NCBI GenBank assembly: GCA_041660025.1 | Contig: JBAZXD010000001.1 | Coordinates: forward strand, 305,851-369,850 | Direction of reading: 5' to 3' | Length of the DNA stretch: 64,000 nucleotides | DNA from: Minisyncoccota bacterium | GTDB lineage: Bacteria > Patescibacteriota > Minisyncoccia > Phycocordibacterales > Phycocordibacteraceae | Shown: positions 1 to 64,000 of the stretch, piece by piece | Numbering within the stretch: the stretch's first letter is position 1 | How the letters are laid out: every line of letters begins with the position of its first letter | The notes under the pieces: generated by a model | Databases searched by the model: none | Seen by the model: only the letters and a program-made list of their open reading frames with translations | Told to the model about the DNA's origin: nothing | Program-made: the position numbers and the translations under genes

Positions 1-1
1 C

Positions 2-1069
2 GTGTTCCTCATCGGCGGCGGCACCGGGATGATCGGCGACCCGAAGGAGAAAGGGGAGCGCTCGATGCTCGATGAAAAGACCGTAGCGGCTAACACGCGC
101 GCACTACAGAAACAATTGAAGAGCCTGCTCGGCCGAATCTCGTTCCGCATGGTTGATAACGCCGAGTGGCTCGCGAAAGAACGTTTGCTGCCGTTCTTAC
201 GCGACGTCGGTAAATATTTCACCGTCAATGACCTTATCAAGCGCGAGATAATCAAGAAGCGCATCGACACGCCCGACGAGAGCATCTCCTATGCCGAATT
301 TTCATATTCGCTCCTCCAGGGATTCGACTACCTCACGCTCCACGAGAAATACGGATGCGACCTCCAGATAGGCGGCTCCGACCAGTGGACGAACGTGCTC
401 TCCGGCGTCGACCTCATCCACAAGCGCCTCGGGAAAGAGGTGTATGCATTCGCTTTCCCGCTCACTACCGACGCTTCGGGCAAGAAGTTCGGCAAGAGCG
501 AGGGGAACGCGATCTGGCTCGACGCGAAGAAGACCTCGCCCTTCCGCTTCTACCAGTTCTGGATTAACCTCCCCGACGAGAACATCGAACACTACCTGAA
601 GGTCTACACCTTCCTCCCTCCCGCCGAGATTAACGCGCTCTTAGAGCTCCACCGCAGGACCCCCGGCGAGCGCCAGGCGCAGGAGACGCTCGCGCGGCTC
701 GTGACCGAGATAGTCCACGGCCCTGCCGCCACCGCACAGGCGGCCGCTACCTCCGACGCGCTTTTCGGCGATACTCCCTTCAACGAACTCTCGCGCGAGG
801 CGCTCCAGGTCGCGCTTTCTGAGGCCCCTTCGGTCGCGTTCAAGAAGCGCGACCTCGAGTCCGGTGCTTCGCTCGCCGAGGCGCTCGTTACGGGCGGTCT
901 CGCCTCGTCTAAGTCGGACGCGCGCCGTCTCATTCTCGGGAAGGGCATCACGCTCTCCGGTCAGACCATCGAGAACCCCGACCAAGAAATCCATCCCGGC
1001 GACCTCCCGAACGGCTACGCGCTCGTGCGTAAGGGCAAGCAGGGCGTCCTCATCCTCGTTTTGAAATAA
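2..1069 (+). CDS. tyrS: Tyrosyl-tRNA synthetase, 5'-truncated by window edge
   Basis: Class I aaRS core with KFGKS (KMSKS) motif and GGxTGxIGDP region; C-terminal S4-like tail; the ORF runs off the window start. Confidence 0.9.
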   Translation: MFLIGGGTGMIGDPKEKGERSMLDEKTVAANTRALQKQLKSLLGRISFRMVDNAEWLAKERLLPFLRDVGKYFTVNDLIKREIIKKRIDTPDESISYAEFSYSLLQGFDYLTLHEKYGCDLQIGGSDQWTNVLSGVDLIHKRLGKEVYAFAFPLTTDASGKKFGKSEGNAIWLDAKKTSPFRFYQFWINLPDENIEHYLKVYTFLPPAEINALLELHRRTPGERQAQETLARLVTEIVHGPAATAQAAATSDALFGDTPFNELSREALQVALSEAPSVAFKKRDLESGASLAEALVTGGLASSKSDARRLILGKGITLSGQTIENPDQEIHPGDLPNGYALVRKGKQGVLILVLK

Positions 1070-1079
1070 CCAGTGCGTT

Positions 1080-1607
1080 ATGAAGCAATTTTTACTCCTT
1101 GTAGACGGCATGTCTGGTGGGGGAAAGACTACGGTCACACGATTATTGGCAGATAAATTGCCCCGGACAGCGACTGTCGGTTTCGATAAAATTAAGAAGT
1201 TTGTTTCAGACTTTGAGAGAGGCGCCCGAGACAACCAGATAGCCAGAGAAGTAACTACAGTTATGGTGCAGAAATATTTAGACCTTGGATTGTCAGTGAT
1301 GATCGAGCAACCATTCAGGAACGAAGAAGAGATAGACTTTTATACCAGAGTTGCAGAGGAGCGACACATACCCCTTCATAAGTTTCAATTACACGCCGAC
1401 CCCGCTGTTGCTCTTCAGAGAGTTGTGGCAAGGACAAAAGAAAATAACGGCGACCTTCCTGAAGAACGGGCTCGGCATAACATTTCTTTATTTCAACCAA
1501 GAGGGCACCTGGGCTTCAAAGTTATTGATACGACGAATGCAAAACCCGAAGACATCGCGGAAATTATCTTGAACGAAATCACCAGTGGTGACACTACTTT
1601 GAAATAA
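1080..1607 (+). CDS. P-loop NTPase, predicted small kinase (AAA_33 / zeta-toxin / polynucleotide-kinase-like)
   Basis: Walker A motif GMSGGGKTT near the N-terminus and a ~175-aa size typical of small nucleotide/polynucleotide kinases. GC is visibly lower than in flanking genes. Confidence 0.55.
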   Translation: MKQFLLLVDGMSGGGKTTVTRLLADKLPRTATVGFDKIKKFVSDFERGARDNQIAREVTTVMVQKYLDLGLSVMIEQPFRNEEEIDFYTRVAEERHIPLHKFQLHADPAVALQRVVARTKENNGDLPEERARHNISLFQPRGHLGFKVIDTTNAKPEDIAEIILNEITSGDTTLK

Positions 1608-1636
1608 AGGTCGCAATCGGCTATAGTTATCGCATT

Positions 1637-1720
1637 GCGTCGGTGGCGGAGTGGTCAATCGCAACAGGCTGTAAACCTGTCGGGCATAGCCCTACGAAGG
1701 TTCGAATCCTTCCCGGCGCA
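1637..1720 (+). tRNA. tRNA-Tyr (anticodon GTA), type II with long variable arm, no encoded CCA
   Basis: Manually folded: acceptor GCGTCGG/CCGGCGC (one G-U pair), D arm GCGGAGTGGTCAATCGC, anticodon stem ACAGG/CCTGT with loop CTGTAAA (GTA), long variable arm CGGGCATAGCCCTAC, T arm GAAGG-TTCGAAT-CCTTC, discriminator A. Confidence 0.85.
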
Positions 1721-1861
1721 CAGATTGAGCAAAGCGAAATATGTGCGCCGGAGCACGCCTGGGAGGCGTGTGTGAAGGATTCGAAGACCTTGCGAGCATC
1801 CGCGCTTTGGCGGATCCGCAAGGTGTACTGAAACTGTAAGTTTCGAAAAGCGTACTCGCGG

Positions 1862-1878
1862 TCCTTCCCGGCGCACCA
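1862..1878 (+). repeat. Direct repeat of tRNA-Tyr 3' end (TCCTTCCCGGCGCA + CCA); possible att-site scar or tRNA pseudogene fragment
   Basis: 14-nt exact copy of tRNA positions 1707-1720, here followed by CCA, lies 155 nt downstream. Upstream of it are degenerate T-arm-like segments (gaaggattcgaagacctt, gtttcgaa). Confidence 0.45.
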
Positions 1879-1896
1879 TGCATATTTAAATTAAAT

Positions 1897-1925
1897 AAGG
1901 CCAGCGATTCTGCTGGCCTTATAAA
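1897..1925 (+). terminator. Stem-loop GGCCAGC-gattct-GCTGGCC followed by TTATAAAT
   Basis: Perfect 7-bp GC-rich inverted repeat followed by a T/A-rich run; sits at the 3' end of the minus-strand Cys-rich ORF. Confidence 0.4.
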
Positions 1926-1955
1926 TAATCAATAAATCACGAGAATTTATTTGGT

Positions 1956-2300
1956 CTACAATCTTCCGCAACCACCACCAGTATTACCGATTTTTCTTGA
2001 TGTTTTTTTGACCCATAAATATCTTCTATTGTCCGGAACCACGAAGGAAACGTGCTTTCCTTCACTATACTCGACTTCAGTAACACAATGTCTCGCACTG
2101 CCTTCAACTTGTTCAACACTCCATCCTGAAAACCAGGGTGGTTTTGAGTCCTCCCAACGTTCCTCAGAGTCTGTGACCGTCTCTCTGGTGTCCCATTCCT
2201 TCCATGCCGCACAGTCTGAGGTACAGCACTTGCCGGAATCATCACCTACCCCAAAGGGGCATTTCTTCTGAGACCAATGGCGGCGGGCTTGTTCGGACAT
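1956..2300 (-). CDS. Hypothetical small cysteine-rich protein (orphan, low-GC)
   Basis: 114-aa ORF preceded by a good SD (aaggagtaaaatcATG). Cys-rich (CPFG...CCTSDC...HC). No family recognised. AT-rich relative to neighbours. Confidence 0.45.
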   Translation of the reverse strand: MSEQARRHWSQKKCPFGVGDDSGKCCTSDCAAWKEWDTRETVTDSEERWEDSKPPWFSGWSVEQVEGSARHCVTEVEYSEGKHVSFVVPDNRRYLWVKKTSRKIGNTGGGCGRL

Positions 2301-2586
2301 GATTTTACTCCTTCGAAAGAACGGCGGACCTGTTTAGGAATTGAGTCGGTCAAATGCTTGGCAGTGGGATAGAAAATTCTCTTTCCACCTCCGCTCAAAC
2401 AATAACACCGTAGATTTATTTGTCAAAACCTTTGTTATCCACAATCAGTTCCCGAGACAGATTTTTGGTAAGGAATAAGATACGCTTGTGTAATTCGTAA
2501 ACGTGTGGTATTACAGTCGGTGGATGCGGCTTTACCGTGACTCTGTTTCCTTGTAAAACTCACACAAACGAAAAAGGAGAATACCG

Positions 2587-3621
2587 ATGAAAGCACTTCG
2601 TACAAGCGCGGTTCTCACTGCGTGCATTATTACGATTATGTTCAGCGGACGCATCGCGTTCGGCCAAGATGAGTCGCTGAGCAGTCGGATAGACTCTGCC
2701 TCGACTTCAGCCGAGGAGCAACGGCAAAAGAAAGAAGCGGCGATACCTCGCTGTGATGCTCCGGTCGGCTCGGTAACCATCGCCATGCCGGAACGCAACT
2801 GGTGGCAGCAATATCAGCTGCAATCGCCGGACGCGCTTATCAAGATGTACGTCGCCAAGTCCGGATGCTTTACGCTCGTTGACCGCGGCCGCGGTTTCGC
2901 CATCGCTGAACGCGAACGCGCGCTCGCAAGCGGCGGCAATCTACGGCAAGGATCGAATATCGGCGGCGGACAAATGAAGGCTGCTGATTTCGTCATTACC
3001 CCCGACATCGTAGTGAATAACAACAACTCCGGCGGCAGTGCGATCGGTGCGATCCTTGGGGCCTTTCTACCCGGACCTATCGGGATGATCGCAGGCCAAG
3101 TAAGGATCTCCGACAAGTCGGCTGACGTCACCCTCGCGGTAACGGATGTCCGCAGTTCGGAACAAGTCGTCCTCGCAGAAGGGCAAGCCACGAAGACTGA
3201 TGTCGGGTTCGGCGTTGCCGGTGGCGCGTTCATGGGCGGCGGTTTCGGCGCTGCAGGTGTAGGAAGCTACGCAAACACAGCACTCGGACAAGTGGTTGCG
3301 CTGGCCTACCTCGACGCCTACACGAAGATGGTCGCGAAGATACAAGTTCTCCGGCCGGCCGATGTGGTCGCCGTCGAACCTCCGTCTGCGGTCCAGGCTC
3401 CTCCGCCGCCTCTGGTTACGGCGGAACCGCGAGGAAAGCCTGTCGCAGTGGCGAAGGCAGGTTATCTCTACGATGGCCCTTCGGCAGAGAACCCCTCCAT
3501 CCGCAGTCTGTCTCCCGGTACCATCCTGTACTCGACATCCAAGAAATCGGGTGCGTGGGTGGAAGTAACGGACGACACCGGCAGGAAAGGATGGGTTTTC
3601 GGGAAGCTGCTCTTTCAGTGA
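2587..3621 (+). CDS. CsgG/HfaB-family (curli-secretion-channel-like) protein with N-terminal signal peptide and C-terminal SH3b domain
   Basis: Strong SD (aaaaggagaataccgATG). Hydrophobic signal peptide. The central region aligns block-wise to CsgG (LVDRGRGFAIAERERAL; ADFVITPDIVVNNNNSGGSAIGA; VGFGVAGGAF...GAAGVGSYANT; ALAYLDAYTKMV). C-terminal YLYDGPS...GAWVEVTDDTGRKGWVFGKLL resembles bacterial SH3. Confidence 0.55.
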   Translation: MKALRTSAVLTACIITIMFSGRIAFGQDESLSSRIDSASTSAEEQRQKKEAAIPRCDAPVGSVTIAMPERNWWQQYQLQSPDALIKMYVAKSGCFTLVDRGRGFAIAERERALASGGNLRQGSNIGGGQMKAADFVITPDIVVNNNNSGGSAIGAILGAFLPGPIGMIAGQVRISDKSADVTLAVTDVRSSEQVVLAEGQATKTDVGFGVAGGAFMGGGFGAAGVGSYANTALGQVVALAYLDAYTKMVAKIQVLRPADVVAVEPPSAVQAPPPPLVTAEPRGKPVAVAKAGYLYDGPSAENPSIRSLSPGTILYSTSKKSGAWVEVTDDTGRKGWVFGKLLFQ

Positions 3622-3634
3622 TCGCCCCCTCTAC

Positions 3635-3680
3635 AGGCCTCGGACAACAGTGTTGTTCCGAGGCTGTTTTTTATTCGATA
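3635..3680 (+). terminator. Rho-independent terminator
   Basis: gcctcggacaacag-tg-ttgttccgaggc hairpin followed by TGTTTTTTATT. Confidence 0.55.
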
Positions 3681-3696
3681 TGCTATCGTATTCGGT

Positions 3697-4656
3697 ATGG
3701 CAGACAATAAACCCGTTCTTGTCTCCGGCGTGAAGCCGACCGGCGACCTGCATATCGGCAACTATTTCGGCGCGATGCGCCAGTTCGTCGAGCTGGCAAA
3801 AGGCGGGAAGTATCGCCCCTTCATCTTCGTCGCCGACTACCACGCGCTGAACTCGATGCAGGATGCCGAGGAGATGAAACGGCGCACTCGCGAGATAGTG
3901 ATGGCGTATCTCGCTGTCGGCCTCGACCCAAAGGAGATCACCTTTTTCAAACAATCAGACGTACCTGCGCACACCGAGCTTTGTTGGATTTTCGATACTA
4001 TCACCACGATGCCGTACTTGATGCGCGCCCACGCCTTCAAAGACGCGGAGGCGAAGAATAAAGAAATCAACGTCGGGACCTTCAACTACCCGATGCTGAT
4101 GGCGGCCGACATACTCCTCTACGACGCCGCGGTCGTGCCGGTCGGTGCCGACCAGAAACAGCATATCGAGATAGCGCGCGACACGGCAGAGAAATTCAAC
4201 CGTACGTTCAAGACGAGCGTCTTCACGCTCCCCGAGCCATACATTCTGCCAGACGTCGCGGTCGTTCCTGGCACCGACGGACAGAAGATGAGCAAGAGCT
4301 ATGGGAATGTCATCCCGCTCTTCGGTACGCGCGACGAGCTCGCAAAAGCCGTGATGGGCATCGTCACCGATTCAAGCGGAGAGCGTCCCGAAAACGTGTA
4401 CCGGATACACCGACTCTTCAGAAGCGAGGTGAATCTCAATGCGCTCTACGACGAGCATCGCGGCAATTATAAAGCGCTGAAAGAAACGCTCATCGAAGAC
4501 CTGGACCGCTACCTCGCGCCGATGCGCGCGAAGTATGAAGAGCTCAAAGAAGATTCCGGCATCGTGGACGAAGTTTTGGAGAACGGGAAGCGCGAAGCGC
4601 GTTTCGTCAGCGAGGGCAAGATGGAACAGGTCCGCAAGGCTATTGGTGTAGCATAA
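3697..4656 (+). CDS. trpS: Tryptophanyl-tRNA synthetase
   Basis: HIGH-type motif (GDLHIGNYFG) and KMSKS; the ~320-aa length is typical of bacterial TrpRS. Confidence 0.92.
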   Translation: MADNKPVLVSGVKPTGDLHIGNYFGAMRQFVELAKGGKYRPFIFVADYHALNSMQDAEEMKRRTREIVMAYLAVGLDPKEITFFKQSDVPAHTELCWIFDTITTMPYLMRAHAFKDAEAKNKEINVGTFNYPMLMAADILLYDAAVVPVGADQKQHIEIARDTAEKFNRTFKTSVFTLPEPYILPDVAVVPGTDGQKMSKSYGNVIPLFGTRDELAKAVMGIVTDSSGERPENVYRIHRLFRSEVNLNALYDEHRGNYKALKETLIEDLDRYLAPMRAKYEELKEDSGIVDEVLENGKREARFVSEGKMEQVRKAIGVA

Positions 4657-4660
4657 AGGT

Positions 4661-6013
4661 ATGGAACGAACACTTATCGGAGAGCTGGGGAATCATATCG
4701 GAAAAACGGTCCTGATTTCAGGCTGGGTGGATGTTCGACGGGACCACGGCAAGCTCGTCTTCCTCGATATTCGCGACCGCTCAGGGAAGGTGCAGAGCGT
4801 CTGTCTGCCGAATCATCCCGAGGTCGTCGCTACTGCACAAACCTTGCGCCCCGAATGGGTCGTGCAGGTCGGAGGCGTCGTGAACGAGCGCCCCGAGAAG
4901 ATGCGTACTGAGGGAGTGAACGGGAACGTTGAGCTCGAAGCGACCGCTATCACTGTCCTTGCCGAGGCGCAGGAACTGCCGTTTCCGAAGGATACCGAGG
5001 TCAATTTGGACACCTATCTTGATAACCTCCCGCTCACGCTCAGAAGCGAGCGTGCTCGCGCGATATTCAAAGTGCAGGCCGAGATCGCGCGCGCCTACCG
5101 CGCCTTCCTCGATGCGGAGGGCTTCACCGAGTTCCAGGCGCCGAAGCTCATCGGCGACGACGCCGAGGGCGGAGCAAATGTCTTCTCCGTGCCGTATTTT
5201 AATGACAAGGTCGCTCACCTCGGCACCTCGCCGCAGTTCTATAAGCAGATTATGGTGGGCGTTCTCGAGCGCGTCTACGCTATTGGGAACGTCTATCGCG
5301 CCGAGAAGCACTCCACCACTCGGCACCTGAACGAGTACACCTCGATGGATATGGAGATGGGCTTCATCAGCGACCATCGCGACATTATGGCCATCGAGAC
5401 ACGGCTTATGCATGCACTTATCACGCATCTGCAGAAGACCTGCGCGCAAGAATTTAAGACGCTCGGCGCAACACTGCCGAAGGCACCGGAGGAATTCCCG
5501 ACGATGAAACTTCGCGATGCACTCGAACTCATTTTCAAAGAGACCGGGCGCGATAACCGCAACGAACCCGACCTCGAGCCCGAGGATGAGCGTTGGCTCT
5601 CGGAATGGGCGCTCAAGGAGCATCAAAGTGATTTCCTATTCGTCACGCACTACCCGGTAGCGAAACGGCCGATGTATACCTTTGAAGACCCTGACGATGT
5701 CGGGTACACGCGGAGCTTCGACCTCCTTTTCCGCGGGGTCGAGATAACCACCGGCGGTCAGCGTCGCCACGACTACAACAATCTCGTCGAGGGCATCAAG
5801 GCGAAGGGGCTCGACCCGGAAAAATTCTCGTACTACCTCCAAGCGTTCAAATATGGTATGCCGCCGCACGGCGGATGGGGGATGGGACTCGAGCGCCTCA
5901 CCCAGAAGATGCTCGGGCTCGCGAATGTGAAGGAGGCAACTCTCTTCCCGCGCGATATCAACCGCATCGACCAGCTCCTTTCGGCGCATACCGCCGACAT
6001 TGTCGAGGATTAA
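4661..6013 (+). CDS. aspS: Aspartyl-tRNA synthetase, short archaeal/non-discriminating type (AsnRS not excluded)
   Basis: Class II aaRS: N-terminal OB anticodon-binding fold and a catalytic core with the FYKQ...YRAE...HxxEYT motif series. 450 aa, with no GAD insertion. Confidence 0.85.
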   Translation: MERTLIGELGNHIGKTVLISGWVDVRRDHGKLVFLDIRDRSGKVQSVCLPNHPEVVATAQTLRPEWVVQVGGVVNERPEKMRTEGVNGNVELEATAITVLAEAQELPFPKDTEVNLDTYLDNLPLTLRSERARAIFKVQAEIARAYRAFLDAEGFTEFQAPKLIGDDAEGGANVFSVPYFNDKVAHLGTSPQFYKQIMVGVLERVYAIGNVYRAEKHSTTRHLNEYTSMDMEMGFISDHRDIMAIETRLMHALITHLQKTCAQEFKTLGATLPKAPEEFPTMKLRDALELIFKETGRDNRNEPDLEPEDERWLSEWALKEHQSDFLFVTHYPVAKRPMYTFEDPDDVGYTRSFDLLFRGVEITTGGQRRHDYNNLVEGIKAKGLDPEKFSYYLQAFKYGMPPHGGWGMGLERLTQKMLGLANVKEATLFPRDINRIDQLLSAHTADIVED

Positions 6014-6016
6014 CCA

Positions 6017-7444
6017 ATGAACATCGTTTCGAAAAAAGGGAATATCGAGAGCGCGCCGAAGGGGTACGTGCGCGTCAGCATCACCGAAAAATCGAAAGGT
6101 ACGAAACGTCTCGTGAAGGAAGGTGGGGTAGAGACGCTCGAGATCGGCGTGGGGAAATTCGAAGAATTGAACCGTCGGAAGTTCATTCTCCTCTGCCGCG
6201 CGATCATTCGAGCGGCACACGCAAATAAATCCAGAAAAATCGCACTGCAATTTGACCGTACGCCGAAACTATTCAAGAACCTGAAAGAGTATTCACGCGA
6301 GGAACTCGCCCAGCTTACCGCAGAAAATTTTGAAATGGCGAATTTCGAGTTCACTCATTTCAAGACGAAGCCGAAAGAGGGTTTTGATGCCGTCGAAGAG
6401 GTTTGCGTGTATGAGAAGTCCTCGGTGGGAGTTGAAAAGACGGTACAGAAAGGCCAGGAGATAGGTAAGGCCGTGAATGCCTGCCGAGTGCTCGCGAACA
6501 CCCCCGGAGGCGATATGACGCCGACCGTGCTCGCCCAAGCGGCGCGCGCTGCAGCAAAAGGCCTTCCCATAAAAGTGACGGTGCTCGGCAAAAAAGAAAT
6601 GAAGAAGCTTGGTATGGGCGCCGTACTCGGCGTTGCAAAAGGTTCGACCGAAGCGCCGACTTTTACTATCCTCGAATACAAGGGTGGAAAGGGAAGTCCC
6701 ATTGTGCTCGCGGGTAAGGGCGTCACCTTCGACAGCGGCGGACTCAACCTGAAGCCCTCGAGCAGTATTTACGAAATGCATATGGATATGTCGGGCGCCG
6801 CGTCCGTCATCCACGCGGTAGCGCTTGCTGCGCGCCTGAAGCTTAAGAAACACGTCATCGGACTTTTGCCGGCGGTAGAAAATATGCCTGGCAATAACGC
6901 GCTCCGTCCTGGCGACATCTTGAAATCCCTCTCCGGAAAGACCATCGAGGTGCTCGATACCGACGCGGAAGGCCGGCTCATCCTCGCTGACGCACTCACG
7001 TATGCGAAACGTTTTAAGCCCTCGGTCGTAATCGACGTCGCGACCTTGACCGGGGCCGCGATTTCCGCGCTTGGCCTCTACGCGAGCGCCGTCCTCACCC
7101 GCGACGATAGTCTCGCGGAACGACTCTCACGCGATGGGGAAACGTCCGGCGATTACGTCTGGAGGCTTCCGCTCTGGGACGAATATGAGACCCGAGTAAA
7201 AGGGGAATTCGCCGATATGAAAAATGTCCCGGGCGGTTCGACAAGCCGCTACGGCGGCGCGATCGACGGCGGTATGTTCCTCTGGCAATTTGCCAAGGAG
7301 CTCGACTGCCCGTGGGCGCACCTCGATATCGCGCCTCGGATGACCTCGGCGCCGGGCGACGAGCTCGCGAAGGGCGCCGCCGGTGCGCCGGTACGGCTCC
7401 TCATTCGCTTCATCGAACAATGGCCCCATACCGCAAAACGATGA
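6017..7444 (+). CDS. pepA: Leucyl aminopeptidase (M17)
   Basis: NTDAEGRL signature (LDTDAEGRLILADAL) and a C-terminal catalytic domain typical of the M17 family. Confidence 0.9.
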   Translation: MNIVSKKGNIESAPKGYVRVSITEKSKGTKRLVKEGGVETLEIGVGKFEELNRRKFILLCRAIIRAAHANKSRKIALQFDRTPKLFKNLKEYSREELAQLTAENFEMANFEFTHFKTKPKEGFDAVEEVCVYEKSSVGVEKTVQKGQEIGKAVNACRVLANTPGGDMTPTVLAQAARAAAKGLPIKVTVLGKKEMKKLGMGAVLGVAKGSTEAPTFTILEYKGGKGSPIVLAGKGVTFDSGGLNLKPSSSIYEMHMDMSGAASVIHAVALAARLKLKKHVIGLLPAVENMPGNNALRPGDILKSLSGKTIEVLDTDAEGRLILADALTYAKRFKPSVVIDVATLTGAAISALGLYASAVLTRDDSLAERLSRDGETSGDYVWRLPLWDEYETRVKGEFADMKNVPGGSTSRYGGAIDGGMFLWQFAKELDCPWAHLDIAPRMTSAPGDELAKGAAGAPVRLLIRFIEQWPHTAKR

Positions 7445-7469
7445 CGTTTTGGCTACGGGGTAAAAAACC

Positions 7470-8192
7470 ATGCCGTTTTCTATAAAAACAGATTCATATG
7501 AGGGGCCGTTCGAGGTACTTCTCGACCTCATCGAGGCGAGGAAGCTCCTGGTCAACGATCTCGCGCTCGCGAACATCACGGAGGATTTCATCCAGCACGT
7601 GCGCGCGCAGGAGGCGTTCCCCGTCGAAGAGACCGCGAATTTCATTCAGATCGCCGCGACGCTTCTCCTCATCAAATCCAAGTCGCTCATCCCGGACCTC
7701 GCACTCTCCGAAGAAGAGAATGCGGACGTCGAGGACCTGAAGCGGCGGCTCGCCGCCTATGAGAAAGTGCGGGAGGCCGCACGCGAACTCTCGCGCATCT
7801 ACGGACGGACGGTTATGGCGAGAGAGGGAGAGCGGCCTCCCGAGGTCGTCTTCGCGCCGGCTCGCGACCTTTCGACCAGCGCGCTCGCCGAGGCGATGGC
7901 GCGCGTGCTCGCCGCGCGTGCGGCGGTCGAAGAATTGCCCGAGGCCCGTGTGAAGCCACTCATCACCATCGAAGAGATGATGGATCGGCTCGCGAAGCGT
8001 GTGCAGAGCGCGATGACGCTCTCGTTCAAGGATTTCGCCGGAGGCCAGAAGGAAAAGGTGGAGGTTATCGTCTCATTCCTCGCCTTACTCGAACTCGTAA
8101 AGCAGGGCGCCGTCGCGGCAGAGCAGTACGGCGCCTACGGCGATATCCGCATCAGCCACACCGCCGTCGCTACCGTCCCTCGGTATGGCTAG
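7470..8192 (+). CDS. scpA: Segregation and condensation protein A
   Basis: N-terminal YEGPFEVLLDLIEARKLLVNDLALANITEDF matches ScpA; it is adjacent to scpB. Confidence 0.85.
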   Translation: MPFSIKTDSYEGPFEVLLDLIEARKLLVNDLALANITEDFIQHVRAQEAFPVEETANFIQIAATLLLIKSKSLIPDLALSEEENADVEDLKRRLAAYEKVREAARELSRIYGRTVMAREGERPPEVVFAPARDLSTSALAEAMARVLAARAAVEELPEARVKPLITIEEMMDRLAKRVQSAMTLSFKDFAGGQKEKVEVIVSFLALLELVKQGAVAAEQYGAYGDIRISHTAVATVPRYG

Positions 8193-8565
8193 GGACTGGT
8201 GGCAGAAGGGGAGGGCGTTCGACCTCTGGTCCATCCCGCACTTCCTCTTCGGCGTCCTCACGGCGTTCTTGCCCCCGCTCACGGGCATATCGTTCCTTAC
8301 CGCGCTCGTACTGACCGTCATCTTCGCGATGCTCTGGGAGATTTACGAGAAGTTCGTTGATATTAAAGAGAAGATTCAGAACATTCTGCTCGATATCATC
8401 CTGCCGGTCGTCGCCTTCACCCTTACCTCTCTCATACTCCGCATCTATTCATTCCACTACGATAACCTCCTGGTAGTCGCGGTCGCCGTACTACTCCTCT
8501 ATACGTTCACCAACGTTTCCGGCTGGCTTGCGTACCGCCGTCGCAACCGCGACTTTATGTATTAA
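8185..8565 (+). CDS. Hypothetical integral membrane protein
   Basis: 126 aa with 3-4 predicted TM helices, lying between scpA and scpB. Confidence 0.5.
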   Translation: MARDWWQKGRAFDLWSIPHFLFGVLTAFLPPLTGISFLTALVLTVIFAMLWEIYEKFVDIKEKIQNILLDIILPVVAFTLTSLILRIYSFHYDNLLVVAVAVLLLYTFTNVSGWLAYRRRNRDFMY

Positions 8566-8588
8566 CGGGGCATCCCCAAGCAGAGGCG

Positions 8589-9188
8589 TTGCGAGGGAGG
8601 AGCGCCGCGACTATACTACAGAGAATGCTTACGCCGCCAGCCGCCCTGCACGCCCTCCTTTTCGCCTCCGGAGAACCAGTGGAGAAAAAACAGCTCGCGA
8701 AGCTTCTGGATATCAAGGAAACCGAGCTTGTTGTGGTACTCAAGGCGCTTACCGATTCGCTGAGAGGCAGCGGCGTCGTGCTGGTCGAGACCGATACCGA
8801 GGCGGAGCTGCGTACCGCCTCCGAAGCCTCCGTCATCGTGAAGAAACTCCGCGAGAGCGAGCTCGCGCGCGACCTCGGGAAGGCGAGCCTCGAGACTCTC
8901 GCCGTCATCGCCTACGGCGCCGGCACAACGCGCGGCGAAGTTGATTGGGTGCGCGGCGTCAATTCCTCGACCTCACTCCGCACCCTGCTTATGCGGGGAC
9001 TTATCGAGGGAAGGGAAGACGAGCGCGACAAGCGCCGCATCCGCTACAGCCTCACGACAGAGGCGCTTGCGCATCTCGGCATCGTCCGCACCGGCGATTT
9101 GCCGCGTGTCGAGGAACTCGGCGCCGCCGCGCGCGCGGTCATCGCCGAAGAAGCCGCGCACGCATCTGCGGAGGATACGTCGGCATAG
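8589..9188 (+). CDS. scpB: Segregation and condensation protein B
   Basis: LLFASGEPV...LETLAVIAYGAGTTRGEVDWVRGV pattern of the ScpB winged helix. Confidence 0.85.
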   Translation: MRGRSAATILQRMLTPPAALHALLFASGEPVEKKQLAKLLDIKETELVVVLKALTDSLRGSGVVLVETDTEAELRTASEASVIVKKLRESELARDLGKASLETLAVIAYGAGTTRGEVDWVRGVNSSTSLRTLLMRGLIEGREDERDKRRIRYSLTTEALAHLGIVRTGDLPRVEELGAAARAVIAEEAAHASAEDTSA

Positions 9189-9192
9189 CTAT

Positions 9193-10140
9193 ATGGATTC
9201 ATCCGAACTTCAGAAGCTTGCGCAGCACTCGCGTTCCACGCGCGAGGCGGGCATCGCACTCCTGTTCGCCTCGGGACTGCTCGCACTCTTCCTTTTCGTA
9301 CCGCTCTCGCCGAACGTCGCGGCGCCCGCACCGGTCGCCACCGAACCGTCTACCGTACCGGACGCGTTCGCACAGACCTCTATCGAGGCGGAAGCGGCAA
9401 TCGTCTACGATCTAACGACCGGGGAGACGCTCTATGCGAAGAGCGCCGACGCCCAACTCCCGCTCGCTTCGCTCACGAAGCTCCTGACCGTCTATGCCGC
9501 GCTCGCCGAACTCTCGCCGGATACGCCGATACTCATTTCCGCCGACGCCGCGCGCGTTGAAGCACCGCGCGCGTTCAATCAAGGACAGACTTTCTCGCTC
9601 GCCGACCTCGCGCGACTTACCCTGACCGCCTCGCTGAATGACGGCGCCGCGGCTATCGCCGAAGCCGCCGCCGCGCGCCAGAACCGCTCGCAGAGCGCCC
9701 TGCTCGCCGGCGCCGCGGGCGCGCTCGGCCTCTCCCAAACATATGCGGTGAACGGGAGCGGCCTCGACGTGAACACGGCGATCTCCGGCGGATACGGTTC
9801 GGCACGCGACCTCGCCCGCCTCGCCGGCGCGCTCGTCGAACAAGCTCCGGGAATCGCCGCGGCGACGACACGGAGTTCGGCACAGGCCGTGTCAGAGGGC
9901 GGCACGCGCTTTTCCGTGAAGAATACGGACCCTATGGTCGACACGATGCCGCGACTACTCCTCTCGAAAACCGGATACACCGATCTTGCAGGCGGCAATC
10001 TCGTACTCGTCTTCGACGCCGGCATCCGGCATCCGATCGCCGTCGTCGTGCTCGGCTCCTCGCTTACAGAGCGTTTTACCGATGGCGCGGCGCTCGTATC
10101 CGCCACCCTCGCGCACTTCGCCGGCGTCGCCTCTCTATGA
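9193..10140 (+). CDS. D-alanyl-D-alanine carboxypeptidase (peptidase S11, PBP5-like)
   Basis: SLTKL (SxxK) active-site motif after an N-terminal TM/signal segment. Internal ATG chosen, since the Arg-rich upstream extension of ORF 8941 overlaps scpB. Confidence 0.8.
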   Translation: MDSSELQKLAQHSRSTREAGIALLFASGLLALFLFVPLSPNVAAPAPVATEPSTVPDAFAQTSIEAEAAIVYDLTTGETLYAKSADAQLPLASLTKLLTVYAALAELSPDTPILISADAARVEAPRAFNQGQTFSLADLARLTLTASLNDGAAAIAEAAAARQNRSQSALLAGAAGALGLSQTYAVNGSGLDVNTAISGGYGSARDLARLAGALVEQAPGIAAATTRSSAQAVSEGGTRFSVKNTDPMVDTMPRLLLSKTGYTDLAGGNLVLVFDAGIRHPIAVVVLGSSLTERFTDGAALVSATLAHFAGVASL

Positions 10141-11213
10141 TCGCCTCCGACATCATCAAGGTATTCATCCCCGCGACCACCGCGTTCGTCGTGGGCATCC
10201 TCCTCGCACCGCTTCTGACGCACTATCTCTTTAAGCATCGCGTGTGGAAGAAGGCAGTGAGCAAGACCGCGCTCGACGGCACCCCGGCGGTAGAGTTCGA
10301 GAAACTTCGTATGACGGTCCACACCGGCACCGAGACGTCGACGCCGCGTATGGGCGGGGTCCTCATCTGGGCGAGCGTCGCGCTCGTAACCATCGGCACC
10401 TGGTCGCTCGGACAATTCGTCCCCACACCACTCACCGAGAAACTCGACTTCCTCAGTCGCAGTCAGACCTGGATACCGTTCTTCGCACTCCTCGCCGGCG
10501 CGGCGATGGGCTTTCTGAACGACCTCCTCGATATCCACCCATCGGGCGAGCGGGGCGTACGCCTGCGCACCCGACTTCTCTTCGTCACGCTCGTGTCGCT
10601 CTTCATCGGCTGGTGGTTCTACGCGAAGCTCGGCGTCACGGCGATCGGCATCCCCGCAGACGGCACGTTCACGCTCGGCGTGTTCATCATCCCGCTCTTC
10701 GTCATCATCACGCTCGGGCTCTATGCGGGTGGCGTCATCGACGGCATCGACGGGCTCGCAGGGGGCGTTTTCAGTACCGCGTTTATGGCCTATGCCGGCA
10801 TTGCTTATTTTCAGAATCAGATCGACCTTGCGGCTTTCTCCGCGACGGTGACCGGTGCTATCCTCGCCTTCCTCTGGTTCAATATTCCGCCCGCGCGCTT
10901 CTGGATGACCGAGACCGGCACGATGGGTCTCACGATGACACTCGCCGTCATCGCCTTTATGACCGACACGCCGGGGAACGGCTACGGCGTCGCCGCGCTC
11001 CCCATCATCGCGTTCCCGCTCGTCATCACCGTTCTCTCGAACATCATCCAGGTGGCCTCAAAGCGGTTCCGCGGAAAAAAGGTGTTTCGCATCGCGCCTC
11101 TGCACCACCACTTCGAGGCCATCGGCTGGCCCTCGTATAAGGTGACGATGCGGTATTGGATCATCTCGATTGTCTGCGCCATCGTCGGCATGACCGTAGC
11201 CCTGCTCAAGTGA
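10137..11213 (+). CDS. mraY: Phospho-N-acetylmuramoyl-pentapeptide transferase
   Basis: Polytopic membrane protein with the DGIDGLAGG motif; ATGA overlap with the upstream gene. Confidence 0.92.
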   Translation: MIASDIIKVFIPATTAFVVGILLAPLLTHYLFKHRVWKKAVSKTALDGTPAVEFEKLRMTVHTGTETSTPRMGGVLIWASVALVTIGTWSLGQFVPTPLTEKLDFLSRSQTWIPFFALLAGAAMGFLNDLLDIHPSGERGVRLRTRLLFVTLVSLFIGWWFYAKLGVTAIGIPADGTFTLGVFIIPLFVIITLGLYAGGVIDGIDGLAGGVFSTAFMAYAGIAYFQNQIDLAAFSATVTGAILAFLWFNIPPARFWMTETGTMGLTMTLAVIAFMTDTPGNGYGVAALPIIAFPLVITVLSNIIQVASKRFRGKKVFRIAPLHHHFEAIGWPSYKVTMRYWIISIVCAIVGMTVALLK

Positions 11214-11217
11214 CCCT

Positions 11218-12315
11218 ATGAAGTTCGTCTCCGGCGACCGAATGTTCTTTCTGCTGGTGCTCGGGATCGTACTCACCGGTCTCGCTATATTTTCTTCCGC
11301 AGCGCTCGGCCTCCTGGCCCGGGAGAGCAGTACCGTGTCGCAGGATATCCTGCTTCAAGCCGGACTCGGCATCGGGCTCGGATTCTTGGCGCTTATGCTC
11401 GCCCGCGCGCTCCCGTTCGCGTACCTGAAGCCTCTCGCTCCGTATCTCTACGCGGCATCCATCCTCTTCACGGCGCTCGTCTTCGTTCCCGGTGTCGGAC
11501 TGACCGCGAACGGGGCAACGCGCTGGATCGACCTCGGCTGGACGACCGTCCAGCCGGCGGAGTTCCTGAAGATCGGCTTCGTGCTCGCGCTTGCGTGGTG
11601 GCTCGCGCCGCGCGCGCGCGAGCTCGCGAACGTGAAAAAAGGATTGCTCCCGTTCATTTTCATCCTCGCGTTCCCGACCGTCCTCCTGCTCGCTCAGCCG
11701 AATACCTCGACGACCCTGCTCATCATCGCGACGGGTATCGTTATGTATTTTGCGGCAGGAGCGCCGTGGCGCGACTTCGGCATCCTGGCGGTGGTCCTCA
11801 TCATCGCGCTCACCACCGTCGTCCTCGCACGACCCTATGTGCTCGAGCGCGTGAAGACATTCCTGGACCCTTCCGCCAACTCGCTCAGTAGCGGCTACCA
11901 GATACAGCAATCGCTTATCGCCGTCGGGAGCGGCGGTCTCCTCGGCAGAGGGTTCGGGCAGAGCGTCGAGAAGTTCAATTATCTGCCAGAGCCTTCCGGC
12001 GATTCGGTGTTCGCCGTGTTCGCGGAGGAGACCGGATTCGTCGGCGCGCTCTTCCTCCTCCTCCTCTTCGTCGCGCTCGCGGCGCGCGGCATCGTGATAG
12101 CAGGGAATTCACGCGACCTCTTCGGCGGTCTGCTCGCGCTCGGACTCTCTTTCATTATCATCCTGCAGGCGTTCATCAATATGTCCGCGATGCTCGGCAT
12201 CATCCCGCTCACCGGACTGCCGCTCCCGTTCGTCTCGCACGGCGGTACCGCGCTTATGGCCGCTCTCATTATGTGTGGCCTCATCCTCAACGTCGCGGCT
12301 CATCGCAGGTCATAA
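11218..12315 (+). CDS. ftsW: SEDS-family peptidoglycan polymerase FtsW/RodA
   Basis: 10-TM SEDS architecture located between mraY and murG. Confidence 0.88.
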   Translation: MKFVSGDRMFFLLVLGIVLTGLAIFSSAALGLLARESSTVSQDILLQAGLGIGLGFLALMLARALPFAYLKPLAPYLYAASILFTALVFVPGVGLTANGATRWIDLGWTTVQPAEFLKIGFVLALAWWLAPRARELANVKKGLLPFIFILAFPTVLLLAQPNTSTTLLIIATGIVMYFAAGAPWRDFGILAVVLIIALTTVVLARPYVLERVKTFLDPSANSLSSGYQIQQSLIAVGSGGLLGRGFGQSVEKFNYLPEPSGDSVFAVFAEETGFVGALFLLLLFVALAARGIVIAGNSRDLFGGLLALGLSFIIILQAFINMSAMLGIIPLTGLPLPFVSHGGTALMAALIMCGLILNVAAHRRS

Positions 12316-12321
12316 TCCCGA

Positions 12322-12394
12322 GCCGACATACCGAAAAGAGGTAGTAAGACTTGGCCTAGCGGCCCGGAGCGCGACCTCTTTTCGGTATGTCGGC
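12322..12394 (+). repeat. Structured element copy A: 19-bp perfect stem enclosing a conserved 35-nt core (GTAGTAAGACTTGGCCTAGCGGCCCGGAGCGCGAC)
   Basis: Left arm gccgacataccgaaaagag and right arm ctcttttcggtatgtcggc are perfectly complementary. The identical core recurs at 58471..58505 inside a different stem. Confidence 0.6.
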
Positions 12395-12418
12395 GAAGGT
12401 ACGCTATACTACACACAT

Positions 12419-13558
12419 ATGACTATCGTGTTTACCGGAGGGGGGAGCGGCGGGCATTTCTATCCGATTATCGCCATCGCCGAGGCGCTCCAGGACCTCG
12501 TGCGCGAAGAGCGGCTCGTCGCGCCGAAGCTCTACTACCTCGCGCCGACGTCCTTCGACGAAAAGGCGCTCTTCGAGAACGGTATCACGCACATCCGCAC
12601 ACCGGCGGGGAAGGTGCGGCGCTACGCTTCGATTCGTAATTACACCGATTCTTTCATTACGCTCATCGGAACAATTTCTGCGCTTTTTACGCTCTTCCGT
12701 TTGTATCCGGATGTCGTGATGAGCAAGGGCGGTTACGGAAGCGTGCCGACCGTGCTCGCCGCCCGCCTCCTGCGCATTCCCATCATCATCCACGAGTCGG
12801 ACGCGAAGCCTGGCCGCGCGAATCTGCTCGCCGCCCCGTGGGCGACGAAGATCGCTATCTCCTTCGAGGGCGCCGCATCCTTTTTCCCCGAGAAGACGCG
12901 CAGTCGCATCGCTCGCACCGGCATTCCTATCCGTAAGGCGCTGATGCGCGTGGAGTCTGAGGGCGCGCGGCAATATCTCGGGCTCGAGAACGGCGTGCCG
13001 ACCGTCCTTATCCTCGGCGGTTCCCAGGGCGCGCTGAAGATAAATGAGGCCGTGCTCTCGTCGCTCCCCGACCTCGTGTCCTTCGCCAATATCATCCACC
13101 AGACCGGACAGGTGCATTTCAAGAATATCGCGGCGGTCTCGCAGGTCGCACTCGCGAAGTCCCCGAACGCCTCCCGGTATCACCCCGTAAATTATCTCGA
13201 CGAGACCTCGCTCCAGAGAGCCGCCGCCGTCGCGGACATCGTCGTCTCACGCGCGGGCGCGGGTTCCATCGCCGAGATAGGCCTCTGGAAGAAGCCGGCT
13301 ATCATCATCCCGATACCCGAGTCCGTGAGCCACGACCAGCGCACGAACGCGTACAGCTACGCCCGGACGGGAGCGGCGGTCGTGCTCGAAGAAGAGAATC
13401 TCACGCCGCACCTGCTTGTGTCCGAGGTGCGGCGCATCGTGGGCGACCCGGAGCTCGCGAAGCGTATGGGCGCCTCTGCGGCCGGCTTCACCGACCCGGA
13501 CGCCGCGCGCATCCTCGCGCGCGAACTGCTCGCCGTCGCGCTCACGCACGAATCATGA
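12419..13558 (+). CDS. murG: UDP-GlcNAc:undecaprenyl-PP-MurNAc-pentapeptide GlcNAc transferase
   Basis: N-terminal FTGGGSGGHFYP glycine loop (GT28). Start taken at the internal ATG (MTIVFTGGG); the 5' extension of ORF 12275 would read through the hairpin element. Confidence 0.9.
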   Translation: MTIVFTGGGSGGHFYPIIAIAEALQDLVREERLVAPKLYYLAPTSFDEKALFENGITHIRTPAGKVRRYASIRNYTDSFITLIGTISALFTLFRLYPDVVMSKGGYGSVPTVLAARLLRIPIIIHESDAKPGRANLLAAPWATKIAISFEGAASFFPEKTRSRIARTGIPIRKALMRVESEGARQYLGLENGVPTVLILGGSQGALKINEAVLSSLPDLVSFANIIHQTGQVHFKNIAAVSQVALAKSPNASRYHPVNYLDETSLQRAAAVADIVVSRAGAGSIAEIGLWKKPAIIIPIPESVSHDQRTNAYSYARTGAAVVLEEENLTPHLLVSEVRRIVGDPELAKRMGASAAGFTDPDAARILARELLAVALTHES

Positions 13559-14886
13559 GTACCGTCGTCACTCGTTTTGCTCCTTCTCCGACCGGTCTTC
13601 TTCATGCCGGCAATTACCGCACTGCTGTATTCGCCTATCTTTTTGCAAAACATTCCGGCGGGAAATTCATCGTACGGATAGAGGACACCGACGTAGCGCG
13701 CTCCAAACCGGAATACGAAGAGAATATCCACGAGGCGCTCGCGTGGCTCCGGCTTCCCGCCGACGAGACGTATCGCCAGAGTGAACATCGCGCGCGGCAT
13801 CGCGCACTGCTCGAGAAACTCATAGCCGATGACACCGCATACGTCTCAAAAGAAACGCCGCAAGCTCCGGGCGACCGGGAGGAGGTCATTCGTTTCAGAA
13901 ATCCCGGCGGCACGGTTTCTTTTACCGACGTCATCCGCGGAGAGATAACGACCGATGTAGGCGATCTCGGCGACTTCATCATCGCCCGTTCGCTTGATGA
14001 GCCGGTCTTCCATTTCGCCGTCGTCGTCGATGATGCGGATGAAGGCGTAACGCACGTCATCCGTGGCGGCGATCATATATCGAACACTGCGCGGCAGATA
14101 CTCATCCAGCGCGCGCTCGGTCTCGCCGAACCGCTTTACGCGCACCTGCCGCTTATCCTTGATAGCAGCCACAAGAAGCTCTCTAAGCGCGCCGGGGCGA
14201 AGGCGCTGACCGAGTATCGCGACCTCGGTATACTGCCCGAGGCTCTCTTAAATTATCTCGCATTCCTCGGTTGGAATCCGGGCGACGACCGCGAATACCT
14301 ATCACGAGAAGAGCTGGTCAAAGATTTTGATATTTCTCGCGTACAGAAGGGGAGCGCCATATTCGACGAAGTGAAGCTTCTTTCGGTCAATCAGCATTGG
14401 ATGCGGGCGCTTTCCGTCGAAGATTTCATCGCACACGGCGATTTCGTTGTTCCTGATGTAGAGAAACTCCGAAAAATCGTCCCACTCCTCAAGGAACGTG
14501 CTCATACCTTCGGCGAGGCGCGCGAGATGCTCTCGGGCGAGCTTTCCTGCCTCTTCGAAATCCCGACTCTCGATCGCGAAAAGCTCCTCGCTAAGGAGCC
14601 CTCCGACCGTCCGGAAACGGCGAAAAACGGCCTGGAAGGCCTGTTAAAGCTCATAGAAGCCCTTCCGGACAACGTTTCTGCCGAGGCGGTTAAAGAGGTC
14701 ATTATGCCGCTCGCCGACGCCGAGGAGGCGAAAGGGAAGGGAGGTCGGGGCGCGGTTCTCTGGCCGCTCCGCTACGCGCTCTCCGGGGCTGAGCGTTCGC
14801 CCGACCCGTTCACCCTTCTCTCGATCCTGGGCAGAGACGAGGGGATTTCGCGCATACGGAAGGCTATTGCTATACTCGGAGGATGA
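13555..14886 (+). CDS. gltX: Glutamyl-tRNA synthetase
   Basis: FAPSPTGLLHAGN (HIGH region) and KLSKR (KMSKS variant); 443 aa. Confidence 0.9.
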   Translation: MSTVVTRFAPSPTGLLHAGNYRTAVFAYLFAKHSGGKFIVRIEDTDVARSKPEYEENIHEALAWLRLPADETYRQSEHRARHRALLEKLIADDTAYVSKETPQAPGDREEVIRFRNPGGTVSFTDVIRGEITTDVGDLGDFIIARSLDEPVFHFAVVVDDADEGVTHVIRGGDHISNTARQILIQRALGLAEPLYAHLPLILDSSHKKLSKRAGAKALTEYRDLGILPEALLNYLAFLGWNPGDDREYLSREELVKDFDISRVQKGSAIFDEVKLLSVNQHWMRALSVEDFIAHGDFVVPDVEKLRKIVPLLKERAHTFGEAREMLSGELSCLFEIPTLDREKLLAKEPSDRPETAKNGLEGLLKLIEALPDNVSAEAVKEVIMPLADAEEAKGKGGRGAVLWPLRYALSGAERSPDPFTLLSILGRDEGISRIRKAIAILGG

Positions 14887-16145
14887 AGCGCGTCGGATCC
14901 CTGTTCTTTTTTTTCATATTCGGCGCGGGCCTTGTTCTTAGCGCTCCGGCATCCGTACACGCCGATGCCGCGTCGGATATCCGGTCCCAGATAGATACGA
15001 ACAATCAACAGCTCGAGGCGCTGAAGGCCGAGATTGCCGCCTTTCAACAACAGCTCGATGCGCTCGGCTCGAAGAAGGATACGCTCCAGTCGACTATCAG
15101 TTCGCTCGCCCTCTCGCAGAAACAGCTCGCGACGCAGATCAAGGCGACGCAGAATAAAATCGCCTCGGCGAACCTGAAGATACGAGAACTCACGCTCTCT
15201 ATCGGGGATAAGGAGGCGACCATCGCCGCCGACCAAGACGCGATCGCCAAAGCGCTCCGGAGCATCGCCGAAGGCGAGCGCGCGTCGCTCATCACGACCC
15301 TCATCTCTGCGCATTCCTTCGGCAGTGCCTGGCAGGCCGTCGACGAGAGTGCGCAGTTCAATCGGGCCCTTACCGGCGATATACAAGAGTTGCGCACCGT
15401 CCGCACGGCGCTCGCGACGAACCGGGACGCGGTGACCAAGGCAAAAGCAACTCTCGTGTCGCTCCAGAACGACCTTTCTCTGCAGAAAAAATCTATCGAC
15501 CTCCAGAAGACGGCGCAACAGAAACTCCTAGCCGATACGAAGAACCAGGAGAGCGCGTACCAGAAGATCGTAGCGAGCAAGAAGGCGGAGGAGGCCGCGT
15601 TCGAGTCGGCACTGTTCGAACTCGAATCGCAACTCCAGTACGTCCTCGATCCGAGTAGCGTCCCTCCTGCGGGCAAGGGGGTGTTGCGGTGGCCCTTGAC
15701 CGACGTCTTCATCACCCAGCAATTCGGCAAGACTTCGTCCTCACAGCGCCTCTACACCTCTGGGACGCACAACGGCGTAGACTTCCGCGCACGGATCGGC
15801 ACTCCCATTCGCGCGGCGCTCTCAGGCACCGTGCTCGCAATAAACTACGGCTCTGTCCGGAATTGTCAGTATGGCAAGTGGATACTCATCCAACACCCAA
15901 ACGGCCTCGCAACGCTCTACGCGCATCTCTCCGATATCAGTGTATCGAAAGGGGCTACGGTCTATACCGGACAGGTCATCGGCTTCGCCGGCGATACCGG
16001 CTACGCGATAGGGCCGCACCTGCACTTCACCGTATATATCGCCGAGGCGATCTCCTTTAAGCAGTACACCTGCTGGAATAAATCCGTCGTGACAATACCG
16101 GTCGCGCCCCCAAATGCGTACCTCAACCCGCTTTCGTATCTCTAG
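14883..16145 (+). CDS. M23-family peptidoglycan endopeptidase with N-terminal coiled coil (EnvC-like)
   Basis: Signal peptide, a long Q/A/L-rich coiled coil, and a C-terminal GTHNGVDF...HLHF zinc-peptidase M23 core. Confidence 0.85.
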   Translation: MKRVGSLFFFFIFGAGLVLSAPASVHADAASDIRSQIDTNNQQLEALKAEIAAFQQQLDALGSKKDTLQSTISSLALSQKQLATQIKATQNKIASANLKIRELTLSIGDKEATIAADQDAIAKALRSIAEGERASLITTLISAHSFGSAWQAVDESAQFNRALTGDIQELRTVRTALATNRDAVTKAKATLVSLQNDLSLQKKSIDLQKTAQQKLLADTKNQESAYQKIVASKKAEEAAFESALFELESQLQYVLDPSSVPPAGKGVLRWPLTDVFITQQFGKTSSSQRLYTSGTHNGVDFRARIGTPIRAALSGTVLAINYGSVRNCQYGKWILIQHPNGLATLYAHLSDISVSKGATVYTGQVIGFAGDTGYAIGPHLHFTVYIAEAISFKQYTCWNKSVVTIPVAPPNAYLNPLSYL

Positions 16146-16268
16146 TCGATTCGGAGCAGGGGATTGTGCGAGTTCTGGAAAGAAAATAAAAACCGCCTTC
16201 CATTCCGTTGCACATACTACGTGCGTAGGAATGAAAGGCGATTCGGAACGGCCTGGTGGCCGCGCTCA

Positions 16269-16967
16269 TCAGGTCATAAGCGGAATGTGCTGGCAGGTCG
16301 TCGCCGTAAGGCGGACGCAATCGCACGGCGCGAGCTCGATGGTATCGAGCGCGGTTACGTGTTGCGGGAACAACGCCTGAGCAACAGCGTTGCCCATGAC
16401 CGCGTGGTTGAAGATGGCGATCCGGCGCGCCTCGCTGATCCCCGGAATCGAACCGAACACTTGCCGAGTTTCATCCATAAAGCGGATGAGAACCCCTGTC
16501 ATGTCGAGCCACTTGAATTCCCTGTACGAAATTTCCGACGCAATCGTCTTTTCATTGAACAACTGCTCCATCTTGGCCGACAATGCAAACGTGGCGGCGA
16601 AGTCTGCGTCGCTCGCGGGACAGTACAGCTCGCGACCCTTACCGTCGTACCAGTTCCCCTTAAGGAGGATGAACTGCTCGACGGCCTTCTTGGCCGTCTG
16701 TTGGGCGCGCGGAGCCGCCGAGCAGATGACATGGTCGAAGACGACGCCCAGCGTGGACATAATCTTCCCGAGCTGCTTGGCTTGCGCGATGCCTTTTTCG
16801 GAGAGAACGCGGCCGAAGTCGTCTTCGATTCCGTCCTCAACCTGTTCAGCGTGCCCGTGGCGGAAGATATAGACGACCGCCTCGGGATGCAAGAGTTGCT
16901 GCTTGACCTTTACATCACCGCGAACGTCTCGATCGATAAGGTGTTCGATCTGGGAAGCATTGAACAT
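16269..16967 (-). CDS. Histidine phosphatase superfamily (phosphoglycerate-mutase-like) protein
   Basis: Catalytic RHG motif (IFRHGHAE) near the N-terminus; ~230 aa. Confidence 0.75.
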   Translation of the reverse strand: MFNASQIEHLIDRDVRGDVKVKQQLLHPEAVVYIFRHGHAEQVEDGIEDDFGRVLSEKGIAQAKQLGKIMSTLGVVFDHVICSAAPRAQQTAKKAVEQFILLKGNWYDGKGRELYCPASDADFAATFALSAKMEQLFNEKTIASEISYREFKWLDMTGVLIRFMDETRQVFGSIPGISEARRIAIFNHAVMGNAVAQALFPQHVTALDTIELAPCDCVRLTATTCQHIPLMT

Positions 16968-17112
16968 GGTAGACCTCCACTATTTGACCTACGTTTATGA
17001 ACCCAGTTTTGGCTGGGAGATAGCAAGACCTTCTTACTCTGCTGAAAAGTCTAGCATATAGCTAGTATAATGTCAATATTCTCGAAAACATAGCGCCCTG
17101 GGACGTAAAACC

Positions 17113-17793
17113 TTAATTTTTTGACGAGTCGCGGGTGGCCCAGAGGAGAAGGGAAGCGTAGGTGCGGTACGGGGACCACTTTTCGGCGATGGCGAGGAGG
17201 GAAGAACGCGGAGTGTTTTTCGGCAGGCCATACAGAACCTCCATCGCGCGGACAAGACCGAGATCGCCCGGCGAGAAAACGTCGGCGCGCCCGAGCGCGA
17301 ACATCAGGAACATCTCGACCGACCACGGCCCGAGCCCCCATATCTGCATCAGTTGTCCCGCCGCTTCTGTTTCTGGAATTTTTTTCAGTGCAAGAAGATC
17401 GAGCGATTTATTTTTCACTGCCTTTGCAATTTCCTTCAGCGTCCTGCTCTTCGCACCCGAGAGGCCGGCTTTTTTGAAAGCCGGTAGGGAAGTCCTGATG
17501 ACCGATTCGGGGGTCAATTGACCCTTGCAAGCCTTCTTCACGCGCGCGAAGATAGTGTCGGCGACTGTCGTGCCGAGTTGTTGTGAGATGACGATGGATA
17601 CTAATGACTCAAACAGTTGTGCGCGCGTCTTTTTATCGGAAAGTTGTTCCGGCAGGGAGGCATGGTGCACGCGCGTCGCCTTATGGAAATGCGGATCAAC
17701 CCGCTTAAAATGCTTCAGCGCATCCTGCTTTCTCGTCATGCCGAGATAGTACCACTGGCTTTTCTTCGTTGTATACTGTCCGTAATGATCCAT
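17113..17793 (-). CDS. HhH-GPD DNA glycosylase (AlkA-like 3-methyladenine glycosylase II)
   Basis: HhH-GPD signature LGPWSVEMFLMFALGRADVFSPGDLGL, with conserved Asp after the hairpin. Start set at the internal Met; the ORF as listed extends to 17976. Confidence 0.7.
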   Translation of the reverse strand: MDHYGQYTTKKSQWYYLGMTRKQDALKHFKRVDPHFHKATRVHHASLPEQLSDKKTRAQLFESLVSIVISQQLGTTVADTIFARVKKACKGQLTPESVIRTSLPAFKKAGLSGAKSRTLKEIAKAVKNKSLDLLALKKIPETEAAGQLMQIWGLGPWSVEMFLMFALGRADVFSPGDLGLVRAMEVLYGLPKNTPRSSLLAIAEKWSPYRTYASLLLWATRDSSKN

Positions 17794-18080
17794 GAGATGA
17801 TCCGTCTGGTGTTCTGGACGTTCGTCCTCCTCCTTGCACTGTCGTTCTTCGGTATCTCGATACAGGCCATCATTAACTCTCCCGCTGGCCAGGCGAATGT
17901 CTCTTACCTCCTCGACCTCCTCTCCCAGGCTTGGCTCTGGGCTACGCAGTGGATCCGTCCGTAAGGGGGCATCCATCCATCGTCCGTAGGGGACTCTGTA
18001 CCGTATGTGCGCACAATATATCTTTTGCGCACAGTCCTAGGGAGCATCCGCTCACACCACTTCCCCAAACAGAAATTAAT

Positions 18081-18191
18081 TATTTGAACGCGATGATGAT
18101 GACCTGTAAAAGACTGATGAGCGTACTGGTAAATCCCGTCCAAAAGGCGTAGGTCTGAAGTTGGTCAACGGAACGTCGTTTTTGTGTCATA
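18081..18191 (-). CDS. Putative tail-anchored micro-protein (36 aa), paralog 1
   Basis: MTQKRRSVDQLQTYAFWTGFTSTLISLLQVIIIAFK: basic N-terminus plus a single C-terminal TM helix. Not in the ORF track (<60 aa). Paralogous to the peptide at 18252..18413. Confidence 0.35.
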
Positions 18192-18251
18192 GGGAAGAGG
18201 ATACCACGAGTGTCAGGGGTGCAAGGGACTTACCCACTTCCCTATTCCCCA

Positions 18252-18413
18252 CTATTTCAACAGGAGGACAATCGTCGTCGCGAGCGAGATGAGCGTGGAG
18301 AGAAAGCCGGTCATAACCGCATAGAGCTGGAGCCGACGTGTGCGCGCGCTACGCCCGCCTCTTTTTTGAAGCGGCGCGCTCAAGAGTTGCTTCTGGCTAT
18401 AATCGAGACCCAT
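18252..18413 (-). CDS. Putative tail-anchored micro-protein (53 aa), paralog 2
   Basis: MGLDYSQKQLLSAPLQKRGGRSARTRRLQLYAVMTGFLSTLISLATTIVLLLK shares the RR..LQ.Y...TGF.STLISL core with its neighbour; antisense to listed ORF 18210..18428. Confidence 0.35.
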   Translation of the reverse strand: MGLDYSQKQLLSAPLQKRGGRSARTRRLQLYAVMTGFLSTLISLATTIVLLLK

Positions 18414-18419
18414 ACGGAG

Positions 18420-19190
18420 TTAGCATGAGACGTTCGCGATGATGTAATCGAACGCCTCATCGACCGAATTGACGAGCGTGTAGAGCTCCATATCGGACTT
18501 ATCGATGGCCGCGTGCTTCTCATAAATGGTCTTTTCGATGAACTCAAGAAGCGGAGACCAATACTCCTTGCCGTAGAGAATGATGGGCACTTTGCGGATC
18601 TTCTGCGTCTGCACGAGCGTCACGATCTCGAAGAACTCATCGAGCGTGCCGAAGCCGCCCGGGAAATATATATATACTTCCGACGCATAGGTCAGCATCA
18701 CCTTGCGCACGAAGAAATGGTCGAAGCCGAATCTCTCGTTGAGATAGGGATTGTAGTTCTGGGCATCCTGGAGATTGATGTTGAGCCCTACCGAGGCTCC
18801 TCCGACTTCGAACGCGCCTTTGTTCGCGGCCTGCATAACGCCGGAACTGCCGCCTGTGATGACGGCGAACCCTTTCTTCGAGAGCCGGCCCGCTAATTCT
18901 TCGGCGTCTTTGTACGAATTGTCCCCGAGCGTGGCGCGCGAACTGCCGAAGAATGACGCCGCGAGGCCGTACCGACGAATGATGTCGAATCCTTCGATGA
19001 ATTCCGACATTATCTTGAACACGCGCCAGGATTCTATCTTTCTCGGCTTGCAGACGAGAAGCGGCAGGCCGTCGTCGGGCATCGTGCGCTGTCCTTCGTG
19101 CACTACCTGCGCGAGCCGCTCGGCGGCCTCACGGGTCGGCAGTCCCTTCGATGAATCCACGGTCGGCATCCGGGTCAGATCGTCATTCAT
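18420..19190 (-). CDS. LOG-family protein (TIGR00730; cytokinin riboside 5'-monophosphate phosphoribohydrolase-like)
   Basis: GGSSGVM nucleotide-binding loop and PGGFGTLDEFFE motif. Confidence 0.85.
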   Translation of the reverse strand: MNDDLTRMPTVDSSKGLPTREAAERLAQVVHEGQRTMPDDGLPLLVCKPRKIESWRVFKIMSEFIEGFDIIRRYGLAASFFGSSRATLGDNSYKDAEELAGRLSKKGFAVITGGSSGVMQAANKGAFEVGGASVGLNINLQDAQNYNPYLNERFGFDHFFVRKVMLTYASEVYIYFPGGFGTLDEFFEIVTLVQTQKIRKVPIILYGKEYWSPLLEFIEKTIYEKHAAIDKSDMELYTLVNSVDEAFDYIIANVSC

Positions 19191-19215
19191 AGGAATATGC
19201 CGTAATGATAGCAGA

Positions 19216-19563
19216 TTAGAAACCCTTGCAGTTCACTGCCGGCGCATAGCCCGCGGCCGCGGCGGCCGCGGCAGAGGCGAACCACACCTTATTCGCCTCC
19301 GAGATGCGCTCTGCACCGGCGCACCCCGGCAAGTAATATTTCGTACCGGACTTCGAGGCGACGATCGGTCCCGCCGCCGATTCGGCGGCGGGGAGCGCCG
19401 TTTCGAGGGTCATTCCACCCACTTTCCCGACATCCAGACCCGCGAGATACCCCAAATAGAAGCTGAGCGAGGAAGCAAACACGAGGACCATGAGAACGAG
19501 CATATCCCGCGGCGCCTGGGCAACGAGACTTTTGCATTTTTCTCGCGCTTCTGCTATAGTCAT
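19216..19563 (-). CDS. Membrane-anchored protein with a C-terminal Y-x-P-x-C...N..F.S...A..AGY.P...C motif
   Basis: N-terminal TM helix; the C-terminus KYYLPGCAG..I.EANKVWFAS..AAAAAGYAPAVNC matches a conserved Cys-motif pattern (family name not recalled). Confidence 0.55.
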   Translation of the reverse strand: MTIAEAREKCKSLVAQAPRDMLVLMVLVFASSLSFYLGYLAGLDVGKVGGMTLETALPAAESAAGPIVASKSGTKYYLPGCAGAERISEANKVWFASAAAAAAAGYAPAVNCKGF

Positions 19564-19582
19564 CAGGTAAAACTATACCACT

Positions 19583-19855
19583 ATGGCATCAACGAAAGCA
19601 GGCGGCTCAGCGAAAAACCTTAATACTTCAAACCCGAAATACCTCGGCGTGAAGCTCGCCGACGGTGCATCGGCCCGCCCGGGAATGGTCATCGTCCGCC
19701 AGCGCGGCACGAAAATTGAGGCCGGCAAGAATGTGCGCGTCGGTCGCGACCACACGCTCTTCTCAATCGCGAACGGCACCGTCGCCTTCCGCACTCGCCG
19801 CAAGACGAACTTCACCGGCCGCATCATCTCCAAGACCGTCGCCGACGTCGTCTAA
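19583..19855 (+). CDS. rpmA: 50S ribosomal protein L27
   Basis: GGSAKN...LGVK..DG......IIVRQRGTK..AG.NVG.GRDHTLF pattern of L27. Confidence 0.92.
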   Translation: MASTKAGGSAKNLNTSNPKYLGVKLADGASARPGMVIVRQRGTKIEAGKNVRVGRDHTLFSIANGTVAFRTRRKTNFTGRIISKTVADVV

Positions 19856-19861
19856 CTTCAA

Positions 19862-19903
19862 ATAAAAAACACGGCGCCGGGAGGCGCCGTGTTTTTTATT
19901 TGA
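19862..19903. terminator. Bidirectional rho-independent terminator between rpmA and rplI
   Basis: ataaaaaacacggcgcc-ggga-ggcgccgtgttttttatt: a GC stem flanked by an A-run on one side and a T-run on the other. Confidence 0.6.
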
Positions 19904-19905
19904 AG

Positions 19906-20349
19906 TTACTCTGCTTCGATGGTTATAGAAAACTTCCCGAACGTATCCGCGGCCGCGACCGGGATATCGAACGTGCCGAGCTCCTTGATCGGCTTCTCGA
20001 GCTTGATGGCGTCTTCGGGGAGGTCGATATGCGCCTGCTCCTTCGCCGCCGAACGTATCTCGGGCTCCCCTACCGCGTCGTAGAGATGTCCCTTCTCGTT
20101 CGCTTTCACCTTAATCACGATACGCGTCTCTGCGAGCGTACTGATGTTCTGCGCGAGGAGTGCGGTATCGAGCGCCGAGCGGTCGGTCCTCTGCTTGCGG
20201 CGCGTCTCGGCCTCCTGGCTCGCTCCGGAGGTCGCGGGGATCGCGAATTTACCCGGAATGAGGTAATTAAGCGCGTAGCCGTCCGCCGCCTCCACTGCGT
20301 CATGAGCGCGCCCCATACCCTTCACGTCTTTGATCAAAATAACTTTCAT
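19906..20349 (-). CDS. rplI: 50S ribosomal protein L9
   Basis: MKVILIKDVKGMGRAHDAVEAADGYALNYLIP matches the L9 N-domain; start placed at the MKVIL Met. Confidence 0.88.
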   Translation of the reverse strand: MKVILIKDVKGMGRAHDAVEAADGYALNYLIPGKFAIPATSGASQEAETRRKQRTDRSALDTALLAQNISTLAETRIVIKVKANEKGHLYDAVGEPEIRSAAKEQAHIDLPEDAIKLEKPIKELGTFDIPVAAADTFGKFSITIEAE

Positions 20350-20444
20350 ATCAGCCACCTTACTGCAAAGTGAGCCGAATTGCAAGACATTTCCTAATGT
20401 TTTGCGTGAGGCGAACGCATGCAGAAAGCCCTTCCGAGGGCTTA

Positions 20445-21722
20445 CTATTTGCCCGTAGTCAAAAATTGTATCGCGCGGGCCATTTGCGGGTCTACCTTCG
20501 GGATGGTGGTGGCGCCGGGGGCGTTATACGCGACGGTGATGTCCGGCGTGATGCCGTTGCCCATAATCCAGTGGCCAGCGGGAGTGATCCAGCGCGCGAC
20601 CGTCACCTTGAGCGAGCCGCCCGCGAGGTCGATGAGCGTCTGCACCGAGCCCTTCCCGAACGATTTTGTGCCGATAACCGTTCCCGCATCATTATCCTGG
20701 AGCGCGCCCGCGACTATCTCAGAGGCAGAGGCGGAACCGCCGTCGATAAGCACGACGATCTTCGTCCCCGCCGATACATCGGCGTACCCGTAGCTCGTGT
20801 GCACATTGTTCGGCTCCTTCCCGCCGAAATCTTCGGTCACTATCTTCGCGCCCTTGGGCAAGAAGTGGCTCACGATATCAACCGCCGCGTCGAGGTAGCC
20901 GCCCGGGTTGCCGCGCAGGTCGATGACCAGCTTCTTCGAGCCGGAGGAGTAGAAGCGCGCGAGCGCCTTGGCGAAGAGGGTCGGCGAACTGGAGGTGAAT
21001 TGATAGAGCGCGATGTGATACACACCGCTCGCCTCGTCGATGCCGTCGTCCGTCTCCGGGATCTGAATTGTCTGACGGATGATCTTGATGTCGAGGAGCT
21101 TGCCGTCGCGGATGATAGTGAGCTCGACCGTCGTGCCGACCGGACCGCGGATCTGGCTCACCGCTTTCTCGGTCGAGACGCCGTCGGTCGACTTCCCGTC
21201 GATAGCGGCGATCTGGTCGCCTGACTTAATTCCCGCCGCTTCCGCGGGGGTGCCCTTCAAGGGAGCGACGACGGTCAGGATGCCGTTCTTCACATCAATC
21301 TCCATACCGACGCCGGCGAAGCTTCCCGAGATGGTCTCGGCGAACGCCTGAGCCTCCTTCGGCGGAAGGAAGACGGTGTAGGGGTCTCCGTACGAGGAAG
21401 CGAGACCCTGAATAGCGCCGAAGAGGCGCTCCTTGCCTGTGGGGAGAGTCGAAGAGGCTTGCGTGATGACGTAATTCGCCTCAAGCGCGTTCCACGCCTT
21501 CCAGAAGTTGGCGAGATCGACGTTTGCATCCGGCGTCGCGTCGAGGCCGTCGCCGATGAGCGGAATGCGCGCGACGACTGCGGCGGCAGAGTTGTTGCCG
21601 CTTACGGCGAATCCGGCGCTAAAGGCAAGAGCGGCGACGAGCGCGAAGGAGATGCCGCGCGTCGCGATAGAACGCCCGCGCTTGAATACTTCCTGCGGTT
21701 CCATATCCCGGGAGTATACCAT
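20445..21722 (-). CDS. Carboxyl-terminal processing protease (S41, Ctp/Prc) with PDZ domain
   Basis: PDZ segment (GSFAGVGMEIDV...GDQIAAIDGKST) followed by the S41 core (GNPGGYLDAAVDIVSHF...GSASASEIVAGALQD...KSFGKGSVQ). Confidence 0.85.
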   Translation of the reverse strand: MVYSRDMEPQEVFKRGRSIATRGISFALVAALAFSAGFAVSGNNSAAAVVARIPLIGDGLDATPDANVDLANFWKAWNALEANYVITQASSTLPTGKERLFGAIQGLASSYGDPYTVFLPPKEAQAFAETISGSFAGVGMEIDVKNGILTVVAPLKGTPAEAAGIKSGDQIAAIDGKSTDGVSTEKAVSQIRGPVGTTVELTIIRDGKLLDIKIIRQTIQIPETDDGIDEASGVYHIALYQFTSSSPTLFAKALARFYSSGSKKLVIDLRGNPGGYLDAAVDIVSHFLPKGAKIVTEDFGGKEPNNVHTSYGYADVSAGTKIVVLIDGGSASASEIVAGALQDNDAGTVIGTKSFGKGSVQTLIDLAGGSLKVTVARWITPAGHWIMGNGITPDITVAYNAPGATTIPKVDPQMARAIQFLTTGK

Positions 21723-21774
21723 CGCGCGGTGGAACGAGACAGTACGGTGAGGCGACGCATGGTATTCTAGACGT

Positions 21775-22695
21775 ATGATATTCCGGTATGCGTACCCGGG
21801 CGGCGTATGGGTAGACCTCGAACGTCCAAGCGTCGATGAGATCCAGCAAATCGCGGAAGAATTTTCGATCAACGAACGCATCAAAGACGAGCTCGTCTTC
21901 CCTACCCCCTCGCCGCTCGTCGCCCAGGACGAGCGAATGGCGCTCCTGGTGCTTCACTTCCCCACTCACGAGACGGACGGCGGCGAGACGAAGAGTCAGG
22001 AGATCGACTTCGTCGTCGGAAGCAATTTCATCGTGACCGTGCGCTACGACGTTGTCGTACCGCTCCACCATCTGAAAAAAGTGTTGGAGACGCAGGAGCT
22101 CGTCGGCGAGCATGAGGGGATCGCCACCGATGTCCTGCTCGAGATACTCTTCGCACATCTCTACACCTCCGCGCGCGACCAGACCAATCATCTCGCGAGC
22201 AATCTCTCGCACGTCGAGCGCGAGATGTTCGACGGCCACGAGCGCGCGACGGTGCGGCGTATATCGGATATCGGCCGCGAATTCCTGCATTTGGATGCGG
22301 CGCTCGCGGACCAAGAGGAGACGCTGGTCTGCTTCCTGAAGATGCTCGCCGGCCGCGGCTTCTTCGGCGCTTCATTCGCCGAACGCTCGGAGCGCATCCT
22401 GACCGAGCGCACGCAGGTAATGCGGCTTGTCGGGACGCATCGCACCATCGCGAGCGAGCTGCGCCAGACCAACACCGCCCTGCTTGAAGCACGTCAGAAC
22501 GAAATTATGAAGACGCTCACGACGATCACCGTGCTCGTCCTTCCGCTCGAACTCATCGCCTCCGTTCTCGTCTTGCATCTGCCCGGAACGCCCCTTTTGG
22601 ATAATCCGAACGCCTTCTATATCGTTCTGGCGATCATGTTCGGCGCCGTCGGGCTCACGACGATATTCTTCATCCGCAAGCGCTGGATATTCTGA
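21775..22695 (+). CDS. CorA-like divalent cation transporter, divergent (no canonical GMN motif)
   Basis: Cytoplasmic alpha/beta domain plus two C-terminal TM helices in a CorA arrangement. At the position of YGMNF the sequence reads VLHLPG. Confidence 0.65.
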   Translation: MIFRYAYPGGVWVDLERPSVDEIQQIAEEFSINERIKDELVFPTPSPLVAQDERMALLVLHFPTHETDGGETKSQEIDFVVGSNFIVTVRYDVVVPLHHLKKVLETQELVGEHEGIATDVLLEILFAHLYTSARDQTNHLASNLSHVEREMFDGHERATVRRISDIGREFLHLDAALADQEETLVCFLKMLAGRGFFGASFAERSERILTERTQVMRLVGTHRTIASELRQTNTALLEARQNEIMKTLTTITVLVLPLELIASVLVLHLPGTPLLDNPNAFYIVLAIMFGAVGLTTIFFIRKRWIF

Positions 22696-22698
22696 CGT

Positions 22699-24159
22699 AT
22701 GGAGTGGCTTGATCGCATACTGAAGAAACGAACCCCCGCCCCGCGCCTCCGCCCCGCGCAAGTATTTTTCACCAACACGCTCTCGAGCTCGAAAGAGCTT
22801 TTCATATCCCAGCGGCCCGGAGTCGTCTTGATGTATACCTGCGGACCAACGGTCTATAGCCGGGCGCATATCGGCAATCTGCGAGCGCAAGTCTTCTCGG
22901 ACACGGTCGCCCGCGTGCTTGGCTCTGCGGGCTACCACGTGCGGCGCGTCATCAACATCACCGATGTCGGCCACCTCGTCGGCGATGGCGACCGCGGCGA
23001 GGACAAGATGAATGTGGGGGCGGCGCGCGAACACACGACACCCGCGGCGATCGCAGAACGCTACACGAAGCTCTTTATCGAAGACCTCGCCGAGCTCAAC
23101 ATCAATACTGATGATATCCGGTTCCCGCGCGCGACCGACTACATTAAAGAACAGATTGCGCTCGCGAAGACGCTTGAGGAAAAAGGGTTCGCTTACCGCA
23201 TCGCGGACGGCCTCTACTTCGACACCGGGCGATTCCCGAATTACGGCAGGCTCGGCAACCGCCAGAACGCCGAGCTGAAGAGAGAGGCGCGCGTCCCGCT
23301 CGTCAAAGGCAAACGGCACCCGAACGATTTCGCGCTCTGGCGCACAGCGAAGCCGCACGACCTCCAGCAGTGGGACAGTCCGTGGGGCCGCGGCAATCCG
23401 GGCTGGCACATCGAATGCTCGGCGATGATCCGCGCACTCTTGGGCCAGGAAATCGATATCCATACCGGCGGCGAAGATCTCGCACAGATACATCACAATA
23501 ATGAGATCGCGCAATCTGAAGCAGCGAGCGGCCGCCCGTTCGTCCATTACTGGATGCACAATGCTTTCCTGAATATGGGAGGCGAGAGGGTTTCGAAGTC
23601 GATCGGAAACGTCGTGTATCTCTCGGACATTATTGAAAAAGGATTCTCTTCTCTCTCGATGCGCTATTTCTTCTTCCAGGCGCACTACCGCACTCCCCTC
23701 TCCTTCTCCTGGGACGCGCTTGCGGGAGCCGCCGGCGCGCTCGACCGGCTCTGGAGACTCGCGCGCGATGTCGCAGATGAATCCAAACGCAAGAGTGCTC
23801 CTTCCGAAGCGCGCGAGCACTTCTTGGTGGCGATGCGCGACGACCTCGCGACACCGCAAGCGCTCGGCATCCTCTGGGACGCACTCAGGAGCGAAGACTA
23901 TGCCCCCGAGGAGAAATGGGGTCTCCTCGAGGACGCCGAGACGCACCTCGGGCTCTCACTCACGCACCCGCCCGCCATAGGCATCCTTACCGAAGCCGAG
24001 ATACCCAAGGAGGTGCGCGAATTGCTTGCTCGCAGGGAGGCAGCGCGCAATTCCAAGGATTTCAGGGAGGCTGACCTCCTCCGGGTCGAGATCGAGAACA
24101 GTGGATATCGTGTGGATGACGGGCCCTCCGGAGCAGTGTTGATTCGGAAGACTTTTTGA
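22699..24159 (+). CDS. cysS: Cysteinyl-tRNA synthetase
   Basis: CGPTVYSRAHIGN (HIGH), the Zn-binding Cys, and a KMSKS-like RVSKSIGN motif. Confidence 0.92.
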   Translation: MEWLDRILKKRTPAPRLRPAQVFFTNTLSSSKELFISQRPGVVLMYTCGPTVYSRAHIGNLRAQVFSDTVARVLGSAGYHVRRVINITDVGHLVGDGDRGEDKMNVGAAREHTTPAAIAERYTKLFIEDLAELNINTDDIRFPRATDYIKEQIALAKTLEEKGFAYRIADGLYFDTGRFPNYGRLGNRQNAELKREARVPLVKGKRHPNDFALWRTAKPHDLQQWDSPWGRGNPGWHIECSAMIRALLGQEIDIHTGGEDLAQIHHNNEIAQSEAASGRPFVHYWMHNAFLNMGGERVSKSIGNVVYLSDIIEKGFSSLSMRYFFFQAHYRTPLSFSWDALAGAAGALDRLWRLARDVADESKRKSAPSEAREHFLVAMRDDLATPQALGILWDALRSEDYAPEEKWGLLEDAETHLGLSLTHPPAIGILTEAEIPKEVRELLARREAARNSKDFREADLLRVEIENSGYRVDDGPSGAVLIRKTF

Positions 24160-25532
24160 TACAATTGGCGGCAATGGCTTCTGCCGATCGCGTCCCGCCC
24201 CAGTCGCTCGAATCCGAGCGCGCACTTCTCGGCGCCCTCCTCTTGAAGCCCGATGCGGTGCACGATGTCTCGGACCTCATCCACAGCGACTCCTTCTACG
24301 CGGAGAAACACCGACTCATCTTCGGTGCGATGCGCGAGCTCGCCGACCGCGGCGAACCGATCGACCAGCTCTCCCTCTCCGCGCGCCTCCAAGACCAGGG
24401 ACTGCTCGAGCGCGCCGGCGGCAGGAGCTACCTCGCCGAACTTGCCGGCTCGGCACCGACGCCCGGCAACTTCTCCCACTACGCCGAACTCGTCTCGCGC
24501 AAATACTTGATGCGTTCTCTCATCGATGCCGCGTACGGCATTACCGAATCCGCCTTCGACGACGCACGCGAAACGATGGAGGTGCTCGACGAAGCCGAGA
24601 AGAGTATCTACGCCATCGGCAATGCCTCCGCCGCGCATAAGTTCACCGCGATCGGCGACAAGATACACGAAGCGTGGGAGCGCATCGAGGCACTCTCCCA
24701 TAAGGAGGACGGCATCCGCGGCGTCCCGTCGGGCTTCCCCGCTCTCGACAATCTCCTCTCGGGCTTCCATCCCTCCGACCTCGTCATCATCGCCGCGCGC
24801 CCCTCGGTCGGTAAAACTTCGCTCGCGCTCGACATCGCGCGCAACGCCGCCGTGCGCCACAACGTCCCGGTCGGCATATTCTCCCTCGAGATGAGCTCTG
24901 AGCAGATCATCGACCGTATGCTCTCCGCGGAATCGTTCGTCAACTCGTGGAAACTGCGCACCGGGCAGGTACGGGACGAAGAGGACTTCAGTCGCATCCG
25001 CGATGCGCTCGAGATCCTTTCGAAGGCGCCCATTTACATCGACGACAAGCCGGGCAATAACATCCTCGCGATGCGTGCCGTAGCACGGCGGCTGAAGCGC
25101 GAGCGCGGCATCGGTCTCATCATCGTCGACTACCTCCAGCTTATGGCGCCGACCACGACGAAAGCCTCTGACTCGATGGTCCAGCAGATAACGGAGATTT
25201 CCCGCTCGTTGAAAGGACTTGCGCGCGAGCTCGAAGTGCCGGTCATCGCGCTCTCCCAGCTCTCGCGCGCGGTGGAACAAAGAGGCGGCAAACCGCGCCT
25301 CTCCGACCTCCGCGACTCGGGCTCAATCGAGCAGGACGCTGACGTGGTGATGTTCATTCATCGCGACGATAAGAGTAATAAGGAGAGCGACCGCCCGAAC
25401 ATCGCCGAAATCCTCATCGAGAAGCACCGCAACGGCCCGACGGGTAAGACCGAGCTTTACTTCGACGAGAAGCGCGCCACCTTCCAGCCGGTCGACACCG
25501 CGGGCTACGGCGAACTCGCCGCGGAATTTTAA
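24156..25532 (+). CDS. dnaB: Replicative DNA helicase
   Basis: N-terminal ESERALLGALLL primase-binding domain and a C-terminal RecA-like domain with Walker A RPSVGKTS. Confidence 0.92.
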   Translation: MIQLAAMASADRVPPQSLESERALLGALLLKPDAVHDVSDLIHSDSFYAEKHRLIFGAMRELADRGEPIDQLSLSARLQDQGLLERAGGRSYLAELAGSAPTPGNFSHYAELVSRKYLMRSLIDAAYGITESAFDDARETMEVLDEAEKSIYAIGNASAAHKFTAIGDKIHEAWERIEALSHKEDGIRGVPSGFPALDNLLSGFHPSDLVIIAARPSVGKTSLALDIARNAAVRHNVPVGIFSLEMSSEQIIDRMLSAESFVNSWKLRTGQVRDEEDFSRIRDALEILSKAPIYIDDKPGNNILAMRAVARRLKRERGIGLIIVDYLQLMAPTTTKASDSMVQQITEISRSLKGLARELEVPVIALSQLSRAVEQRGGKPRLSDLRDSGSIEQDADVVMFIHRDDKSNKESDRPNIAEILIEKHRNGPTGKTELYFDEKRATFQPVDTAGYGELAAEF

Positions 25533-26137
25533 TGATGGATAAGATAGACGAACTCGCGTCCGCGCTCGCCCGCCTCCCCGGCATCGGGCCGCGTCAGGGC
25601 AAGCGATTCGTTTTTTACTTGCTTTCCGCACCGGCTACCGAACGTACGAAGCTCGCGGAGCTCATCGCCTCGCTCGGCAAAGATGTCCGCCAGTGCCCCG
25701 ACTGTCTGCGTTTCTATAACGGCACTACGGCGAATCTCTGCGGCTACTGCTCCGACACGAGGCGCGATGATGCTCAACTGATGCTCGTCGAGAAGGACCA
25801 GGATCTCGCGGCAGTCGAGCGCGCCGGCACGTACAAAGGCCGCTATTTCGTCCTTGGCGGTGTGCTCACCCTCTCGGGCAAGGGCGCCATCCGCGAAAAA
25901 GAATTATTGAAAATAGTGGAGAAACGCCTGAAAAATAATTTAAAAGAAGTCGTGCTCGCACTCTCGGCGACCTCTGAGGGCGAGCACACGGCCGACCGTG
26001 TGCGCGAGCTCCTTGCTCCCTACCGCGACTCGGTGGTGACCTCGATACTCGGTCGCGGACTCTCTACCGGCAGTGAGCTCGAATATTCCGACGCCGAGAC
26101 GCTCCGCGCCGCCCTCACGAACCGCAAAGAAACCTGA
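25532..26137 (+). CDS. recR: Recombination protein RecR
   Basis: LPGIGPRQGKRF HhH, C4 zinc finger (CPDC...CGYC), Toprim. Confidence 0.92.
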   Translation: MMDKIDELASALARLPGIGPRQGKRFVFYLLSAPATERTKLAELIASLGKDVRQCPDCLRFYNGTTANLCGYCSDTRRDDAQLMLVEKDQDLAAVERAGTYKGRYFVLGGVLTLSGKGAIREKELLKIVEKRLKNNLKEVVLALSATSEGEHTADRVRELLAPYRDSVVTSILGRGLSTGSELEYSDAETLRAALTNRKET

Positions 26138-26145
26138 CCGCACGC

Positions 26146-29100
26146 TTACGGCGTCGTTGTCGTCGCGCTCGCCGTAGTATCGGTCGTAGCGGTTGTGTCC
26201 GTTGTGGCGGCGGTAGTATCAGTCGTTGTCGTAGTTGTGTCGGCTGTAATGGTTGTATCCGTTGTCGTGGTGGCTGTGTCGGTCGTTACGATAGTCGTAT
26301 CGGTCGTCGTTGTAGTCGTGTCTGTCGGCGGAGTGGTAGTAGCTGTGTCGGTCGTAGTGGTCGCGGTAGTTGAGTCGGTCGTCAATGAGACGTCCGTAAT
26401 GGTAATGGTCGCGTCCACCAAGGTCGTCGACGTGGCTATCGGGGTGATTGATATATCCGTGGTGGATGCCGTTCCCGAAGTGCCCGTCGCCTGAGTGTTC
26501 ACGAATGCCAAGAGCGCCTTCACATCGTCCTTGGTGAGACACTGGTCATCCACACAGATCTTCTCGCTTGCGCGGAATGTCTTTGCAAAGAGGTCTCCGA
26601 TGCCGTTGCTCGCATTCGCGAACCAGCTCGTTATCTGCTCGGTGGAAGAGGCGATTGATATCATCGGCGACCCGCTTGCGCTGCTCACTGCCCCGCTCTC
26701 AAGGGCGGCTACACGGTCCTCAAGCGAGGTCATACGGGTGGTAAGAGCCTCTACCTTGGCGACCAGGGCCTGGGTGGCGGCGAGGTTGAAGGTGGCGAGC
26801 TTGTAGAGGTCCACGCCCAGCCCATCCGGGGAGAGGATTTCGGGGGCGATGGTAGCCGCATCTTCTGCGATGAAGCCCAGGCGGAGTGGGTCCTGCTGGT
26901 CCTCTATTGTATAGCGATAGGTGGCGACCTTGAGATTCACGAGTTGGTCGAGCATATCGTCGGTGGAGGAAGCGTTGAGATAATTGATGTCGGTCTTGGC
27001 CGAGCGGGTGGAAGTGTTGATGAAGCCGGTGGCGCCGATGTCCCCTGCGACCGTGAGGGTGTGGTTCGGGGTGGAAGTGCCGATGCCGATGTTTCCGGAA
27101 GCATCAATCGTGAGTACGGTCGTGGTGCCGAAATTGTTTTGGATAAATGCGGTCGTGAAAGCAATTTCCTGGATGGCCGAAGTCAAAACGGGGACAAATT
27201 TCTCATAATTAAGAGTGTAGTACCCGTCCGGTCCCATCGTCACTGTTTCCGGAAACAGCGGCAATACTTGTTGTGCGATAAAACCGAGTTGGGTTGACGT
27301 TGAAATTGCGAACGTCGGATGCTGGTCATAATAGAGCTGGTTCCATGTGTGGGTTATCGGCTGTATCTGCATAATGCGTGCAAGAGTGGAGCCTAACGGC
27401 TGTATATTCGTCTTTAATCTCTCATCAGATGCCTGGCTCATACACCAAGAATACTGGGTGCTGCAAATGTTTCCGGCCATCGTTAGAAGGCCGCCCATAG
27501 TCATATCAAAGAGATCCGCCGGAGCCGACCAGCCACCGATGCGGAAGACGTTGTCGGAATCAAGCCCCATATTGACGGCGTAGGCTCCAGCGCGATGGAA
27601 GCTCATCGTCGCGCCACTTCCATTATTGGAATATGCCACAAGGGTCTGACATCCTGCACAAGCAGTATCGTTATTAGAAATAAAATTGTTTCCAGCACTC
27701 CATGTTCCCGTCAAGGCGCTGACATTTGTCGCAGTTCCCCCGTTTGCCGGCGCGCTTCCGGCAGTATTGGCATAGCTCACGCTGAAGTTGGATGGGTTCC
27801 ATACATAGTAATTTGAGCCGTCGTTTGAGCCCCAGAGCCACGACGGCTGGCCTCCCTGCCCGCTCCAGTTAAACGGTTTACTTGAAACATTGCCCCACGC
27901 AACGCTATTCGCCGCCCCAGCAGTTAAGCTCGCCGCCGTTCCCGAGAGACCCGCGCCAGAACCATTGAATTGAGAAGCGGAGACAGCACCTGTTGCGGAG
28001 ATAGTGCCTGCCGATGAGACAGTATTAAAATGGCTGTCATTGTTTAGGTCAATATAGTAAGTGGTACTGCTATCAAGGTCATACATATACCGAGAACGAA
28101 GGCTTCCATCCGTCTGCGTGATAAACCCGCCTTGGGCGCTTAGAGTACCGGCAGCCGCGACGGTGCCAGTGAAACTCGCAGCACTTGAAATCGTCTGGCC
28201 GTTGATAGTGCTTGCCGCATTTATAGTACCGGCGCTGTTTATGACGATGTTGCCGTTCGCCGATGAGATGCCGGTGTCGCTCATATACATCGAGCCCGTG
28301 CCGGTGCGGAGCGTCCCCTTCACCCACAGGTTGCTCGCGAAGGTAGAGGTGGCGTTTGTGCCCGTGCCGTTCACATCGATGAAGCCCGCGAAAGTTGAAG
28401 TCGCGCTTTCCGAGGTAGCGGTGAAGTACGGGGCTGAGATTGAAGAAGTGGCAGTGAACCCACTCGCGGTGATGGTGCCGTCGAAGACTGCGTCCCCTGC
28501 GACGGAGAGTTTCGCATACGGACTCGTCGTCCCGATACCGACGTTGCCATTTGATAAAATTTTAACCTGGCTAGTAGAGTTATTAGCCGACAAATCAATA
28601 CCGCCTACTGCGTTTGTGGCAATAGCATAAGAACCGTTTGTGTCAAAATAACGGTCAAGCCCTGTGTAACCAACTTTATTAATGCCATTAATTTGGCCAT
28701 CTGAACGGAAAACCGCCACATAATTTGCTGAATTATTATTCGCTACAGCAAAAACCCTGGCCACTGCGGGCGCGTTTGTAGAGTTAGTTTCTATGTCAAG
28801 TTGATACTGCGGACTCGTCGTCCCGATGCCGACGTTGCCGGTTGTTGTGATGTTCCCTGCGTTGTCTAGTCTCAGTCTCTCTGCTGTTGATGATGCGTCG
28901 TAGAACCTTAATCCGCCGGCAGAATCGGCTCCGGCAATATTTGAAATTTGCCAGAAATGCGCATTGGCTCCTGAATTGTTTAATGACACGGAAAAATCAC
29001 CTGTGTCCGCGAAGGTTGCCGTTCTGGCGCTTAAAAGTCCACCTGAATCAATTGACGCAACAACTGAATCGTTACTGTTTTTCCATTGGGTCAAGTTTGC

Positions 29101-32100
29101 TGTCTGTCCGGCAAAGCCTCTCACTATTAGACCAATATCGGAAACCGCGCCGGAGTTTATTTGTAATTTTGCCCCCGGATTCGCCGTCCCAATCCCCACA
29201 TTCCCGCCGTTCGTGACGATGAAGTTTGTGGCGGTGGAACTCCCGACGACGAATGCGGGGCCCGTGATGCCATTCGGATTCACGCTCAACTGCCCCCACG
29301 GGCTCGTCGTCCCGATGCCGACGTTGCCTTGAGCATCAACAACAGACAAAGCCACATTGCTGCTATTTTGCCATTCAGTCAAATTGGCTGTTTGGGATGC
29401 CGCTGCCCGAACAACAAATGTTTTTACGCCCGTACCACCACTTGTTATAAGAACCCCCGGATTAGTGCCGATGTCACCACGGGGTTCAAAACGAATAGAA
29501 GTTCCATATTCTGTAATAGGAACACTGAGTTTTATATTGCTTGTATGTACACCAAACTGAGGAGAAGAGGCAAGTGACGCATTCGGTGCCCAAAGGCCTA
29601 GAACATTCCATGTCGATCCCTGAATACCTACATAAGCAGTCGTGCCGTCTGTCGTCTTTATGGCCAACTGCCCCGCACTAGTACCCGCGACTGTCCCTGA
29701 CGACAGGGTAAGCAAATTGGTCGGCGCTGCCGTCCCAATCCCCACATTCCCCCCGTTCGTCACAATGAAGTTGGTGGCGGTAGAGGAACCGACGACGAAT
29801 GCGGGGCCCGTGATGCCGTTCGGGTTCACGCTCAACTGTCCCCACGGACTCGTCGTCCCGATGCCGACGTTGCCTTGAATTATCATTCCGTCTGTCGGCG
29901 CGGCAATAGCAGCATATGTGCTACCGATGCTCACGTTACCAGTCACGCCAAAACGACTTCCAAAAGTAGTACCATTGCCAACAATTACCTTTTGGTTGGC
30001 AGTATCATAGCTCATAAAGTAATCAGCACCGTTCCCCAACACTCCTATCTTCCCTACATCTCTTTGTGTGTAATTAAAGTAGGTACTGGCGTCAATATAT
30101 AATAGCTGACCGGTAGATTTTACCCAGCCAGCGATATTCAATTTGTAACCCGCGGGGTCTATCGTCCCAATCCCCACATTCCCCCCGTTTGTCACGATGA
30201 AGTTCGTGGCGGTGGACGAGCCAACAACGAAGGCTGGGCCCGTGATGCCGTTCGGATTCACGCTCAACTGCCCCCACGGGCTCGTCGTCCCGATGCCGAC
30301 GTTGCCGTTATTTAGAATCCTCATCGCTTCCGTCGCGCCGTTGTTCCCCGTCTGGAATATTATATCTGCACCAGTTGTTCCTACTCCACTGGTAGAACGC
30401 AAGGTTAATGGAGTAGCTACTCCATTCCCACCGTAGTAAATACTTCCACCAGTACTTAAAGTAGCTAATACTCCAGAACCCACTTGTAAGGTGATGGGAT
30501 TGTTCACACTATAAAGTTGCATTCCACTTGATGCTCCACCACTAATTGCACTATAAGAACCAAAATAGCCAATGGTAGTTCCAGCTCTTGAAAAGGTCAT
30601 ACTAGGCCCTGTACTACTATTACTCCCGCCATCTATGGTGATGGTTGGAGAACTGGCTATTGCTCCATTCCCAACAGTAAGCAATGTTCCCGGACTCGCC
30701 GTCCCAATCCCCACATTCCCCCCGTTTGTCACGATGAAGTTCGTGGCGGTGGAACTTCCGACGACGAAGGCGGGGCCGGTGATGCCGTTTGGATTCACGC
30801 TCAACTGCCCCCACGGGCTCGTCGTCCCGATGCCGACGTTCGCCCCGTTCCCAAGTATCAAGCTGTTTGATGCGGTAACCTGGGCATTATAGCCAATTGC
30901 GGTGGCGTTGGTCAGATTATTGGTTGAGCCGTTGCCGGCATCGTAACCGATGAAAGTATTATTACTTCCCGTCGTGTTGGAAATTCCGGCTCTCATGCCA
31001 AGAGCAGTATTACCTGTGCCGGTTGTATTACCTCCTAATGCGTTCCAACCAAGCCCCGAGTTCCGTTCTCCGACTCCGGTCGTTAGACTAAGCGCGCTTG
31101 CGCCGACGGCAGTATTATAATTAGCGGTCGTATTCGCCTGCAATGCCGAATTGCCAATTGCAGTATTCTCGCCTCCGCTTGTATTGTATCTTAAGGAACT
31201 AACACCTACTGCCGTATTTGTGGATCCTCCTGCATTACTTTGAAGAGCAACATATCCTATGGCTATATTGGAGTAACCGGTTGTAACGCCAGGTAGAGCA
31301 TAATTACCCAAAGCAATATTTTGTCCTATGCCGGAAGTTGTTAAATTACCGCTAGGAGAACCGATAAAAATATTTTCCGTTCCGGTCTTGTGAATGAAAG
31401 TTGCACCGTTAAATTGGTATGTTGAAGTCGCGTTTACATTAGAAGCAACAATATCCCCGACAACCGAGAGTTTCGCGTACGGACTCGTCGTCCCGATGCC
31501 GACGTTGCCGGAAGCTGAAATACGCATTTTTTCGGAGAGGGACTGAAGTGTAGTCCCTGACGAGCCTGCGTCTGACGTTGAGAATGTAAGAGCTCCTCCC
31601 TCTGCGTTGCCGGTAGCTTTTCCTCCAGCCAAGGTAACACTTGCGCCGGCAATATTTGTACCTGACCCACCTGTCCCGTTAAGAACAAATCCCGAAGGGG
31701 TCGCGCTAATAATCCCTTTCCCAAAATAAGCCGTCGTAATGGCTTGAGTTGAGTCGTCGGCGCCAACGACAAGGGTATTCGCAACATTTGATAATGAACC
31801 CTGCCCGATAGCTATAGCTCCGAGGGCGGTTGCGCTCGCGCTCTGACCTAAAGCAAGAGCCCTTTCGGCAGACGCGACCGAACTTCCTCCAACGGCCGTT
31901 GACAAAGCACCGCTGGCGGATGTGTTGTGGCCAATTGCTGTAGAAATACTGTTAGCGGCTGATGCGTTGTAACCAAATGCAACACTGCTCCCCCCACTGG
32001 CGCTGGCCCCTCTGCCTATAGCAGTACTTAAGCTGGCCGATACTGATGCTCCGTGCCCAACAGCCAAGCTGTCTGCGGAAGTGCCTGTTGTTGATAAGTA

Positions 32101-34137
32101 ACCAACAGCCATTGACCTGTCTCCATTTGCAATGGAACCAAAACCAAACTTTTCACTTTGAGAACCGGAGCCCGGACTCGTGATGTTGCCCGTCACAATC
32201 GCGGCTCCAGCCACAGACAGCAAGTTGTATGGCGAGGTCGTCCCCACCCCCACATTCCCGCTGCCGGTCACCGTGAAGAATGTCGTGGCCGACGAAGAGG
32301 AAGAAATGCGGAATACGTCGCCGGTCTGTCCGGCGACGCTCTGGAGGGTGAGGGTGGTGTTGGTGGTGGAAGCAGAGGCGTCCTGGATGAAGAGCGGGTG
32401 ATTGAATTCGAAGCGCTTGGCGGATTCAGCCGAGTTCCAGGTGAGGAGGGCGTTCGGGGATATGGTGCCTCGCTCAAAGGAGAGATACGCGTTCTCGGTG
32501 TCGGCAGTGGCGTTGTCGGAGTTGATGTTGAAGGTCTCGGCGGTGAGGTTGCCTCCCGTGAGGGTGCCGACGATGGTGGAGGCGTTCACTTCGTTCGCGT
32601 AGATCTTGTCGAAGCGGACGGCGGGGGTGCCGATGTCCACCGTGTCGTCGAGGGCCTGGATGTTGCCGATGATGGTGTTAGAGCCGATGCGGAGGGTGCC
32701 GGCTGATGCGGTGATGTCGTGGTTGCCGGAGCCTGTGAAGGTGATACCGGAGCCTGTGCCGGTGAGGTACGCTCCAGTGCTTCCTCCCACCGAGAAGTTC
32801 CCGGAGAAGGAAGAAGTGGCTGAGGAGTCGGTCGCCATGAAGTTCTGCCCCACGACCTGTCCAGCAATGGAGAGGAGCGAGTACGGACTTGTGGTGCCGA
32901 TGCCGATGTACCCGGTTGTGGAGTCGACGACGAGCTTGTCGGTGCCGACCGTGAGCCCGCCGGCGAAGGTACTCGTGGCGGTGGTGGAGGTGGCAACGAA
33001 GTGTGGTGCGGTGGCGCTCTGGTATGAGGTGAGGGCGCCGGTGGCGATGAGAGAGCCGGAGGTGAAATCGTCGGCGGTGAGGGTATCGAAGGCGCCGCTC
33101 GTGGCAGAGACGCTGGTGCCGTTCGTGAGCGCGCCACCGTCGAAGGTGCCGCCCCTGAAGTCGCCGTTTCGTACGATGAGGTCAGAGAGGTCTTCGATCA
33201 TATTGACCTGCTGGATGGTGGTGACGTTGGTGGCCACCTGGCTCGCAACGGGCTGGATGAGGCTCGAGACCCGCGTGAGGAGCTCGGTGCGGAGCGAGGT
33301 GAGGGACTGGTTGACGAAGTCTTCGGAGACGCCACGGACGATGGTGGAGTAGTAGTTGGTGGGGTTGAGGGTGGTAACGACACGGGTGACGGCAGGAGGA
33401 GTGATGCTTGCCCTGTTGGGTGCGGAACTATCTGATGGGGGGGCGACGGGGAATGCTGGCTCGCTGGTCACAAGCTGAGATTCATCGAACGGCATCGTGG
33501 CCGGTAGTGGATTAGAGACAACGGCGAGGGGCGATGGCTCGTTAAAGATCCCTGCGAGCACATCTTGGGTACGAGAGAAAAGGCCGTTGATAGTTTCGTA
33601 CGTAGCAAGCGCCACCTGTTCCCCGAATGAAAGCGTGGGCTGAGCGGCGGCAACTGCCGCGATTTGTTTCTCGTTATTCGTGAGATGTGGAACGATTGTA
33701 GATTGCGCCGCGACTATTCCCAGCACGACGATGAATGTTGCGACAGAGAATGCGAATACATTGGTGCGCAATGATGCGCTCCAAATATCGAACCGCGACG
33801 CCGAGTGGTGTGAGAGCGAACGGGACAGTTCCGACGGGAGTTGCTGTTGAAGTGGTTTTGTCAGAGCCTTTACCGTGCGACGTACTGGAGGACGGTGCGA
33901 ATGGTATTCAGCCGCGTGGACGCGGGAACGGATCTGCGAAAGTTCTTCCTTGCGTTCCGCCTGCAGGTCAAGGAAGCGGATGAGCGAGTTGCGTTTGATC
34001 ATCCACACCTTGCCAACCTGAACTCCTTCGACTTCGCCGGACCGCGCAAGACGTCGGAGATAGCTCGAAGTATATCCGGAAAGTTTTCCAGCGTACCGAG
34101 TCGTTATCAGATCTTTTTTATATAAATTCGATTTCAT
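26146..34137 (-). CDS. Giant (2663 aa) membrane-anchored surface protein of phage-tail-fibre type. N-terminal HTH, one TM helix, long GNVGIGTTSP-type repeat region, two tandem S74-like intramolecular chaperone/autoprotease modules, coiled coil, Thr-rich tail
   Basis: Single uninterrupted ORF. The N-terminus carries an excisionase/MerR-like HTH (LSGYTSSYLRRLARSGEVEGVQVGKVWMI). A TM helix (FAFSVATFIVVLGIVAA) follows. More than 10 copies of the GxVGIGTTSP(W/Y)xxLxV tail-fibre motif are present. The SDERLKTNI and SAKTDINYL segments, each followed by a GFIAQQ/GFIAED block, resemble peptidase S74. The C-terminus is a TDTT low-complexity tail. Confidence 0.85.
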   Translation of the reverse strand: MKSNLYKKDLITTRYAGKLSGYTSSYLRRLARSGEVEGVQVGKVWMIKRNSLIRFLDLQAERKEELSQIRSRVHAAEYHSHRPPVRRTVKALTKPLQQQLPSELSRSLSHHSASRFDIWSASLRTNVFAFSVATFIVVLGIVAAQSTIVPHLTNNEKQIAAVAAAQPTLSFGEQVALATYETINGLFSRTQDVLAGIFNEPSPLAVVSNPLPATMPFDESQLVTSEPAFPVAPPSDSSAPNRASITPPAVTRVVTTLNPTNYYSTIVRGVSEDFVNQSLTSLRTELLTRVSSLIQPVASQVATNVTTIQQVNMIEDLSDLIVRNGDFRGGTFDGGALTNGTSVSATSGAFDTLTADDFTSGSLIATGALTSYQSATAPHFVATSTTATSTFAGGLTVGTDKLVVDSTTGYIGIGTTSPYSLLSIAGQVVGQNFMATDSSATSSFSGNFSVGGSTGAYLTGTGSGITFTGSGNHDITASAGTLRIGSNTIIGNIQALDDTVDIGTPAVRFDKIYANEVNASTIVGTLTGGNLTAETFNINSDNATADTENAYLSFERGTISPNALLTWNSAESAKRFEFNHPLFIQDASASTTNTTLTLQSVAGQTGDVFRISSSSSATTFFTVTGSGNVGVGTTSPYNLLSVAGAAIVTGNITSPGSGSQSEKFGFGSIANGDRSMAVGYLSTTGTSADSLAVGHGASVSASLSTAIGRGASASGGSSVAFGYNASAANSISTAIGHNTSASGALSTAVGGSSVASAERALALGQSASATALGAIAIGQGSLSNVANTLVVGADDSTQAITTAYFGKGIISATPSGFVLNGTGGSGTNIAGASVTLAGGKATGNAEGGALTFSTSDAGSSGTTLQSLSEKMRISASGNVGIGTTSPYAKLSVVGDIVASNVNATSTYQFNGATFIHKTGTENIFIGSPSGNLTTSGIGQNIALGNYALPGVTTGYSNIAIGYVALQSNAGGSTNTAVGVSSLRYNTSGGENTAIGNSALQANTTANYNTAVGASALSLTTGVGERNSGLGWNALGGNTTGTGNTALGMRAGISNTTGSNNTFIGYDAGNGSTNNLTNATAIGYNAQVTASNSLILGNGANVGIGTTSPWGQLSVNPNGITGPAFVVGSSTATNFIVTNGGNVGIGTASPGTLLTVGNGAIASSPTITIDGGSNSSTGPSMTFSRAGTTIGYFGSYSAISGGASSGMQLYSVNNPITLQVGSGVLATLSTGGSIYYGGNGVATPLTLRSTSGVGTTGADIIFQTGNNGATEAMRILNNGNVGIGTTSPWGQLSVNPNGITGPAFVVGSSTATNFIVTNGGNVGIGTIDPAGYKLNIAGWVKSTGQLLYIDASTYFNYTQRDVGKIGVLGNGADYFMSYDTANQKVIVGNGTTFGSRFGVTGNVSIGSTYAAIAAPTDGMIIQGNVGIGTTSPWGQLSVNPNGITGPAFVVGSSTATNFIVTNGGNVGIGTAAPTNLLTLSSGTVAGTSAGQLAIKTTDGTTAYVGIQGSTWNVLGLWAPNASLASSPQFGVHTSNIKLSVPITEYGTSIRFEPRGDIGTNPGVLITSGGTGVKTFVVRAAASQTANLTEWQNSSNVALSVVDAQGNVGIGTTSPWGQLSVNPNGITGPAFVVGSSTATNFIVTNGGNVGIGTANPGAKLQINSGAVSDIGLIVRGFAGQTANLTQWKNSNDSVVASIDSGGLLSARTATFADTGDFSVSLNNSGANAHFWQISNIAGADSAGGLRFYDASSTAERLRLDNAGNITTTGNVGIGTTSPQYQLDIETNSTNAPAVARVFAVANNNSANYVAVFRSDGQINGINKVGYTGLDRYFDTNGSYAIATNAVGGIDLSANNSTSQVKILSNGNVGIGTTSPYAKLSVAGDAVFDGTITASGFTATSSISAPYFTATSESATSTFAGFIDVNGTGTNATSTFASNLWVKGTLRTGTGSMYMSDTGISSANGNIVINSAGTINAASTINGQTISSAASFTGTVAAAGTLSAQGGFITQTDGSLRSRYMYDLDSSTTYYIDLNNDSHFNTVSSAGTISATGAVSASQFNGSGAGLSGTAASLTAGAANSVAWGNVSSKPFNWSGQGGQPSWLWGSNDGSNYYVWNPSNFSVSYANTAGSAPANGGTATNVSALTGTWSAGNNFISNNDTACAGCQTLVAYSNNGSGATMSFHRAGAYAVNMGLDSDNVFRIGGWSAPADLFDMTMGGLLTMAGNICSTQYSWCMSQASDERLKTNIQPLGSTLARIMQIQPITHTWNQLYYDQHPTFAISTSTQLGFIAQQVLPLFPETVTMGPDGYYTLNYEKFVPVLTSAIQEIAFTTAFIQNNFGTTTVLTIDASGNIGIGTSTPNHTLTVAGDIGATGFINTSTRSAKTDINYLNASSTDDMLDQLVNLKVATYRYTIEDQQDPLRLGFIAEDAATIAPEILSPDGLGVDLYKLATFNLAATQALVAKVEALTTRMTSLEDRVAALESGAVSSASGSPMISIASSTEQITSWFANASNGIGDLFAKTFRASEKICVDDQCLTKDDVKALLAFVNTQATGTSGTASTTDISITPIATSTTLVDATITITDVSLTTDSTTATTTTDTATTTPPTDTTTTTTDTTIVTTDTATTTTDTTITADTTTTTTDTTAATTDTTATTDTTASATTTTP
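26149..26465 (-). repeat. Degenerate tandem repeat encoding a Thr/Asp-rich C-terminal tail
   Basis: DNA shows reiterated gtcgt(a/t)g.. units; protein reads TDTTATTDTT.. for ~105 aa. Confidence 0.6.
29190..30850 (-). repeat. Four near-identical ~140-bp intragenic DNA repeats at ~540-bp spacing, encoding identical 46-aa cassettes
   Basis: Repeated DNA blocks recur at about 29.2-29.33, 29.74-29.88, 30.17-30.30 and 30.70-30.85 kb, e.g. ggactcgtcgtcccgatgccgacgttgcc and attccccccgttcgtcacgatgaagtt.gtggcggtgga. Each encodes GNVGIGTTSPWGQLSVNPNGITGPAFVVGSSTATNFIVTNGGNVGIGT. Confidence 0.8.
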
Positions 34138-34559
34138 TCTTAAAGCCGAAACTAATCAGATAATAACTGATTATTTCCACTTTCTATAAATCCTATAAGT
34201 GGATAACTTCTTGGCCACGCGAGGAGATACTTTTTGCTCTGGCACCGAGGCTTCTCAGAGGGTCAAAACAACTAGTACGAAACGCTATCCGCATACCCCT
34301 TTTGACCTCGAAATGGAGTGTCTCGGCAGAACCTTTCGTAATTGCCTTTATATACGCTGTTTAAATGCTCTATACGCCCCCTAAAGAGGCTTTTCTGGTA
34401 AATATCCGAGAGAACATCTTGCGGTATAGTGTTGTATTGCTGATATTGGATCTTGCCGAAAAAAGTAGTCCGGAGAAATTATGTCTATCTGGTGCTTAAA
34501 TGCCTATCACGTCTAGCCGAGACAAGAAAGCCAATGTTTTGGCGTATGGAATAGCAAAA

Positions 34560-34592
34560 TAAAAACACCCTCGCGGGTGTCTTTATTTTCAA
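34560..34592 (-). terminator. Rho-independent terminator downstream of the DEAD-box helicase gene
   Basis: On the minus strand: acacccgcgagggtgt hairpin followed by TTTTATTTT. Confidence 0.5.
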
Positions 34593-34602
34593 AGAGGGTT
34601 GA

Positions 34603-35961
34603 TTATCGCTCCGAGACGAAGGTCAGCGCCTTACCCTTCATTGCGGCGCGGCCGGTGCGGCCGATGCGATGGACGTAATCCTCGTAGGTCGAGGGGAGGT
34701 CGTAGTTGATGACGTGCGAGACGGCGGGGATGTCGATGCCGCGCGCCGCGACATCGGTCGCCACGAGCACACTCACCTTCCCCGCTTTGAAGGCCTCTAG
34801 CGCGCGCTGGCGCGCGCCTTGGGTCTTATTGCCATGGATGCTTTCGGCGTGGATGTGCAGCCGGGAGAGCGCCTTGGCGAGCTTCTCGACGCCGAACTTC
34901 GTGCGCCCGAAGACAAGCACTTTGCTAAAATCGCGATCCTTCAGCATCTCAGAGAGCACGTCGAACTTATCCTTTCCGCGTGGAATGCGGACGACATCTT
35001 GATCAACGCTCGACGGCGTGTCGCGCGTCTTGACCGAGATGATGACCGGACTCGAGAGAAAGTCACCAATGAGCTTCTCAATATCCCTTCCCATCGTCGC
35101 TGAGAAGAAGAGCGTGTGGCGCTCCTTACGCATCTTGGAGAGAATCATCCGCATATCGTCGATGAATCCCATATCGAGCATACGGTCCGCCTCGTCGAGA
35201 ACGACCGTGCCGAACTCAGTGAGCACAAGCGCCTTGCGCTCCATCAGATCCTTGAGGCGCCCGGGAGTGCCGATGACGAATGCCGGATCGTGCCGGAGCT
35301 GGGAGATCTGCGGGCCGATGTTCGCCCCGCCGACCGCGACCATACCGCGGAAGCCAAGCCCCTTGGCAAAGCCTGCGAGTTCCTTCTCGATCTGCACTGC
35401 GAGTTCACGCGTGGGCGCCATGATAAGGATGCGCTCGCCCTTCTGCTTCATCACCTTGTCGATGAGCGGAATGAGGAATGCCGCCGTTTTCCCGGTCCCC
35501 GTCTCGGCGAGCCCGACGACGTCCTGTCCGAGAAGTGCGTGCGGGATAGCCTTGTCCTGAATAGGCGTCGGCGACTCATACTTACGCGCGATGATATTCG
35601 CCTTCAGATGCGCATTGATATCGAAGTCTGAGAACTTGTGCTCCGGAACGAATACCGGCTCCTCAGTCGTGACGACTGTCTTGTTCATAAACTTCGAGAT
35701 CTCGGCCTCCGTCTCGCCGAAAGAGCCGAAGCCTCCGCGACGCGCCGGGGCGCGACCGCGACTGCCGCCGCTAAACCCGCCGCGTGCGCCATAACCACCC
35801 TTAGACGGGAAACGGGAACTGCCGCCGCTACGGCCGCCAAAACGGCTCGGACCCGTGCTCCCGTGCCCGGACGGGCGCGGCGAATACGGGCGATTACTAT
35901 CGCTTCGAGAACCTCCTGAAGAACTTCCTGCTGATTGATGATTCCAACGCCCTACTTGCAT
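34603..35961 (-). CDS. DEAD-box ATP-dependent RNA helicase with N-terminal RG/SG-rich extension
   Basis: Q-motif (F.D..L......Y..PTPIQ), AETGTGKT, VLDEAD, SAT and HRIGRTGR motifs. ~90-aa Gly/Arg/Ser-rich N-terminus; an alternative start at MNKTVV (35688) is possible. Confidence 0.85.
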   Translation of the reverse strand: MQVGRWNHQSAGSSSGGSRSDSNRPYSPRPSGHGSTGPSRFGGRSGGSSRFPSKGGYGARGGFSGGSRGRAPARRGGFGSFGETEAEISKFMNKTVVTTEEPVFVPEHKFSDFDINAHLKANIIARKYESPTPIQDKAIPHALLGQDVVGLAETGTGKTAAFLIPLIDKVMKQKGERILIMAPTRELAVQIEKELAGFAKGLGFRGMVAVGGANIGPQISQLRHDPAFVIGTPGRLKDLMERKALVLTEFGTVVLDEADRMLDMGFIDDMRMILSKMRKERHTLFFSATMGRDIEKLIGDFLSSPVIISVKTRDTPSSVDQDVVRIPRGKDKFDVLSEMLKDRDFSKVLVFGRTKFGVEKLAKALSRLHIHAESIHGNKTQGARQRALEAFKAGKVSVLVATDVAARGIDIPAVSHVINYDLPSTYEDYVHRIGRTGRAAMKGKALTFVSER

Positions 35962-36017
35962 AATGAATATAGCTAGCTAAATAAAAGCCTTTGAAGTCTG
36001 CTCTCGAATGTAAAAGT

Positions 36018-36335
36018 CTAAGAAATCGAATCGATCTTAACCTTGAGAATTGGCTGGCGATGCCCTTTGCGCTTGTAGTAGCGGCTCTTCGGCTTATACT
36101 TCACCACCTCGACTTTCTTATCCAATCCGGCGAGAACAACGGTGCCCTTGACCTCTGCACCCTTGATAACGGGCGCACCGATGGTCGTGTCCGAGCCGTT
36201 GTCGACGAGGAGCACCTCGCCAAAGACAACTGTGTCACCTTTTTTCAAATCCCCCGGGAGCTTCTCTATAGCAATAGTGTCGCCTTTAGAGACGACATAC
36301 TGCTTCCCGCCGGTCTTGATTACGGCCACTTCCAT
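36018..36335 (-). CDS. rplU: 50S ribosomal protein L21
   Basis: MEVAVIKTGGKQYVVSKGDTI...KYKPKSRYYKRKGHRQ matches L21; start placed at the MEVAV Met. Confidence 0.9.
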   Translation of the reverse strand: MEVAVIKTGGKQYVVSKGDTIAIEKLPGDLKKGDTVVFGEVLLVDNGSDTTIGAPVIKGAEVKGTVVLAGLDKKVEVVKYKPKSRYYKRKGHRQPILKVKIDSIS

Positions 36336-36377
36336 AGTCCCCATAATCTAGCATTTCCGGCCCCAATAGGCAAGCTT

Positions 36378-37466
36378 TTACTCTTCTGAGGTTACAGGCT
36401 TATCTAGCAGTTCGGGTTCGATGCCGATTTTACTTTCAGCGATGCGGTAGACATCCTTGTCTATCTTGCCGAGCTCTTTGTAGCCTGCGTTATAGTGCGA
36501 AACAGTCGTCCCGAGCGAGACGCCGAGCTTTTTATAGAACTGCTCGTAGGAGGCGACATGCTTCCCGAGCTCCCCTACCCTCTGCTGTATCTCAACTGCC
36601 TTCTTCTCTATCTGGAGCGCTTTTAATCCCTGCATCACGGTTTGTAAATAAGCTAAGAAGGAGGTCGGCGAGACTATAATGACTTTATATTTGCTTGATG
36701 CTCGTTGAATGAGGTTCTCGTCTTCCCCGGCGCCGACTTGGTTCGTGAGGAGGTCGTAATAGATGCCCTCGGAGGGGATGAACATAAAGGCGAAGTCCAT
36801 CGTGTTCTCTTCAGGGCGGATATACTTCGCCGTCTCCTGAATGCGCATCTTGAGGTCGTTCACGAACGCCTTCTCGGCATTGGCGCGTTCGGGACTGCCT
36901 ATCTGGGTGCTCACGAAGCGGTTGTAATTGTCGAGCGAGAACTTAGAGTCTATCGGGACGATTTTGTCGTTCACGAAAACGGCGGCGTCTACTATCTCGC
37001 CGTTCTTGAACGGATACTGGATCTGGTACATACCCGGCGGCAAAACGTTCTTAAGCACGGTCTCCAAGTAATACTCGCCGAGAATGCCGCGTTGCTTCGG
37101 ATTCTTAAGCAAATCCTGGAGCGATTGCAGTTGTTCGGCGAAGCCTTGCGTCTGGCGACCGATCTCTTTCACCGAGGTGACTTCCTGCGTGATCTCTTTG
37201 ATAAGTCGCGAGGACTCGGTAAATTGGCGATGAGCATTCTCCTGCATCGACTTCGAGGATTCGGCGACGCGCGCGTCGAGCGTCCGCTCGAGATTCTGTA
37301 GCTGTTGTTGGAGAAGGACCATACCGCTTCCCTCCTCGGGGATGGTTTCGCGCCGGCGGAATATGAGATACAGGCCGATGCCCTGTACGAAAAGGAGGGC
37401 GAGCACGATAAGAGCAACCGTGAACAAATCCATATCTGATATACTACCTCGCATATGGCTATCCAC
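36378..37466 (-). CDS. rmuC: DNA recombination protein RmuC
   Basis: N-terminal TM, a long coiled coil, and a C-terminal RmuC nuclease-like domain (FMFIPSEGIYYDLL...VIIVSPTSFLAYLQTV). The start may be the internal Met at 37433. Confidence 0.78.
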   Translation of the reverse strand: MDSHMRGSISDMDLFTVALIVLALLFVQGIGLYLIFRRRETIPEEGSGMVLLQQQLQNLERTLDARVAESSKSMQENAHRQFTESSRLIKEITQEVTSVKEIGRQTQGFAEQLQSLQDLLKNPKQRGILGEYYLETVLKNVLPPGMYQIQYPFKNGEIVDAAVFVNDKIVPIDSKFSLDNYNRFVSTQIGSPERANAEKAFVNDLKMRIQETAKYIRPEENTMDFAFMFIPSEGIYYDLLTNQVGAGEDENLIQRASSKYKVIIVSPTSFLAYLQTVMQGLKALQIEKKAVEIQQRVGELGKHVASYEQFYKKLGVSLGTTVSHYNAGYKELGKIDKDVYRIAESKIGIEPELLDKPVTSEE

Positions 37467-37913
37467 GAAACCCTGAAGAAATCAATTCCCGACGCGCTCC
37501 GCGCGCATGATGAAGTGCGGCTCCGGACGCTCCGCTCGCTCGTGACCGCGATGACGAACGAAGTTGTCGCCAAGAAGCGCAAGCCGGATGAATATCTCAC
37601 CGACGATGAGGCATTCGCGGTTGTGAAGCGCGCCGCCAATCAGCGCAAGGATTCCATCGAGCAGTTCGAGAAGGCGTCCCGTAACGACCTCGCCGAACCC
37701 GAGAAGCTCGAACTCGCCATCCTCGAGTCCTATCTCCCCGCTCTGATGAGCCGTGAAGAGATTCTTCCCATCGCAAAAGCGAAAATGGCGGAACTCGGCA
37801 TCTCCAGTAAAGCCGACGCCGGCAAATTTACTGGTGCATTGATGAAGGAATTGAAAGGCAAGGCTGACGGCGGCGACGTGAAGGCGGTTGTGGACTCCCT
37901 TCTCGCGCAATAA
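37455..37913 (+). CDS. GatB/YqeY domain protein
   Basis: Sequence (LRTLRSLVTAMTNEVVAKKRK...DDEAFAVVKRAANQRKDSIEQF) matches the YqeY family. Confidence 0.8.
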   Translation: MAIHETLKKSIPDALRAHDEVRLRTLRSLVTAMTNEVVAKKRKPDEYLTDDEAFAVVKRAANQRKDSIEQFEKASRNDLAEPEKLELAILESYLPALMSREEILPIAKAKMAELGISSKADAGKFTGALMKELKGKADGGDVKAVVDSLLAQ

Positions 37914-37953
37914 CAGCTATTGACAGTCACCCTCCTTTTGTCATACTTCGGCT

Positions 37954-38232
37954 ATGTCCACCAACATGGAGGGACGTATGAAAGCCACTGCGAGTCAGGA
38001 GGAGTTTAATCCTGTGACCGCTGACTATGGTCCGTCGAGGGAACAACTTGCAAAACTTTTTGCGCCTCACATAGGTAAGCCGTTGTCTCATCAGCAGAAG
38101 CTGGAAAGAATAGCGCGAGAGCTTTATAACGGCGACATGAAAAAGGCTGAGGCGTTCGAACGCGACGCGGCTGCTCACGAACGCGAAATCCAAAGAACCA
38201 TTCCTACGGGCGAAAAAGAGGAGAGTATTTGA
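37954..38232 (+). CDS. Hypothetical protein (low-GC orphan)
   Basis: 92-aa ORF in an AT-rich segment with a terminator immediately downstream; no recognisable family. Confidence 0.4.
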   Translation: MSTNMEGRMKATASQEEFNPVTADYGPSREQLAKLFAPHIGKPLSHQQKLERIARELYNGDMKKAEAFERDAAAHEREIQRTIPTGEKEESI

Positions 38233-38257
38233 TCACTCCTTCCTTTTTGCCGATTTC

Positions 38258-38290
38258 TGACCGGCTGAAACAGGCCGGTTTTTTATTTTC
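38258..38290 (+). terminator. Rho-independent terminator
   Basis: accggc-tgaaacag-gccggt followed by TTTTTTATTTT. Confidence 0.55.
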
Positions 38291-38319
38291 CGTAAGTTGA
38301 GGTTGTTGGGAGAAAAATG

Positions 38320-38352
38320 TAACCCCCGCGCGGCGTACCGCGCGGGGGTTGA
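38320..38352 (-). terminator. GC-rich hairpin downstream of minus-strand gene 38360..38632
   Basis: CCCCCGCGCG-gcgtac-CGCGCGGGGG 10-bp perfect stem. On the minus strand it is followed by ttacatttttctc. Confidence 0.4.
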
Positions 38353-38359
38353 TTGTCGT

Positions 38360-38632
38360 TCATCGCTTCGGCCATACATATGCGGCGGCTTTTTTGAACA
38401 AGCTCCCCAGACCGAAAACGATGAGCGCACCGGCAAAGAAGAGTCCATCCAGCCAGTCTTCAACCTTTGAATCCTTCATTACGAGTTCTTTTTCTTTCGG
38501 CGGCAAGCTGGCGAGAGGACCTTCTTGATAAAGACCGAGATCCTCCATCACAAGCAGCACATATGCCATGATATTCTGCCGAAAAAGGTACAGGACCAAA
38601 ACAACGAGCAGAAAAATCGTCACAACAATCAT
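38360..38632 (-). CDS. Hypothetical small membrane protein
   Basis: 90 aa, two predicted TM helices. Confidence 0.45.
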   Translation of the reverse strand: MIVVTIFLLVVLVLYLFRQNIMAYVLLVMEDLGLYQEGPLASLPPKEKELVMKDSKVEDWLDGLFFAGALIVFGLGSLFKKAAAYVWPKR

Positions 38633-38715
38633 GTCGTCCCCCAGGTTGGTGGATGAAGCGAATTTGCCCGTGTTTAGGATACTACTAGTATCGAAATAAT
38701 CAACACATTTTTAAT

Positions 38716-38790
38716 TGGTGACCCTACTGGGAATCGAACCCAGCTTCCAAGCTTGAGAAGCTTGTGTCCTAACCGATAGACGATAGGGCC
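38716..38790 (-). tRNA. tRNA-Glu (anticodon CTC) with encoded CCA
   Basis: Reverse complement folds as GGCCCTA acceptor, anticodon stem CAAGC/GCTTG with loop TTCTCAA (CTC), T arm CTGGG-TTCGATT-CCCAG, and 3' end TAGGGTCACCA. Confidence 0.8.
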
Positions 38791-38824
38791 TCAGATTTTT
38801 TATACCAAATTTTTGCATGGCGCG

Positions 38825-40099
38825 CTATGCGCGCCGTTTCCAGGCTTTTTCTTGACGGACGAGTTTCGAAACATCAGCAGGGTCGGCGAGCAGGGCCTCG
38901 ACGATGCGTTCGGTACGGATGGACTGCGAACCTTTCACCAAGATAACGTCGCCTGCTCGCACGAGCGCGGGGAGCTCGAGTGCCACCGCGCGAGCGTTAT
39001 CAAACGAAGCGACTTCGGTATTCCCGCGCGCGCCCGCGAAGGCGCGGGCGCGAATACCGACCGTGATGATGAGGTCGGCCGATTCTCCCGCGAGCGTACT
39101 GATGCGTTCGTGCTCCATAACCGAATAGCGGCCGAGCTCAAGCATATCGCCGAGCACAGCAACGCGACGTTTCGCGTTCGGGAACGCTTTGAGTGTCGCG
39201 AGCGCCTCCTCGACCGCCGCGGGCGACGCGTTGTACGAATCATCAATGATGATCGAACCGCTCTTCCCGGCGAGGAGACGCCCGCGCCCGGCCGGCGGCT
39301 CATACCTCTTCAGCGCGGTAAGCGCCTCGGAAACCGGTATCTCGAACGCGAGGGCGGCCGCGAGGGCGGCCGCGACCGGAAGAAGCTGTGTCGCCCCGAC
39401 CGAGCCGCTCACGACAAGCTCTTCTTGGACATCTTTCATATGCATCTGCGCCCGCATACCGACAACCTTTCCGTCTTCCGTATAAAAACCGGTATCGCTC
39501 AAGCGCACCGAGGCGGATGCCGCACTACCATAGGAGATAACGCGGGAGGGTGTGCGTAGGGCATTCTCGAGCGCATACGGGTCGTCGGCGGGGACGATAA
39601 GCGGCGCTCCGGCGGAGAGCGCGTAGGCGGGAGAGAATTCCTCTTCACGCACCGCCTCAGGAGAGGCGTATGCCTCGACGTGCACCGATATCTCGGGCAA
39701 TCGCGTTACGACGACGGCGTCCGGCGTCGCGATGCGCAGTATCCGCGCGAGGTCGCCCGGCTTGTCCGCGCCCGTCTCGAGTACGAGCAGGGTCGGATAA
39801 TGATTCGGCAATACGAGGAGCGCGACAGCGCTCCTCACGATAGCGAGCCAAGCGAGAGGGTCCTGCCACGGATTCCCCACGCCGAGGATAGTGAAGGGAA
39901 CGCCGAATTCACTGTTGAAGCTCTTCTCGCTCTTACGCACATAGAAGCGCGATGCGAGTACCGCCGCCACTGCATCCTTTGTCGACGTCTTCCCTACCGA
40001 CCCTGTCACCATCACGATCCTTGGAGCGTAGCGGCGCACGACCGCGCGCGCGAGGAGCGCGAGCGCGAATGCGACGATTGATTTGAATAGGTTTTTCAT
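38825..40099 (-). CDS. murF: UDP-MurNAc-tripeptide--D-Ala-D-Ala ligase
   Basis: Mur ligase P-loop VTGSVGKTSTKD, central and C-terminal Mur ligase domains (DDSYNASP). Sits in dcw cluster context after ftsI. Confidence 0.9.
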   Translation of the reverse strand: MKNLFKSIVAFALALLARAVVRRYAPRIVMVTGSVGKTSTKDAVAAVLASRFYVRKSEKSFNSEFGVPFTILGVGNPWQDPLAWLAIVRSAVALLVLPNHYPTLLVLETGADKPGDLARILRIATPDAVVVTRLPEISVHVEAYASPEAVREEEFSPAYALSAGAPLIVPADDPYALENALRTPSRVISYGSAASASVRLSDTGFYTEDGKVVGMRAQMHMKDVQEELVVSGSVGATQLLPVAAALAAALAFEIPVSEALTALKRYEPPAGRGRLLAGKSGSIIIDDSYNASPAAVEEALATLKAFPNAKRRVAVLGDMLELGRYSVMEHERISTLAGESADLIITVGIRARAFAGARGNTEVASFDNARAVALELPALVRAGDVILVKGSQSIRTERIVEALLADPADVSKLVRQEKAWKRRA

Positions 40100-41844
40100 G
40101 GTGTGGTAGCGGCACCTACCTGCGCTGGCAGGCCGCGATCGGGCGGTACTTCGTAATAGTCGATGAGAAAGTGCACGAGGTCAAGGAACGTCGCATCGAG
40201 CGTCTCTGACGCATAGGTAACTCCTTGTGGGTCGTTCGTGTAGAGCAGGATGATGAATCGCGGACTGTAGGAGGGGAAGAAGCCGACAAAGGAGTGGAAA
40301 AAACGGTCTGTGTAATAGCTCCCGCCCGGTGTGGTGAGCTGGGCGGTGCCGGTCTTCGCCGCCACCGACATCGTCGGGATGATGGCTTTGCCGTTCTCGA
40401 GTTTCTCGTCGACGAGCGCCGTCATCATCTCTGTTGTCTCGCGCGCCGCGGCGGCCGAGAAGACCGGTACGGTCTCGCTCCAGTCGAGCTCCCGTTCTAT
40501 ACCGGAGTTCAGGCGGACCGCGCGCACCAGATGCGGCTTCACCATCACGCCGCCGTTGGCGATAGCGCCGAGCGCGCGCATCATCTGTACCGGCGTCACC
40601 GCGATGCCCTGGCCGAAGGCGGCCGTGTCGTAGCCGATCTGCTGCGGCTTCGAGAGATTCCCCAGGAGTGCGCCGCTCTCGTTCGGCAGATCGATGCCGG
40701 TCTTCTGCCCGAACAGCTTCGTGAAGTAGGTGCGGAACTTGTCCTGTCCGAGCTCTGTCGCGAGCCATGCCGCGCCGACATTCAGGGATTGCATGATAAT
40801 CTGTTTTATCGGTATGACCCCGCGCGCTTTCGAATCCCAGTTGCAGATGCGCGCGGTGTTCACGGTGATACAGCCCGTGTCGTTGTAGGTCGTGTTCGGC
40901 ATAACGACGCCCGCATCAAGCGCCGCGGTCATCGTGAGCGGCTTCATAATGGAGCCGAATTCGTGCACGTGCTCCACGAGCGGGTTCCCGAGCAGTGCCC
41001 CGGTAATATCCTGCAGGTCGTTCGCGTCGTAGGCGGGATACTTCGCGAGTGCAAGGATCGCCCCCGTTGAGGGGTCCATAATGATGCCGCCCGATTCTCT
41101 GCTTGAGTAGCGCCGATTCAATTTCACCAAGTCGTCCTGGAGCCGCGTCTGGACCTCAGGCTCGATGGTCGTCACGATGTCGCCCTCGCGCGCGTCCCGC
41201 GCAGTAACGAGCAGATTGCCCACGTTCGAGAAAAGTTCTGCGAAGAAATTCTTATAGAGCGAGTCGCCCGAGCGGCCGAGCGTGCCGTCGTACGTCGCTT
41301 CAAGACCGGTCCGGCCCGCGAGTGTATCGCCCGAGCCGTAAGACACGATACCGATGGACTGCGCCGCGAGCGTATCGCCCGGGTACTGGCGCCAGCGCTC
41401 GCGCAGGACCTGGACGCCGGGGATGTCTTGCGCGGCGAGCGTCTTCCCCTTGTCGTCGGAAAGGCGGTGCGAAACTTCGATGTAGACCTGATTCTTCTTC
41501 AGGGTGGCGGCGAGGAATGCTTCGTGCGAGAGCATAGTGTCAGAGGAGGCGGCAATAGCAGCATATGCGGCCTCGGGGTCTTGGATCGTCTGCGGATTTA
41601 TCGCAACAAGAAAGCCGGTCGCAAGCGTCGCGGCGGAGATAAGGGTGCCGTCCTTGCGGGTAAAATAGACCGAGCCGCGGTCAAAGAGCCCGCTCCCCCC
41701 AGAAGCGAACTGCCGATCGGCCTTCAGGGTGTACTCCTCTCCGTGCACGATCTGTATGAAATAGAGGCGGATACTGATCAGGAGTGCGGCAAGAATGATG
41801 CACACGAGGATAATGCGTATGCGGGAAAGGAACTGTGCGCGCAT
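40096..41844 (-). CDS. ftsI: Penicillin-binding protein 3 / peptidoglycan D,D-transpeptidase
   Basis: N-terminal TM anchor, PBP dimerisation domain, transpeptidase motifs (SxxK: GSIMKP; SxN; KTGT). Confidence 0.9.
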   Translation of the reverse strand: MRAQFLSRIRIILVCIILAALLISIRLYFIQIVHGEEYTLKADRQFASGGSGLFDRGSVYFTRKDGTLISAATLATGFLVAINPQTIQDPEAAYAAIAASSDTMLSHEAFLAATLKKNQVYIEVSHRLSDDKGKTLAAQDIPGVQVLRERWRQYPGDTLAAQSIGIVSYGSGDTLAGRTGLEATYDGTLGRSGDSLYKNFFAELFSNVGNLLVTARDAREGDIVTTIEPEVQTRLQDDLVKLNRRYSSRESGGIIMDPSTGAILALAKYPAYDANDLQDITGALLGNPLVEHVHEFGSIMKPLTMTAALDAGVVMPNTTYNDTGCITVNTARICNWDSKARGVIPIKQIIMQSLNVGAAWLATELGQDKFRTYFTKLFGQKTGIDLPNESGALLGNLSKPQQIGYDTAAFGQGIAVTPVQMMRALGAIANGGVMVKPHLVRAVRLNSGIERELDWSETVPVFSAAAARETTEMMTALVDEKLENGKAIIPTMSVAAKTGTAQLTTPGGSYYTDRFFHSFVGFFPSYSPRFIILLYTNDPQGVTYASETLDATFLDLVHFLIDYYEVPPDRGLPAQVGAATTP

Positions 41845-41853
41845 AGTCTCGAC

Positions 41854-42147
41854 TTACCGCAGAGCGGTTGCACTCTCCGCCCGAACGAACTCCTTCGCGA
41901 CCGGCTTCGCGTAGCCCTCTGCGCTGTAGTCGATGTTGGTAATATGCAAAACGCCCGCGAGATACCGGCCTTCGAGGACCGCAACGGCTGATTCATCATT
42001 CCTCACCGATTGCGAGAATTCGACTGTGAGCGTGGCGTAGCTCATAACAACGGCGATAAGGCCGATGTAGGCGACGAGGAGAACCGCGACCGCGCCGAAA
42101 CAAAGTGAGACGACCGAGTATGGGAGATGGAAGCGTAAATTATGCAT
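41854..42147 (-). CDS. ftsL: FtsL-like cell-division membrane protein
   Basis: 97-aa bitopic protein located between rsmH and ftsI, as in canonical dcw clusters; sequence itself is not diagnostic. Confidence 0.5.
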   Translation of the reverse strand: MHNLRFHLPYSVVSLCFGAVAVLLVAYIGLIAVVMSYATLTVEFSQSVRNDESAVAVLEGRYLAGVLHITNIDYSAEGYAKPVAKEFVRAESATALR

Positions 42148-43090
42148 AGGTATGGTGCGACACTACCGCGTCGACCGGTTCCCGGACGCCGAGGTTCGTT
42201 CGTTCGAAGATGCGCAGCTTCGCACTTCGCGCGCGACGGTTCGCGATGACCTCTGCGCGCGCGGGGACGATCGGCTTCTTCGGCGAGAGCATCCCGAGCC
42301 CCGCGAGCGCGGCATCGCGCAAAAGATTTTTCACGATGCGGTCCTCGATACTGTGGAACGAGATGACCGCGAGACGCCCTTCCGGCGCGAGCGCCGAGAG
42401 CGCGGCCGCGAGCCCCTCGCGTAGACTCCCGATCTCGTCGTTTACCGCTATGCGAAGTGCCTGGAAGGTCTTGGTCGCGGGATGCGTCTTGCCCTTGTGG
42501 TACCAGGCAGGCGTCCCCGCCTTGATCGCGATGACGAGGGCGCCGGTTGTGAGGATGCGCCCCTTCGCACGCGCGGCGACGATCGCGCGGGCGATAGGCC
42601 GCGCGAAGCGCTCTTCGCCGTAGGTAAAGAGAATATCAGCAAGCTCGTCTTCCGAAGAGCTGTTGACGATATCGGCGGCCGTCTCGCCACTCTCCGAATA
42701 ATTCATAAGAAGCGGCTCGTCATCCTGAAATGAAAAGCCACGCGGCGCGGCTATCTGATAGCCGCTCCACCCGAGATCAAAAAGGATCTTCGTGATCGGC
42801 GCGATCCCGAGCCGCTCAAGAATGCGCGTAAGATTGCGAAAATTATCGTTCACGATATGAGCGACCGGTCGCTCGGGTCGACGGTCCTGCGCGTACGCCT
42901 CGCGTGCCCGCTCGACGGCCGCCGGGTCGGCGTCGATGCCGACGAGGATGCCCCCCTCGCCGAGCGCGGCAAGGAGCAGGGCGAAATGCCCTGCACCGCC
43001 GATGGTCGCGTCAACGACCGTATCGCTCGGCTGTACGTCGAGCGCCTCCAGCACCTCGCTCATCAGCACACTGTCGTGGCGGGCTTCCAT
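42140..43090 (-). CDS. rsmH: 16S rRNA (cytosine1402-N4)-methyltransferase
   Basis: HDSVLMSEVLEAL start region, SAM-binding DATIGGAGH, and conserved FHSIEDRIVK. Start taken at MEARHDSV rather than the Arg-rich upstream extension. Confidence 0.88.
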   Translation of the reverse strand: MEARHDSVLMSEVLEALDVQPSDTVVDATIGGAGHFALLLAALGEGGILVGIDADPAAVERAREAYAQDRRPERPVAHIVNDNFRNLTRILERLGIAPITKILFDLGWSGYQIAAPRGFSFQDDEPLLMNYSESGETAADIVNSSSEDELADILFTYGEERFARPIARAIVAARAKGRILTTGALVIAIKAGTPAWYHKGKTHPATKTFQALRIAVNDEIGSLREGLAAALSALAPEGRLAVISFHSIEDRIVKNLLRDAALAGLGMLSPKKPIVPARAEVIANRRARSAKLRIFERTNLGVREPVDAVVSHHTYA

Positions 43091-43091
43091 A

Positions 43092-43520
43092 TCAATTCGG
43101 GCCGCCGACTTTCTCGGCGAAGGCGTCCGCATCGCGTTCAATCGCCGTCGTATACATCTTCCACGCCGCCTCGTCCCAAATTTCGATACGATTCGCGACG
43201 CCGGCGATGACCGTCTTATTCTTGAGTCCGGCAAAACTCTTCAAATGGTCGGGGACAAGCACGCGCCCAACCGCATCAACCTCCGCCTCCATCGCGCCGG
43301 CGAGGAAGAGACGCGCCAGCCCGCGCGCCGCCGCCGTCCCGCTCGCGTGTACCGCGCGGCTCCCGGCCTCTCGCTCCCACGTCTTCTTCGGATAAACGAA
43401 GAGACAATGGTCGAGGCCGCGCGTCAGAACGACGGCGCGGCCGAGACCCTTCCGGAACTTGGCCGGAAGCGAAATGCGATTCTTGGGGTCGAGCGTGTGC
43501 AGGTATTCGCCGATGAACAT
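43092..43520 (-). CDS. mraZ: Transcriptional regulator MraZ
   Basis: Two DxxxR-containing MraZ repeats (LDPKNRISLPAKFR ... GRVLVPDHLK), at the head of the dcw operon. Confidence 0.85.
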   Translation of the reverse strand: MFIGEYLHTLDPKNRISLPAKFRKGLGRAVVLTRGLDHCLFVYPKKTWEREAGSRAVHASGTAAARGLARLFLAGAMEAEVDAVGRVLVPDHLKSFAGLKNKTVIAGVANRIEIWDEAAWKMYTTAIERDADAFAEKVGGPN

Positions 43521-43651
43521 GTTGAAATCAGCGGGTCAGATGAGGAAACAGGCCACCACTCCCATTTTCCACTTCTTCCCACTAATAGGCTAGTCTACAC
43601 CACTCTCCCCCACTCTCCCTACCGAAGTTATCCCCACCTCCCTTCCCAAAC

Positions 43652-43690
43652 AAAAACCGGCGCGGCAAAAGCCGCGCCGGAGTGAGAAAT
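43652..43690 (-). terminator. Rho-independent terminator downstream of class-I lysS
   Basis: On the minus strand: ccggcgcggcttttgccgcgccgg followed by TTTTTGTTT. Confidence 0.5.
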
Positions 43691-43695
43691 CATGC

Positions 43696-45264
43696 CTATA
43701 CTACAGCTTCGTTCAAACGAGCGATGACAAAATCACGCGGGAGGCCAGCGAGGAACCATCCGGCTTTCGGTCCCGAATCGCGATTGAGGAATATGCGATA
43801 GATCGCCTGGAAAAGCTCCTTGGGCGATATGGGAATTTCGGTTTTGAGCTCATGCAGGCGCAGGTGGAGCTCCTCGCCCGTGCGTTCCCCTCCCTGCAGG
43901 TATCCGGCGAGCGCGCCGAGCGCCTTTTTCTGCGTATCGCTAAGCTCGACGTCCGGCATCTCCTCTTGCAGTTCATATTTAAATTCTTCAGGCGCGTAGG
44001 TGGCGAGCCAGAACTTCGCGTACCGGGCGCGCTCGTCGAGCGCGAGTCTTTCATCTTCGGCCAGGACGCTCCCCTTCGCACGCGTCGCCTCCTCGACAAG
44101 CGAGAGATGCGCCATCTGCACGATGAACGCCACTTCGCGAAACCGCATCTGCCACGGGGCCGAGAGCCCCGCGCGCTCCTCTGGCAATTCGCAGAGAGCG
44201 AAGAGACGTGAATAATCGTCGGCCTTTCCTTCACGCACGCCCTCCGCGAGCTCGTCATACCAGTCGTAGAGGCGCGGCACCGATTCGCCTGCCGGGTCGA
44301 CATCGATCTGTTCGCGGATATCCTTCCCGATGAGCGCGAGACGGAACACCTGTGGCGGGAAGAGGTCGCTCATATCCTTGGCCGAACTGCCTCGGCCTTT
44401 GGATGACGACATTTTCTTCCCACCGATAAGGAAGAATTCGTACGGCATATCAAAGGGCGGTTCGAAGTCGAATATCTCGCGCGCGATATGATTCGCGACG
44501 TCGCGCGAGCCGCCCCGCGTCGAGTGGTCTTTGCCGCCGCCCTCAATGTCGATGCCTTGCGCGGCCCACTTCGCCGCCCATTCGACTTTCCAGAAGAGTT
44601 TCGCCGCGCCTTTCCACGGGGCAATGCGGCCTGTGTGCCCGCAGGGCGCGCATTCGTCCGGCGAACGGTCGCAGGCGTACGCAACGGTCTCGCCGTCGAA
44701 GTCGTGCGCGCGCGTCGTCATCATTTTCCCGCACTTCTCGCACACGACCGAAACCGGCAACCACGATTCGTCTTTCCCAGATCCGGAAACTTCTTTCAGA
44801 ATTCTGCGGATGTCGTCCGCGCGTTCAAGCGCTGTCTTCATAAGCGCATCCATCTTCCCCGACCGATATAGTTCCGTCGCGCGATAGTAGCTCGGCGTGA
44901 AGCCGGCTTTCTTGTGCACAGCGATGAACTCGTCGCCGAAATATTCCGCGTAATTCTCAAATCCCGGTTCCGGGCTCGGGACCGCATACAGCGGCTTTCC
45001 TAAATGTTCCCGAAACTTTTCTACATCAAGATATCCGGGAATGGAGTCGAACGGGTCGAAGTCGTTCAGTTCAAACCGAAATTCGTTCGCAACGCCGTAC
45101 TCTGCGAGAACTTCCGAAATGAGCCCGTGGACCGCGACGCCGCGCATCGAGCCCACGTGTACGCGACCGGAGAGCGTCTTCTCGTCGCGAATGAGGAACG
45201 TCTTTCCGTCCCGCGGCGCGCGCGTATCCCGTATCTCACCCGCTATCCGGTCGGCCCACAGCAT
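43696..45264 (-). CDS. lysS: Lysyl-tRNA synthetase, class I (archaeal-type)
   Basis: HVGSMRG HIGH-type motif, KMSSSKG (KMSKS), Zn-binding CxxC...CxxC segment; ~520 aa, as for LysRS-I. Confidence 0.85.
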   Translation of the reverse strand: MLWADRIAGEIRDTRAPRDGKTFLIRDEKTLSGRVHVGSMRGVAVHGLISEVLAEYGVANEFRFELNDFDPFDSIPGYLDVEKFREHLGKPLYAVPSPEPGFENYAEYFGDEFIAVHKKAGFTPSYYRATELYRSGKMDALMKTALERADDIRRILKEVSGSGKDESWLPVSVVCEKCGKMMTTRAHDFDGETVAYACDRSPDECAPCGHTGRIAPWKGAAKLFWKVEWAAKWAAQGIDIEGGGKDHSTRGGSRDVANHIAREIFDFEPPFDMPYEFFLIGGKKMSSSKGRGSSAKDMSDLFPPQVFRLALIGKDIREQIDVDPAGESVPRLYDWYDELAEGVREGKADDYSRLFALCELPEERAGLSAPWQMRFREVAFIVQMAHLSLVEEATRAKGSVLAEDERLALDERARYAKFWLATYAPEEFKYELQEEMPDVELSDTQKKALGALAGYLQGGERTGEELHLRLHELKTEIPISPKELFQAIYRIFLNRDSGPKAGWFLAGLPRDFVIARLNEAVV

Positions 45265-45289
45265 GGGCTTATCGTACCATTAAATCACT

Positions 45290-45763
45290 CTAGGCCACCT
45301 TCTCGATGGTGTAGGTCTGTTTGCCGGAGGGGGTGTCGAAGGTGAAAGAATCGCCCTTCTTCTTGCCCATCAGGGCGGCACCGAGCGGCGAGACGTGGGA
45401 GAGCTTCTTCACGCGCATATCCGCCTCCTCGCTCCCGACGATGGTGTATTCGTGCACGTCGTCGTTCCCCTCCTTCTTTATCGACACTTTAGAATTGAAG
45501 CTCACTTCGCTCTTCTTCTTGCCGTCGGTGTGTATCTTCGTATTTTTAACTAGATCTTCGAGTTTCTTGATACGTTCCTCCGTCGCGGCCTGCAGGTCGC
45601 GCGCTTCCTGGTACTCAGCATTCTCCGAGAGGTCGCCGAGCGACCGCGCGTATTCGAGGTTCTTGGCGATCTCGGTGCGGCGCACCGTCTTCAGGTGCTC
45701 CAACTCCTTAATCATCTCGTCAAATTTTTCTTGCGAGACAACGCTCTCTTGCATATCGCTCAT
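45290..45763 (-). CDS. greA: Transcription elongation factor GreA
   Basis: N-terminal coiled coil (KELEHLKTVRRTEI...GDLSENAEY) and C-terminal FKBP-like domain. Confidence 0.88.
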   Translation of the reverse strand: MSDMQESVVSQEKFDEMIKELEHLKTVRRTEIAKNLEYARSLGDLSENAEYQEARDLQAATEERIKKLEDLVKNTKIHTDGKKKSEVSFNSKVSIKKEGNDDVHEYTIVGSEEADMRVKKLSHVSPLGAALMGKKKGDSFTFDTPSGKQTYTIEKVA

Positions 45764-45791
45764 ATAGTGAGGGCATTGTACGCGAGTGTTG

Positions 45792-47507
45792 TCATTGCGC
45801 AAGCACTGCGGTCGCCGCCGAGCCTCCGACGTAGGGAGAATTTTCGAGAGAGAGCGCCTCGAGGAAGTCGCGCATCGCGTTCACCGCCTGACTGCCGGAG
45901 CCTTCCGGTCCGCGCTCGAGCACGACGGCGAACGCGTACTGCGGATTCTCGTACGGAAAAAACCCTACCACCCAGGAGTTGTCATATTGATTGCGCGTGC
46001 CCGTCTGCGCGGTGCCGGTCTTCGCCGCGACGGAGACGTACGGGAAGTTGAGCGCGCTCGCGAGCGCGCTCGTCACCGTCTGGCGCATACCCTCCTGCAC
46101 GACCGTGAGTGCGGCGGAGTCGACCGGTACGGTCGTATAGGTCGGCGCCTGTTCCGCAAGCAAGGTCGGCGTGAAGAGCTTCCCCCCGTTCGCCACCGCC
46201 GCGATCGCGCGCGCCATCTGGAGCGGCGTCACCTGCACCGAATACTGCCCTATCGCGGTGAAGTACGTGTCGCCGAGATACCACGGCTCGTTAAATACTT
46301 CTTTCTTCCACGCGGGCGTCGGGATGAGCCCTGCGGCTTCCCCGGAGAGGTCGATGCCCGTCGGGTTCCCGAGACCGAACTGCGCATACCAGTACGCGAG
46401 CCGGTCGATGCCGAGCCCCTTCTGGTTCCCGAATCCGCCGCCGACCGTATAGAAAAAGATATCCGAGGACCAGGCAATCGCCTTCCGCACGTCCATCGGG
46501 CCGAGCGCCCGCCACCCTTTATAGATGAATTCCTTCCCGGGATGATACGGGTCCGGTATCGAGATGAATCCGGGGTCGTCGATGACCGTATTCGGTGTAA
46601 TGATGCCGTCGGTCAAGGCGCCGGAGGCGACGAGCGGCTTCACGATAGAGCCGGGGGCGTAGACGCCCTGCACCGCGTGATCGAGGAAGGGACGGCCGGG
46701 GTCGCGGTTGTAGAGGTCGATCGTACTCGACGGGCCGCCGCTGCTCATCACGTTCGGGTCGTAGCTCGGGTACGAGACGAGCGCGCGCACCGCGCCGCTG
46801 TGCGTGTCGAGGATGACGCCGGCACCGGCGATGAAGCGCTTACTGCTTGCCGTCTGTGCGATCGCGCGTGCAAAAAGTTTCTGGAGATCCGCGTCGATCG
46901 AGAGCTGGAGCGTCTTCCCCGCCTCCGCCCTGACGATCATGCCTTCGGAGCGGACTCTGCCGAGCGCGTCCGTCTCGGTGAGTAATTGCCCGTTCTTGCC
47001 GGCGAGGAGCGCATCATACTCAGACTCAAGACCGGCGATACCGGTCTGACTCGTATCGTAATACTTCCCGCTTGCATCCTTCTTCGGATATGAGACGTAA
47101 CCGATGACCTGGCTCAGCGACGGGTACGGATATCTGCGGACGGTGCTTCCCTGCCCGCCGCTGGATGAGTCGTCCTCCCGCGCGACGTTCTCGGCGACTA
47201 CGACGCCGTTCACGTCGGTGATGACGCCGCGCGGCGCGAAAAGAATTCTCGCTTCGAGGCTGTTGTGCGCGCTCTCAGCGGCGAGCGCCGCGCCGCGCGT
47301 GATCTGAAGGTCCCACGCGCGCACGATGAGGATAACGAAAAGGATCGAGAGTGTCGTCGCGAGTGAGAAAAATATGCTGGGCGAGAGCGGTTTCTCGAGC
47401 CTGCCTTCGAAACGTGTCCGATCGAAGGCGGACACGTTCGACGCGTCGAGGAATATCTCATCGGGCGCGATCTCCGGATCTTGCCGCTGTCTCCGTCGCC
47501 ACATCAT
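45792..47507 (-). CDS. mrdA: Penicillin-binding protein 2 (elongasome transpeptidase)
   Basis: TM anchor, PBP dimerisation domain, SxxK (GSIVKP), SxN and KTGTA motifs; directly downstream of mreBCD. Confidence 0.85.
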   Translation of the reverse strand: MMWRRRQRQDPEIAPDEIFLDASNVSAFDRTRFEGRLEKPLSPSIFFSLATTLSILFVILIVRAWDLQITRGAALAAESAHNSLEARILFAPRGVITDVNGVVVAENVAREDDSSSGGQGSTVRRYPYPSLSQVIGYVSYPKKDASGKYYDTSQTGIAGLESEYDALLAGKNGQLLTETDALGRVRSEGMIVRAEAGKTLQLSIDADLQKLFARAIAQTASSKRFIAGAGVILDTHSGAVRALVSYPSYDPNVMSSGGPSSTIDLYNRDPGRPFLDHAVQGVYAPGSIVKPLVASGALTDGIITPNTVIDDPGFISIPDPYHPGKEFIYKGWRALGPMDVRKAIAWSSDIFFYTVGGGFGNQKGLGIDRLAYWYAQFGLGNPTGIDLSGEAAGLIPTPAWKKEVFNEPWYLGDTYFTAIGQYSVQVTPLQMARAIAAVANGGKLFTPTLLAEQAPTYTTVPVDSAALTVVQEGMRQTVTSALASALNFPYVSVAAKTGTAQTGTRNQYDNSWVVGFFPYENPQYAFAVVLERGPEGSGSQAVNAMRDFLEALSLENSPYVGGSAATAVLAQ

Positions 47508-47761
47508 CCCCTGATACTACTCGCCCTCAGCCGACTGCGCACGAGGGCGGCGATGATTGACACGACGAGGCCATAGAGCGTAAAGACCGGCAGAGTACCC
47601 GCCGACGGCGCATAGTAGAGAGTGTCGGCGAAAAGGCCGACGGCGACGGGGACCAGCGGTTCGAAAAGTGAAGCGATGAGCGCAAGCAGGACCGAGAGCG
47701 GCCACGGGAAGAACAGCACGGAAACGAAGGTAGCTATCGTGAGTATGCCGTTGCGGATCAT
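47504..47761 (-). CDS. mreD: Rod shape-determining protein MreD (start uncertain)
   Basis: Hydrophobic 3-TM segment after mreC. The listed ORF extends to 48052, but that part is Arg-rich and overlaps mreC; the real start is probably near 47761-47850 (GTG/TTG possible). Confidence 0.5.
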   Translation of the reverse strand: MIRNGILTIATFVSVLFFPWPLSVLLALIASLFEPLVPVAVGLFADTLYYAPSAGTLPVFTLYGLVVSIIAALVRSRLRASSIRG

Positions 47762-48600
47762 AACGGTGTTGAGGTGGCAGAGAAGAACGAGTCCTGCAGA
47801 GCCGTACCGGTATCGCGGAGCGAAACCCACGTTGTCGAGAAGAGATTGAACATCGGCGTGATGCGGAGCGTCACTCCAGGCGCCGATGGGTCGCTGTCGA
47901 CGCGCGCGACGATCCCGATCGGGAGCTGTCCCGGACCGGGAACGAACACTCGGTCGCCGACCGTGATGTTCGCGGAGCGCGCAAGCGATGCGCTCATCGC
48001 GCCGGCGCCGGCGCCGAAGATGTCTATCGGCACGCTCGCCTCTCCCACCCACCCGCGTGTTACCTTCCCCGGCGCCGAGAAAAGCGTTACGCGGGAGAAG
48101 TCCCTCGCGACCGCTGAAACGACACCGAGCGGCACACCTCCGGCGCCGAAAGCCTCCATACCGAGCGCAACACCGCTCTCGGAACCCGCGGCGAGCACGA
48201 GCGTGTCGTAAGGGCTCTGGGGCGGGCGCGCGACGACGCCGGCGATGAGCTCGGCGGTTCTCTGCGCGCTTGCTGTGCCGCCGAGCCCTGCGAGCGCGGA
48301 GACCTTCTGGAGCAGTGCCTGATTCTCACTCGCGAGCGCCGCGTTCTGGCTCATCAACTGTTCATTCTTTGCGGAGAGCGCGGCGGCGTCGCCGAAACTG
48401 CTGAGGAACGCGTGGTTCTTCGCGGCGATGTTCTCCGCGATGCGGAATACCGGCGCGAACGTATGCAAAAAGAGGTCCGGCGCGAGGAGTCGCACGAGGA
48501 GCGCGAGAACGGCGCAGGCGAGCGCAAGCGTGCCCCACGAGACGCTCGCGGACGAGAGGAGCGCGTTACGCTTCGCTAAGAATGTCCTCTTCATCGACAA
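47758..48600 (-). CDS. mreC: Rod shape-determining protein MreC
   Basis: N-terminal TM, coiled coil (NEQLMSQNAALASENQALLQKV), C-terminal beta domain. Confidence 0.8.
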   Translation of the reverse strand: MSMKRTFLAKRNALLSSASVSWGTLALACAVLALLVRLLAPDLFLHTFAPVFRIAENIAAKNHAFLSSFGDAAALSAKNEQLMSQNAALASENQALLQKVSALAGLGGTASAQRTAELIAGVVARPPQSPYDTLVLAAGSESGVALGMEAFGAGGVPLGVVSAVARDFSRVTLFSAPGKVTRGWVGEASVPIDIFGAGAGAMSASLARSANITVGDRVFVPGPGQLPIGIVARVDSDPSAPGVTLRITPMFNLFSTTWVSLRDTGTALQDSFFSATSTPL

Positions 48601-49618
48601 AAAAATCTGAAAACGGTTCGGGATCTTCGGTCACGATGCCCGCACCGCGCACGACCGCCGTGAGCGGGTCGGGCGTGACCCGCACCGGCACGCCGAGCAT
48701 CTTCGCCAATATCTGCGGCAGACCGCGGAGAAGGGCTCCGCCGCCGAAGACCGTCACGCCGTGCTGGAGCACGTCCGAGAGGAGCTCGGGCGGCGTGTTC
48801 TCGATAACCTCCTTCATCGTTTCCATCAGGGCGTCGAGCGACGGTGCGATCGCCTCGCGCACGTGCGCGTCGGTCAGCGTTATTTCGCGCGGCAGACCGG
48901 TCGCGAAATCGCGCCCGCGCACGCTCCGCGAGAGCGTCTCAGCGAGCGGCATAACCGCACCGATGGCTATCTTCACATCCTCGGCGGTGCGTTCGCCGAT
49001 GCCGAGCTTGAATTCGCTCCGCACGAATTCGATGATGTTGTCGTTGAAACGATCCCCCGCAACGTGCGAACTCTTCGCCGAGACGACGCCTCGCAGAGAA
49101 ATGACGGCGATGTCGGTCGTACCGCCGCCGATATCGAGCACCATCGTGCCGACCGCTTCATGGACCGGCAGTTTCGCGCCGATGGCGCCGGCGACCGGCT
49201 CTTCGAGGATGATCGCCTCGCGCGCGCCCGCATTCTTCGCCGCGTCCCGGACCGCGCGGCTCTGCACGTTGGTTACGCCGGTGGGCACGCCGATCACGAC
49301 GCGCGGACCGAAGAGCCGTACCCGGCCGTTCTGTGCCTTGTTGATGAGGTAGGTAAGCAGTTCCTCGGTCACCTCGAAGTCGGAGATGACGCCGTGGGAA
49401 AGCGGGCGCACGACGCGGATGTGCGCAGGTGTCTTGCCGAGCATCATCTTCGCTTCCCTCCCGACGGCGACGACCTGGTGCGTCTTGTCGTTGACCGCCA
49501 CCACCGACGGCTCGTTGATGACCACGCCCTTCCCGCGCACGTACACGAGCGTGTTCGCGGTCCCAAGGTCGATCGCGATGTCGCTACTGAAGAGGGCGTT
49601 CTTTGAGAATTTCGGCAT
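48566..49618 (-). CDS. mreB: Rod shape-determining protein MreB (actin homolog)
   Basis: DLGTANTLVYV phosphate-1 motif and GGGTTD phosphate-2. Start at MPKFSKN; the ORF's upstream extension is Arg-rich junk overlapping proS. Confidence 0.9.
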   Translation of the reverse strand: MPKFSKNALFSSDIAIDLGTANTLVYVRGKGVVINEPSVVAVNDKTHQVVAVGREAKMMLGKTPAHIRVVRPLSHGVISDFEVTEELLTYLINKAQNGRVRLFGPRVVIGVPTGVTNVQSRAVRDAAKNAGAREAIILEEPVAGAIGAKLPVHEAVGTMVLDIGGGTTDIAVISLRGVVSAKSSHVAGDRFNDNIIEFVRSEFKLGIGERTAEDVKIAIGAVMPLAETLSRSVRGRDFATGLPREITLTDAHVREAIAPSLDALMETMKEVIENTPPELLSDVLQHGVTVFGGGALLRGLPQILAKMLGVPVRVTPDPLTAVVRGAGIVTEDPEPFSDFFVDEEDILSEA

Positions 49619-49622
49619 ACCC

Positions 49623-50864
49623 TTAGGCGAAGAGTTCTGCGCGCGCCTTCTTCTCGACCGCGCCGGTCGCGCGGTTAACCACTTCGAATGTTCCCGTGGC
49701 GACCGCGTCCTTACCGACCACGATGCGCGTCGGGATGCCGAGCAGGTCGCTATCCGCGAACTTCTCGCCGGCGCGTACATCGCGGTCGTCGTAGAGCACT
49801 TCCACCCCTGCTTCGACAAGCTCAGTATAAAGGCCTTCTGCACACTTTGTTATTTCATTACCCTCTTTTCCGAGCGATACCAGGTGCACGGCAAACGGCG
49901 CGACGGCCTCGGGCCAGACGAGCCCCTTCTCATCAGCGAGCGTCTCGACGATGATGCCCATAAGGCGCGTCGGGCCGATACCGTAGCTCCCCATAACGAC
50001 CGGCACCGACTTCCCCTCCGCATCCTTATACGAGAGGCCGAGCGATTCGGAAAAACGCGTGCCGAGGTTGAAGATATTGCCCGCCTCGATGGCGCGCTTC
50101 TCGACCAACGTATCGCGTTTGAGCTCGAGTGTAGCGAGGGTCTTGTCGGTACAGACCTCCTTGTTGACCGCAATGCGCTTCTCTTCGTCTATATAAATAG
50201 TATCCTCGCCGGCCTCCGATACGGTCTGGAACTCCTCGGAGAATTCGCTGAATATCCCGCCGGAGGCGAAGGTAACGTAGGTCCGTTCACCGATACCCAT
50301 GCGCTCGAACACTTTGATATATGCCGCGCGAGCTTTGTCATAAAATACTTTGTGCTCCGCCTCGTCTTTTGAGAACGAGTACAGGTCTTTCATCAGGAAC
50401 TCCTTGCCGCGCATAATGCCCGACTTCGCGCGAAGCTCATTGCGGAACTTGTTCTGGAATTGATATGCGTAGACCGGCAGGTCGCGGTACGAGGAGATAT
50501 GCTCCGTCATAATGCGCGTGAGCGGCTCCTCATGCGTTATCGCGAGCCCGGTCTCGCCGCCGCTCTTAAAGGAGGTCTTGAACCAGTTGTCGACCTTATC
50601 GTCGTCCCATCTATCGGTGCGGCTCCAGAGCTCCTTATCTTGAAGCGCGGTCATCACGAGCTCCTGCCCGCCGATAGCGTTCATCTCTTCGCGGATGATC
50701 TGGACGATTCTGTTGAGCGTACGCAGACCGAGCGGGAGATACGAATACACGCCCGCCATCTCCTTGTGGATGTAGCCCGCGCGCACCAAGAGTTGTGCGT
50801 TCTTCGCGACCTCATCGCTCGGCGCGAACTTCCGCGTTTTGGTAAAAAGCTTCGACTGCCTCAT
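49623..50864 (-). CDS. proS: Prolyl-tRNA synthetase, short form without editing insertion
   Basis: Class II aaRS with N-terminal QLLVRAGYI...SYLPLGLR ProRS pattern and a C-terminal anticodon-binding domain; 413 aa. Confidence 0.8.
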   Translation of the reverse strand: MRQSKLFTKTRKFAPSDEVAKNAQLLVRAGYIHKEMAGVYSYLPLGLRTLNRIVQIIREEMNAIGGQELVMTALQDKELWSRTDRWDDDKVDNWFKTSFKSGGETGLAITHEEPLTRIMTEHISSYRDLPVYAYQFQNKFRNELRAKSGIMRGKEFLMKDLYSFSKDEAEHKVFYDKARAAYIKVFERMGIGERTYVTFASGGIFSEFSEEFQTVSEAGEDTIYIDEEKRIAVNKEVCTDKTLATLELKRDTLVEKRAIEAGNIFNLGTRFSESLGLSYKDAEGKSVPVVMGSYGIGPTRLMGIIVETLADEKGLVWPEAVAPFAVHLVSLGKEGNEITKCAEGLYTELVEAGVEVLYDDRDVRAGEKFADSDLLGIPTRIVVGKDAVATGTFEVVNRATGAVEKKARAELFA

Positions 50865-50981
50865 GCGCCACAGTATACCCCCAAGCGAAGCGAAGCTCTA
50901 GTATCGCTTTTGTGGGGATGGTTGCTAAAAACGAGGTTGTATTGTAGTTTTTGCTTGTCGCTCATTGTTAAGGAGGCACAC

Positions 50982-51164
50982 ATGATCTGCCGAGATTTCA
51001 TGGGGAAAGATCCGAATGTTCTCTACTGTTCCGAATGCCGGGACATAGGGAGAGAACATCGGATCGAGAACAGGCCGACAGGCTCTATGGAAGGATATTG
51101 TACCGGCTGCAAAAAGGTACAACCCTTCATCTGCGCCAAGCTCGCCGAGAGCGTCAGTGCCTAA
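50982..51164 (+). CDS. Small zinc-ribbon protein (CxxC...CxxC)
   Basis: 60 aa, preceded by a strong SD (ttaaggaggcacacATG); CSEC...CTGC spacing typical of a Zn ribbon. The long upstream part of listed ORF 50460 is antisense to proS and is rejected. Confidence 0.55.
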   Translation: MICRDFMGKDPNVLYCSECRDIGREHRIENRPTGSMEGYCTGCKKVQPFICAKLAESVSA

Positions 51165-51221
51165 CACATTATTGTCCGCGGAGAGCGCTCGTCTGCTCCC
51201 GCGGACTTTTGTTTTATATAC

Positions 51222-52328
51222 TTACCCGACGATCTTGAAGATGTCGTGCGCGGTGACGACGAGCATCAGGAGGATGAGGAAGAGGAAGCCGATGCCATTC
51301 AGGGCTTGCGCGACACTCGCCTTGATAGGCCGACGGATGATGCTCTCGATGATGACGAAGAGGAGGCGGCCGCCGTCGAGCGCGGGGATGGGGATGAGAT
51401 TGATAAGCGCGAGGTTGATGGAAATGATGGCCATAATGGAGAAGAGATAGCCGAACCCCTGCATCGAGGCGGTGCCGACGACGCCCGCGATGCCGACAGG
51501 TCCCGCGACCTGCGAGAGGTCGGCGGAGAGGGTGAATATGCCGTAAAAGAAATGCCAGAGCCCGACGGCGGTCAGCTGTATCGCGCCCCAGGTGAGCGTC
51601 GCGCCCTCAATGATCGCCGCGCCGAGCGAGAGCGGCACGACGCCAACGGCGGCGACCTCGACCCCGAGCGCGGCGCGCGAGGGATCAGTGGAGATGATGC
51701 CGGCTTCAGGCCGCGCGAATATCGTCTCCTCTTCCCCGCTTGCGTGCCGGACGGAAAGTGCGATGGTCGTGTTCCCTCCCCCGTCCGAAACGAACTTCGT
51801 GAACGCGGCCGGATCCGCCCCCGAGAAAGCGTAATGCCCGTCTTCAGCGGAGAGGATGGTGTCGCCCGGAAGGAGTCCCGCGCGCGCGGCAGGCGAGGCG
51901 GGGAGCACCTGGGCTACCGCGAGCTCCACGTTTTGAGCTATTGCAATCTCCTCATCCCCGAGCGCGCGCGGTGTGCCGGTGATAAGCGCGCCGGTAATGA
52001 GCACGTAGGCGAAGAGGAGGTTCATCGCGATACCAGCGACGAGCACGAGCGCCTGTGCGAGACGCGGTTTCGAAGAGAATGCGCGAGCATCCCGGGCTTG
52101 TTCGGGAGACAAGCCATCCTCGCCATAAATCTTCACGAAGCCGCCGAAGGGCAGCCAATTGAGCGTGTAGGAGGTCTCGTTTATCTTCCCGATAACGAGG
52201 GCGCGCGGCGGATATCCGAGCCCGAATTCGTCCACGCGCATCCCCGAAAGTTTTGCCGCGATGAAATGCCCGAATTCGTGCACCACGATGAGCGCGACGA
52301 TGACGACGATGAATATCAGGATGCTCAT
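51222..52328 (-). CDS. rseP: Site-2 protease RseP (M50) with PDZ domain
   Basis: HEFGH zinc motif in TM1, central PDZ, and the C-terminal LDGG motif. Confidence 0.88.
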   Translation of the reverse strand: MSILIFIVVIVALIVVHEFGHFIAAKLSGMRVDEFGLGYPPRALVIGKINETSYTLNWLPFGGFVKIYGEDGLSPEQARDARAFSSKPRLAQALVLVAGIAMNLLFAYVLITGALITGTPRALGDEEIAIAQNVELAVAQVLPASPAARAGLLPGDTILSAEDGHYAFSGADPAAFTKFVSDGGGNTTIALSVRHASGEEETIFARPEAGIISTDPSRAALGVEVAAVGVVPLSLGAAIIEGATLTWGAIQLTAVGLWHFFYGIFTLSADLSQVAGPVGIAGVVGTASMQGFGYLFSIMAIISINLALINLIPIPALDGGRLLFVIIESIIRRPIKASVAQALNGIGFLFLILLMLVVTAHDIFKIVG

Positions 52329-52382
52329 GATTGCTTGAGTGTACTACATTTCCCGCTCTCTATTGTGCTCCGACAAAATGAT

Positions 52383-52410
52383 TTGACATTCTTCTGAAAA
52401 ACATATAGAG
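52383..52410 (+). promoter_or_regulatory. Candidate sigma70-like promoter (TTGACA ... TATAGA)
   Basis: ttgacattcttctgaaaaacatatagagt lies upstream of gene 52458; spacing of 15-16 nt is slightly short. Confidence 0.3.
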
Positions 52411-52457
52411 TGCACTTAGGAGCAGTCCCCCCCCTGTAACCAACCAAGGAGCGGTCC

Positions 52458-52736
52458 ATGAAAGGAAAACAGATTGGGGACACGTATGTCCTCATGGCAA
52501 AAGCAGAACAAGAAACGGGATATGAACACCCGAGTGGGAAAAGGGATATTTCGGAAACGAAAACGTATGACATATTCAGGCGCTTCAAGGCCGCGACGTT
52601 GCCGGAAGCTCAACGGAAAGCCAAGGCGATACTCGTAAAGTTCAAAAAGGACCGTCCTAAGCGCCTCGGAGGTATCAGTTGGGAATATCAAGCGCACATC
52701 GTTTCAAAATCACTCATGAAAGTAGTGCCGCTTTAG
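52458..52736 (+). CDS. Hypothetical small basic protein (low-GC orphan)
   Basis: 92 aa with a good SD (aaggagcggtccATG) and a downstream terminator. Confidence 0.45.
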   Translation: MKGKQIGDTYVLMAKAEQETGYEHPSGKRDISETKTYDIFRRFKAATLPEAQRKAKAILVKFKKDRPKRLGGISWEYQAHIVSKSLMKVVPL

Positions 52737-52751
52737 TCCTCAACGGATATG

Positions 52752-52790
52752 GAAAGCCCCGCTTGCACGGGGCTTTTTTATCACTGTGCT
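52752..52790. terminator. Bidirectional terminator between 52458..52736 and frr
   Basis: aaagccccg-cttgcac-ggggcttttttat. Confidence 0.55.
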
Positions 52791-53332
52791 ATCTCGGTTT
52801 CTTTGCGTTCCAGAATTTTCGCAAGGGCGTCGTTGCCGGCGTCGATGAGTTTTTGTATCTCTCCTTTGAGGCGCTTCACCTCATCTTCTCCCATACCGCC
52901 CGCCGCCTCCGCCGCTTCGAGCGCCTTCAAGGCGTCGGTGCGGTGCGAGCGGAGGGTCACCTTCGCTTGTTCGGTCTTGTCTCCCGCGATCTTCGAGAGC
53001 TGTGCGCGCCGCTCGCTCGTGAGCTCGGGAAATGACACCCGCAACCCTTGATCGTCGGTCGCGACGCCGACGCCGAGATCGGCGTCGACAATCCCCTTCT
53101 CTACCGCTTTCAGAATGCTCATATCCCAGGGGATGACGCGGAGCGTGCGCGCGTCCTCGACCGAGACACTCGCGAGTTCTCGAAGCGCAGTGCGCGTGCC
53201 ATAGGCCTCGGGCTTCACCGCGTCGAGAAGGCTCGGCGTTGCGCGGCCAGTGCGTACACCGGAGAGTTCGCGCGCGAGCCACTCCTCGGTCTCCTTGATG
53301 TTCACCTTCAGTTTTGAAAAGTCGTATGCCAT
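52781..53332 (-). CDS. frr: Ribosome recycling factor
   Basis: Full-length RRF pattern (VRTGRATPSLLD...RELASVSVED...LRVSFPELTSERR). Confidence 0.92.
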   Translation of the reverse strand: MAYDFSKLKVNIKETEEWLARELSGVRTGRATPSLLDAVKPEAYGTRTALRELASVSVEDARTLRVIPWDMSILKAVEKGIVDADLGVGVATDDQGLRVSFPELTSERRAQLSKIAGDKTEQAKVTLRSHRTDALKALEAAEAAGGMGEDEVKRLKGEIQKLIDAGNDALAKILERKETEIAQ

Positions 53333-53341
53333 ATAGTTACA

Positions 53342-54019
53342 TCATACCAAACCTTTCGGGATGACGAGCGAGAGATGTTCGAGAATCATACGCACCGGAG
53401 CGCTCCGGTCGTAGAGATGTCCGCGCAGGGTCGCGATATCGGATAAGAGCGCAGCGACTCCGTCGCCGCGCTTGAGCTTTTCATACGCCACCGCTTCCAC
53501 TCCATTCAGTATCGCAATCGCCTCTTCGCGATTCTCGCGCCGCTCCTCCTCATCCTTCCCGCTCGTAAGATTCTTGATAAGCGCACTGCGCTTCTCCTTG
53601 CTCGCCTTCATAAACTCCGCCGCCGCCGCCGGAATAAAGGACTTACGAAGTCCTTTATGAGTGTCGAGTACTTGGACGCGGGAACGGAGGGTTGGAAGGA
53701 GACCACCAAGGGACGGCAGTATGAAAAAAAGATATGTTCCAGAAGGCGGCTCTTCGAAGAGCTTCAGGAGCGCGTTCTGGGCTTCGTGGTAGGCGCGGTT
53801 CGCGGCGATGATGACGACCTTTGTGTCGCCCGCAAACGGCGCCCCCGCGGCGAGTTCAGACACTCGCCGCGCATCCTCGACCGAGAGCAGTCCGTACTTC
53901 AAAACGATGATGTCAGGATTCCCCTGCACCTTCATCCCGAGCTCCCGCTCCGCCCACGCCTGCGCCGCTTCAATCCCCTCCTCCGCTCCCGCCTCGATAA
54001 CAAACGCATGGTGCCGCAT
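53342..54019 (-). CDS. holB: DNA polymerase III delta'-like subunit (HolB-like, no Walker A)
   Basis: Conserved ALLKLFEEPP, LPTLRSRVQ sensor-2 region and C-terminal helical domain; N-terminus lacks a P-loop. Confidence 0.6.
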   Translation of the reverse strand: MRHHAFVIEAGAEEGIEAAQAWAERELGMKVQGNPDIIVLKYGLLSVEDARRVSELAAGAPFAGDTKVVIIAANRAYHEAQNALLKLFEEPPSGTYLFFILPSLGGLLPTLRSRVQVLDTHKGLRKSFIPAAAAEFMKASKEKRSALIKNLTSGKDEEERRENREEAIAILNGVEAVAYEKLKRGDGVAALLSDIATLRGHLYDRSAPVRMILEHLSLVIPKGLV

Positions 54020-54149
54020 GAGGTGATTATACTCGATATGATTGTTCTTCTTGAATCATTTGACAATATATGAGATATATGCAAAAATATTCTTGGTTTT
54101 TGATTGGCACGCTGTATAGGTGTCTTGTACAAACCGTGGAGAAACGATT

Positions 54150-54290
54150 GTGAAAAAATCCCTGTTCTTCCTGGGCCTTGCGGCCTTTGGTAGTTATCCT
54201 TTCCTCGGATTGGTTGTGCCTGCGACCCTCGGTTTTTTCTTGATGATCGGGGCAATCCTCCCTGAGAAGGCCTCTCACTACCACTGGTAG
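54150..54290 (+). CDS. Putative 46-aa hydrophobic micro-protein (GTG start)
   Basis: ggagaaacgattGTG start context; VKKSLFFLGLAAFGSYPFLGLVVPATLGFFLMIGAILPEKASHYHW. Not in the ORF track (<60 aa). Confidence 0.3.
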   Translation: MKKSLFFLGLAAFGSYPFLGLVVPATLGFFLMIGAILPEKASHYHW

Positions 54291-54391
54291 TGGACCTCGC
54301 TCATCGCCCGCAGAAGCTGTCGCTTCTCGGGCGGTTTCTGTTTTTATATCAAGAATTTAATATTCCAACATTCTTGAGAATGTGAGAATGT

Positions 54392-55417
54392 TCATTGCTT
54401 CGCGAGGATGCTTTTTTGGTACGTATCGAGATGCTTCAGCGCGATGCCGGTGCCGCGCGCGACGCAGTAGTAGGGGTCGTTGGCGAGCTTCGCGACCACG
54501 CCCGTGCGGCGGAAGACGAGCTCCGGCATCTGGCGAAGTTGAGAGGAGCCGCCGGTGAGGATGATGCCGTTGTCGATGATGTCGGCGGCGAGCTCGGGCG
54601 GCGTGTCCTGGAGCACCTTGCGTATCGCCTGCGTCATCTCGCGCAGTTCCCGCGACATCGCCTGCACGATATCGTTCGTCGAGATGTCGACCGTGCGCGG
54701 GAGCCCGCTCATCAGGTCGCGCCCCTTGACCGGCAGAGAGAGCTCTTCGTTCATCGGTACGGCCGCGCCGATCTTTATCTTAATTTCTTCCGCAGTCTTA
54801 TCGCCGATGGCGAGGTTGTGTTGCTTCTTCACGTGGTCAATGACCGCGCGGTCGAGCCGGTCGCCCGCGCACTTCACGCTCGTCGAGGCGACGATGCCGC
54901 CGAGAGAGATCACCGCGACGTCGATGGTGCCGCCGCCGATGTCCGCGACCATCCGCCCCATCGGCTCGTGGATAGGGATGCCCGCGCCGATAGCCGCGAG
55001 GATGGGCTCCTTCACCACGTATGCGTTCTTGGCCCCGGCCTTGAGCGCGGCCTCGATGACCGCGCGCTTCTCGGTCGAGGTGACCCCCGCGGGGACCGAG
55101 ACGAGCACCGTCGGCCTGAACGGATTGTGTCCGAGCGCCTTTTTCATAAAATATCTGAGCATCGCTTCGGTCACGCGGTAATCCGCGATAACCCCGTCCT
55201 TCATCGGGCGGTACGCGATAATGTCGCCCGGCGTGCGGCCAATCATCTTCTTCGCCTCCGCGCCGATGGCGAGTATCTTGTTACCGCCCTGCTTGCCGTG
55301 CGCCTTGCCCACCGCGACGACCGAGGGTTCGTTGATGATGACGCCCTTGCCGGGCACGAAGACGAGCACGTTGGTCGTCCCGAGGTCGATACCGAGCTTT
55401 GGAGAGAAGAAAGACAT
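54392..55417 (-). CDS. MreB/Mbl-like actin homolog (second paralog)
   Basis: LGIDLGTTNVLVFV, DIGGGT and other actin-fold phosphate motifs; ~45% similar to the mreB at 48.5 kb. Confidence 0.85.
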   Translation of the reverse strand: MSFFSPKLGIDLGTTNVLVFVPGKGVIINEPSVVAVGKAHGKQGGNKILAIGAEAKKMIGRTPGDIIAYRPMKDGVIADYRVTEAMLRYFMKKALGHNPFRPTVLVSVPAGVTSTEKRAVIEAALKAGAKNAYVVKEPILAAIGAGIPIHEPMGRMVADIGGGTIDVAVISLGGIVASTSVKCAGDRLDRAVIDHVKKQHNLAIGDKTAEEIKIKIGAAVPMNEELSLPVKGRDLMSGLPRTVDISTNDIVQAMSRELREMTQAIRKVLQDTPPELAADIIDNGIILTGGSSQLRQMPELVFRRTGVVAKLANDPYYCVARGTGIALKHLDTYQKSILAKQ

Positions 55418-55463
55418 TGTTTACATACTACCAAATGGTAGGATAGTTCGCATGCAAGGAGAA

Positions 55464-56762
55464 ATGAATTTCGTCATCGAGGGCGGGAAATCGCTCTCGG
55501 GCTCGGTCGAGGTAAGTCGGTCTAAGAACGGCGCCGTCGCCCTCCTCGCCGCCTCCCTCCTCAACCGCGGCAGGACGACGCTTCACCAGATGCCGAAGAT
55601 CGAAGAGGTAAACCGGCTCATCGAAGTACTTAAATCGATCGGCGTCCAGGTTGAGTGGCGGGGCTCGAGTCTCGTGATATCGCCACCTGAGAAGATTGAT
55701 CTCGGGCTCATCGACACCGAAGCCGCGACCAAGACCCGCAGCATTCTCATGTTCATCGGTCCCCTGATCCACCTCTTCAACGATTTTGAATTACCGCAAT
55801 CGGGCGGCTGTACGCTCGGGCTCCGTTCTATCCGCCAACACTTATGGGTGCTCGAGAAATTCGGCGTCACGATCGAGACGCTCACCGACCGCTATCAGAT
55901 AACGCGGAGCGAACTGACTCCCGCGACCATCATTCTCTACGAGGCGAGCGATACCGCGACCATCAACGCCCTCTTGGCCGCCGCGCGACTCTCCGACACA
56001 TCGGTCATTAAATACGCATCCGCGAATTATCAGGTGCAGGAGGTGTGCGGATTCCTCCGGGCGCTCGGCGTCGCTATCGAAGGCGTCGGCACGAGCACGC
56101 TTACCGTCACCGGCATCGCGGAGATACGGCGCGATATCGAGTACACCGTGGCCGAGGACCCGACCGACGCGATGTTCTTCATCACCGCCGCCGTCGCAAC
56201 CAAGAGCGCGCTCACGATTCGAAAAGCGCCTATCGAATTCCTCGAGGTAGAGCTGTTCGTGCTGGAGAAAATGGGACTGCGGTTTACCGTCGCCCCTGCC
56301 AGCGTGTCGGAAAACGGCATCACCAAGCTTGCTAATATCTCCATCGAGCCGTCAGAGCTCGTTGCATTCCCAGAAAAAATTCATGCACGTCCCTACCCCG
56401 CCCTCAACATCGACAATTTGCCGTTCTTCGCCGTTATCGCGACGCAGGCGAGGGGTACGACCCTCATCCACGATTGGTCCTACGAGAAGCGCGCCATCTA
56501 CTACACCGAGCTCGACCGTCTTGGCGCGCGTACCAATCTCCACGACCCGCACCGCATCTCGATCGAGGGCCCGACCACGCTCAAGGCCGCAGAGGTTATC
56601 TGCCCACCCGCGCTCCGACCCGCGACCATCATCCTCGTCGCAATGCTCGGGGCGAAAGGCCATTCGACACTCCGCAATGTCTACAGCATCAATCGCGGCT
56701 ACGAGAATATCGTCCGCCGCCTCCAGGAGCTCGGCGCCTCTATCGAATCCCACACCGGATAG
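55464..56762 (+). CDS. murA: UDP-N-acetylglucosamine 1-carboxyvinyltransferase
   Basis: MNFVIEGGKSLSGSVEVSRSKNGAVALLAASLL N-terminus (EPSP-synthase fold), preceded by SD caaggagaaATG. The 5' extension of ORF 55221 is antisense to mreB2. Confidence 0.9.
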   Translation: MNFVIEGGKSLSGSVEVSRSKNGAVALLAASLLNRGRTTLHQMPKIEEVNRLIEVLKSIGVQVEWRGSSLVISPPEKIDLGLIDTEAATKTRSILMFIGPLIHLFNDFELPQSGGCTLGLRSIRQHLWVLEKFGVTIETLTDRYQITRSELTPATIILYEASDTATINALLAAARLSDTSVIKYASANYQVQEVCGFLRALGVAIEGVGTSTLTVTGIAEIRRDIEYTVAEDPTDAMFFITAAVATKSALTIRKAPIEFLEVELFVLEKMGLRFTVAPASVSENGITKLANISIEPSELVAFPEKIHARPYPALNIDNLPFFAVIATQARGTTLIHDWSYEKRAIYYTELDRLGARTNLHDPHRISIEGPTTLKAAEVICPPALRPATIILVAMLGAKGHSTLRNVYSINRGYENIVRRLQELGASIESHTG

Positions 56763-56764
56763 GT

Positions 56765-57058
56765 ATGAAATCCATCGGCGAGATGCTCCCCGAGTTCGAG
56801 AAGAAAAGGGCGGAGGCGCCCAAAGGGAGAAAGCGCCAGACCGAGCGCGGCGAAATGATGCGCTTCTTCCTCCGTCATTTGAATTATTCCCGCAAGCAGG
56901 ACGGTCTCGCGCCGATGACGATGGCGCATCTCGGTACCGTCCTTGAGCAGATACCGACACAAGATTTGTATTATTTAAAAAGTGTCTGCAGTCAGGCCAA
57001 AAATTTCGGCAAGAAATTCTGGTGGGAACTCGACCCGACCAAGCACCCTCCCCGCTGA
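56765..57058 (+). CDS. Hypothetical protein
   Basis: 97 aa, start 3 nt after the murA stop; basic; no recognised family. Confidence 0.45.
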   Translation: MKSIGEMLPEFEKKRAEAPKGRKRQTERGEMMRFFLRHLNYSRKQDGLAPMTMAHLGTVLEQIPTQDLYYLKSVCSQAKNFGKKFWWELDPTKHPPR

Positions 57059-57079
57059 TTTTTTGATATAGTTCGCCCT

Positions 57080-58426
57080 ATGAAAGAGATTGTGCAAGAT
57101 GGTGCACCGGTGCTCCGCGAGGTCGCAAGCCCCGTGCCGGAAGAGCTCTTCGGGACGCCGGAACTCGCTCAGATTATCGCCGATATGACCGAGGCGCTCG
57201 ACCGCGAGCTCGAGGGCGTGGCGCTCGCCGCGCCGCAGATCGGCGTTTCCTATCGCATCTTCATCGTGCGGAAGGACCGCACGATAGACGTACATCGTGA
57301 TGAGTCGCATAAACTTTCTTCGCCGAAAGAGTTGGCACCCGAGGTTGAGGTATATATCAATCCTGAAATATTGAAGACCTCGCGGAGGCGTGCGGTGGTG
57401 GACGAGGGCTGTCTCTCAGTCCGCGGCATCTACGGCTCAACCAAGCGGCACGAGCGCGTCACGCTCCGCGCGCGGCGGGTCGACGGTTCCCGCTTCGAGC
57501 GCGGCGGCGGCGGCATAATGGCGCAGATATTCGAGCACGAAACTGACCACCTCAACGGCATCCTCTTCATCGATCATGCTGAACAGCTCATCAGTATCCC
57601 GCGCGGGTCGGCGCATCCGTTCATCTATTTCGGTACGCCACAGGTCGCGAGCGACACACTTGAGATCCTTATCGAACGCGGTTTTCTCCCCTCGCTCGTG
57701 GTCACCTCGCCGGACGCCCCGAAGGGTCGCGGTCTCGCGCTCGCTTCATCAGAGACAAAGGTGTGTGCACTCGCACACGGCATCCCCGTCCTCACCCCCG
57801 AGAAGCTCGATGCCGAAATAATCGCTACTCTCGCCGCACTCGGGGCTGAGTACGCTATCGTCGTCGCCTACGGCAAGATATTCCCCGACGAGCTTATTAA
57901 GGCCTTCCCGCTCGGGGTACTGAACGTCCACTACTCGCTCCTACCGAAGTATCGCGGCGCGACGCCGCTTGAGGCCGCATTGCGCGCGGGCGAGACCGAG
58001 ACCGGAGTCTCGGTCCAGAAGATGGTGCGAGAGCTCGACGCCGGCGACATCATTGCTCAGGAGGCTGTGCCAATCGCTCCCGGCGAGACTGCACGCGAGC
58101 TGCGCCCGCGGCTCATCAAGCTCGGCGCGACGCTCCTCGCCGATACGCTCCCCGCCTATCTTGAAGGCAGTGTCGTCTCCGTTCCCCAGGATGCAGCGCT
58201 CGCTTCGCGCTCAGGGAAGTTGAAGAAGGAGGACGGTCTTCTCGCGCTCGACGCGCCCGCTGAGGAGAATTGGAACAAGTACCGCGCATATGCGGATAGC
58301 ATCGGCACGTATTTCTTTGAAAACGGCAAACGGATGAAGATAACGAGCGCAACATTTAAAAACGGGAAATTCCTCATCGAACGCGTCATCCCCGAAGGCA
58401 AGCGCGAAATTGAGTACAGAAGTTAG
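57080..58426 (+). CDS. def-fmt: Peptide deformylase / methionyl-tRNA formyltransferase fusion protein
   Basis: One 448-aa ORF. Residues 1-~180 carry Def motifs (GVALAAPQIG, EGCLS, QIFEHETDHLNG). Residues ~181-448 carry Fmt motifs (FIYFGTPQVA N-terminus, HYSLLPKYRG, C-terminal beta domain). No stop or start at the junction. Confidence 0.8.
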   Translation: MKEIVQDGAPVLREVASPVPEELFGTPELAQIIADMTEALDRELEGVALAAPQIGVSYRIFIVRKDRTIDVHRDESHKLSSPKELAPEVEVYINPEILKTSRRRAVVDEGCLSVRGIYGSTKRHERVTLRARRVDGSRFERGGGGIMAQIFEHETDHLNGILFIDHAEQLISIPRGSAHPFIYFGTPQVASDTLEILIERGFLPSLVVTSPDAPKGRGLALASSETKVCALAHGIPVLTPEKLDAEIIATLAALGAEYAIVVAYGKIFPDELIKAFPLGVLNVHYSLLPKYRGATPLEAALRAGETETGVSVQKMVRELDAGDIIAQEAVPIAPGETARELRPRLIKLGATLLADTLPAYLEGSVVSVPQDAALASRSGKLKKEDGLLALDAPAEENWNKYRAYADSIGTYFFENGKRMKITSATFKNGKFLIERVIPEGKREIEYRS

Positions 58427-58451
58427 AAGTCAATTTCAAAACGTCCACGAG

Positions 58452-58524
58452 AGCCGGTGCGAAGAAAAACGGTAGTAAGACTTGGCCTAGCGGCCCGGAG
58501 CGCGACCGTTTTTCTTCGTACCGG
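58452..58524 (+). repeat. Structured element copy B: 19-bp stem (one G-U) enclosing the same 35-nt core as at 12341..12375
   Basis: Left arm gccggtgcgaagaaaaacg and right arm cgtttttcttcgtaccggc. The arms differ from copy A but remain complementary; the core is identical. Confidence 0.6.
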
Positions 58525-58546
58525 CGAACGAGTTTTGAAATGATTT

Positions 58547-58909
58547 CTAGCGGCCGAAGCGCAGGATGCGCTTGATCGCCGCGCCGCCGCGCTTCATCAG
58601 CCGTTGCGTGCGGCCGCGCGAGCGCCGTATCTCGGCTTCGAGCTCGCTCCGCACCCTGTCCGCCGCGCTCTCGGGATTCGGCTTTACCGCTTCCGCGTGG
58701 AAGACTTGGTCGTTGATGATGAGCCGCGCGACGAGGCGGCAGGGCTCCGACGAGCGCCCCTCGGGCGGCGCCTCCTCGACCTCTATCTCGAGCAGAGCGC
58801 GGTCGCCCTCCTCTCCGAGCAGGCGGAGCGGTGCCGCGAGCTTCTTCTCGATAAGCGCTTCGGTCTCGGGACTCAGCGTAAACTTTGTCGCCTTGATCGT
58901 AATGTTCAT
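58547..58909 (-). CDS. hpf: Ribosome hibernation promoting factor (HPF/RaiA family)
   Basis: MNITIKATKFTLSPETEALIEKKL matches the S30AE family; start placed at the MNITIK Met. Confidence 0.85.
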   Translation of the reverse strand: MNITIKATKFTLSPETEALIEKKLAAPLRLLGEEGDRALLEIEVEEAPPEGRSSEPCRLVARLIINDQVFHAEAVKPNPESAADRVRSELEAEIRRSRGRTQRLMKRGGAAIKRILRFGR

Positions 58910-58937
58910 AGGAGCGGTATCAGCTGGTAAGCAAAGC

Positions 58938-59159
58938 TTATTCGATACTAACACTTATCATTTTAGCGCGTGAACGGTGTCCTGTCAGGATGCGCACACT
59001 GCCTAATGGCTTTCCGAGGCGCAGGGCAACGAGCTCGCGCACACGCAGATTGGCGCGATTCCCGCTCGCCGGCTCCCGCACCGAGATGAGGAGCGTCTCT
59101 CCCTTCTCTTCGACCTTCTCCTTCTTCGCATCCGGCGTGACGAATATTTTGATATACAC
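58938..59159 (-). CDS. DUF167/YggU-family protein
   Basis: IKIFVTPDAKKEKVEE..LLISVREPASGNRANLRVRELVALRLGKP matches UPF0235. Confidence 0.7.
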   Translation of the reverse strand: MYIKIFVTPDAKKEKVEEKGETLLISVREPASGNRANLRVRELVALRLGKPLGSVRILTGHRSRAKMISVSIE

Positions 59160-59203
59160 ACTCCTATACTACCGTCCGCGCGGGTATACAATCAACAGCA
59201 GCT

Positions 59204-59824
59204 ATGTTCAAGGATCGCAAAGATGCAGGGAAACAGCTCGCACGAAAACTCGCGGTCTATGCGGGGAAGTCTACCGTCGTTCTCGCGCTCCCGCGCGGCG
59301 GAGTCGTCACCGGATACGAGATTTCCCGGGCGCTAAAAGCACCCTTCGATATCATCGCGGTGCGCAAGGTCGGCCATCCGTCCAACCCGGAATATGCGGT
59401 CGGCGCGGTCGATGAGAACGGCGCTTCCCTCTTCAATAAAGAAGAGGCCGCGACGATAGACGCGAAACTGCTCCGTCAGGAAACCGCCAAGGAGCTCACA
59501 GAGGCTCGGCGACGGAGCGTCGTCTATCGCGGCGGGAGAGCGTCGCTGGATCTTGTCGGGAAAATTGTCCTCCTCGTAGATGACGGCATCGCGACCGGCC
59601 TTACCATGCGGCTTGCAGTGCGCTCTGTGAAGGCTCAAGAGCCGGAAAAAGTGATCGTCGCGGCACCCGTTGCGCCGCTTGAAGCTATTCAGTATCTCAA
59701 GAAAGAAGGAGCTGATGACGTTATCACGCTCGAGCCGCCCGAAGCCTTTAACGGCGCCGTCGGCGCCCACTACGAACAGTTCGAGCAGGTGGAGGATGCG
59801 GAGGTTGTAAGATTGTTGCGCTAG
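59204..59824 (+). CDS. Phosphoribosyltransferase-domain protein
   Basis: PRPP-binding motif VLLVDDGIATGLTM. Confidence 0.8.
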   Translation: MFKDRKDAGKQLARKLAVYAGKSTVVLALPRGGVVTGYEISRALKAPFDIIAVRKVGHPSNPEYAVGAVDENGASLFNKEEAATIDAKLLRQETAKELTEARRRSVVYRGGRASLDLVGKIVLLVDDGIATGLTMRLAVRSVKAQEPEKVIVAAPVAPLEAIQYLKKEGADDVITLEPPEAFNGAVGAHYEQFEQVEDAEVVRLLR

Positions 59825-60060
59825 GGCTTCGGATACTGCGCGCGCAGATAGGCAACGATATCGTCCGATTCGTACATCTCGATTCCCTTCTCGCTGTCGA
59901 CGAGGTACGGCACCTGCCGCTTCCCGCCGCGCGCGACGAGCTCAGCGGCGACCGCGTCGTCCGCGATATTCTTCTCGTCAAACGCGATACCGAGCTCCGC
60001 CCCCGCATCGAGCACCTTGTGGCAGAACGGGCATCCGGTCTTCACGTAGAGCGTGAGCAT
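59821..60060 (-). CDS. Glutaredoxin-like protein
   Basis: CPFC active site and thioredoxin-fold length (79 aa). Confidence 0.8.
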   Translation of the reverse strand: MLTLYVKTGCPFCHKVLDAGAELGIAFDEKNIADDAVAAELVARGGKRQVPYLVDSEKGIEMYESDDIVAYLRAQYPKP

Positions 60061-60064
60061 ATCT

Positions 60065-60283
60065 TTATAACTTCCCGATTTCCTTTAAGTCTTTGTCTGG
60101 AATATATAGGATAAACAATCCGATAATGATGCCCCCGAGCGCAGTCCAGACAGGACTACTGCCAAAGAGCCACTTGTCGAATCCGTCCAGCACATACCAG
60201 ATGCCGCGCCAGATCAGGACCAGACCGATAACTATAGAAATGTTTCGAGCGAAATATTGCAATGTGATTTTATTTTTCAACAT
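60065..60283 (-). CDS. Hypothetical small membrane protein
   Basis: 72 aa, two TM helices. Confidence 0.45.
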   Translation of the reverse strand: MLKNKITLQYFARNISIVIGLVLIWRGIWYVLDGFDKWLFGSSPVWTALGGIIIGLFILYIPDKDLKEIGKL

Positions 60284-60376
60284 AAGTAAGTGGGTCCCTC
60301 CATTCTACCGCACAAATGGGCCGAAGTGAACGGCTCAGACGGGGTCTGAGCCGTTCACCGCGCTATACTGGGAGAT

Positions 60377-60700
60377 ATGGAACACCTACATACAGAGGGA
60401 GGGGACAGAGCCAGGGTAACCCCAGAATCTATACAATCGGCGGCAATTAGGTTTAACGGCGGTACGTACACCGGAATAAACCATGCCTATGCTATTCGCC
60501 AGCTTGAAAAAGAGCATCCCGATTGGCAGAGCGTAAATAAGGAACCTGTTCAAGAAGGATTTCTCACGAGTGCCGGAAGATTTGTTGATAGGGACGAGGC
60601 GGGAGAAATCGCAGAGAGAGCGAGCCAGCTCGACCACTTGGACGGAGAAGAGAGAGCGGGCGCGACCTCAAATCTGGACTCCTATCACCTGCCCCATTAA
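60377..60700 (+). CDS. Hypothetical protein (low-GC)
   Basis: 107-aa ORF with no recognised domain. Confidence 0.4.
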   Translation: MEHLHTEGGDRARVTPESIQSAAIRFNGGTYTGINHAYAIRQLEKEHPDWQSVNKEPVQEGFLTSAGRFVDRDEAGEIAERASQLDHLDGEERAGATSNLDSYHLPH

Positions 60701-60710
60701 AAAGATTCCG

Positions 60711-60911
60711 CTAGATACTTGTGCCTGCCCCTCCTTTCTTCCTGTTCTTTACCGCTCCCACTATGCCGGCAATCACTGCGAGGAGTCCGAGCAGTTGCCC
60801 TCCGGGGCTATCGTCCATTTCGCCATAGACAATCATAAATGCCCCGAATGCTATCGCGAGGATGGAGTACGCTACCCTGCGCATATTCATTTGCTTCATA
60901 TCTCTTTGCAA
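60711..60911 (-). CDS. Hypothetical small membrane protein (TTG start in track)
   Basis: 66 aa, two TM helices and a basic C-terminus. Confidence 0.4.
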   Translation of the reverse strand: MQRDMKQMNMRRVAYSILAIAFGAFMIVYGEMDDSPGGQLLGLLAVIAGIVGAVKNRKKGGAGTSI

Positions 60912-61009
60912 CCCTCACAACGACCCTCTGGTTTCTGTACAGAACATTGCGACATATGGTTTTTCGGTTAGAATGCAGACACGCCTTCCGCAAGGAGGGC
61001 GCACCACAT

Positions 61010-61081
61010 TCCGCGGTAGCTCAGTGGTAGAGCGGCTCGCTGTTAACGAGTTGGTCGTAGGTTCGAATCCTACCCGCGGAG
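61010..61081 (+). tRNA. tRNA-Asn (anticodon GTT), no encoded CCA
   Basis: Acceptor TCCGCGG/CCGCGGA, D arm GCTCAGTGGTAGAGC, anticodon loop CTGTTAA (GTT), T arm GTAGG-TTCGAAT-CCTAC, discriminator G. Confidence 0.85.
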
Positions 61082-61097
61082 CTTAGTTTTCAAAATT

Positions 61098-61580
61098 ATG
61101 GATACCCTCACTTTGACGAGTCCTGCATTCGAAAATAACGGGATGATTCCCGCGAAGTACACCTGCGACGGGGATCGCGAACTCTCGCCGCCGCTCGCTA
61201 TCGACGGCGTGCCAGAGGCGGCGAAGTCGCTCGTGCTTGTTATGGACGACCCGGACATTCCAGAAGTGAAGAAGCGGGAGTTCGGGCTCGAGGCCTTTGA
61301 CCACTGGGTGCTCTTCAATATCCCGCCAAAGACGCGTGAGATACCCGAGGGTACCGCGGCGGGCACGCCAGGCGCCACCACCCGGGGCGAGCCGCACTAC
61401 GTCGGCCCCTGCCCGCCGCCCGAGTACGAGCCGCGCGAGCACCGCTACTTCTTCCGGCTCTACGCGCTCGACGCTCCCCTCCCGCTCCCCGCCGGTGCGA
61501 CGAAAGACGAGGTGCTCTCGGCGCTCGCGCCGCACCTCCTCGCCGAAGCAGAGCTCGTCGGCCGTTACTCCAGGAAATAA
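61098..61580 (+). CDS. YbhB/YbcL-family PEBP (Raf-kinase-inhibitor-like) protein
   Basis: PEBP signature (DPDIP...FDHWVLFNIP...PPxxxHRYFFRLYALD). Confidence 0.85.
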   Translation: MDTLTLTSPAFENNGMIPAKYTCDGDRELSPPLAIDGVPEAAKSLVLVMDDPDIPEVKKREFGLEAFDHWVLFNIPPKTREIPEGTAAGTPGATTRGEPHYVGPCPPPEYEPREHRYFFRLYALDAPLPLPAGATKDEVLSALAPHLLAEAELVGRYSRK

Positions 61581-61669
61581 TCCTCCGACGAATCTGGTTG
61601 CGTGGACACAAAATCGGGCGTATAAGACAAAAGGAACGATTAGATAAACCACTACAAAGGAGCAATACG

Positions 61670-62359
61670 ATGTTGCCCACACGGGAAATGATTGAAATGT
61701 TGCAGGCTGCGCTTATGCAGGGGGATTGGAAAATCCTGATGGTACCCGCCCCCGGCAGTAGTCTGCTGAATACGGTTCCCATCATCGACTTCCGATTTCA
61801 GGATATTCTGGTCCTGGTCCTCGACCTTCAGCACGAGACCGGGGAGAAGGAGACGCTGAGAGCTCAAGTGAAGAGCGTCGATATCCAAGGACAGTTCGGC
61901 ACCGGCGGTACCGAACCGCGGAGGTTCACGGTCTCTTTCCGCGATACTTCTGGGACCCTGCATCAGCAAGCGCTGGAGGGCATCGGAGGCTGGGGCATAC
62001 TCGGGTCCGGGGACGTCGGTCTGGCATTCATCCGCGACAAGGATGCTCCGCCGGGCTGGCCACTCCATCGGAATGGTTCCCGTGTATACGGGTTCGAGGA
62101 ACACTTAAGCCGTCTCGGAAGCGGCGAGAATCTCCTCAGAACTTCACGTATTGCCCAGCCCAAAGCCCTCCTGGTCGATGATGTGCTCGCGACGGGCGAC
62201 CGCGTGTTGTCCACTCCGCGACAAGGATGCAACGGCTCCATCCTCGTCCACTTGACCGGCGGATTCGATGGTCACTGGATCGAGATGGCGCCACGGCTCC
62301 CGATTGCCCTGCTCACGAAGGAGGATAATGCTCCGCAGGGGCTCTGGAACCTTCAATAG
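61670..62359 (+). CDS. Hypothetical protein
   Basis: 229 aa from the ATG with a strong SD (caaaggagcaatacgATG); no recognised domain. Confidence 0.5.
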   Translation: MLPTREMIEMLQAALMQGDWKILMVPAPGSSLLNTVPIIDFRFQDILVLVLDLQHETGEKETLRAQVKSVDIQGQFGTGGTEPRRFTVSFRDTSGTLHQQALEGIGGWGILGSGDVGLAFIRDKDAPPGWPLHRNGSRVYGFEEHLSRLGSGENLLRTSRIAQPKALLVDDVLATGDRVLSTPRQGCNGSILVHLTGGFDGHWIEMAPRLPIALLTKEDNAPQGLWNLQ

Positions 62360-62375
62360 GCAAGACGCTCGACAC

Positions 62376-62418
62376 CGGCCGCACTTTCTCGCGAGAGAAA
62401 TGTGCGGCTATTTTTTTA
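62376..62418 (+). terminator. Rho-independent terminator
   Basis: ccgcactttctcgcgagagaaatgtgcgg hairpin followed by CTATTTTTTTATT. Confidence 0.45.
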
Positions 62419-62441
62419 TTATCTGGGAATGAGAATATCTC

Positions 62442-63482
62442 CTATTCTCTCGGCAGGTGCGGATAGATCGAGAGAAGCGCGAAGAGGAGGCTGGCGCAGA
62501 GCGGCCCGAGGAAGAGGCCTGCGGCGCCGAAGAACGCAAGACCGCCAAAGACGGAGAGGAGAACGATGAGCGGGTGGAGTTGGGTTCCCTTCCCCATCAG
62601 ACGTGGACCGAGGAAGTTGTCGATAAGCCCGACCGCGAGCACGCTCCAGATCAGGAGCCCCACCGCCGGCGTTATCGCGCCCATAAGGAACAGGTAAGCG
62701 ACGCCGGGGATGAGAACGAGCGAGGTGCCGATGCCGGGGATGAGCGCAGAGAGTGCGGCCACCACACCCCAGAGAACGCTGTTTGGCACGCCGAAGAATG
62801 TGAACCCAATCCCCGTCAGGATGCCCTGTATGACGGCGATGGTGAGGCTCCCTCGAATGACCGAATTTATGGCGCGCTCGAGGCGCGAGAACACGATGTC
62901 GTCGTCGGTGTCCCGCAGAGGGCTCACACTGATCACTTCCCGCTTCAGTCGTGCGCCGTCGCGGAGGAAATAATAGAGCGCGACGAGAAATATGAAGAAG
63001 TCGAGGAGTACCCGGGCGGTGCTCCCGAATGCGCCGCCCAAGTTCTGTATCAGCCAGGCGAGACCGTCTTTCATATGCTGGTCGATGGAGGCCGAGAGGT
63101 CCGCGCTCGAGAGCGCGAGGCTCGGCGCGTACTGCGCGGTGAGGTCGTTTGTATATCGGAACACGGTGCCGAGGTATGTCTCGCCGCCGCCGCTTGCGAG
63201 AGAGCCGTACAGACTCCGTGCCTCGCCGGCAATCTGCACGGTAACGAAGGTAAGCGGCACCACGATACAGACCACCGTAAGCGCCATCGTCGCGAACGCC
63301 GCGAGCCCCGGCGAGCCGCTCATACGGCTCAGTATCGCCCGATAGAGCGGCTGGAGCACCACCGCGAACACGACCGCGAGCACCACGGCGATAAGGAACG
63401 GACGGAAAATGAAGAAGGCAAGGACTGAGGAAACAGCGACGAGCGCGATGAGGAAATAGTGTTGCGGTGTCTTCGTATTCAT
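62442..63482 (-). CDS. AI-2E family transporter (PerM/UPF0118)
   Basis: 8-TM topology with the family's conserved central loop (RLKREVISVSPLRDTDDDIVFSRLERAINSVIRG). Confidence 0.85.
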   Translation of the reverse strand: MNTKTPQHYFLIALVAVSSVLAFFIFRPFLIAVVLAVVFAVVLQPLYRAILSRMSGSPGLAAFATMALTVVCIVVPLTFVTVQIAGEARSLYGSLASGGGETYLGTVFRYTNDLTAQYAPSLALSSADLSASIDQHMKDGLAWLIQNLGGAFGSTARVLLDFFIFLVALYYFLRDGARLKREVISVSPLRDTDDDIVFSRLERAINSVIRGSLTIAVIQGILTGIGFTFFGVPNSVLWGVVAALSALIPGIGTSLVLIPGVAYLFLMGAITPAVGLLIWSVLAVGLIDNFLGPRLMGKGTQLHPLIVLLSVFGGLAFFGAAGLFLGPLCASLLFALLSIYPHLPRE

Positions 63483-63657
63483 ATCGGATAGTATATACAG
63501 TTTGCTCCTCGTTGGATACTCGCGAACGCAACCCTTTGTCGATTCGAGGAGTTATAGGAGATGGAAGCACCTTGTCAGGATGAGGATAGCCGAGGAGATG
63601 CACCCTGTGTCTCGCTGCTTCGATATTCGAAACGGCTTATCCATCATAAAAACTCCT

Positions 63658-63840
63658 ATGGGAATATTGCACGCCCTAGGGTTCGGCCTCTTCCTCATCA
63701 TCCTTCTATTCCTCTTGCCCGATGTCTTCTCCGAACTCGCGAAAACAATCATTGTGTTCCTGCAGAGTTCTCAAGAAGCGTTTGCGGCCGCCGGAATACT
63801 CGCCTCGTACGCCGGACATATTCCGCCCGTCGTACCCTAA
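63658..63840 (+). CDS. Hypothetical small membrane protein
   Basis: 60 aa from an internal Met of ORF 63502; hydrophobic; terminator follows. Confidence 0.35.
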   Translation: MGILHALGFGLFLIILLFLLPDVFSELAKTIIVFLQSSQEAFAAAGILASYAGHIPPVVP

Positions 63841-63845
63841 CAGCG

Positions 63846-63885
63846 AAAAACCATCCTTCTCCTCCGAGGATGGTTTTTTATTTCT
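63846..63885 (+). terminator. Rho-independent terminator
   Basis: aaaaccatcc-ttctcctccga-ggatggttttttatttc. Confidence 0.55.
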
Positions 63886-64000
63886 CTGAATGAATTGTGG
63901 GAAACAAGGCAGCTACCGTTGGGTGCGGTAGCTGTGAGAGACGACGATTCATAGGATGACATAGCCCTGAACGATGAGTGGCAGGCAATATTCTCTGATT

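Follow-up and report, generated by a model that had tools for sequence, protein, structure and literature searches.

In Bdellovibrio, chromosomally encoded S74 fibres on the bacterial surface, the mosaic adhesive trimers (MATs), were found by experiment to cleave themselves at a serine and to bind prey glycans (PMC10769870). MATs are about 1000 amino acids long; a cleaved signal peptide and the conserved domain behind it, which is beta-rich and ~130 amino acids long, serve retention, and a single S74 module sits at the very C-terminus, on the surface of a diderm predator (PMC10769870). The S74 subgroup of the MATs (e.g., Bd3182; PDB 8ojn, 8ol4, 8ond) holds the closest characterised analogues of the giant protein described here. 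As in MATs, the encoding gene is chromosomal and not phage-borne, and it belongs to a multigene family with interchangeable modules. Both are long mosaic fibres in which the V-G-x-G/N...P...L capping-loop motif occurs and whose S74 chaperone-protease, placed C-terminally, bears a motif of the SDxxxK type. Alignments to the three MAT structures were weak, with E-values between 0.0004 and 0.1. Unlike a MAT, the giant protein has 2663 amino acids, carries two S74 modules followed by another 183 residues and comes from a CPR bacterium; its N-terminus is visibly different, with a helix-turn-helix (HTH) domain and a hydrophobic segment placed first.

The window, i.e., the entire stretch of 64,000 nt analysed here, contains the giant gene at 26146..34137 on the minus strand. 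It was confirmed to be a single ORF with an ATG start, 2663 codons and a stop, and its relatives start at the same methionine in the N-terminal alignment. All nucleotide coordinates given below for parts of the protein likewise refer to the minus strand. From N- to C-terminus, the protein consists of a winged HTH of the excisionase (Xis)/MerR type, a single hydrophobic segment, the mosaic fibre body, two Peptidase_S74 modules, then a long helix and finally a tail rich in Thr. A search of the entire protein against NCBIfam gave no match. Judged from sequence, it is best read as a trimeric surface recognition fibre that would be matured by S74 autoproteolysis. We put the probability at roughly two in three (0.68) that the gene product is a long homotrimeric fibre on the cell surface of a Kaiserbacteria-like Patescibacteria bacterium, built like MATs and phage tail fibres. 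Trimerisation, cleavage, surface exposure and ligand binding are what we infer from the features described in the following.

Two strings, ASDERLKTNIQPL...GFIAQQV and TRSAKTDINYL...GFIAEDA, had led the initial annotation to propose tandem S74 domains. Both are present in the protein, and both modules are genuine by sequence, conserved catalytic dyad and predicted fold. Pfam PF13884 matched in two stretches with 73.1 bits (cut-off 22; E = 2.3e-20). Module 1 (residues 2237-2335; 27133..27429) is of the canonical SDxRLK...GFIAQ type, its dyad consisting of Ser2237 (27427-27429) and Lys2242 (27412-27414). Module 2 (residues 2376-2480; 26698..27012) belongs to a variant STRxAK...LG(F/L)IAE(E/D) type and includes a 37-residue helix; its dyad is Ser2376 (27010-27012) and Lys2381 (26995-26997). 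The second cleavage serine had been sought in the 'SAK' of this motif; the family alignment instead gives S2376, the first residue of S-T-R-S-A-K, together with K2381. The Ser-x4-Lys dyad was invariant in tandem relatives (22/22 first and 22/22 second modules) and near-invariant in 55 relatives with a single module. Between the modules lies a short beta-helix/capping-loop unit, GNIGIGTSTPNHTLTVAGD (residues 2336-2375; 27013..27132), which is nearly invariant in the family and aligns to the intramolecular chaperone (ICA) of MyRF as well as to MAT fibres.

The AF2 monomer model reached pLDDT values of 72-89 over both S74 modules, a moderate support for the fold, and 25-35 in the region just before module 1. 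Searching the PDB with Foldseek, we found that the top 11 matches were all intramolecular chaperone domains, with MyRF ICA as the best (7dc3; E = 2.7e-4, TM 0.61) and the GA-1 (3gud) and endoNF (3gw6) domains among the others. The S74 region also aligns directly in sequence to a tail fibre S74 domain (8jov), to the MAT fibres and to MyRF. The coiled coil suggested to follow module 2 corresponds to a predicted long helix (residues 2444-2480; pLDDT about 80). It is succeeded by a small C-terminal domain with the motif CVDDQCLTKDDV (residues 2481-2558; 26464..26697), which P0006, the syntenic orthologue, shares along with about 15 other relatives; the motif itself occurs in seven proteins. The ~105-residue Thr-rich tail had also been described correctly: it is a low-complexity stretch (residues 2559-2663; 26149..26463) in which 60 of 105 residues are Thr. 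Hence, 183 residues extend beyond module 2, in contrast to the phage paradigm, in which S74 ends the polypeptide. Most relatives have 100-450 residues at this position, sometimes with Ig-like DUF5011 domains. Because of this long sequence, the fragment that is shed may be functional in itself, or the two sites may not both be cleaved.

The tandem arrangement had been called unusual. This is true in comparison with phages, since no match to both modules together was obtained among 50,697 phage records or IMG/VR contigs, but it is recurrent in a large Patescibacteria family, where at least 22 of 83 S74-bearing relatives possess it. In total, 237 homologues were recovered at E <= 1e-10. A search with the N-terminal 190 residues alone, limited by its word index, returned five fragments. 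Ten mid-length proteins with the N-terminal module matched HTH_17 only and no other cargo domains in a Pfam scan; they may be truncated giants. Within the incomplete coverage of our literature search on S74, tail-fibre or giant proteins of Patescibacteria/CPR, we found no description of this family, which is apparently large and uncharacterised.

The fibre body begins with a conserved, membrane-proximal base (residues 161-646; 32200..33657), consisting of a Pro/Ser-rich linker (196-262) and then the first capping-loop motifs. The base shares 62-75% identity with two relatives (P0001 and P0002), and residues 1-448 are 40% identical to P0006; GC3 is host-like (0.84) in residues 301-600. Repeats of the GNVGIGTTSP type are indeed present, with 13 G(N/Y)(V/I)G(I/V)GT motifs, the capping-loop beta-helix motif that characterises the MAT superfamily. 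That they make up most of the protein's length was, however, an overstatement, as there are also Hep_Hag/YadA-head-like repeats of the trimeric autotransporter type. These form two blocks (residues 655-1110; 30808..32175), for which Pfam YadA_head gave six stretches below its cut-off and a PHROG tail spike family, phrog_4636, gave a match at 1.4e-23; sequence matches in the PDB were BpaC (7o23), AtaA (3wp8), 3s6l, EibD and YadA. In the adjoining zone (29185..30828), a DNA repeat finder and direct comparison revealed four copies of a 43-residue connector unit (30700-30828, 30163-30291, 29731-29859 and 29185-29313) with unrelated inserts between them. As protein the copies are 100% identical; 9-14 of 129 nt differ per pair, every difference being synonymous, and the unit recurs in other species with 79-97% conservation. 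The distal region (residues 1852-2236; 27430..28584), which would become the tip upon cleavage, resembles phage tail fibres (phrog_9942, phrog_33119), and residues about 2089-2334 matched tail fibre or gp12-like proteins, 25-32% identical, in tblastn against phages. The giant protein yielded no ligand-binding domain whose specificity is known.

Such matches, together with those to PHROG tail spikes, would be expected if the tail-fibre gene of an ordinary phage, prophage or tailocin had come to lie in the chromosome by chance. This reading is also in line with the low GC3 of the fibre centre (0.45-0.56, vs 0.64-0.81 in neighbouring genes), with the variable slot and with the IS200-like Y1 transposase adjoining the syntenic orthologue in L001. 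Against it, the phage matches are only 25-36% identical and cover at most one third of the query, and the N-terminus is a HTH plus membrane segment and not a virion-attachment domain. It stands alone as an insertion, with recR and a DEAD-box helicase gene at its sides. The flanks named initially, recR and dnaB on one side and the DEAD-box helicase on the other, were confirmed; cysS and corA also belong to the former, and RmuC, a Mur ligase, a PBP and MraW to the latter. Elsewhere in the window lie genes for aminoacyl-tRNA synthetases, ftsW, murG, mreBC and similar ones. Among about 50 ORFs scanned across the 64 kb, 15 had no Pfam match and all other neighbours were housekeeping genes. No phage-type family, whether for capsid, terminase, portal, baseplate, tail tube or integrase, was among the Pfam matches of these ORFs. 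This housekeeping context, syntenic with a related groundwater contig, bears out the earlier view that this is not a prophage tail gene and largely refutes the prophage reading, to which we give very little credence. The label of a domesticated tail fibre, on the other hand, presupposes a direction that is unproven: chromosomal S74 fibres are an existing cellular class (the MAT superfamily), and the kinship of the protein to trimeric autotransporter heads is just as close.

Neither is the gene a fixed chromosomal resident. In the closest relatives, the slot between recR and the DEAD-box helicase gene is empty or holds unrelated small genes; the giant gene is accessory. Compared with their L001 counterparts, the flanking genes are 70-88% identical, but the fibre ends only 40-50%. 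BLAST found no match between the fibre centre and the syntenic orthologue, and only the two protein ends are common to both. The gene thus evolves in a fast and mosaic fashion that is typical of recognition proteins. A small-genome host lineage, also proposed before, is supported by the DnaA-adjacent marker DnaB, which is 94% identical to a protein of a 'Patescibacteria group bacterium' and 88-89% to those of Candidatus Kaiserbacteria.

The N-terminal HTH is real (residues 8-57; 33967..34116; supported by Pfam, model and fold matches). The giant protein alone scored 16.9-22 bits against HTH_17, an excisionase/MerR-type family, which is below the Pfam cut-off of 27, but 26 of 27 family N-termini matched (best E = 3.3e-8). 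Residues 10-80 were modelled with a pLDDT of about 97, and the best fold matches were DNA binders of the excisionase/MerR type (Pukovnik Xis with an rmsd of 1.6 Å, TraN, BldC, RdfS and RacA). Alignment and model further indicate a long conserved helix from the end of this domain onwards (residues 49-80; 33898..33993) with invariant E77 and Y78. The HTH is predicted to be cytoplasmic. What had been called a single TM anchor is one hydrophobic segment (about residues 123-147; 33697..33771) with basic residues on its N-side; the single segment stands, and an anchor is one of two ways to read it, the other being the h-region of a cleavable signal peptide. By its sequence features the segment may be the latter, and tethering of the fibre through it perhaps does not last, because an AxA motif occurs at its end in 18 of 27 relatives.

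Accordingly, residues 1 to about 147 might be an unusually long signal peptide that is removed by signal peptidase I, a possibility to which we attach a rather low probability. The fibre would then be held non-covalently on the envelope via its base (161-646) or be released, and the HTH-TM remnant, staying in the membrane or freed by intramembrane proteolysis, would be a regulator reporting fibre export. A basic n-region (SLRSQ), an h-region of 17-20 residues with Gly/Ser near its end and the conserved (I/V)PQ motif that follows AxA speak for this, as does the base being the best-conserved extracellular part. MATs, too, are retained by a conserved N-terminal domain after signal-peptide cleavage (PMC10769870). 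However, the giant protein itself has VAAQ|S instead of AxA, no known signal peptide comes near to having a folded domain and about 120 residues before its h-region, and the base yielded no match to a peptidoglycan- or S-layer-binding domain.

Just before the start codon of the giant gene, on the minus strand, lies a conserved element (34138..34212). Its parts are a TTATCCAC box at 34199-34206 and a proximal block, about 45 nt long, that holds the perfect palindrome TAATCAG-N7-CTGATTA (34153-34173), which is unique in the window. The element is about 93% identical to the region before the L001 orthologue, the remaining intergenic sequence having diverged, and a related bipartite element is also present ahead of the family genes in L002, L003, L005, L006 and L007. 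A family-wide palindromic operator was dropped as an explanation, since the palindrome is absent from the paralogues and only the conserved block is family-wide. Specificity of TTATCCACA for fibre genes was rejected as well: it also occurs before secA-like and other genes and is a general promoter-associated box. An Rfam search returned three tRNAs only.

In a topology like that of ToxR/CadC, the protein could be a contact sensor or tethered transcription factor, in which binding or tension sensed by the fibre alters DNA binding of the HTH, and the HTH could autoregulate the giant gene via the upstream element. The high conservation of the HTH (11 invariant positions across 27 sequences), its DNA-binder fold (as in Xis, TraN, BldC and RacA) and the family-specific block directly upstream of ATG are consistent with this, as is the confinement of the N-terminal module to residues 1-165 in all 192 cluster representatives (E <= 1e-30). 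Moreover, the subgroup of the window and L001 is distinct in its HTH variant as well as in its proximal block, the one with the perfect palindrome; this co-variation comes from two subgroups only. We nevertheless regard the sensor as unlikely: the block is perhaps a mere promoter and leader, its centre TTATTAT resembling a -10 box, the TTATCCAC box is not family-specific, being found before secA-like and other genes as well, and the HTH of bitopic proteins can bind protein instead of DNA. The HTH of RodZ, for instance, binds MreB.

For the trimeric surface fibre, we propose the following course. The winged HTH would remain cytoplasmic, while the hydrophobic segment would direct Sec export of the other ~2500 residues. 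With the C-terminus leaving last, the twin S74 modules would trimerise, aided by the helix 2444-2480, and template folding of the fibre from its distal end inwards. Each module would then cut the chain at its own serine (S2237, S2376) via the Ser-Lys dyad, so that the C-terminal 427 residues are shed and the tail-fibre-like tip (about 1850-2236) is exposed. The ligand of this tip may be a surface structure of another cell; specificity or reach would be set by the variable central cassettes, anchoring and assembly by the conserved ends. Scaled from Bd3182, which measures ~55 nm for ~900 amino acids (PMC10769870), the fibre would have a length of the order of 100-150 nm.

Nearly no CPR bacteria of the Paceibacteria/Parcubacteria type have been cultured. 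As to how they find and hold their partners, the family provides good, testable candidates for the recognition molecules of these tiny bacteria, its members being large, fast-evolving, modular fibres in flexible genomic slots, comparable to phage receptor-binding proteins and MATs. S74 intramolecular chaperones are now found in a third cellular setting and in a tandem format with two conserved catalytic dyads, which helps to understand how very long trimeric fibres may assemble after Sec export. The fusion of a fibre to a conserved DNA-binding fold, next to a conserved upstream element, could reveal a new regulatory link between surface and genome. More speculatively, and with considerable doubt on our side, the protein might be a new kind of transmembrane coupling device, in which the giant recognition fibre is joined to a cytoplasmic Xis/MerR-type DNA-binding domain recognising its own upstream element, possibly only until signal-peptidase and intramembrane cleavage. 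If so, transcription would receive a direct report of host contact or of fibre export, or DNA would be positioned at the contact site, in bacteria with very few conventional signalling systems; assembly and release would be switched in two steps by the twin S74 modules.

Beyond MATs, parallels as well as differences exist to four other types of proteins. Phage tail fibres and tailspikes whose chaperone domain is C-terminal (K1F endosialidase 3gw6, GA-1 neck appendage 3gud, T5 pb1) share the S74 fold, the Ser-Lys dyad and the tail-fibre-like region just before the cleavage site; the giant protein lacks their virion-attachment N-terminus and nearby phage genes, and identities are only 25-36%. 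Trimeric autotransporters (YadA, BpaC, AtaA, EibD) have in common with it the head-type repeats of residues about 655-1110. In contrast to them, a C-terminal YadA_anchor beta-barrel had no Pfam match in the giant protein, and assembly is proposed to proceed through the S74 modules instead of the barrel, which would not be needed in a bacterium without outer membrane. MyRF, the source of the best structural match to the S74 modules, likewise unites a DNA-binding domain, a membrane segment, a capping-loop beta-helix and S74 in one polypeptide. Its DNA-binding domain is of the Ndt80 type instead of an Xis/MerR winged HTH, and its order is DNA-binding domain-ICA-TM, so that cleavage frees a DNA-binding trimer, whereas the order here is HTH-TM-fibre-S74-S74. 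With the HTH at 8-57, the TM at 123-147 and S74 at 2237-2480, S74 cleavage cannot free the HTH; a release of the MyRF type was rejected, as S74 does not lie between the DNA-binding domain and the membrane segment. Finally, the bitopic proteins ToxR/CadC and RodZ have a cytoplasmic HTH at the N-terminus that is joined through one membrane segment to an extracytoplasmic domain. The topology predicted from the sequence of the giant protein is the same, with a HTH of another family and an extracytoplasmic part that is about ten times larger and fibre-like.

The minus strand at 26146–34137 of the window holds a single ORF of 2663 codons, as the initial annotation had stated. Pfam searches identified recR, dnaB, cysS and corA on one side of this giant gene and a DEAD-box helicase, RmuC, a Mur ligase, a PBP and MraW on the other. 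Farther away lie aminoacyl-tRNA synthetases, ftsW, murG, mreB/C, greA, frr, murA, three tRNAs and a def-fmt fusion, in which peptide deformylase and methionyl-tRNA formyltransferase domains share one ORF (57080–58426, plus strand). Among the ~50 ORFs scanned in the 64 kb (15 without a Pfam match), no phage-type family was found and the matched neighbours represent housekeeping families only, in line with the claimed lack of phage genes. As the ORF, domains and flanks were all recovered and no phage-type family was seen, the earlier description is correct, with refinements at the second cleavage serine and the hydrophobic segment; its interpretation as a domesticated tail-fibre adhesin is supported in part.

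The best-supported reading is that the giant protein constitutes a trimeric surface fibre. The motif G(N/Y)(V/I)G(I/V)GT occurs 13 times, tail-spike and tail-fibre families of PHROGs matched along residues 881–2465, and Pfam returned a weak YadA_head match. In PDB searches, residues 655–1110 resembled the heads of trimeric autotransporters (BpaC, AtaA, a Hep_Hag protein, EibD, YadA), and the segments that follow resembled beta-helices of the mosaic adhesive trimer (MAT) fibres of Bdellovibrio, e.g., Bd2133; residues ~2089–2334 match C-termini of phage tail-fibre and gp12 type. Repeat comparison revealed four copies of a 43-residue connector within residues 1104–1651 (29185–30828, minus strand). 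These are 100% identical as protein, differ per pair at 9–14 of 129 nt (7–11%), all synonymous and including AGT<->TCN serine switches, and share 79–97% identity with connectors in giants of other species; the inserts between them are unrelated to one another. Thus, strongly constrained connectors and variable cassettes are strung together along the fibre. The pattern seen in the connectors speaks for either extreme purifying selection or selection against stretches of identical DNA, which would be recombinogenic.

The two predicted Peptidase_S74 modules were recovered as two stretches by the Pfam HMM (73.1 bits, cut-off 22). Of 121 proteins, 83 contain an S74-like domain by iterative profile search, and in no fewer than 22 of these two full modules lie 130–150 residues apart. 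In the family alignment, Ser and Lys of a Ser-x4-Lys dyad are invariant in 22/22 first and 22/22 second modules. Module 1 is of the canonical type (S-D-x-R-L-K ... GFIAQ) and module 2 a distinct subtype (F-x-N-x-S-T-R-x-A-K-x-D-I-x-Y ... LG(F/L)IAE(E/D)). The dyads of the giant are S2237/K2242 and S2376/K2381; this alignment therefore places the predicted second catalytic serine three residues upstream of the one initially proposed. An AF2 monomer model built on 18 tandem relatives reached pLDDT 72–89 across both modules; the preceding fibre was of low confidence, a result to be expected when an obligate trimer is modelled as a monomer. All of the top 11 Foldseek matches of this model in the PDB were intramolecular chaperone domains, including MyRF ICA (7dc3, E = 2.7e-4), GA-1 (3gud) and endoNF (3gw6), so the predicted fold agrees with the S74 assignment. 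By PDB sequence search, module 1 aligns with a tail-fibre S74 domain (8jov), and GNIGIGTSTP, the unit between the modules, aligns both with MyRF and with fibres of the Bdellovibrio "cell wall surface anchor family".

The tandem arrangement had been called unusual. Both modules together were not found in 50,697 phage records or IMG/VR hits, in which matches covered at most one third of the query at 25–36% identity; the arrangement is, however, shared by the relatives counted above. Phage chaperone domains end their protein, whereas module 2 of the giant is followed by a 37-residue helix, a small Cys-containing domain and the Thr-rich tail noted before (60 Thr in the last 105 residues), and in relatives by 100–450 more residues.

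The best-conserved part of the family is the first ~165 residues, with 11 invariant positions in 27 sequences. HTH_17 matched 26 of these N-termini, and the giant itself weakly. Residues 10–80 were modelled at pLDDT ~97 with a beta-alpha-alpha-beta-beta-long-helix layout. Among solved structures they come closest in fold to dsDNA-binding proteins of the excisionase/MerR type (Pukovnik Xis, rmsd 1.6 Å; TraN, BldC, Tn916 Xis, RdfS and RacA), with weak E-values owing to the small domain. A profile of this module matched 192 of 1.84 billion cluster representatives at E ≤ 1e-30, nearly always at residues 1–165; the longest of the matched proteins has 7275 aa. In P0001, P0126, P0133, P0150, P0181 and other homologues the match begins at about residue 67, in two stretches, which indicates a putative duplication of the HTH ahead of the membrane segment. 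The single strongly hydrophobic segment of the giant (residues 123–147; 33697–33771, minus strand) has signal-peptide anatomy. At its end, 18 of the 27 relatives have AxA and next to it a conserved (I/V)PQ, and the giant has VAAQ|S. The motif in the relatives suggests that signal peptidase may process a ~145-residue leader containing a folded domain. Hence, the proposed HTH and single hydrophobic segment were both found, but the latter fits a cleaved leader as well as a membrane anchor.

Gene order (mraZ-mraW-PBP-Mur-YqeY-RmuC-L21-DEAD, giant, recR-dnaB-cysS-corA) is shared with the groundwater contig L001, with 70–88% identity of flanking proteins. The L001 giant, P0006, aligns only with residues 1–448 (40% identity) and 2231–2571 (50%); BLAST found no match to the centre. 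We compared the slot between recR and the DEAD-box helicase (26138–34602) with L001 and four further loci (L053–L056). Seven unrelated small genes, including YggT-like, DUF5670, PhoD_N-like, ECF sigma factor and PG_binding genes, occupy it in the relatives whose DnaB is most similar (94% identity, "Patescibacteria group bacterium"). In a Kaiserbacteria genome (DnaB 89%) the slot is empty and recR directly adjoins the helicase, and in L001 an IS200-type transposase lies next to the giant. GC3 is 0.64–0.81 in neighbouring genes (n = 20); within the giant it is 0.84 at residues 301–600, 0.45–0.56 at residues 601–2100 and 0.70 at the C-terminus, and the centre looks imported or recombined. In this lineage the recR–helicase junction is a hotspot of gene replacement and, given slot variability and mosaic GC3, the giant is chromosomal but accessory: a giant gene fills the slot here and in L001, but not in the closest DnaB relatives or the Kaiserbacteria genome.

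Proteins labelled Candidatus Kaiserbacteria, Paceibacterota and Minisyncoccota share 88–89% identity with the window DnaB. At E ≤ 1e-10 the giant has 237 homologues of 1500–4500 aa, the labelled ones nearly all from the same radiation as the host, with HTH_17, DUF5011 and Peptidase_S74 recurring and "tail fiber domain-containing protein" among the automatic NCBI names. No publication describing them was found in a literature search of incomplete coverage, and they constitute a large CPR family that is apparently undescribed.

A bipartite non-coding element precedes the start codon (34138–34212, minus strand; L001 9926–10000). Over these ~75 nt, identity to L001 is ~93%, and the remaining spacer has diverged. 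The element consists of two parts, a box reading TTATCCAC(AC) and a proximal block of ~45 nt, which in the window includes a perfect palindrome, TAATCAG-N7-CTGATTA (34153–34173), found nowhere else in the window. Family genes in L002, L003, L005, L006 and L007 have TTATCCACAC in common, together with a 45-nt block that is nearly the same in these genomes and runs up to the ATG. The TTATCCACA box also occurs before secA-like genes and therefore looks like a motif associated with promoters in general, and the proximal block is family-specific. The DnaA-box-like nonamer TTATCCACA(C) recurs 60–240 nt upstream of unrelated genes in Patescibacteria loci (window 2435–2442, plus strand; L003 2531; L006 2389; L007 2534; L010 3156), among them secA-like genes and a CsgG/SH3 lipoprotein-like gene (window 2587–3621), and in L009 a canonical TTGACA-17-TATAAT promoter follows it closely. 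The nonamer may mark promoters in general or be a site of regulation by DnaA. HTH sequence and proximal block both set the window/L001 subgroup apart, a co-variation, from two groups only, that hints at autoregulation.

In the proposed trimeric surface fibre, the twin distal S74 modules would seed the folding of the fibre once Sec export is complete and would then cut themselves out, leaving a tail-fibre-like tip exposed. A MyRF-like logic was rejected, because S74 cleavage cannot release the HTH. The coupling of the HTH to the fibre is the part most deserving of pursuit. More distant fibre-plus-S74 proteins were found in genomes of Pseudobdellovibrionaceae, Limnobacter and Bacteroidia, and the giant is a variant within the already known class of cellular S74 fibres. 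Among characterised systems the Bdellovibrio MAT superfamily comes nearest, and experiments on it showed surface location, self-cleavage by S74 and binding of glycans (PMC10769870); the giant differs from MATs in its size, its tandem S74 modules, the long extension beyond them and an N-terminus made of an HTH and a membrane segment.

Follow-up and report, generated by a model that had tools for sequence, protein, structure and literature searches.

The four peptide-identical cassettes in the giant gene of the window (the whole stretch of DNA analysed, 64,000 nucleotides) are probably old copies of one module of a beta-helical fibre, which were placed by recombination or gene conversion and have since been held identical by unusually strong purifying selection. 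The gene (26146..34137, minus strand; ORF listing and translation) encodes a Paceibacterota fibre-like surface protein of 2,663 residues, in which the 47-residue peptide NVGIGTTSPWGQLSVNPNGITGPAFVVGSSTATNFIVTNGGNVGIGT occurs four times with no amino acid difference. The exact matches are located on the minus strand at residues 1100-1146 (copy 1, 30700..30840), 1279-1325 (copy 2, 30163..30303), 1423-1469 (copy 3, 29731..29871), and 1605-1651 (copy 4, 29185..29325). A preliminary description of this DNA had correctly recognized four blocks without any amino acid difference; the shared block comprises 47 residues, neither 46 nor 48, because the initial G of the 48-residue string given there is A in the first copy. 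The copies had been placed approximately 540 bp apart, which fits two of the intervals (537 and 546 nt) but not the third (432 nt).

At the DNA level, the cassettes differ pairwise at 9-14 of 141 nt (90.1-93.6% identity), no pair is identical, and the longest exact runs common to a pair are 27-54 nt, so the earlier wording “DNA-identical” or “nearly identical” does not hold. The first DNA string quoted for the cassettes is exact in no copy, with six degenerate positions needed to fit all four, and the second has three exact occurrences, only one of which lies within a cassette. The 20 variable nucleotide columns fall into 18 codons and all 20 are synonymous, although only ~26% of the sites are (S=36.7 of 141), which is the signature of purifying selection on the protein. 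The amino acid identity, which had been read as a sign of conversion, does not support that reading. Pairwise dS among the four cassettes is ~0.20-0.47 (pS 0.18-0.35), and the variable sites are mostly singletons that give a star-like pattern; copy 3 is the outlier, with six private synonymous changes. The copies can be told apart by variants private to each and by their unique flanks, and with a longest exact run of 54 nt, the concern that long perfect repeats may have collapsed in the assembly is not upheld.

Cassettes in other genomes provide a reference for these values. Cassette pS is 0.45 within genomes and 0.74 between genomes, where it is saturated, and the between-genome pN is 0.14; the N-terminal domain of the giant protein shows a pS of 0.54-0.62 against its nearest relatives. 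Within-genome pairs elsewhere exhibit 1-9 residue differences at equal silent divergence, and the total lack of amino acid change in the window cassettes is a contrast that the favoured explanation does not account for. A DNA-level constraint on the cassette across genomes was also considered and rejected, as per-site codon sharing is close to the expectation from degeneracy.

Homologues of the giant protein number 237 at E<=1e-10, and almost all of them are giant Patescibacteria proteins titled “tail fiber domain-containing”; the protein of the window itself is absent from the protein collection searched. Peptidase_S74 (PF13884) is matched in two stretches near the C-terminus (E=2.3e-20, 73 bits versus a cut-off of 22). 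The first is an intramolecular chaperone domain (27241..27429, minus strand; Pfam and motif) with SDERLK, of the form SDxxxK, at residue 2237, and the second is an S74-like stretch (approximately 26818..27012, limits inferred, minus strand; Pfam) with a degenerate STRSAK at residue 2376. No other phage-type domain was found in the Pfam scan of the protein, and the NCBIfam search returned no family. At the N-terminus, an HTH_17-like segment (33970..34104, minus strand) is matched by Pfam below the cut-off (E=1.5e-4, 22.4 bits versus 27), and PF12728 is recorded for many of the homologues. It is followed by a single strongly hydrophobic segment at residues 127-145 (33703..33759, minus strand), the best Kyte-Doolittle 19-mer of the whole protein, which is a putative N-terminal membrane anchor. 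Residues 669-861 (31555..32133, minus strand) form a region of YadA/Hep_Hag-like head repeats according to sequence matches to the PDB entries 7o23, 3s6l, 3wp8, and 1p9h; in the whole-protein Pfam scan YadA_head is weak (21 bits versus a cut-off of 25), and the same scan contains no YadA C-terminal membrane-anchor domain. A Pfam match to DUF3463 inside cassette 3 (21 bits versus a cut-off of 31.3) is a sub-threshold chance similarity.

Searches against the PDB relate the repeat units to the MAT fibres of Bdellovibrio. Residues 830-979 as a single sequence match 8ond with E=4e-9, and a cassette-spacer-cassette profile matches 8ond (1.2e-17), 8oml (3.5e-9), 8ojn (6.6e-8), and 8ol4 (1.8e-6); 8on4 is a further MAT structure matched by the unit profile. 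The profile of the unit from copy 2 to copy 3 aligns with the beta-helix domains of Bd2133. A single-sequence query extending from copy 1 to copy 3 yielded the MS2 coat protein at E 0.014-0.08, which are chance matches, and an AlphaFold2 monomer model of the unit from copy 2 to copy 3 (26-row alignment) was too poor to be used (pLDDT 63.5, pTM 0.28, short beta-strands only). A trimeric beta-helix structure and an extracellular location of the fibre appear plausible.

The segments between the cassettes are of a different character. All are on the minus strand: sp1 (132 residues, 30304..30699) separates copies 1 and 2 and lacks significant similarity to the other spacers, sp2 (97 residues, 29872..30162) separates copies 2 and 3, sp3 (135 residues, 29326..29730) separates copies 3 and 4, and sp4 (115 residues, 28840..29184) extends 3′ of copy 4 up to the next GNVGIGTTSP motif. 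In the spacer comparison, no significant mutual similarity is observed (E>=0.04), in agreement with the earlier statement that the inserts are completely different, except that the end of sp3 and the start of sp4 match (42% over 48 residues). In the homologue search, which covered sp2 and sp3 as well, sp1 has one or two weak partial matches among the 120 best homologues and 78 loci, and sp2 has few distant homologues (34-54% identity).

The cassette is a family-wide module between two GNVGIGT motifs. Units matching it are present in 3,436 representative proteins at E<=1e-3, and 46 instances were counted in 27 of 121 proteins. In all, 111 unique instances come from 61 sources, which are assemblies or stand-alone loci. 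Those of the genome scan were picked by the peptide pattern PW[GA][QL]LS[VI]NP, so that conservation at the pattern positions is partly built in. No Pfam model matches the 47-residue module above threshold in the scan of the whole protein. A literature search found no description of the cassette or of S74 fibres in Patescibacteria; papers on CPR genomes contain general statements that giant surface proteins are encoded.

The limits of the cassette coincide with the motifs: the similarity begins and ends exactly at its two GNVGIGT motifs. In all six cassette pairs, the 150-nt flanks are at background (identity 0.53-0.62 versus 0.55 +/- 0.03). Different codon sets encode the two motifs within a cassette. 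Seven “type A” GNVGIGT-coding 21-mers (GGCAACGTCGGCATCGGGACG, <=2 mismatches; 0 expected by chance) span 28528..31509 on the minus strand, at 28528, 28819, 29308, 29854, 30286, 30823, and 31489; four of the seven open cassettes and three open unrelated units. Five “type B” 21-mers (GGGAATGTGGGGATTGGGACG; codon listing) span 29185..32259 on the same strand, of which those at 29185, 29731, 30163, and 30700 form the 3′ ends of the cassettes and that at 32239 has 2 mismatches. GGCAACGTCGGCATCGGGACG is the commonest motif version in several related genomes and accounts for 26 of the 38 motifs in the closest relative. None of the 13 motif codons varies among the window cassettes, compared with 18 of the 33 interior codons (Fisher p=5e-4). 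Within the cassettes, codons 24 and 38 group copies 1 and 2 against 3 and 4, whereas codon 29 (AGT versus TCN) groups copies 1 and 4 against 2 and 3, which constitutes a four-gamete conflict based on three informative sites in all; the AGY/TCN dimorphism of codon 29 is present in other genomes as well.

Recent module copies in related genes end at the same motifs. The closest relative (L004) contains a 274-nt module copy that is 100% identical and has GGCAACGTCGGCATCGGGACGACGA at both ends, and two further relatives have copies that end at the cassette 3′ motif (L066, 570 nt, 97.5% identity; L050, 888 nt, 90.5% identity). In the relatives, 33% of recent-repeat ends lie <=15 nt from a motif versus 6% in the null (5.5-fold; n=69 ends, which are not mutually independent). 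The breakpoints, seen in the relatives' genes, show that GNVGIGT-bounded modules are the units that get copied; the window gene itself shows similarity confined between its two motifs. Additionally, the four window cassettes are mutually nearest in DNA, with 9-14 differences compared with at least 18 to any of the 107 instances elsewhere (CAYJLK is the nearest). This DNA kinship, the motif limits, the four-gamete conflict, and the module copies in relatives indicate that recombination or gene conversion at module boundaries shaped the array and that the family as a whole is mosaic. The motif DNA may be a mechanistic crossover site rather than the sole junction tolerated by selection, but selection for in-frame, foldable junctions alone could also account for the surviving breakpoints at motifs.

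The surroundings of the gene were searched for a variation system. Eight genes next to it were scanned, over ~4 kb to one side and 8 kb to the other. They are housekeeping genes, including CysS, DnaB, RecR, a DEAD helicase, RmuC, a Mur ligase, and a PBP, and none of the eight encodes a recombinase or reverse transcriptase. Within the 64-kb window, cassette and motif DNA is confined to the giant gene, and there are no silent donor cassettes, inverted cassette copies, or inverted repeats >=45 nt. Judged by these eight genes and by the repeats of the window, the locus does not resemble a programmed variation system of the kinds represented by pilE/pilS-type silent cassettes, shufflons, or diversity-generating retroelements. 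No same-species sequence was found, and the metagenome scan gave distant relatives alone, whose matches stemmed from the motif or the cassette. The sole near relatives of the neighbouring helicase gene (~80% DNA identity) have other surface-protein genes at the position of the giant gene. Orthologues with a similar number of divergent repeats, which had been named beforehand as evidence against the conversion reading, are found in part, in that the positional orthologue P0003 carries four and these are divergent; no contig location was found for P0001 and P0002.

One reading, in line with the preliminary description, is that the cassettes owe their identity to ongoing intragenic conversion or to a programmed, recombination-driven variation module, by which the inserts would also be shuffled at an appreciable rate. 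The silent-site divergence, which is lower within genomes than between them (pS 0.45 versus 0.74), and the motif-bounded, fully identical 274-nt copy in the closest relative would be consistent with such a process, for which the seven near-identical type A motif copies of 21-30 nt could provide minimal homology. However, the window copies are never identical, their variants are mostly private at a dS of 0.20-0.47, and their exact shared runs reach 27-54 nt at most; with no silent donors or inverted copies in the window and neither recombinase nor reverse transcriptase among the eight housekeeping neighbours, this explanation is quite unlikely. What stands of the proposal is a historical role of conversion or recombination at the motifs, whereas the idea of ongoing concerted evolution fails on the dS values and the lack of an identical pair. 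The opposite extreme, in which four anciently separate units never exchanged DNA and resemble each other from peptide constraint alone, retains a slight probability, as the peptide is maintained in the 61 sources scanned although the silent sites have reached saturation, every difference in the window is synonymous, and between-genome per-site codon sharing is near random. It would, however, leave the DNA similarity of the four copies unexplained. When codons of the cassette peptide are drawn independently from the genome's own codon usage, 30-35 nt differences per pair are predicted, and none of 20,000 simulations gave the 14 or fewer that are seen; the codon usage shared within the genome inflates DNA similarity somewhat, but according to the simulation the effect is much smaller than would be needed. 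The four-fold cassette repeat is far beyond chance, and the four copies are closer in DNA to each other than to the 107 instances elsewhere.

Two further explanations concern the age and extent of the copying. Tandem duplication of whole cassette-insert units, after which the inserts would have diverged in a runaway manner, would agree with the regular in-frame spacing (537, 432, and 546 nt) and with the iterative profile search, in which the inserts emerge as very distantly related members of one general unit type. At a cassette dS of 0.2-0.47, inserts duplicated in this manner would be expected to be at least ~70% identical in DNA, whereas the flanks are at background and the inserts lack significant mutual protein similarity, which renders this course of events very improbable. 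It is scarcely credible that the copies are recent and only look old, having undergone selected silent recoding that breaks direct repeats and stabilizes the gene. Such recoding would account for the zero amino acid changes where relatives show 1-9 at like silent divergence and for the different codon sets of the two motifs of each cassette, but there is no direct evidence of it. It would also be expected to act most on the motif-coding ends, which are the most repeated parts, yet these show the least recoding (0 of 13 codons variable).

Under the favoured explanation, that of old module copies maintained by selection, the cassettes would be copies of a short structural module in a modular, probably trimeric, beta-helical surface fibre of Paceibacterota, whose units each start with a GNVGIGT(TSP)xxxLxV motif. 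Among these units the cassette is the smallest, measuring 41 residues from motif to motif, and it precedes four different, fast-evolving domains of 97-135 residues. Whole modules would have been recombined or gene-converted within the lineage, with junctions in the short motif-coding DNA, to give the cassette copies. This copying would have occurred long ago (dS ~0.2-0.47), after which purifying selection would have purged every amino acid change while silent sites drifted. A possible role of the cassette is that of a conserved connector on which variable and perhaps host-binding domains are displayed.

A life attached to host cells is assumed for CPR/Patescibacteria. Their giant surface proteins, which are almost entirely uncharacterized, are leading candidates for the contact with the host. 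The present gene is tied, at the level of repeat units, to the solved MAT fibres of a predator and to S74 phage fibres. Mosaic trimeric fibres were already known; the 47-residue module is newly defined, is far more conserved than the remaining protein, and recurs in thousands of giant proteins. As motif-bounded modules are the units that get copied, the motifs provide a parsing rule for the annotation and modelling of giant proteins, and the hypothesis that follows is that of a conserved connector and variable binding domains reshuffled at motif junctions. We regard it as unlikely that the GNVGIGT-coding DNA is an active crossover site at which modules are duplicated, deleted, and swapped in frame at population-relevant rates. 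If it were, cassettes and variable domains would be exchanged within and between giant fibre genes, and an episymbiotic CPR bacterium would vary its host-contact fibre, in both length and binding repertoire, from the chromosome in a manner resembling phage adhesins. More generally, peptide identity among repeats is no proof of identical DNA or of conversion that is still under way, and the silent sites need to be checked.

Among known systems, the Bdellovibrio bacteriovorus MAT proteins (Bd2133, PDB 8OND; Bd3182) resemble the giant protein in that “...ExMRIxxxGNVGIGTxxPxxxLxV” opens successive beta-helix domains, and Peptidase_S74 chaperone domains with an SDxxxK motif are located near the C-terminus in both. 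The MAT study describes these fibres as intertwined trimeric beta-helices whose capping loops carry motifs and, as here, as mosaics with conserved ends and a diversified remainder (Caulton et al. 2024, PMC10769870). The giant protein differs in being encoded by a CPR bacterium, in its length, which is ~2.5 times greater (2,663 versus ~1,000 residues), and in having a Thr-rich tail that comes after two S74 stretches in tandem. Its N-terminus, with a sub-threshold HTH_17-like segment and one hydrophobic helix, would also differ from that of MAT proteins, which is described as a signal peptide and a conserved 130-residue beta-rich domain. The near-invariant 47-residue PWGQLSVNPNG mini-module also sets the giant protein apart, and no mention of such a module was found in the available parts of PMC10769870.

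Phage S74 fibres and spikes, such as the K1F endosialidase and the T5 L-shaped tail fibre pb1, share the C-terminal PF13884 intramolecular chaperone/protease domain, which governs trimer folding, and the phage fibre body is described as a trimeric beta-helix. In contrast to these, the present protein combines giant size with a predicted membrane anchor, and its gene is chromosomal amid housekeeping genes rather than in a prophage. In trimeric autotransporter adhesins (YadA, BpaC, Hep_Hag), variable heads and stalks are joined by conserved “neck” connectors. The giant protein matches their YadA-like head repeats at residues 669-861, and a short conserved connector between variable trimeric domains is what is proposed for the cassette. 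However, Pfam shows no YadA C-terminal anchor domain in it, its own putative anchor being N-terminal, and the cassette has no similarity to the necks of these adhesins.

In the gp38 and gp37 proteins of T-even phages, conserved glycine-rich motifs (GRMs, “His boxes”) separate hypervariable segments (Trojet et al. 2011, PMC3157838), and crossovers in the small motifs swap these segments (PMC3157838; Tetart et al. 1998 cited there). The GNVGIGT motifs likewise bound modules, and recent module copies in the relatives break at GNVGIGT; by analogy, a T-even style exchange of segments may take place at these motifs. The two systems have no sequence relationship; the likeness is a functional analogy only, and the present host is cellular rather than a phage. 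The scale also differs, as short loops are exchanged in a 260-residue adhesin of T-even phages, whereas modules of 41-135 residues are set in a fibre of 2.6 thousand residues here.

The peptide NVGIGTTSPWGQLSVNPNGITGPAFVVGSSTATNFIVTNGGNVGIGT (47 aa) occurs four times in a giant ORF of 7,992 nt (26146..34137, minus strand; 2,663 aa), and all four copies are exact 47-aa matches on the minus strand: copy 1 from aa 1100 (30700-30840), copy 2 from aa 1279 (30163-30303), copy 3 from aa 1423 (29731-29871) and copy 4 from aa 1605 (29185-29325), with start-to-start distances of 537, 432 and 546 nt. The four amino-acid-identical blocks of the preliminary description are thus borne out, with 0 residue differences across 47 aa, except that the leading G of its 48-aa string is A in copy 1. 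The identity that it also claimed at the DNA level does not hold, as 9-14 of 141 nt differ between pairs of copies (90.1-93.6% identity) and the longest exact runs common to pairs are 27-54 nt; the first DNA string that it quoted matches no copy exactly, and the second does occur three times but only once inside a cassette. The 20 variable columns are spread over 18 codons, and the residue is unchanged at every one of them, including codon 29, where serine switches between AGT, TCG and TCC.

Only 36.7 of the 141 sites in the cassette are synonymous by Nei-Gojobori counting, and the chance of 20 changes all being silent is 0.26^20, or about 2e-12. Changes numbering at least 20, every one of them silent, are incompatible with neutrality. 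Cassette pairs in the window (29185-30840) show pS values of 0.18-0.35 and dS values of 0.20-0.47 (Nei-Gojobori) with 0 true amino-acid differences, whereas comparable within-genome pairs elsewhere with equal silent divergence (n=14) carry 1-9 differences (median about 5), and purifying selection on the window cassettes is stronger than in relatives.

Coding of the same peptide by unrelated DNA would leave far more silent differences: independent back-translation with this genome's codon usage gives an expected 30-35 differences per pair, against the 9-14 observed, and 0 of 20,000 simulations yielded 14 or fewer. The four cassettes share DNA ancestry. The three nearest DNA relatives of every window copy are the other window copies, and the nearest cassette outside the window, in assembly CAYJLK, has at least 18 differences. 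Duplication of a larger unit at a cassette dS of 0.2-0.47 would have left obvious flank homology, which is absent, as the 150-nt flanks of all six pairs are 0.53-0.62 identical against a background of 0.55 +/- 0.03; the similarity is therefore confined to a module that runs from motif to motif. The variable sites are mostly private to a single copy, in a star-like pattern. Two sites group copies 1 and 2 against 3 and 4, whereas the serine switch at codon 29, where the AGY/TCN dimorphism is also found in other genomes, groups 1 and 4 against 2 and 3, and this four-gamete conflict speaks for at least one exchange inside the array in the past. Of the recombination proposed earlier, the historical, module-level part is supported, whereas ongoing concerted evolution is not, and neither is assembly collapse.

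Each cassette is opened and closed by a 21-mer coding GNVGIGT, in a type A and a type B codon version, respectively. Silent variation affects 0 of 13 codons of the two motifs versus 18 of 33 interior codons (Fisher p=5e-4). At up to 2 mismatches, type A has seven sites in the window, of which four open cassettes and three open unrelated units; type B closes every cassette, and a scan of the whole window places both versions inside the giant gene only. No silent or inverted cassette copies were found elsewhere in the 64-kb window. A separate 65-nt element lies twice on the plus strand (12333-12397 and 58464-58528; 85% identity), in both cases just past the end of a plus-strand ORF, and forms an 18-bp stem around a conserved 31-nt apical part, AGUAAGACUUGGCCUAGCGGCCCGGAGCGCGA, with folding free energies of -43.9 and -39.2 kcal/mol (z -6.3 and -4.8). 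The two stems differ in sequence by compensatory changes that preserve pairing, and the element has no Rfam match at gathering thresholds.

Earlier stages of the module-copying process are visible in related loci. L004, which comes from the closest genome sampled, has two 100% identical copies of a 274-nt segment in unrelated flanks, with GGCAACGTCGGCATCGGGACGACGA at both boundaries. In locus L066, a GNVGIGT motif marks the start of a 570-nt copy (97.5%) that terminates within the 3' motif of the cassette, and an 888-nt copy in locus L050 (90.5%) stops there too. Recent intragenic repeats number 18 in 162 sequences (161 fetched loci and the window), and 33% of their ends, which are not independent, lie within 15 nt of a GxVGIGT-like motif, versus 6% in a local null. 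The open frame of L004 (CAYJLK010000001.1, 1-16619) extends over at least 16.6 kb and holds 38 GNVGIGT motifs, 26 of them coded by one identical 21-mer, GGCAACGTCGGCATCGGGACG, which is also the most common form in the window and in L006, L007, L011, L034, L036 and L039. In locus L001, all 15 of 15 motifs are in other DNA, so homogenisation of motif DNA varies strongly between genomes.

The inserts between cassettes are 132, 97 and 135 aa long, with 115 aa after copy 4, and share no significant similarity except for a 48-aa stretch common to the end of the third and the start of the fourth segment. Few or no homologues of the inserts are detectable in the 120 best matches and the related loci examined, and iterative profile searches identify them as very distant versions of one general unit type. 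Collinearity with the best homologues is limited to the N-terminal region (aa 161-646, 62-75% identity) and the Peptidase_S74 (S74) region (about 50%), with a mosaic middle part between them. The positional orthologue P0003, which has the helicase and L21 neighbours in common, carries four mutually different cassettes with lineage-specific substitutions at other positions (aa 510, 668, 1053 and 1170). Window 26146-36373 was also compared with L159-L161, Logan assemblies whose DEAD helicase falls in the same 90% cluster (about 80% DNA identity). In place of the giant fibre gene, the stretch downstream of the helicase there codes for three smaller proteins of secreted or surface type (442, 284 and 488 aa) with faint Big_6/dockerin matches; on two of these three contigs, L159 and L160, a ParE/Phd toxin-antitoxin pair lies upstream of L21. 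With its surface-protein genes entirely different in the nearest helicase relatives, this locus is a site where surface proteins vary among related genomes. A search for same-species sequence, needed for variation in copy number or order, found none.

The cassette recurs across the family. An ungapped scan of the 120 best homologues, with at least 31 of 47 residues identical, gives 46 instances in 27 proteins (1-5 copies per protein), and a scan of species-representative genomes gives 183 confirmed stretches, or 111 instances after de-duplication, including the window's four, from 61 sources (assemblies or stand-alone loci). Against 1.84 billion representative proteins, the 48-aa peptide matches 3,436 at E<=1e-3 and 746 at E<=1e-10, with 3-47 matching stretches each and lengths up to 7,920 aa. 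The window cassette and the consensus of the other 107 instances disagree at 2 of 47 positions, and one copy, in another genome, is amino-acid-identical to the window cassette. Cassettes between genomes have a pS of 0.74 (saturated) and a pN of 0.14, and those within genomes have means of 0.45 and 0.09; the "conserved" N-terminal domain shows a pN of 0.21-0.27 at a pS of 0.54-0.62 versus its nearest relatives. Per-site codon sharing between genomes is close to the degeneracy prediction, which indicates no cross-genome DNA-level constraint on the cassette.

The giant protein belongs, as judged from its sequence, with the mosaic S74/MAT-like putative trimeric fibres, an already known kind named after the mosaic adhesive trimer (MAT) fibres of Bdellovibrio bacteriovorus. 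Pfam finds two S74 stretches (E=2.3e-20) and weak YadA_head repeats. The pattern "...ExMRIxxxGNVGIGTxxPxxKLxV" has three successive matches in the Bd2133 crystal-structure sequence (8ond, E=4e-9) and matches other MAT members, and a cassette-spacer-cassette profile retrieves 8ond (E=1.2e-17), then 8oml, 8ojn, 8ol4 and 8on4, and weakly MyRF. The study of the MAT fibres describes their units as intertwined, trimeric beta-helix domains set off from one another by capping loops that bear the motif, and assigns to the S74 domain the role of an autoproteolytic chaperone of trimerisation (PMC10769870). An active S74 domain in the giant protein would free everything past the first cleavage serine. The S74 stretches are in tandem (SDERLK at aa 2237 and a degenerate STRSAK at aa 2376, with GNIGIGTSTP between them), and the region (26149-27429, minus strand; aa 2237-2663) continues with a coiled-coil-like stretch and a Thr/Asp-rich low-complexity tail of ~100 aa containing an 18-nt tandem repeat (26224-26271). 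The sole strongly hydrophobic segment of the protein is aa 127-145. Within 33703-34104 (minus strand; aa 12-145), an HTH_17/excisionase-like N-terminal segment, sub-threshold here and recorded for many homologues, precedes this single hydrophobic helix, and a cytoplasmic DNA-binding-type fold on a presumably extracellular fibre is an odd pairing that recurs across the family. A sub-threshold Pfam match to DUF3463 in cassette 3 (29788-29868, minus strand; aa 1429-1455), also faint in the homologous protein P0011, is probably a chance compositional similarity. The 237 homologues at E<=1e-10 in the protein search are nearly all of 1.5-4.5 k aa from Paceibacterota/Patescibacteria MAGs, are often named "tail fiber domain-containing", and many combine HTH_17, Bact_surface_Ig-like and S74. 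The neighbours of the gene are housekeeping genes (CorA, CysS, DnaB, RecR, DEAD helicase, RmuC, Mur ligase and PBP), and the gene is chromosomal, not prophage.

We propose that the fibre is modular, that the cassette is a minimal unit of it running from one motif to the next, and that recombination or gene conversion, with its junctions in the motif, probably copied this unit to four places within the lineage. The copying would date to between about a fifth and one half of the silent divergence to the nearest sampled relatives, and purifying selection has kept the cassette invariant since then. Homology to the MAT fibres suggests that the cassette serves as a conserved connector ahead of variable beta-helix domains, which possibly bind ligands; a monomer model of the cassette region is poor. 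In T-even gp38, conserved Gly-rich motifs flank hypervariable segments and act as crossover points (PMC3157838), and the resemblance of the giant fibre to this system is a functional analogy that serves as a lead, not membership of the gp38 family.

Follow-up and report, generated by a model that had tools for sequence, protein, structure and literature searches.

The window analyzed in this study, a 64,000-nucleotide stretch of a contig from a Minisyncoccota bacterium, carries on its minus strand a fiber gene (26146..34137) that is a single open reading frame of 2,663 amino acids, in which no stop codon or frameshift was found and of which positions 33640-34137 are codons 1-166. From the N- to the C-terminus, the encoded protein comprises a helix-turn-helix (HTH) domain, a basic helix, a linker, a hydrophobic segment, an ectodomain resembling tail fibers, two Peptidase_S74 (S74) domains and a Thr-rich tail. 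The intergenic region upstream of the gene is 465 nt, and the upstream DEAD-box helicase gene has at its 3' end a terminator-like hairpin and T-run (34565..34580, minus strand; the scan listed the stem on the plus strand, and the T-run after it reads on the minus strand), which suggests that the fiber gene is its own transcription unit. The chromosomal neighbors are housekeeping genes with 80-94% identity to their L001 counterparts. For the fiber protein, identity to L001 is just 59% over the first 200 residues and lower still beyond them; the HTH and the promoter nevertheless stay fixed.

Residues 9-57 (33967..34113, minus strand) were assigned as an excisionase/MerR-type winged HTH, as the initial annotation had proposed for the N-terminus, based on a profile match, an AlphaFold2 (AF2) model, Foldseek comparisons and conservation. 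The profile match was below cut-off: HTH_17 (PF12728) aligned to residues 11-57 with an E-value of 2.7e-4 and 21.6 bits, not reaching the gathering cut-off of 27, and TIGR01764 ('excise') gave an E-value of 0.013 and 15.9 bits against a cut-off of 28.8. PF12728 is the precomputed assignment for most family matches, and since relatives with the same module pass the HTH_17 cut-off (P0128, 39.2 bits; P0096, 27.7; P0012, 27.6; P0025, 27.5), membership holds at the level of the family and is borderline for the window sequence. The AF2 model of residues 10-58 has the order strand-helix-helix-hairpin (wing)-helix (strand 10-12, helices 13-20 and 24-33, strands 38-41 and 44-48, and a helix starting at 49), with block-mean pLDDT values of 90-96 over residues 11-70. 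The best PDB fold was that of Pukovnik Xis (4j2n; TM 0.72-0.74, rmsd 1.6 A over 48 residues), and further Foldseek matches were to Tn916 Xis, TraN, BldC, RdfS, GlnR and BmrR. Among 39 diverse members, A16, G21, Y22, Y26 and W45 of the HTH are invariant, and the recognition-helix and wing positions G21, Y22, Y26, R29, L30, R32, G42 and W45 are all either invariant or conserved in at least 90%. The module is not there by chance, given that residues 1-80 are near-invariant among orthologues with only ~50% overall identity. As judged by the profile and the model, the HTH is a folded domain of DNA-binding type; that it binds DNA is predicted indirectly, from the conserved basic residues of the recognition helix and wing and from repeats at the family's own promoters.

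The last helix of the HTH is extended by a conserved basic helix, which the AF2 model and the alignment place at residues 58-80 (33898..33966, minus strand) and in which Q59, K63, R74 and E77 are conserved in at least 90% and Y78 is invariant. This is followed by the basic, Ser-rich linker of the initial annotation, a Ser/Arg/Pro-rich stretch at residues 81-126 (33760..33897, minus strand) that is variable, disordered (pLDDT <50) and unalignable among orthologues. The one strongly hydrophobic helix that had been described likewise withstood analysis: residues 127-145 (33703..33759, minus strand) have a Kyte-Doolittle value of 2.32 over 19 residues, compared with 1.47 for the runner-up among all segments of the protein. 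The 24 K/R versus 10 D/E ahead of this segment, against 3 K/R versus 9 D/E in the next 100 residues, favor an inside location for the N-terminus. The hydrophobicity and K/R counts thus give the bitopic N-in, C-out pattern with a single transmembrane segment (TM) that had been proposed, and the same pattern is present across the family. However, the hydrophobic segments of 135 family members share a basic n-region (L-R-S-H/Q), a 13-residue h-region, a Gly and an A-x-A motif (A in 79% at -3; A/S/T in 87% at -1), with V142-A143-A144|Q145 as the candidate signal-peptidase site in the window protein. The pattern is signal-peptide-like, yet the n-region is ~126 residues long and folded, and the length of the hydrophobic run would suffice for a TM, such that residues 127-145 could serve as a signal-anchor or, alternatively, form the h/c region of a signal peptide that is cleaved off. 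Based on the n/h/c layout and the conserved A-x-A, permanent tethering of the fiber may be limited to the precursor. The claim that the HTH is fused to the fiber through one TM helix was retained with regard to the single segment, but the fusion may hold for the precursor only. What is shown is a precursor with four N-terminal parts: the winged-helix domain, the basic helix, the basic linker and the hydrophobic segment that exports ~2,500 residues.

The exported part, residues 146-2663 (26149..33702, minus strand), was assigned as an extracytoplasmic fiber from its composition and its similarity to PHROG families, in line with the giant fiber of ~2500 aa that had been described. Thr, Gly, Ser, Ala and Asn are abundant in it, the motif G-N-V-G-I-G-T occurs 12 times, and tail-spike and tail-fiber PHROGs match it. 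Its best-conserved part is residues 301-611, just past the hydrophobic segment, which are 90.7% identical to P0011. The Pfam Peptidase_S74 model matched two stretches (E-value 2.3e-20, 73.1 bits against a cut-off of 22), the first of which is an intramolecular-chaperone domain at residues 2237-2299 (27241..27429, minus strand) whose self-cleavage motif, S2237-D-E-R-L-K, aligns with the identical ASDERLK of the PDB tail fiber 8jov. A Ser...Lys motif, S-T-R-S-A-K, at residues 2376-2381 (26995..27012, minus strand) belongs, in our reading, to the second stretch, and PHROG 17524 spans residues 2362-2465. By analogy with known tail fibers, the exported fiber is expected to be trimeric and to lose its C-terminal chaperone by self-cleavage once folded. 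The initial annotation had also suggested that S74 processing might be coupled to DNA binding, which is implausible, as S74 cleavage would release the C-terminal chaperone rather than the HTH.

The fiber protein of the window belongs to a family that is spread across Patescibacteria. A profile search with the N-terminal module returned 1,440 cluster representatives at E-values of 1e-3 or lower, and 273 at 1e-10 or lower; all named matches are from Patescibacteria, and the family was absent from IMG/VR. In the best 150 of the 1,440 matches the module is found at the very N-terminus or no more than ~70 residues from it. Family proteins reach 7,214 aa; with few exceptions there is one hydrophobic segment, located around residue 105-135, or around 160-230 in those in which the HTH module is tandemly duplicated. 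Use of the module as a generic anchor on unrelated exported proteins, which had been raised earlier as pointing to a secretion signal instead, was not seen: among the 150 closest relatives, ectodomain similarity is common to all 96 proteins of at least 600 aa, so these are not unrelated cargoes. A full-text literature search found no published description of the HTH-TM-fiber layout or of the family, nor, consistent with what had been stated before, a functional description of the arrangement. The large family and its rigid promoter had both been missed by the initial annotation.

The promoter of the family has a fixed order: a box, TTATCCAC(A/T), identical to the DnaA-box consensus; a gap of 32 or 41-42 nt; a TAnnnT -10 with a flanking inverted repeat; and a short leader that lacks a Shine-Dalgarno. 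The -35 is weak, and the fiber ATG of the window likewise has no Shine-Dalgarno ahead of it. In the window, the box is TTATCCACT (34198..34206, minus strand), an 8/9 match to the DnaA-box consensus 32 nt ahead of the -10, and in most relatives it is TTATCCACA, a 9/9 match. The -10 hexamer is TATTAT (34160..34165, minus strand), and around it is the candidate operator, an inverted repeat of GGAAATAATCAG and CTGATTAGTTTC (34148..34178, minus strand) for which 0.04 are expected by chance. Alignment of 36 distinct leaders over the 74 nt preceding the ATG is nearly gap-free, with the box and T1, A2 and T6 of the -10 being invariant. In 475 kb of loci, TTATCCACA was counted 67 times versus 3.6 expected, and 71 of 102 relaxed boxes are located upstream of a family start codon, mostly at 69 or 78-79 nt. 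Of 68 distinct boxes, 38 are separated from the -10 by 32 nt and 20 by 41-42 nt, a difference of one helical turn that argues for a constraint at the level of the DNA. The box is probably bound by an activator, with DnaA and the HTH itself as candidates, and its exact match to the consensus means that DnaA or another factor may own it. With regard to RNA, no Rfam covariance model came near its gathering score in 34050-34650 and RNAalifold gave no consensus structure; forced reading of the repeat as an RNA stem gave 78% paired versus at most 52% in slid controls, and so the repeat may conceivably act as RNA. As to the target of the HTH, the conserved promoter offers the strongest hint.

Related elements precede the genes of smaller relatives. 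Paralogous HTH-TM proteins of 125-160 aa are almost without an exported part, which implies that the module has its own job at the membrane. Paralogous genes have the same box-N32-TATAAT/TATACT arrangement 3-13 nt before the ATG, and ATCTCGAGGGTCGAGAT precedes the small-protein genes of L078, L083 and L089, with a close variant in L081, 9-38 nt from the ATG. A conserved partner gene encoding an HTH-acidic linker-TM protein with a paralogous HTH and a C-terminal TM is located 0.35-0.85 kb upstream of most main-family genes and carries the repeat AGCCGAGATATGGCT; for the subfamily of the window, no partner gene was found within the 64 kb. Each HTH-TM subfamily thus has its own operator-like repeat ahead of its own gene, and a CGA(G/A)AT flavor is common to these repeats and the CCGAAAT...AATTCGG of the giant family.

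We tentatively propose, as a reading that is quite possible though somewhat short of probable, that the HTH autoregulates its own gene from the membrane. As a working DNA-binding domain, it would be kept against the cytoplasmic side of the membrane and would act on the fiber gene's own promoter. Translation of so long a message takes minutes, and the HTH would be the first part of the protein to emerge; it could therefore occupy in cis the operator-like repeat that spans the -10 and the transcription start, and hold back further rounds of initiation. How long the feedback lasts would depend on what then becomes of the HTH, which may remain tethered, persist as a signal-peptide stub once signal peptidase has cut, or be degraded. 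Supporting this proposal are the fold and DNA-binding type of the HTH with its conserved recognition and wing positions, the near-invariant promoter with its fixed box phase and inverted repeat around the -10, the presence in each subfamily of its own repeat at its own gene, and the constancy of HTH and promoter while the fiber diverges. However, the link between the HTH and any conserved DNA element is one that we infer, the box may be the site of another factor given its identity to the DnaA consensus, and box-N32-TAnnnT is also ahead of a CsgG-like/SH3 gene without an HTH (window 2435-2481). Some members (e.g., L065 and L008) have a weak repeat or none, and in the main family the symmetry of the repeat is confined to the outer CCGAA/TTCGG arms, whose separation of ~25 bp is awkward for a simple dimer, just as a trimeric fiber is mismatched with a two-fold operator. 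The RNA-stem reading that beats slid controls also counts against the proposal, as does the possibility that a stub left by signal-peptide cleavage is too short-lived to function, and the view of the family is that of the best 150 of 1,440 matches. An improbable elaboration, offered as speculation, is that each successfully exported fiber leaves an HTH-signal-peptide stub that binds at the -10 operator of its gene, with the DnaA-type box tying the promoter to the replication cycle. The stub would stay tethered or be freed by a signal-peptide or site-2 protease, and would resemble the free-standing 125-160 aa proteins of the superfamily. If true, the cell would tally exported giant fibers one for one, and the n-region of a signal peptide would itself be the transcription factor, which would make for a new regulator class.

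The signal-peptide-like profile of the 135 members can also be accommodated by a cleavable type-I signal peptide with a very long n-region, of which the HTH is a cytoplasmic handle without a regulatory role, fixing the N-in orientation, delaying or targeting export of the giant cargo, or keeping the nascent chain near its gene, while the mature fiber is detached. In that case residues 301-611 could act as the true attachment module, in the manner of phage fibers. We consider this unlikely, if not greatly so: orientation needs few lysines, yet ~80 residues are near-invariant, including typical DNA-contact positions, and the module is tandemly duplicated in some members and stands alone in the cargo-less small proteins. 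The bitopic topology and DNA-binding-type head would also suit the idea of the initial annotation, a one-component regulator in the style of ToxR/CadC, in which binding, tension or loss of the fiber alters oligomerization or proteolysis of the HTH and switches a regulon on host contact. A constant head on a variable, mosaic ectodomain is what would be expected of a host-contact organ, and a second promoter with the box is found in the window at a cell-envelope gene, hinting at a regulon. Such signaling is nevertheless distinctly unlikely, as there is no recognizable sensor-like juxtamembrane domain, a disordered linker of 45-70 residues is a poor relay of conformational signals, S74 cleavage is outside and distant, the connection would be lost upon signal-peptide cleavage, and there is a single copy of the palindrome in the 64 kb window.

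An HTH can also be used for protein contact, for which RodZ is a precedent, and the HTH may dock the base of the fiber to a cytoplasmic partner, the candidate being the conserved HTH-acidic linker-TM protein of the main family, or bind the nucleoid non-specifically to position fibers. We consider this, too, distinctly unlikely, since for the window's subfamily no partner was found within 64 kb, the rigid family-specific promoter elements would be unexplained, and basic recognition-helix and wing residues are kept. There was, finally, a negligible chance of an artefact, either a wrong start codon, in view of the ATG without a preceding Shine-Dalgarno, or a small regulator gene joined to the fiber gene by a sequencing or assembly error. 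The open reading frame is intact, and the artefact was effectively refuted by recurrence of the same uninterrupted architecture in independent assemblies, in which the conserved leader is followed immediately by the same MKSNL or MDxxxEKNLI start.

Among known systems, ToxR, CadC and TcpP combine a winged helix of OmpR type (Trans_reg_C) with a small sensor in the periplasm, and demonstrate that membrane-held proteins can bind DNA. The window protein has their order of a cytoplasmic N-terminal DNA-binding-type domain, one membrane segment and an extracytoplasmic C-terminal part, but its head is HTH_17/excisionase-type, its exterior is a tail-fiber-like 2,500 aa and its membrane segment looks cleavable. 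The 'ToxR/CadC-like' label given previously was hence kept for the topology and dropped for the domain, as Trans_reg_C had no Pfam match even at an E-value of 1. RodZ, in which a cytoplasmic Xre-type HTH, a linker, a single TM and a small periplasmic domain are combined, has a similar layout and binds MreB rather than DNA, showing that an HTH need not bind DNA; it has no sequence relationship to the window protein, in which neither an Xre-type HTH nor a C-terminal RodZ domain was matched by Pfam. MerR family members have a C-terminal coiled-coil dimerization and effector domain and an operator inside a 19-bp -35/-10 spacer. The window protein has no MerR Pfam match, the helix after its HTH is highly charged and followed by the disordered linker, and its repeat straddles the -10 instead of filling the spacer. 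The family box, a candidate DnaA site, differs from DnaA boxes of origin-type clusters in being single and at a fixed distance from the -10.

To our knowledge, MYRF is the only well-studied chain in which a DNA-binding domain (DBD), a phage-type S74/ICA self-cleaving trimerization domain and a membrane segment are joined. Its order is DBD-ICA-TM, with the ICA being cytoplasmic, and self-cleavage frees the DBD (PMC3742440, PMC3742443). The order in the window protein is instead HTH (9-57), TM (127-145) and S74 (2237-2299 and ~2376 onward), the DNA-binding domains are of unrelated types, and release of the HTH by S74 self-cleavage is impossible because the S74 domains are outside and >2,000 residues away. 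Phage tail fibers and tailspikes with a C-terminal S74 (endosialidase type; 8jov, 9b45) have the same chaperone domain with the identical ASDERLK, and the window protein resembles them in its PHROG similarity along the shaft, its mosaic, fast-evolving distal part and its conserved proximal part. In contrast, its gene is among chromosomal housekeeping genes, and the HTH and membrane segment replace the baseplate-attachment N-terminus. The fold of the HTH itself (TM 0.65-0.74) is that of Xis, RdfS, BldC and TraN, soluble proteins of 50-120 aa of which we know none joined to a membrane segment or exported protein. These proteins bind DNA as monomers lining up on repeats, a mode that, by analogy, would suit three heads on one trimeric fiber.

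The DNA at 33640-34137 corresponds to codons 1-166 of a single uninterrupted ORF, 26146..34137 (-), that encodes a tail-fibre-like protein of 2,663 aa. An excisionase/MerR-type HTH was assigned to its N-terminus, in agreement with the initial annotation, based on a Pfam HTH_17 match at residues 11-57 (E 2.7e-4; 21.6 bits, under the gathering score of 27), the fold predicted by AlphaFold2 and the Foldseek match to Xis. The HTH_17 cut-off was reached by several relatives with the same module (maximum 39.2 bits), and the head was also matched by the TIGR01764 model 'excise' (E 0.013). According to AlphaFold2, residues 10-58 form a strand-helix-helix-hairpin-helix with block-mean pLDDT values of 90-96, followed by a long helix up to residue 80 and then by a disordered linker. 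The HTH sequence had no match among PDB sequences and its relatives came from fold comparison only, the top Foldseek match in the PDB being Pukovnik Xis (TM 0.72-0.74, rmsd 1.6 A), with Tn916 Xis, TraN, BldC, RdfS, GlnR and BmrR ranking after it. The Foldseek E-values were modest (about 0.02-0.06) because the HTH domain is small; the credible matches were all DNA-binding winged helices of one type. In an alignment of 39 diverse members, which was too diverse for use in locus retrieval, residues A16, G21, Y22, Y26, W45 and Y78 were invariant and K14, D25, R29, L30, R32, G42, S51, L52, F55, Q59, K63, R74 and E77 were conserved in at least 90%.

The sole strongly hydrophobic stretch of the protein is at residues 127-145 (Kyte-Doolittle 2.32, versus 1.47 for the runner-up). 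There are 24 K/R residues ahead of it versus three in the 100 residues after it, which favours an N-terminus on the inside, and the earlier description of the N-terminal module, including its single hydrophobic helix and cytoplasmic N-terminus, proved right in all particulars. When the segments of 135 members were aligned, a basic n-region (L-R-S-H/Q) was seen to lead into a hydrophobic core of 13 residues, followed by Gly/Ser and then A-x-A/S/T (A at 79% and A/S/T at 87%), with a conserved V-I-P-Q-L-A next. As judged from this alignment, the segment fits the textbook n/h/c layout and the -3/-1 rule of a putative signal-peptidase-I substrate, with V142-A143-A144/Q145 as the candidate cleavage site in the window. 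Since the hydrophobic run also has the length needed to span a membrane, the anchor and signal-peptide readings both stand. If the segment is cleaved, the mature fibre would be separate from the HTH and a stub of ~145 aa would stay behind; free-standing proteins of that shape (HTH, linker and TM; 125-160 aa) occur in the same superfamily.

The ectodomain is rich in Thr, Gly, Ser, Ala and Asn, contains the motif G-N-V-G-I-G-T 12 times and is matched along its length by PHROG tail-spike and tail-fibre families. Peptidase_S74 was identified by Pfam in two stretches (73 bits), and the self-cleavage motif ASDERLK is the same as in a solved phage tail fibre. The S74 chaperones of tail fibres mediate trimerisation from the C-terminus and are then shed, and by analogy the fibre should trimerise from its C-terminus and then shed its chaperone. 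The tandem S74 stretches, with the motifs SDERLK and STRSAK, are at 26146-27429 (-), a region that also includes, beyond them, a Cys pair and then a Thr/Asp-rich low-complexity tail of ~90 aa; phage fibres, in contrast, end at the chaperone. The suggestion that S74 processing might be coupled to the HTH is implausible, since S74 is outside and >2,000 residues away and release of the HTH by it is thus ruled out. Residues 301-611 (32305-33237, -) are 90.7% identical to P0011, a family protein with a head of another, tandem-HTH subtype, which indicates module shuffling between family members, and are 61-63% identical to two others, P0050 and P0083. The family ectodomains are mosaic, and this juxtamembrane-distal stretch is a candidate for a conserved attachment region.

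Word-indexed homologue searches yielded just 5 and 12 short fragments and an exhaustive profile search was therefore needed. A profile made from the first ~200 residues of six orthologues was searched against 1.84 billion cluster representatives, giving 1,440 matches at E<=1e-3 and 273 at E<=1e-10. Among the best 150 of the 1,440, which were those inspected, the module was at the N-terminus or no more than ~70 residues from it, and sizes ranged from fragments up to 7,214 aa. Nearly all proteins of at least 250 aa had one hydrophobic segment, near residue 105-135 or, with tandem HTHs, 160-230. Two to four tandem HTH copies precede the segment in P0003, P0009, P0011, P0019, P0022, P0023 (7,214 aa), P0039 and at L067:3001-. 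All 96 of the proteins of at least 600 aa among these best 150 were linked by ectodomain similarity, so the module is not a generic signal-anchor on unrelated cargo, a possibility that had been raised at the outset. NCBIfam had no model for the giant protein.

The window also encodes a DEAD-box helicase, RmuC, RecR, DnaB, CysRS, CorA, a Mur ligase, a PBP, MraW and a class-I LysRS. The window and Parcubacteria bacterium GW2011_GWA1_56_13 (L001) share the arrangement RmuC-helicase-[fibre gene]-RecR-DnaB-CysRS; in L001 the neighbouring genes are 80-94% identical to those of the window but fibre residues 1-200 only 59%, indicating that the fibre gene is chromosomal, syntenic and fast-evolving. A prophage origin was ruled out by these housekeeping neighbours in conserved synteny and by the fact that a search of IMG/VR for family relatives found none. 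The homologues carried the taxon names Patescibacteria, Parcubacteria, Paceibacterota and Minisyncoccia, although such MAG labels are approximate. That the arrangement is an artefact is effectively excluded.

The intergenic region before the fibre gene is 465 nt in the window (34138-34602) versus 344-849 nt elsewhere. Just upstream of the ATG there is near base-for-base conservation among orthologous loci, and the remainder is unalignable. These stretches (the partner-to-fibre gap of L014-L067 and the window region) are unusually long, AT-rich (25-48% GC) and devoid of credible ORFs, with conservation limited to the final 74-84 nt. Thirty-six distinct leaders aligned practically without gaps over 74 nt, with the layout TTATCCAC(A/T), a fixed gap, a hexamer, about 20 nt and the ATG, and another 80 metagenomic loci from the wider family showed this layout again. 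In the hexamer (TATTAT, TATAAT, TAACAT or TAAACT) T1, A2 and T6 never vary. The fibre-gene leaders had no Shine-Dalgarno, though the same genome has AAGGAG before the gene at 2587. The upstream box is exactly the DnaA-box consensus; the 475 kb of loci contained 67 copies of TTATCCACA versus 3.6 expected, and 71 of 102 relaxed boxes preceded a family start, most of them by 69 or 78-79 nt. Among 68 distinct boxes the distance to the hexamer was 32 nt for 38 and 41-42 nt for 20, spacings that are one helical turn apart and that rule out the box as a -35 element. Partner-like small genes have the same box-N32-TATAAT/TATACT ending only 3-13 nt before the ATG, from which the hexamer was taken to be the -10 and the leaders to be short or absent. 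The box may be bound by DnaA, by the HTH or by another factor.

Embracing the hexamer in the window is an inverted repeat, GGAAATAATCAG / CTGATTAGTTTC, at a unique site (0.04 expected by chance); the main-family form, CCGRAAT...ARTTCGG, had 31 instances, 23 of them ending exactly 9 nt before the ATG. Single sequences did fold as RNA (z-scores of -1 to -6) and a forced stem was 78% paired, but RNAalifold found no consensus structure and the 'loop' holds the invariant TAnnnT of the -10. An RNA hairpin was also opposed by L065, a locus that keeps TAnnnT with the stem missing, and by the paralogous genes with box-N32-TATAAT only 3-13 nt ahead of the ATG, and was rejected. Because of this evidence we treated the element as a promoter and operator rather than a 5'-UTR structure; the intergenic region had no match in Rfam. 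Among the promoters that we have met in metagenomic data, this is one of the most rigidly conserved.

Several variations on the layout were observed. An inverted TGTGGATA is located 8 nt past the box at L010:2502-2540 and a second direct TTATCCAC at L025:1728-1765. No pattern was readable between tandem HTHs and box number, L067 having two HTHs and one box and L025 two boxes and one HTH. In L027, L028, L032, L041, L042, L044 and L060 the conserved leader is separated from the ATG by an insertion of 21-22 nt in which the TATCC motif recurs (GGTTATCCGACATCTATCCACACCTTATCAGACATG), giving direct repeats of TATCC type in three copies spaced 10-12 nt apart, and the protein start becomes MYP.... In most main-family loci the element that directly precedes the ATG (C/T-TATCCGAC) resembles the upstream box. 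A terminator-like hairpin on the opposite strand adjoining the box, at 34207-34226 (+), is probably a chance match. The family promoter layout is seen a second time at 2435-2481 (+), where a perfect TTATCCACA is followed by 32 nt and TAAGAT, with CCGAGA and AATTCG motifs near the hexamer. It stands before gene 2587..3621, whose product has a signal peptide and CsgG-like and SH3 domains and is without an HTH; the gene may be an envelope gene that shares this regulation.

In the main family a conserved partner gene encodes a protein of 226-296 aa with an HTH_17-like head (MDEILIEEKKYVSSKRAAKITGYAKDYIGQLCREGRV), an acidic linker and a C-terminal TM, for which NCBIfam likewise had no model. It is located 0.35-0.85 kb upstream of the fibre gene (L022:1541-2341 and the equivalent spot in most of L010-L069), its own conserved leader, TTGTGCACA...AGCCGAGATATGGCTATACT...ATG, had 44 instances, and it is absent from the 64-kb window. 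Free-standing HTH-linker-TM proteins of 125-160 aa, nearly without an exported part, are encoded at L078, L079, L081, L083, L085, L086 and L089. The palindrome ATCTCGAGGGTCGAGAT, perfect in L078, L083 and L089 and variant in L081, precedes four of these genes and ends 9-38 nt before the ATG; L079, L085 and L086 have related TCGAGAT repeats. The half-sites of the subfamily repeats share a CGA(G/A)AT flavour. These small proteins have the look of membrane-anchored autoregulators and are similar to the stub expected from signal-peptidase cleavage of the giant protein.

Since each HTH-TM subfamily has its own repeats, there is operator-like symmetry at the promoter of every one, as is typical of autoregulated HTH proteins. 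Mainly for this reason we infer that the HTH would bind DNA at the promoter of its own gene. Our tentative reading, which we place somewhat short of an even chance, is that the HTH may be a membrane-held autoregulator of this promoter, probably acting in cis during translation and export of the long message, with the upstream box as a separate activator site. That the head is a pro-domain for export or topology, without any part in regulation, is unlikely; the A-x-A of the segment is in its favour, but the head is strongly conserved and small proteins without cargo exist. Outside-in signalling as in ToxR, which had been the initial suggestion, appears improbable given the floppy linker and the possible cleavage of the segment, and a similarly small probability was given to a RodZ-like protein or nucleoid scaffold, for which the partner gene of the main family speaks and against which its absence from the window speaks.

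A large part of bacterial diversity belongs to the Patescibacteria (CPR), which live attached to other cells, have very few recognisable regulators and are almost uncharacterised at the molecular level. The tail-fibre-like protein is probably their main host-contact organ, and the family joins this mosaic, fast-evolving fibre to a DNA-binding domain and a rigidly conserved promoter. Should the head regulate its own gene, it would be a compact link between production of a surface organ and transcription in a minimal cell, and the idea of the membrane-bound transcription factor (ToxR, MYRF) would gain a new domain type and logic; a new regulatory logic is a genuine prospect provided that DNA binding and the signal-peptide reading are both correct. 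The work supplies directly testable DNA sites, and box-N32/42-TAnnnT can serve as a sequence signature in the search of CPR genomes for envelope genes under common regulation.

Full-text literature searches, and Patescibacteria papers checked directly, yielded no description of the architecture or promoter, in line with the earlier remark that no established functional description was known for the arrangement. Among known systems, ToxR/CadC and RodZ have the same topology as the fibre protein, Xis, BldC and RdfS are kin of its head, and phage tail fibres are kin of its shaft, while MYRF has a similar three-way combination of domains but in another order. The fibre protein itself belongs to none of these families, save for HTH_17 and Peptidase_S74 at the family level, and we rate it as belonging with the membrane-anchored HTH proteins.
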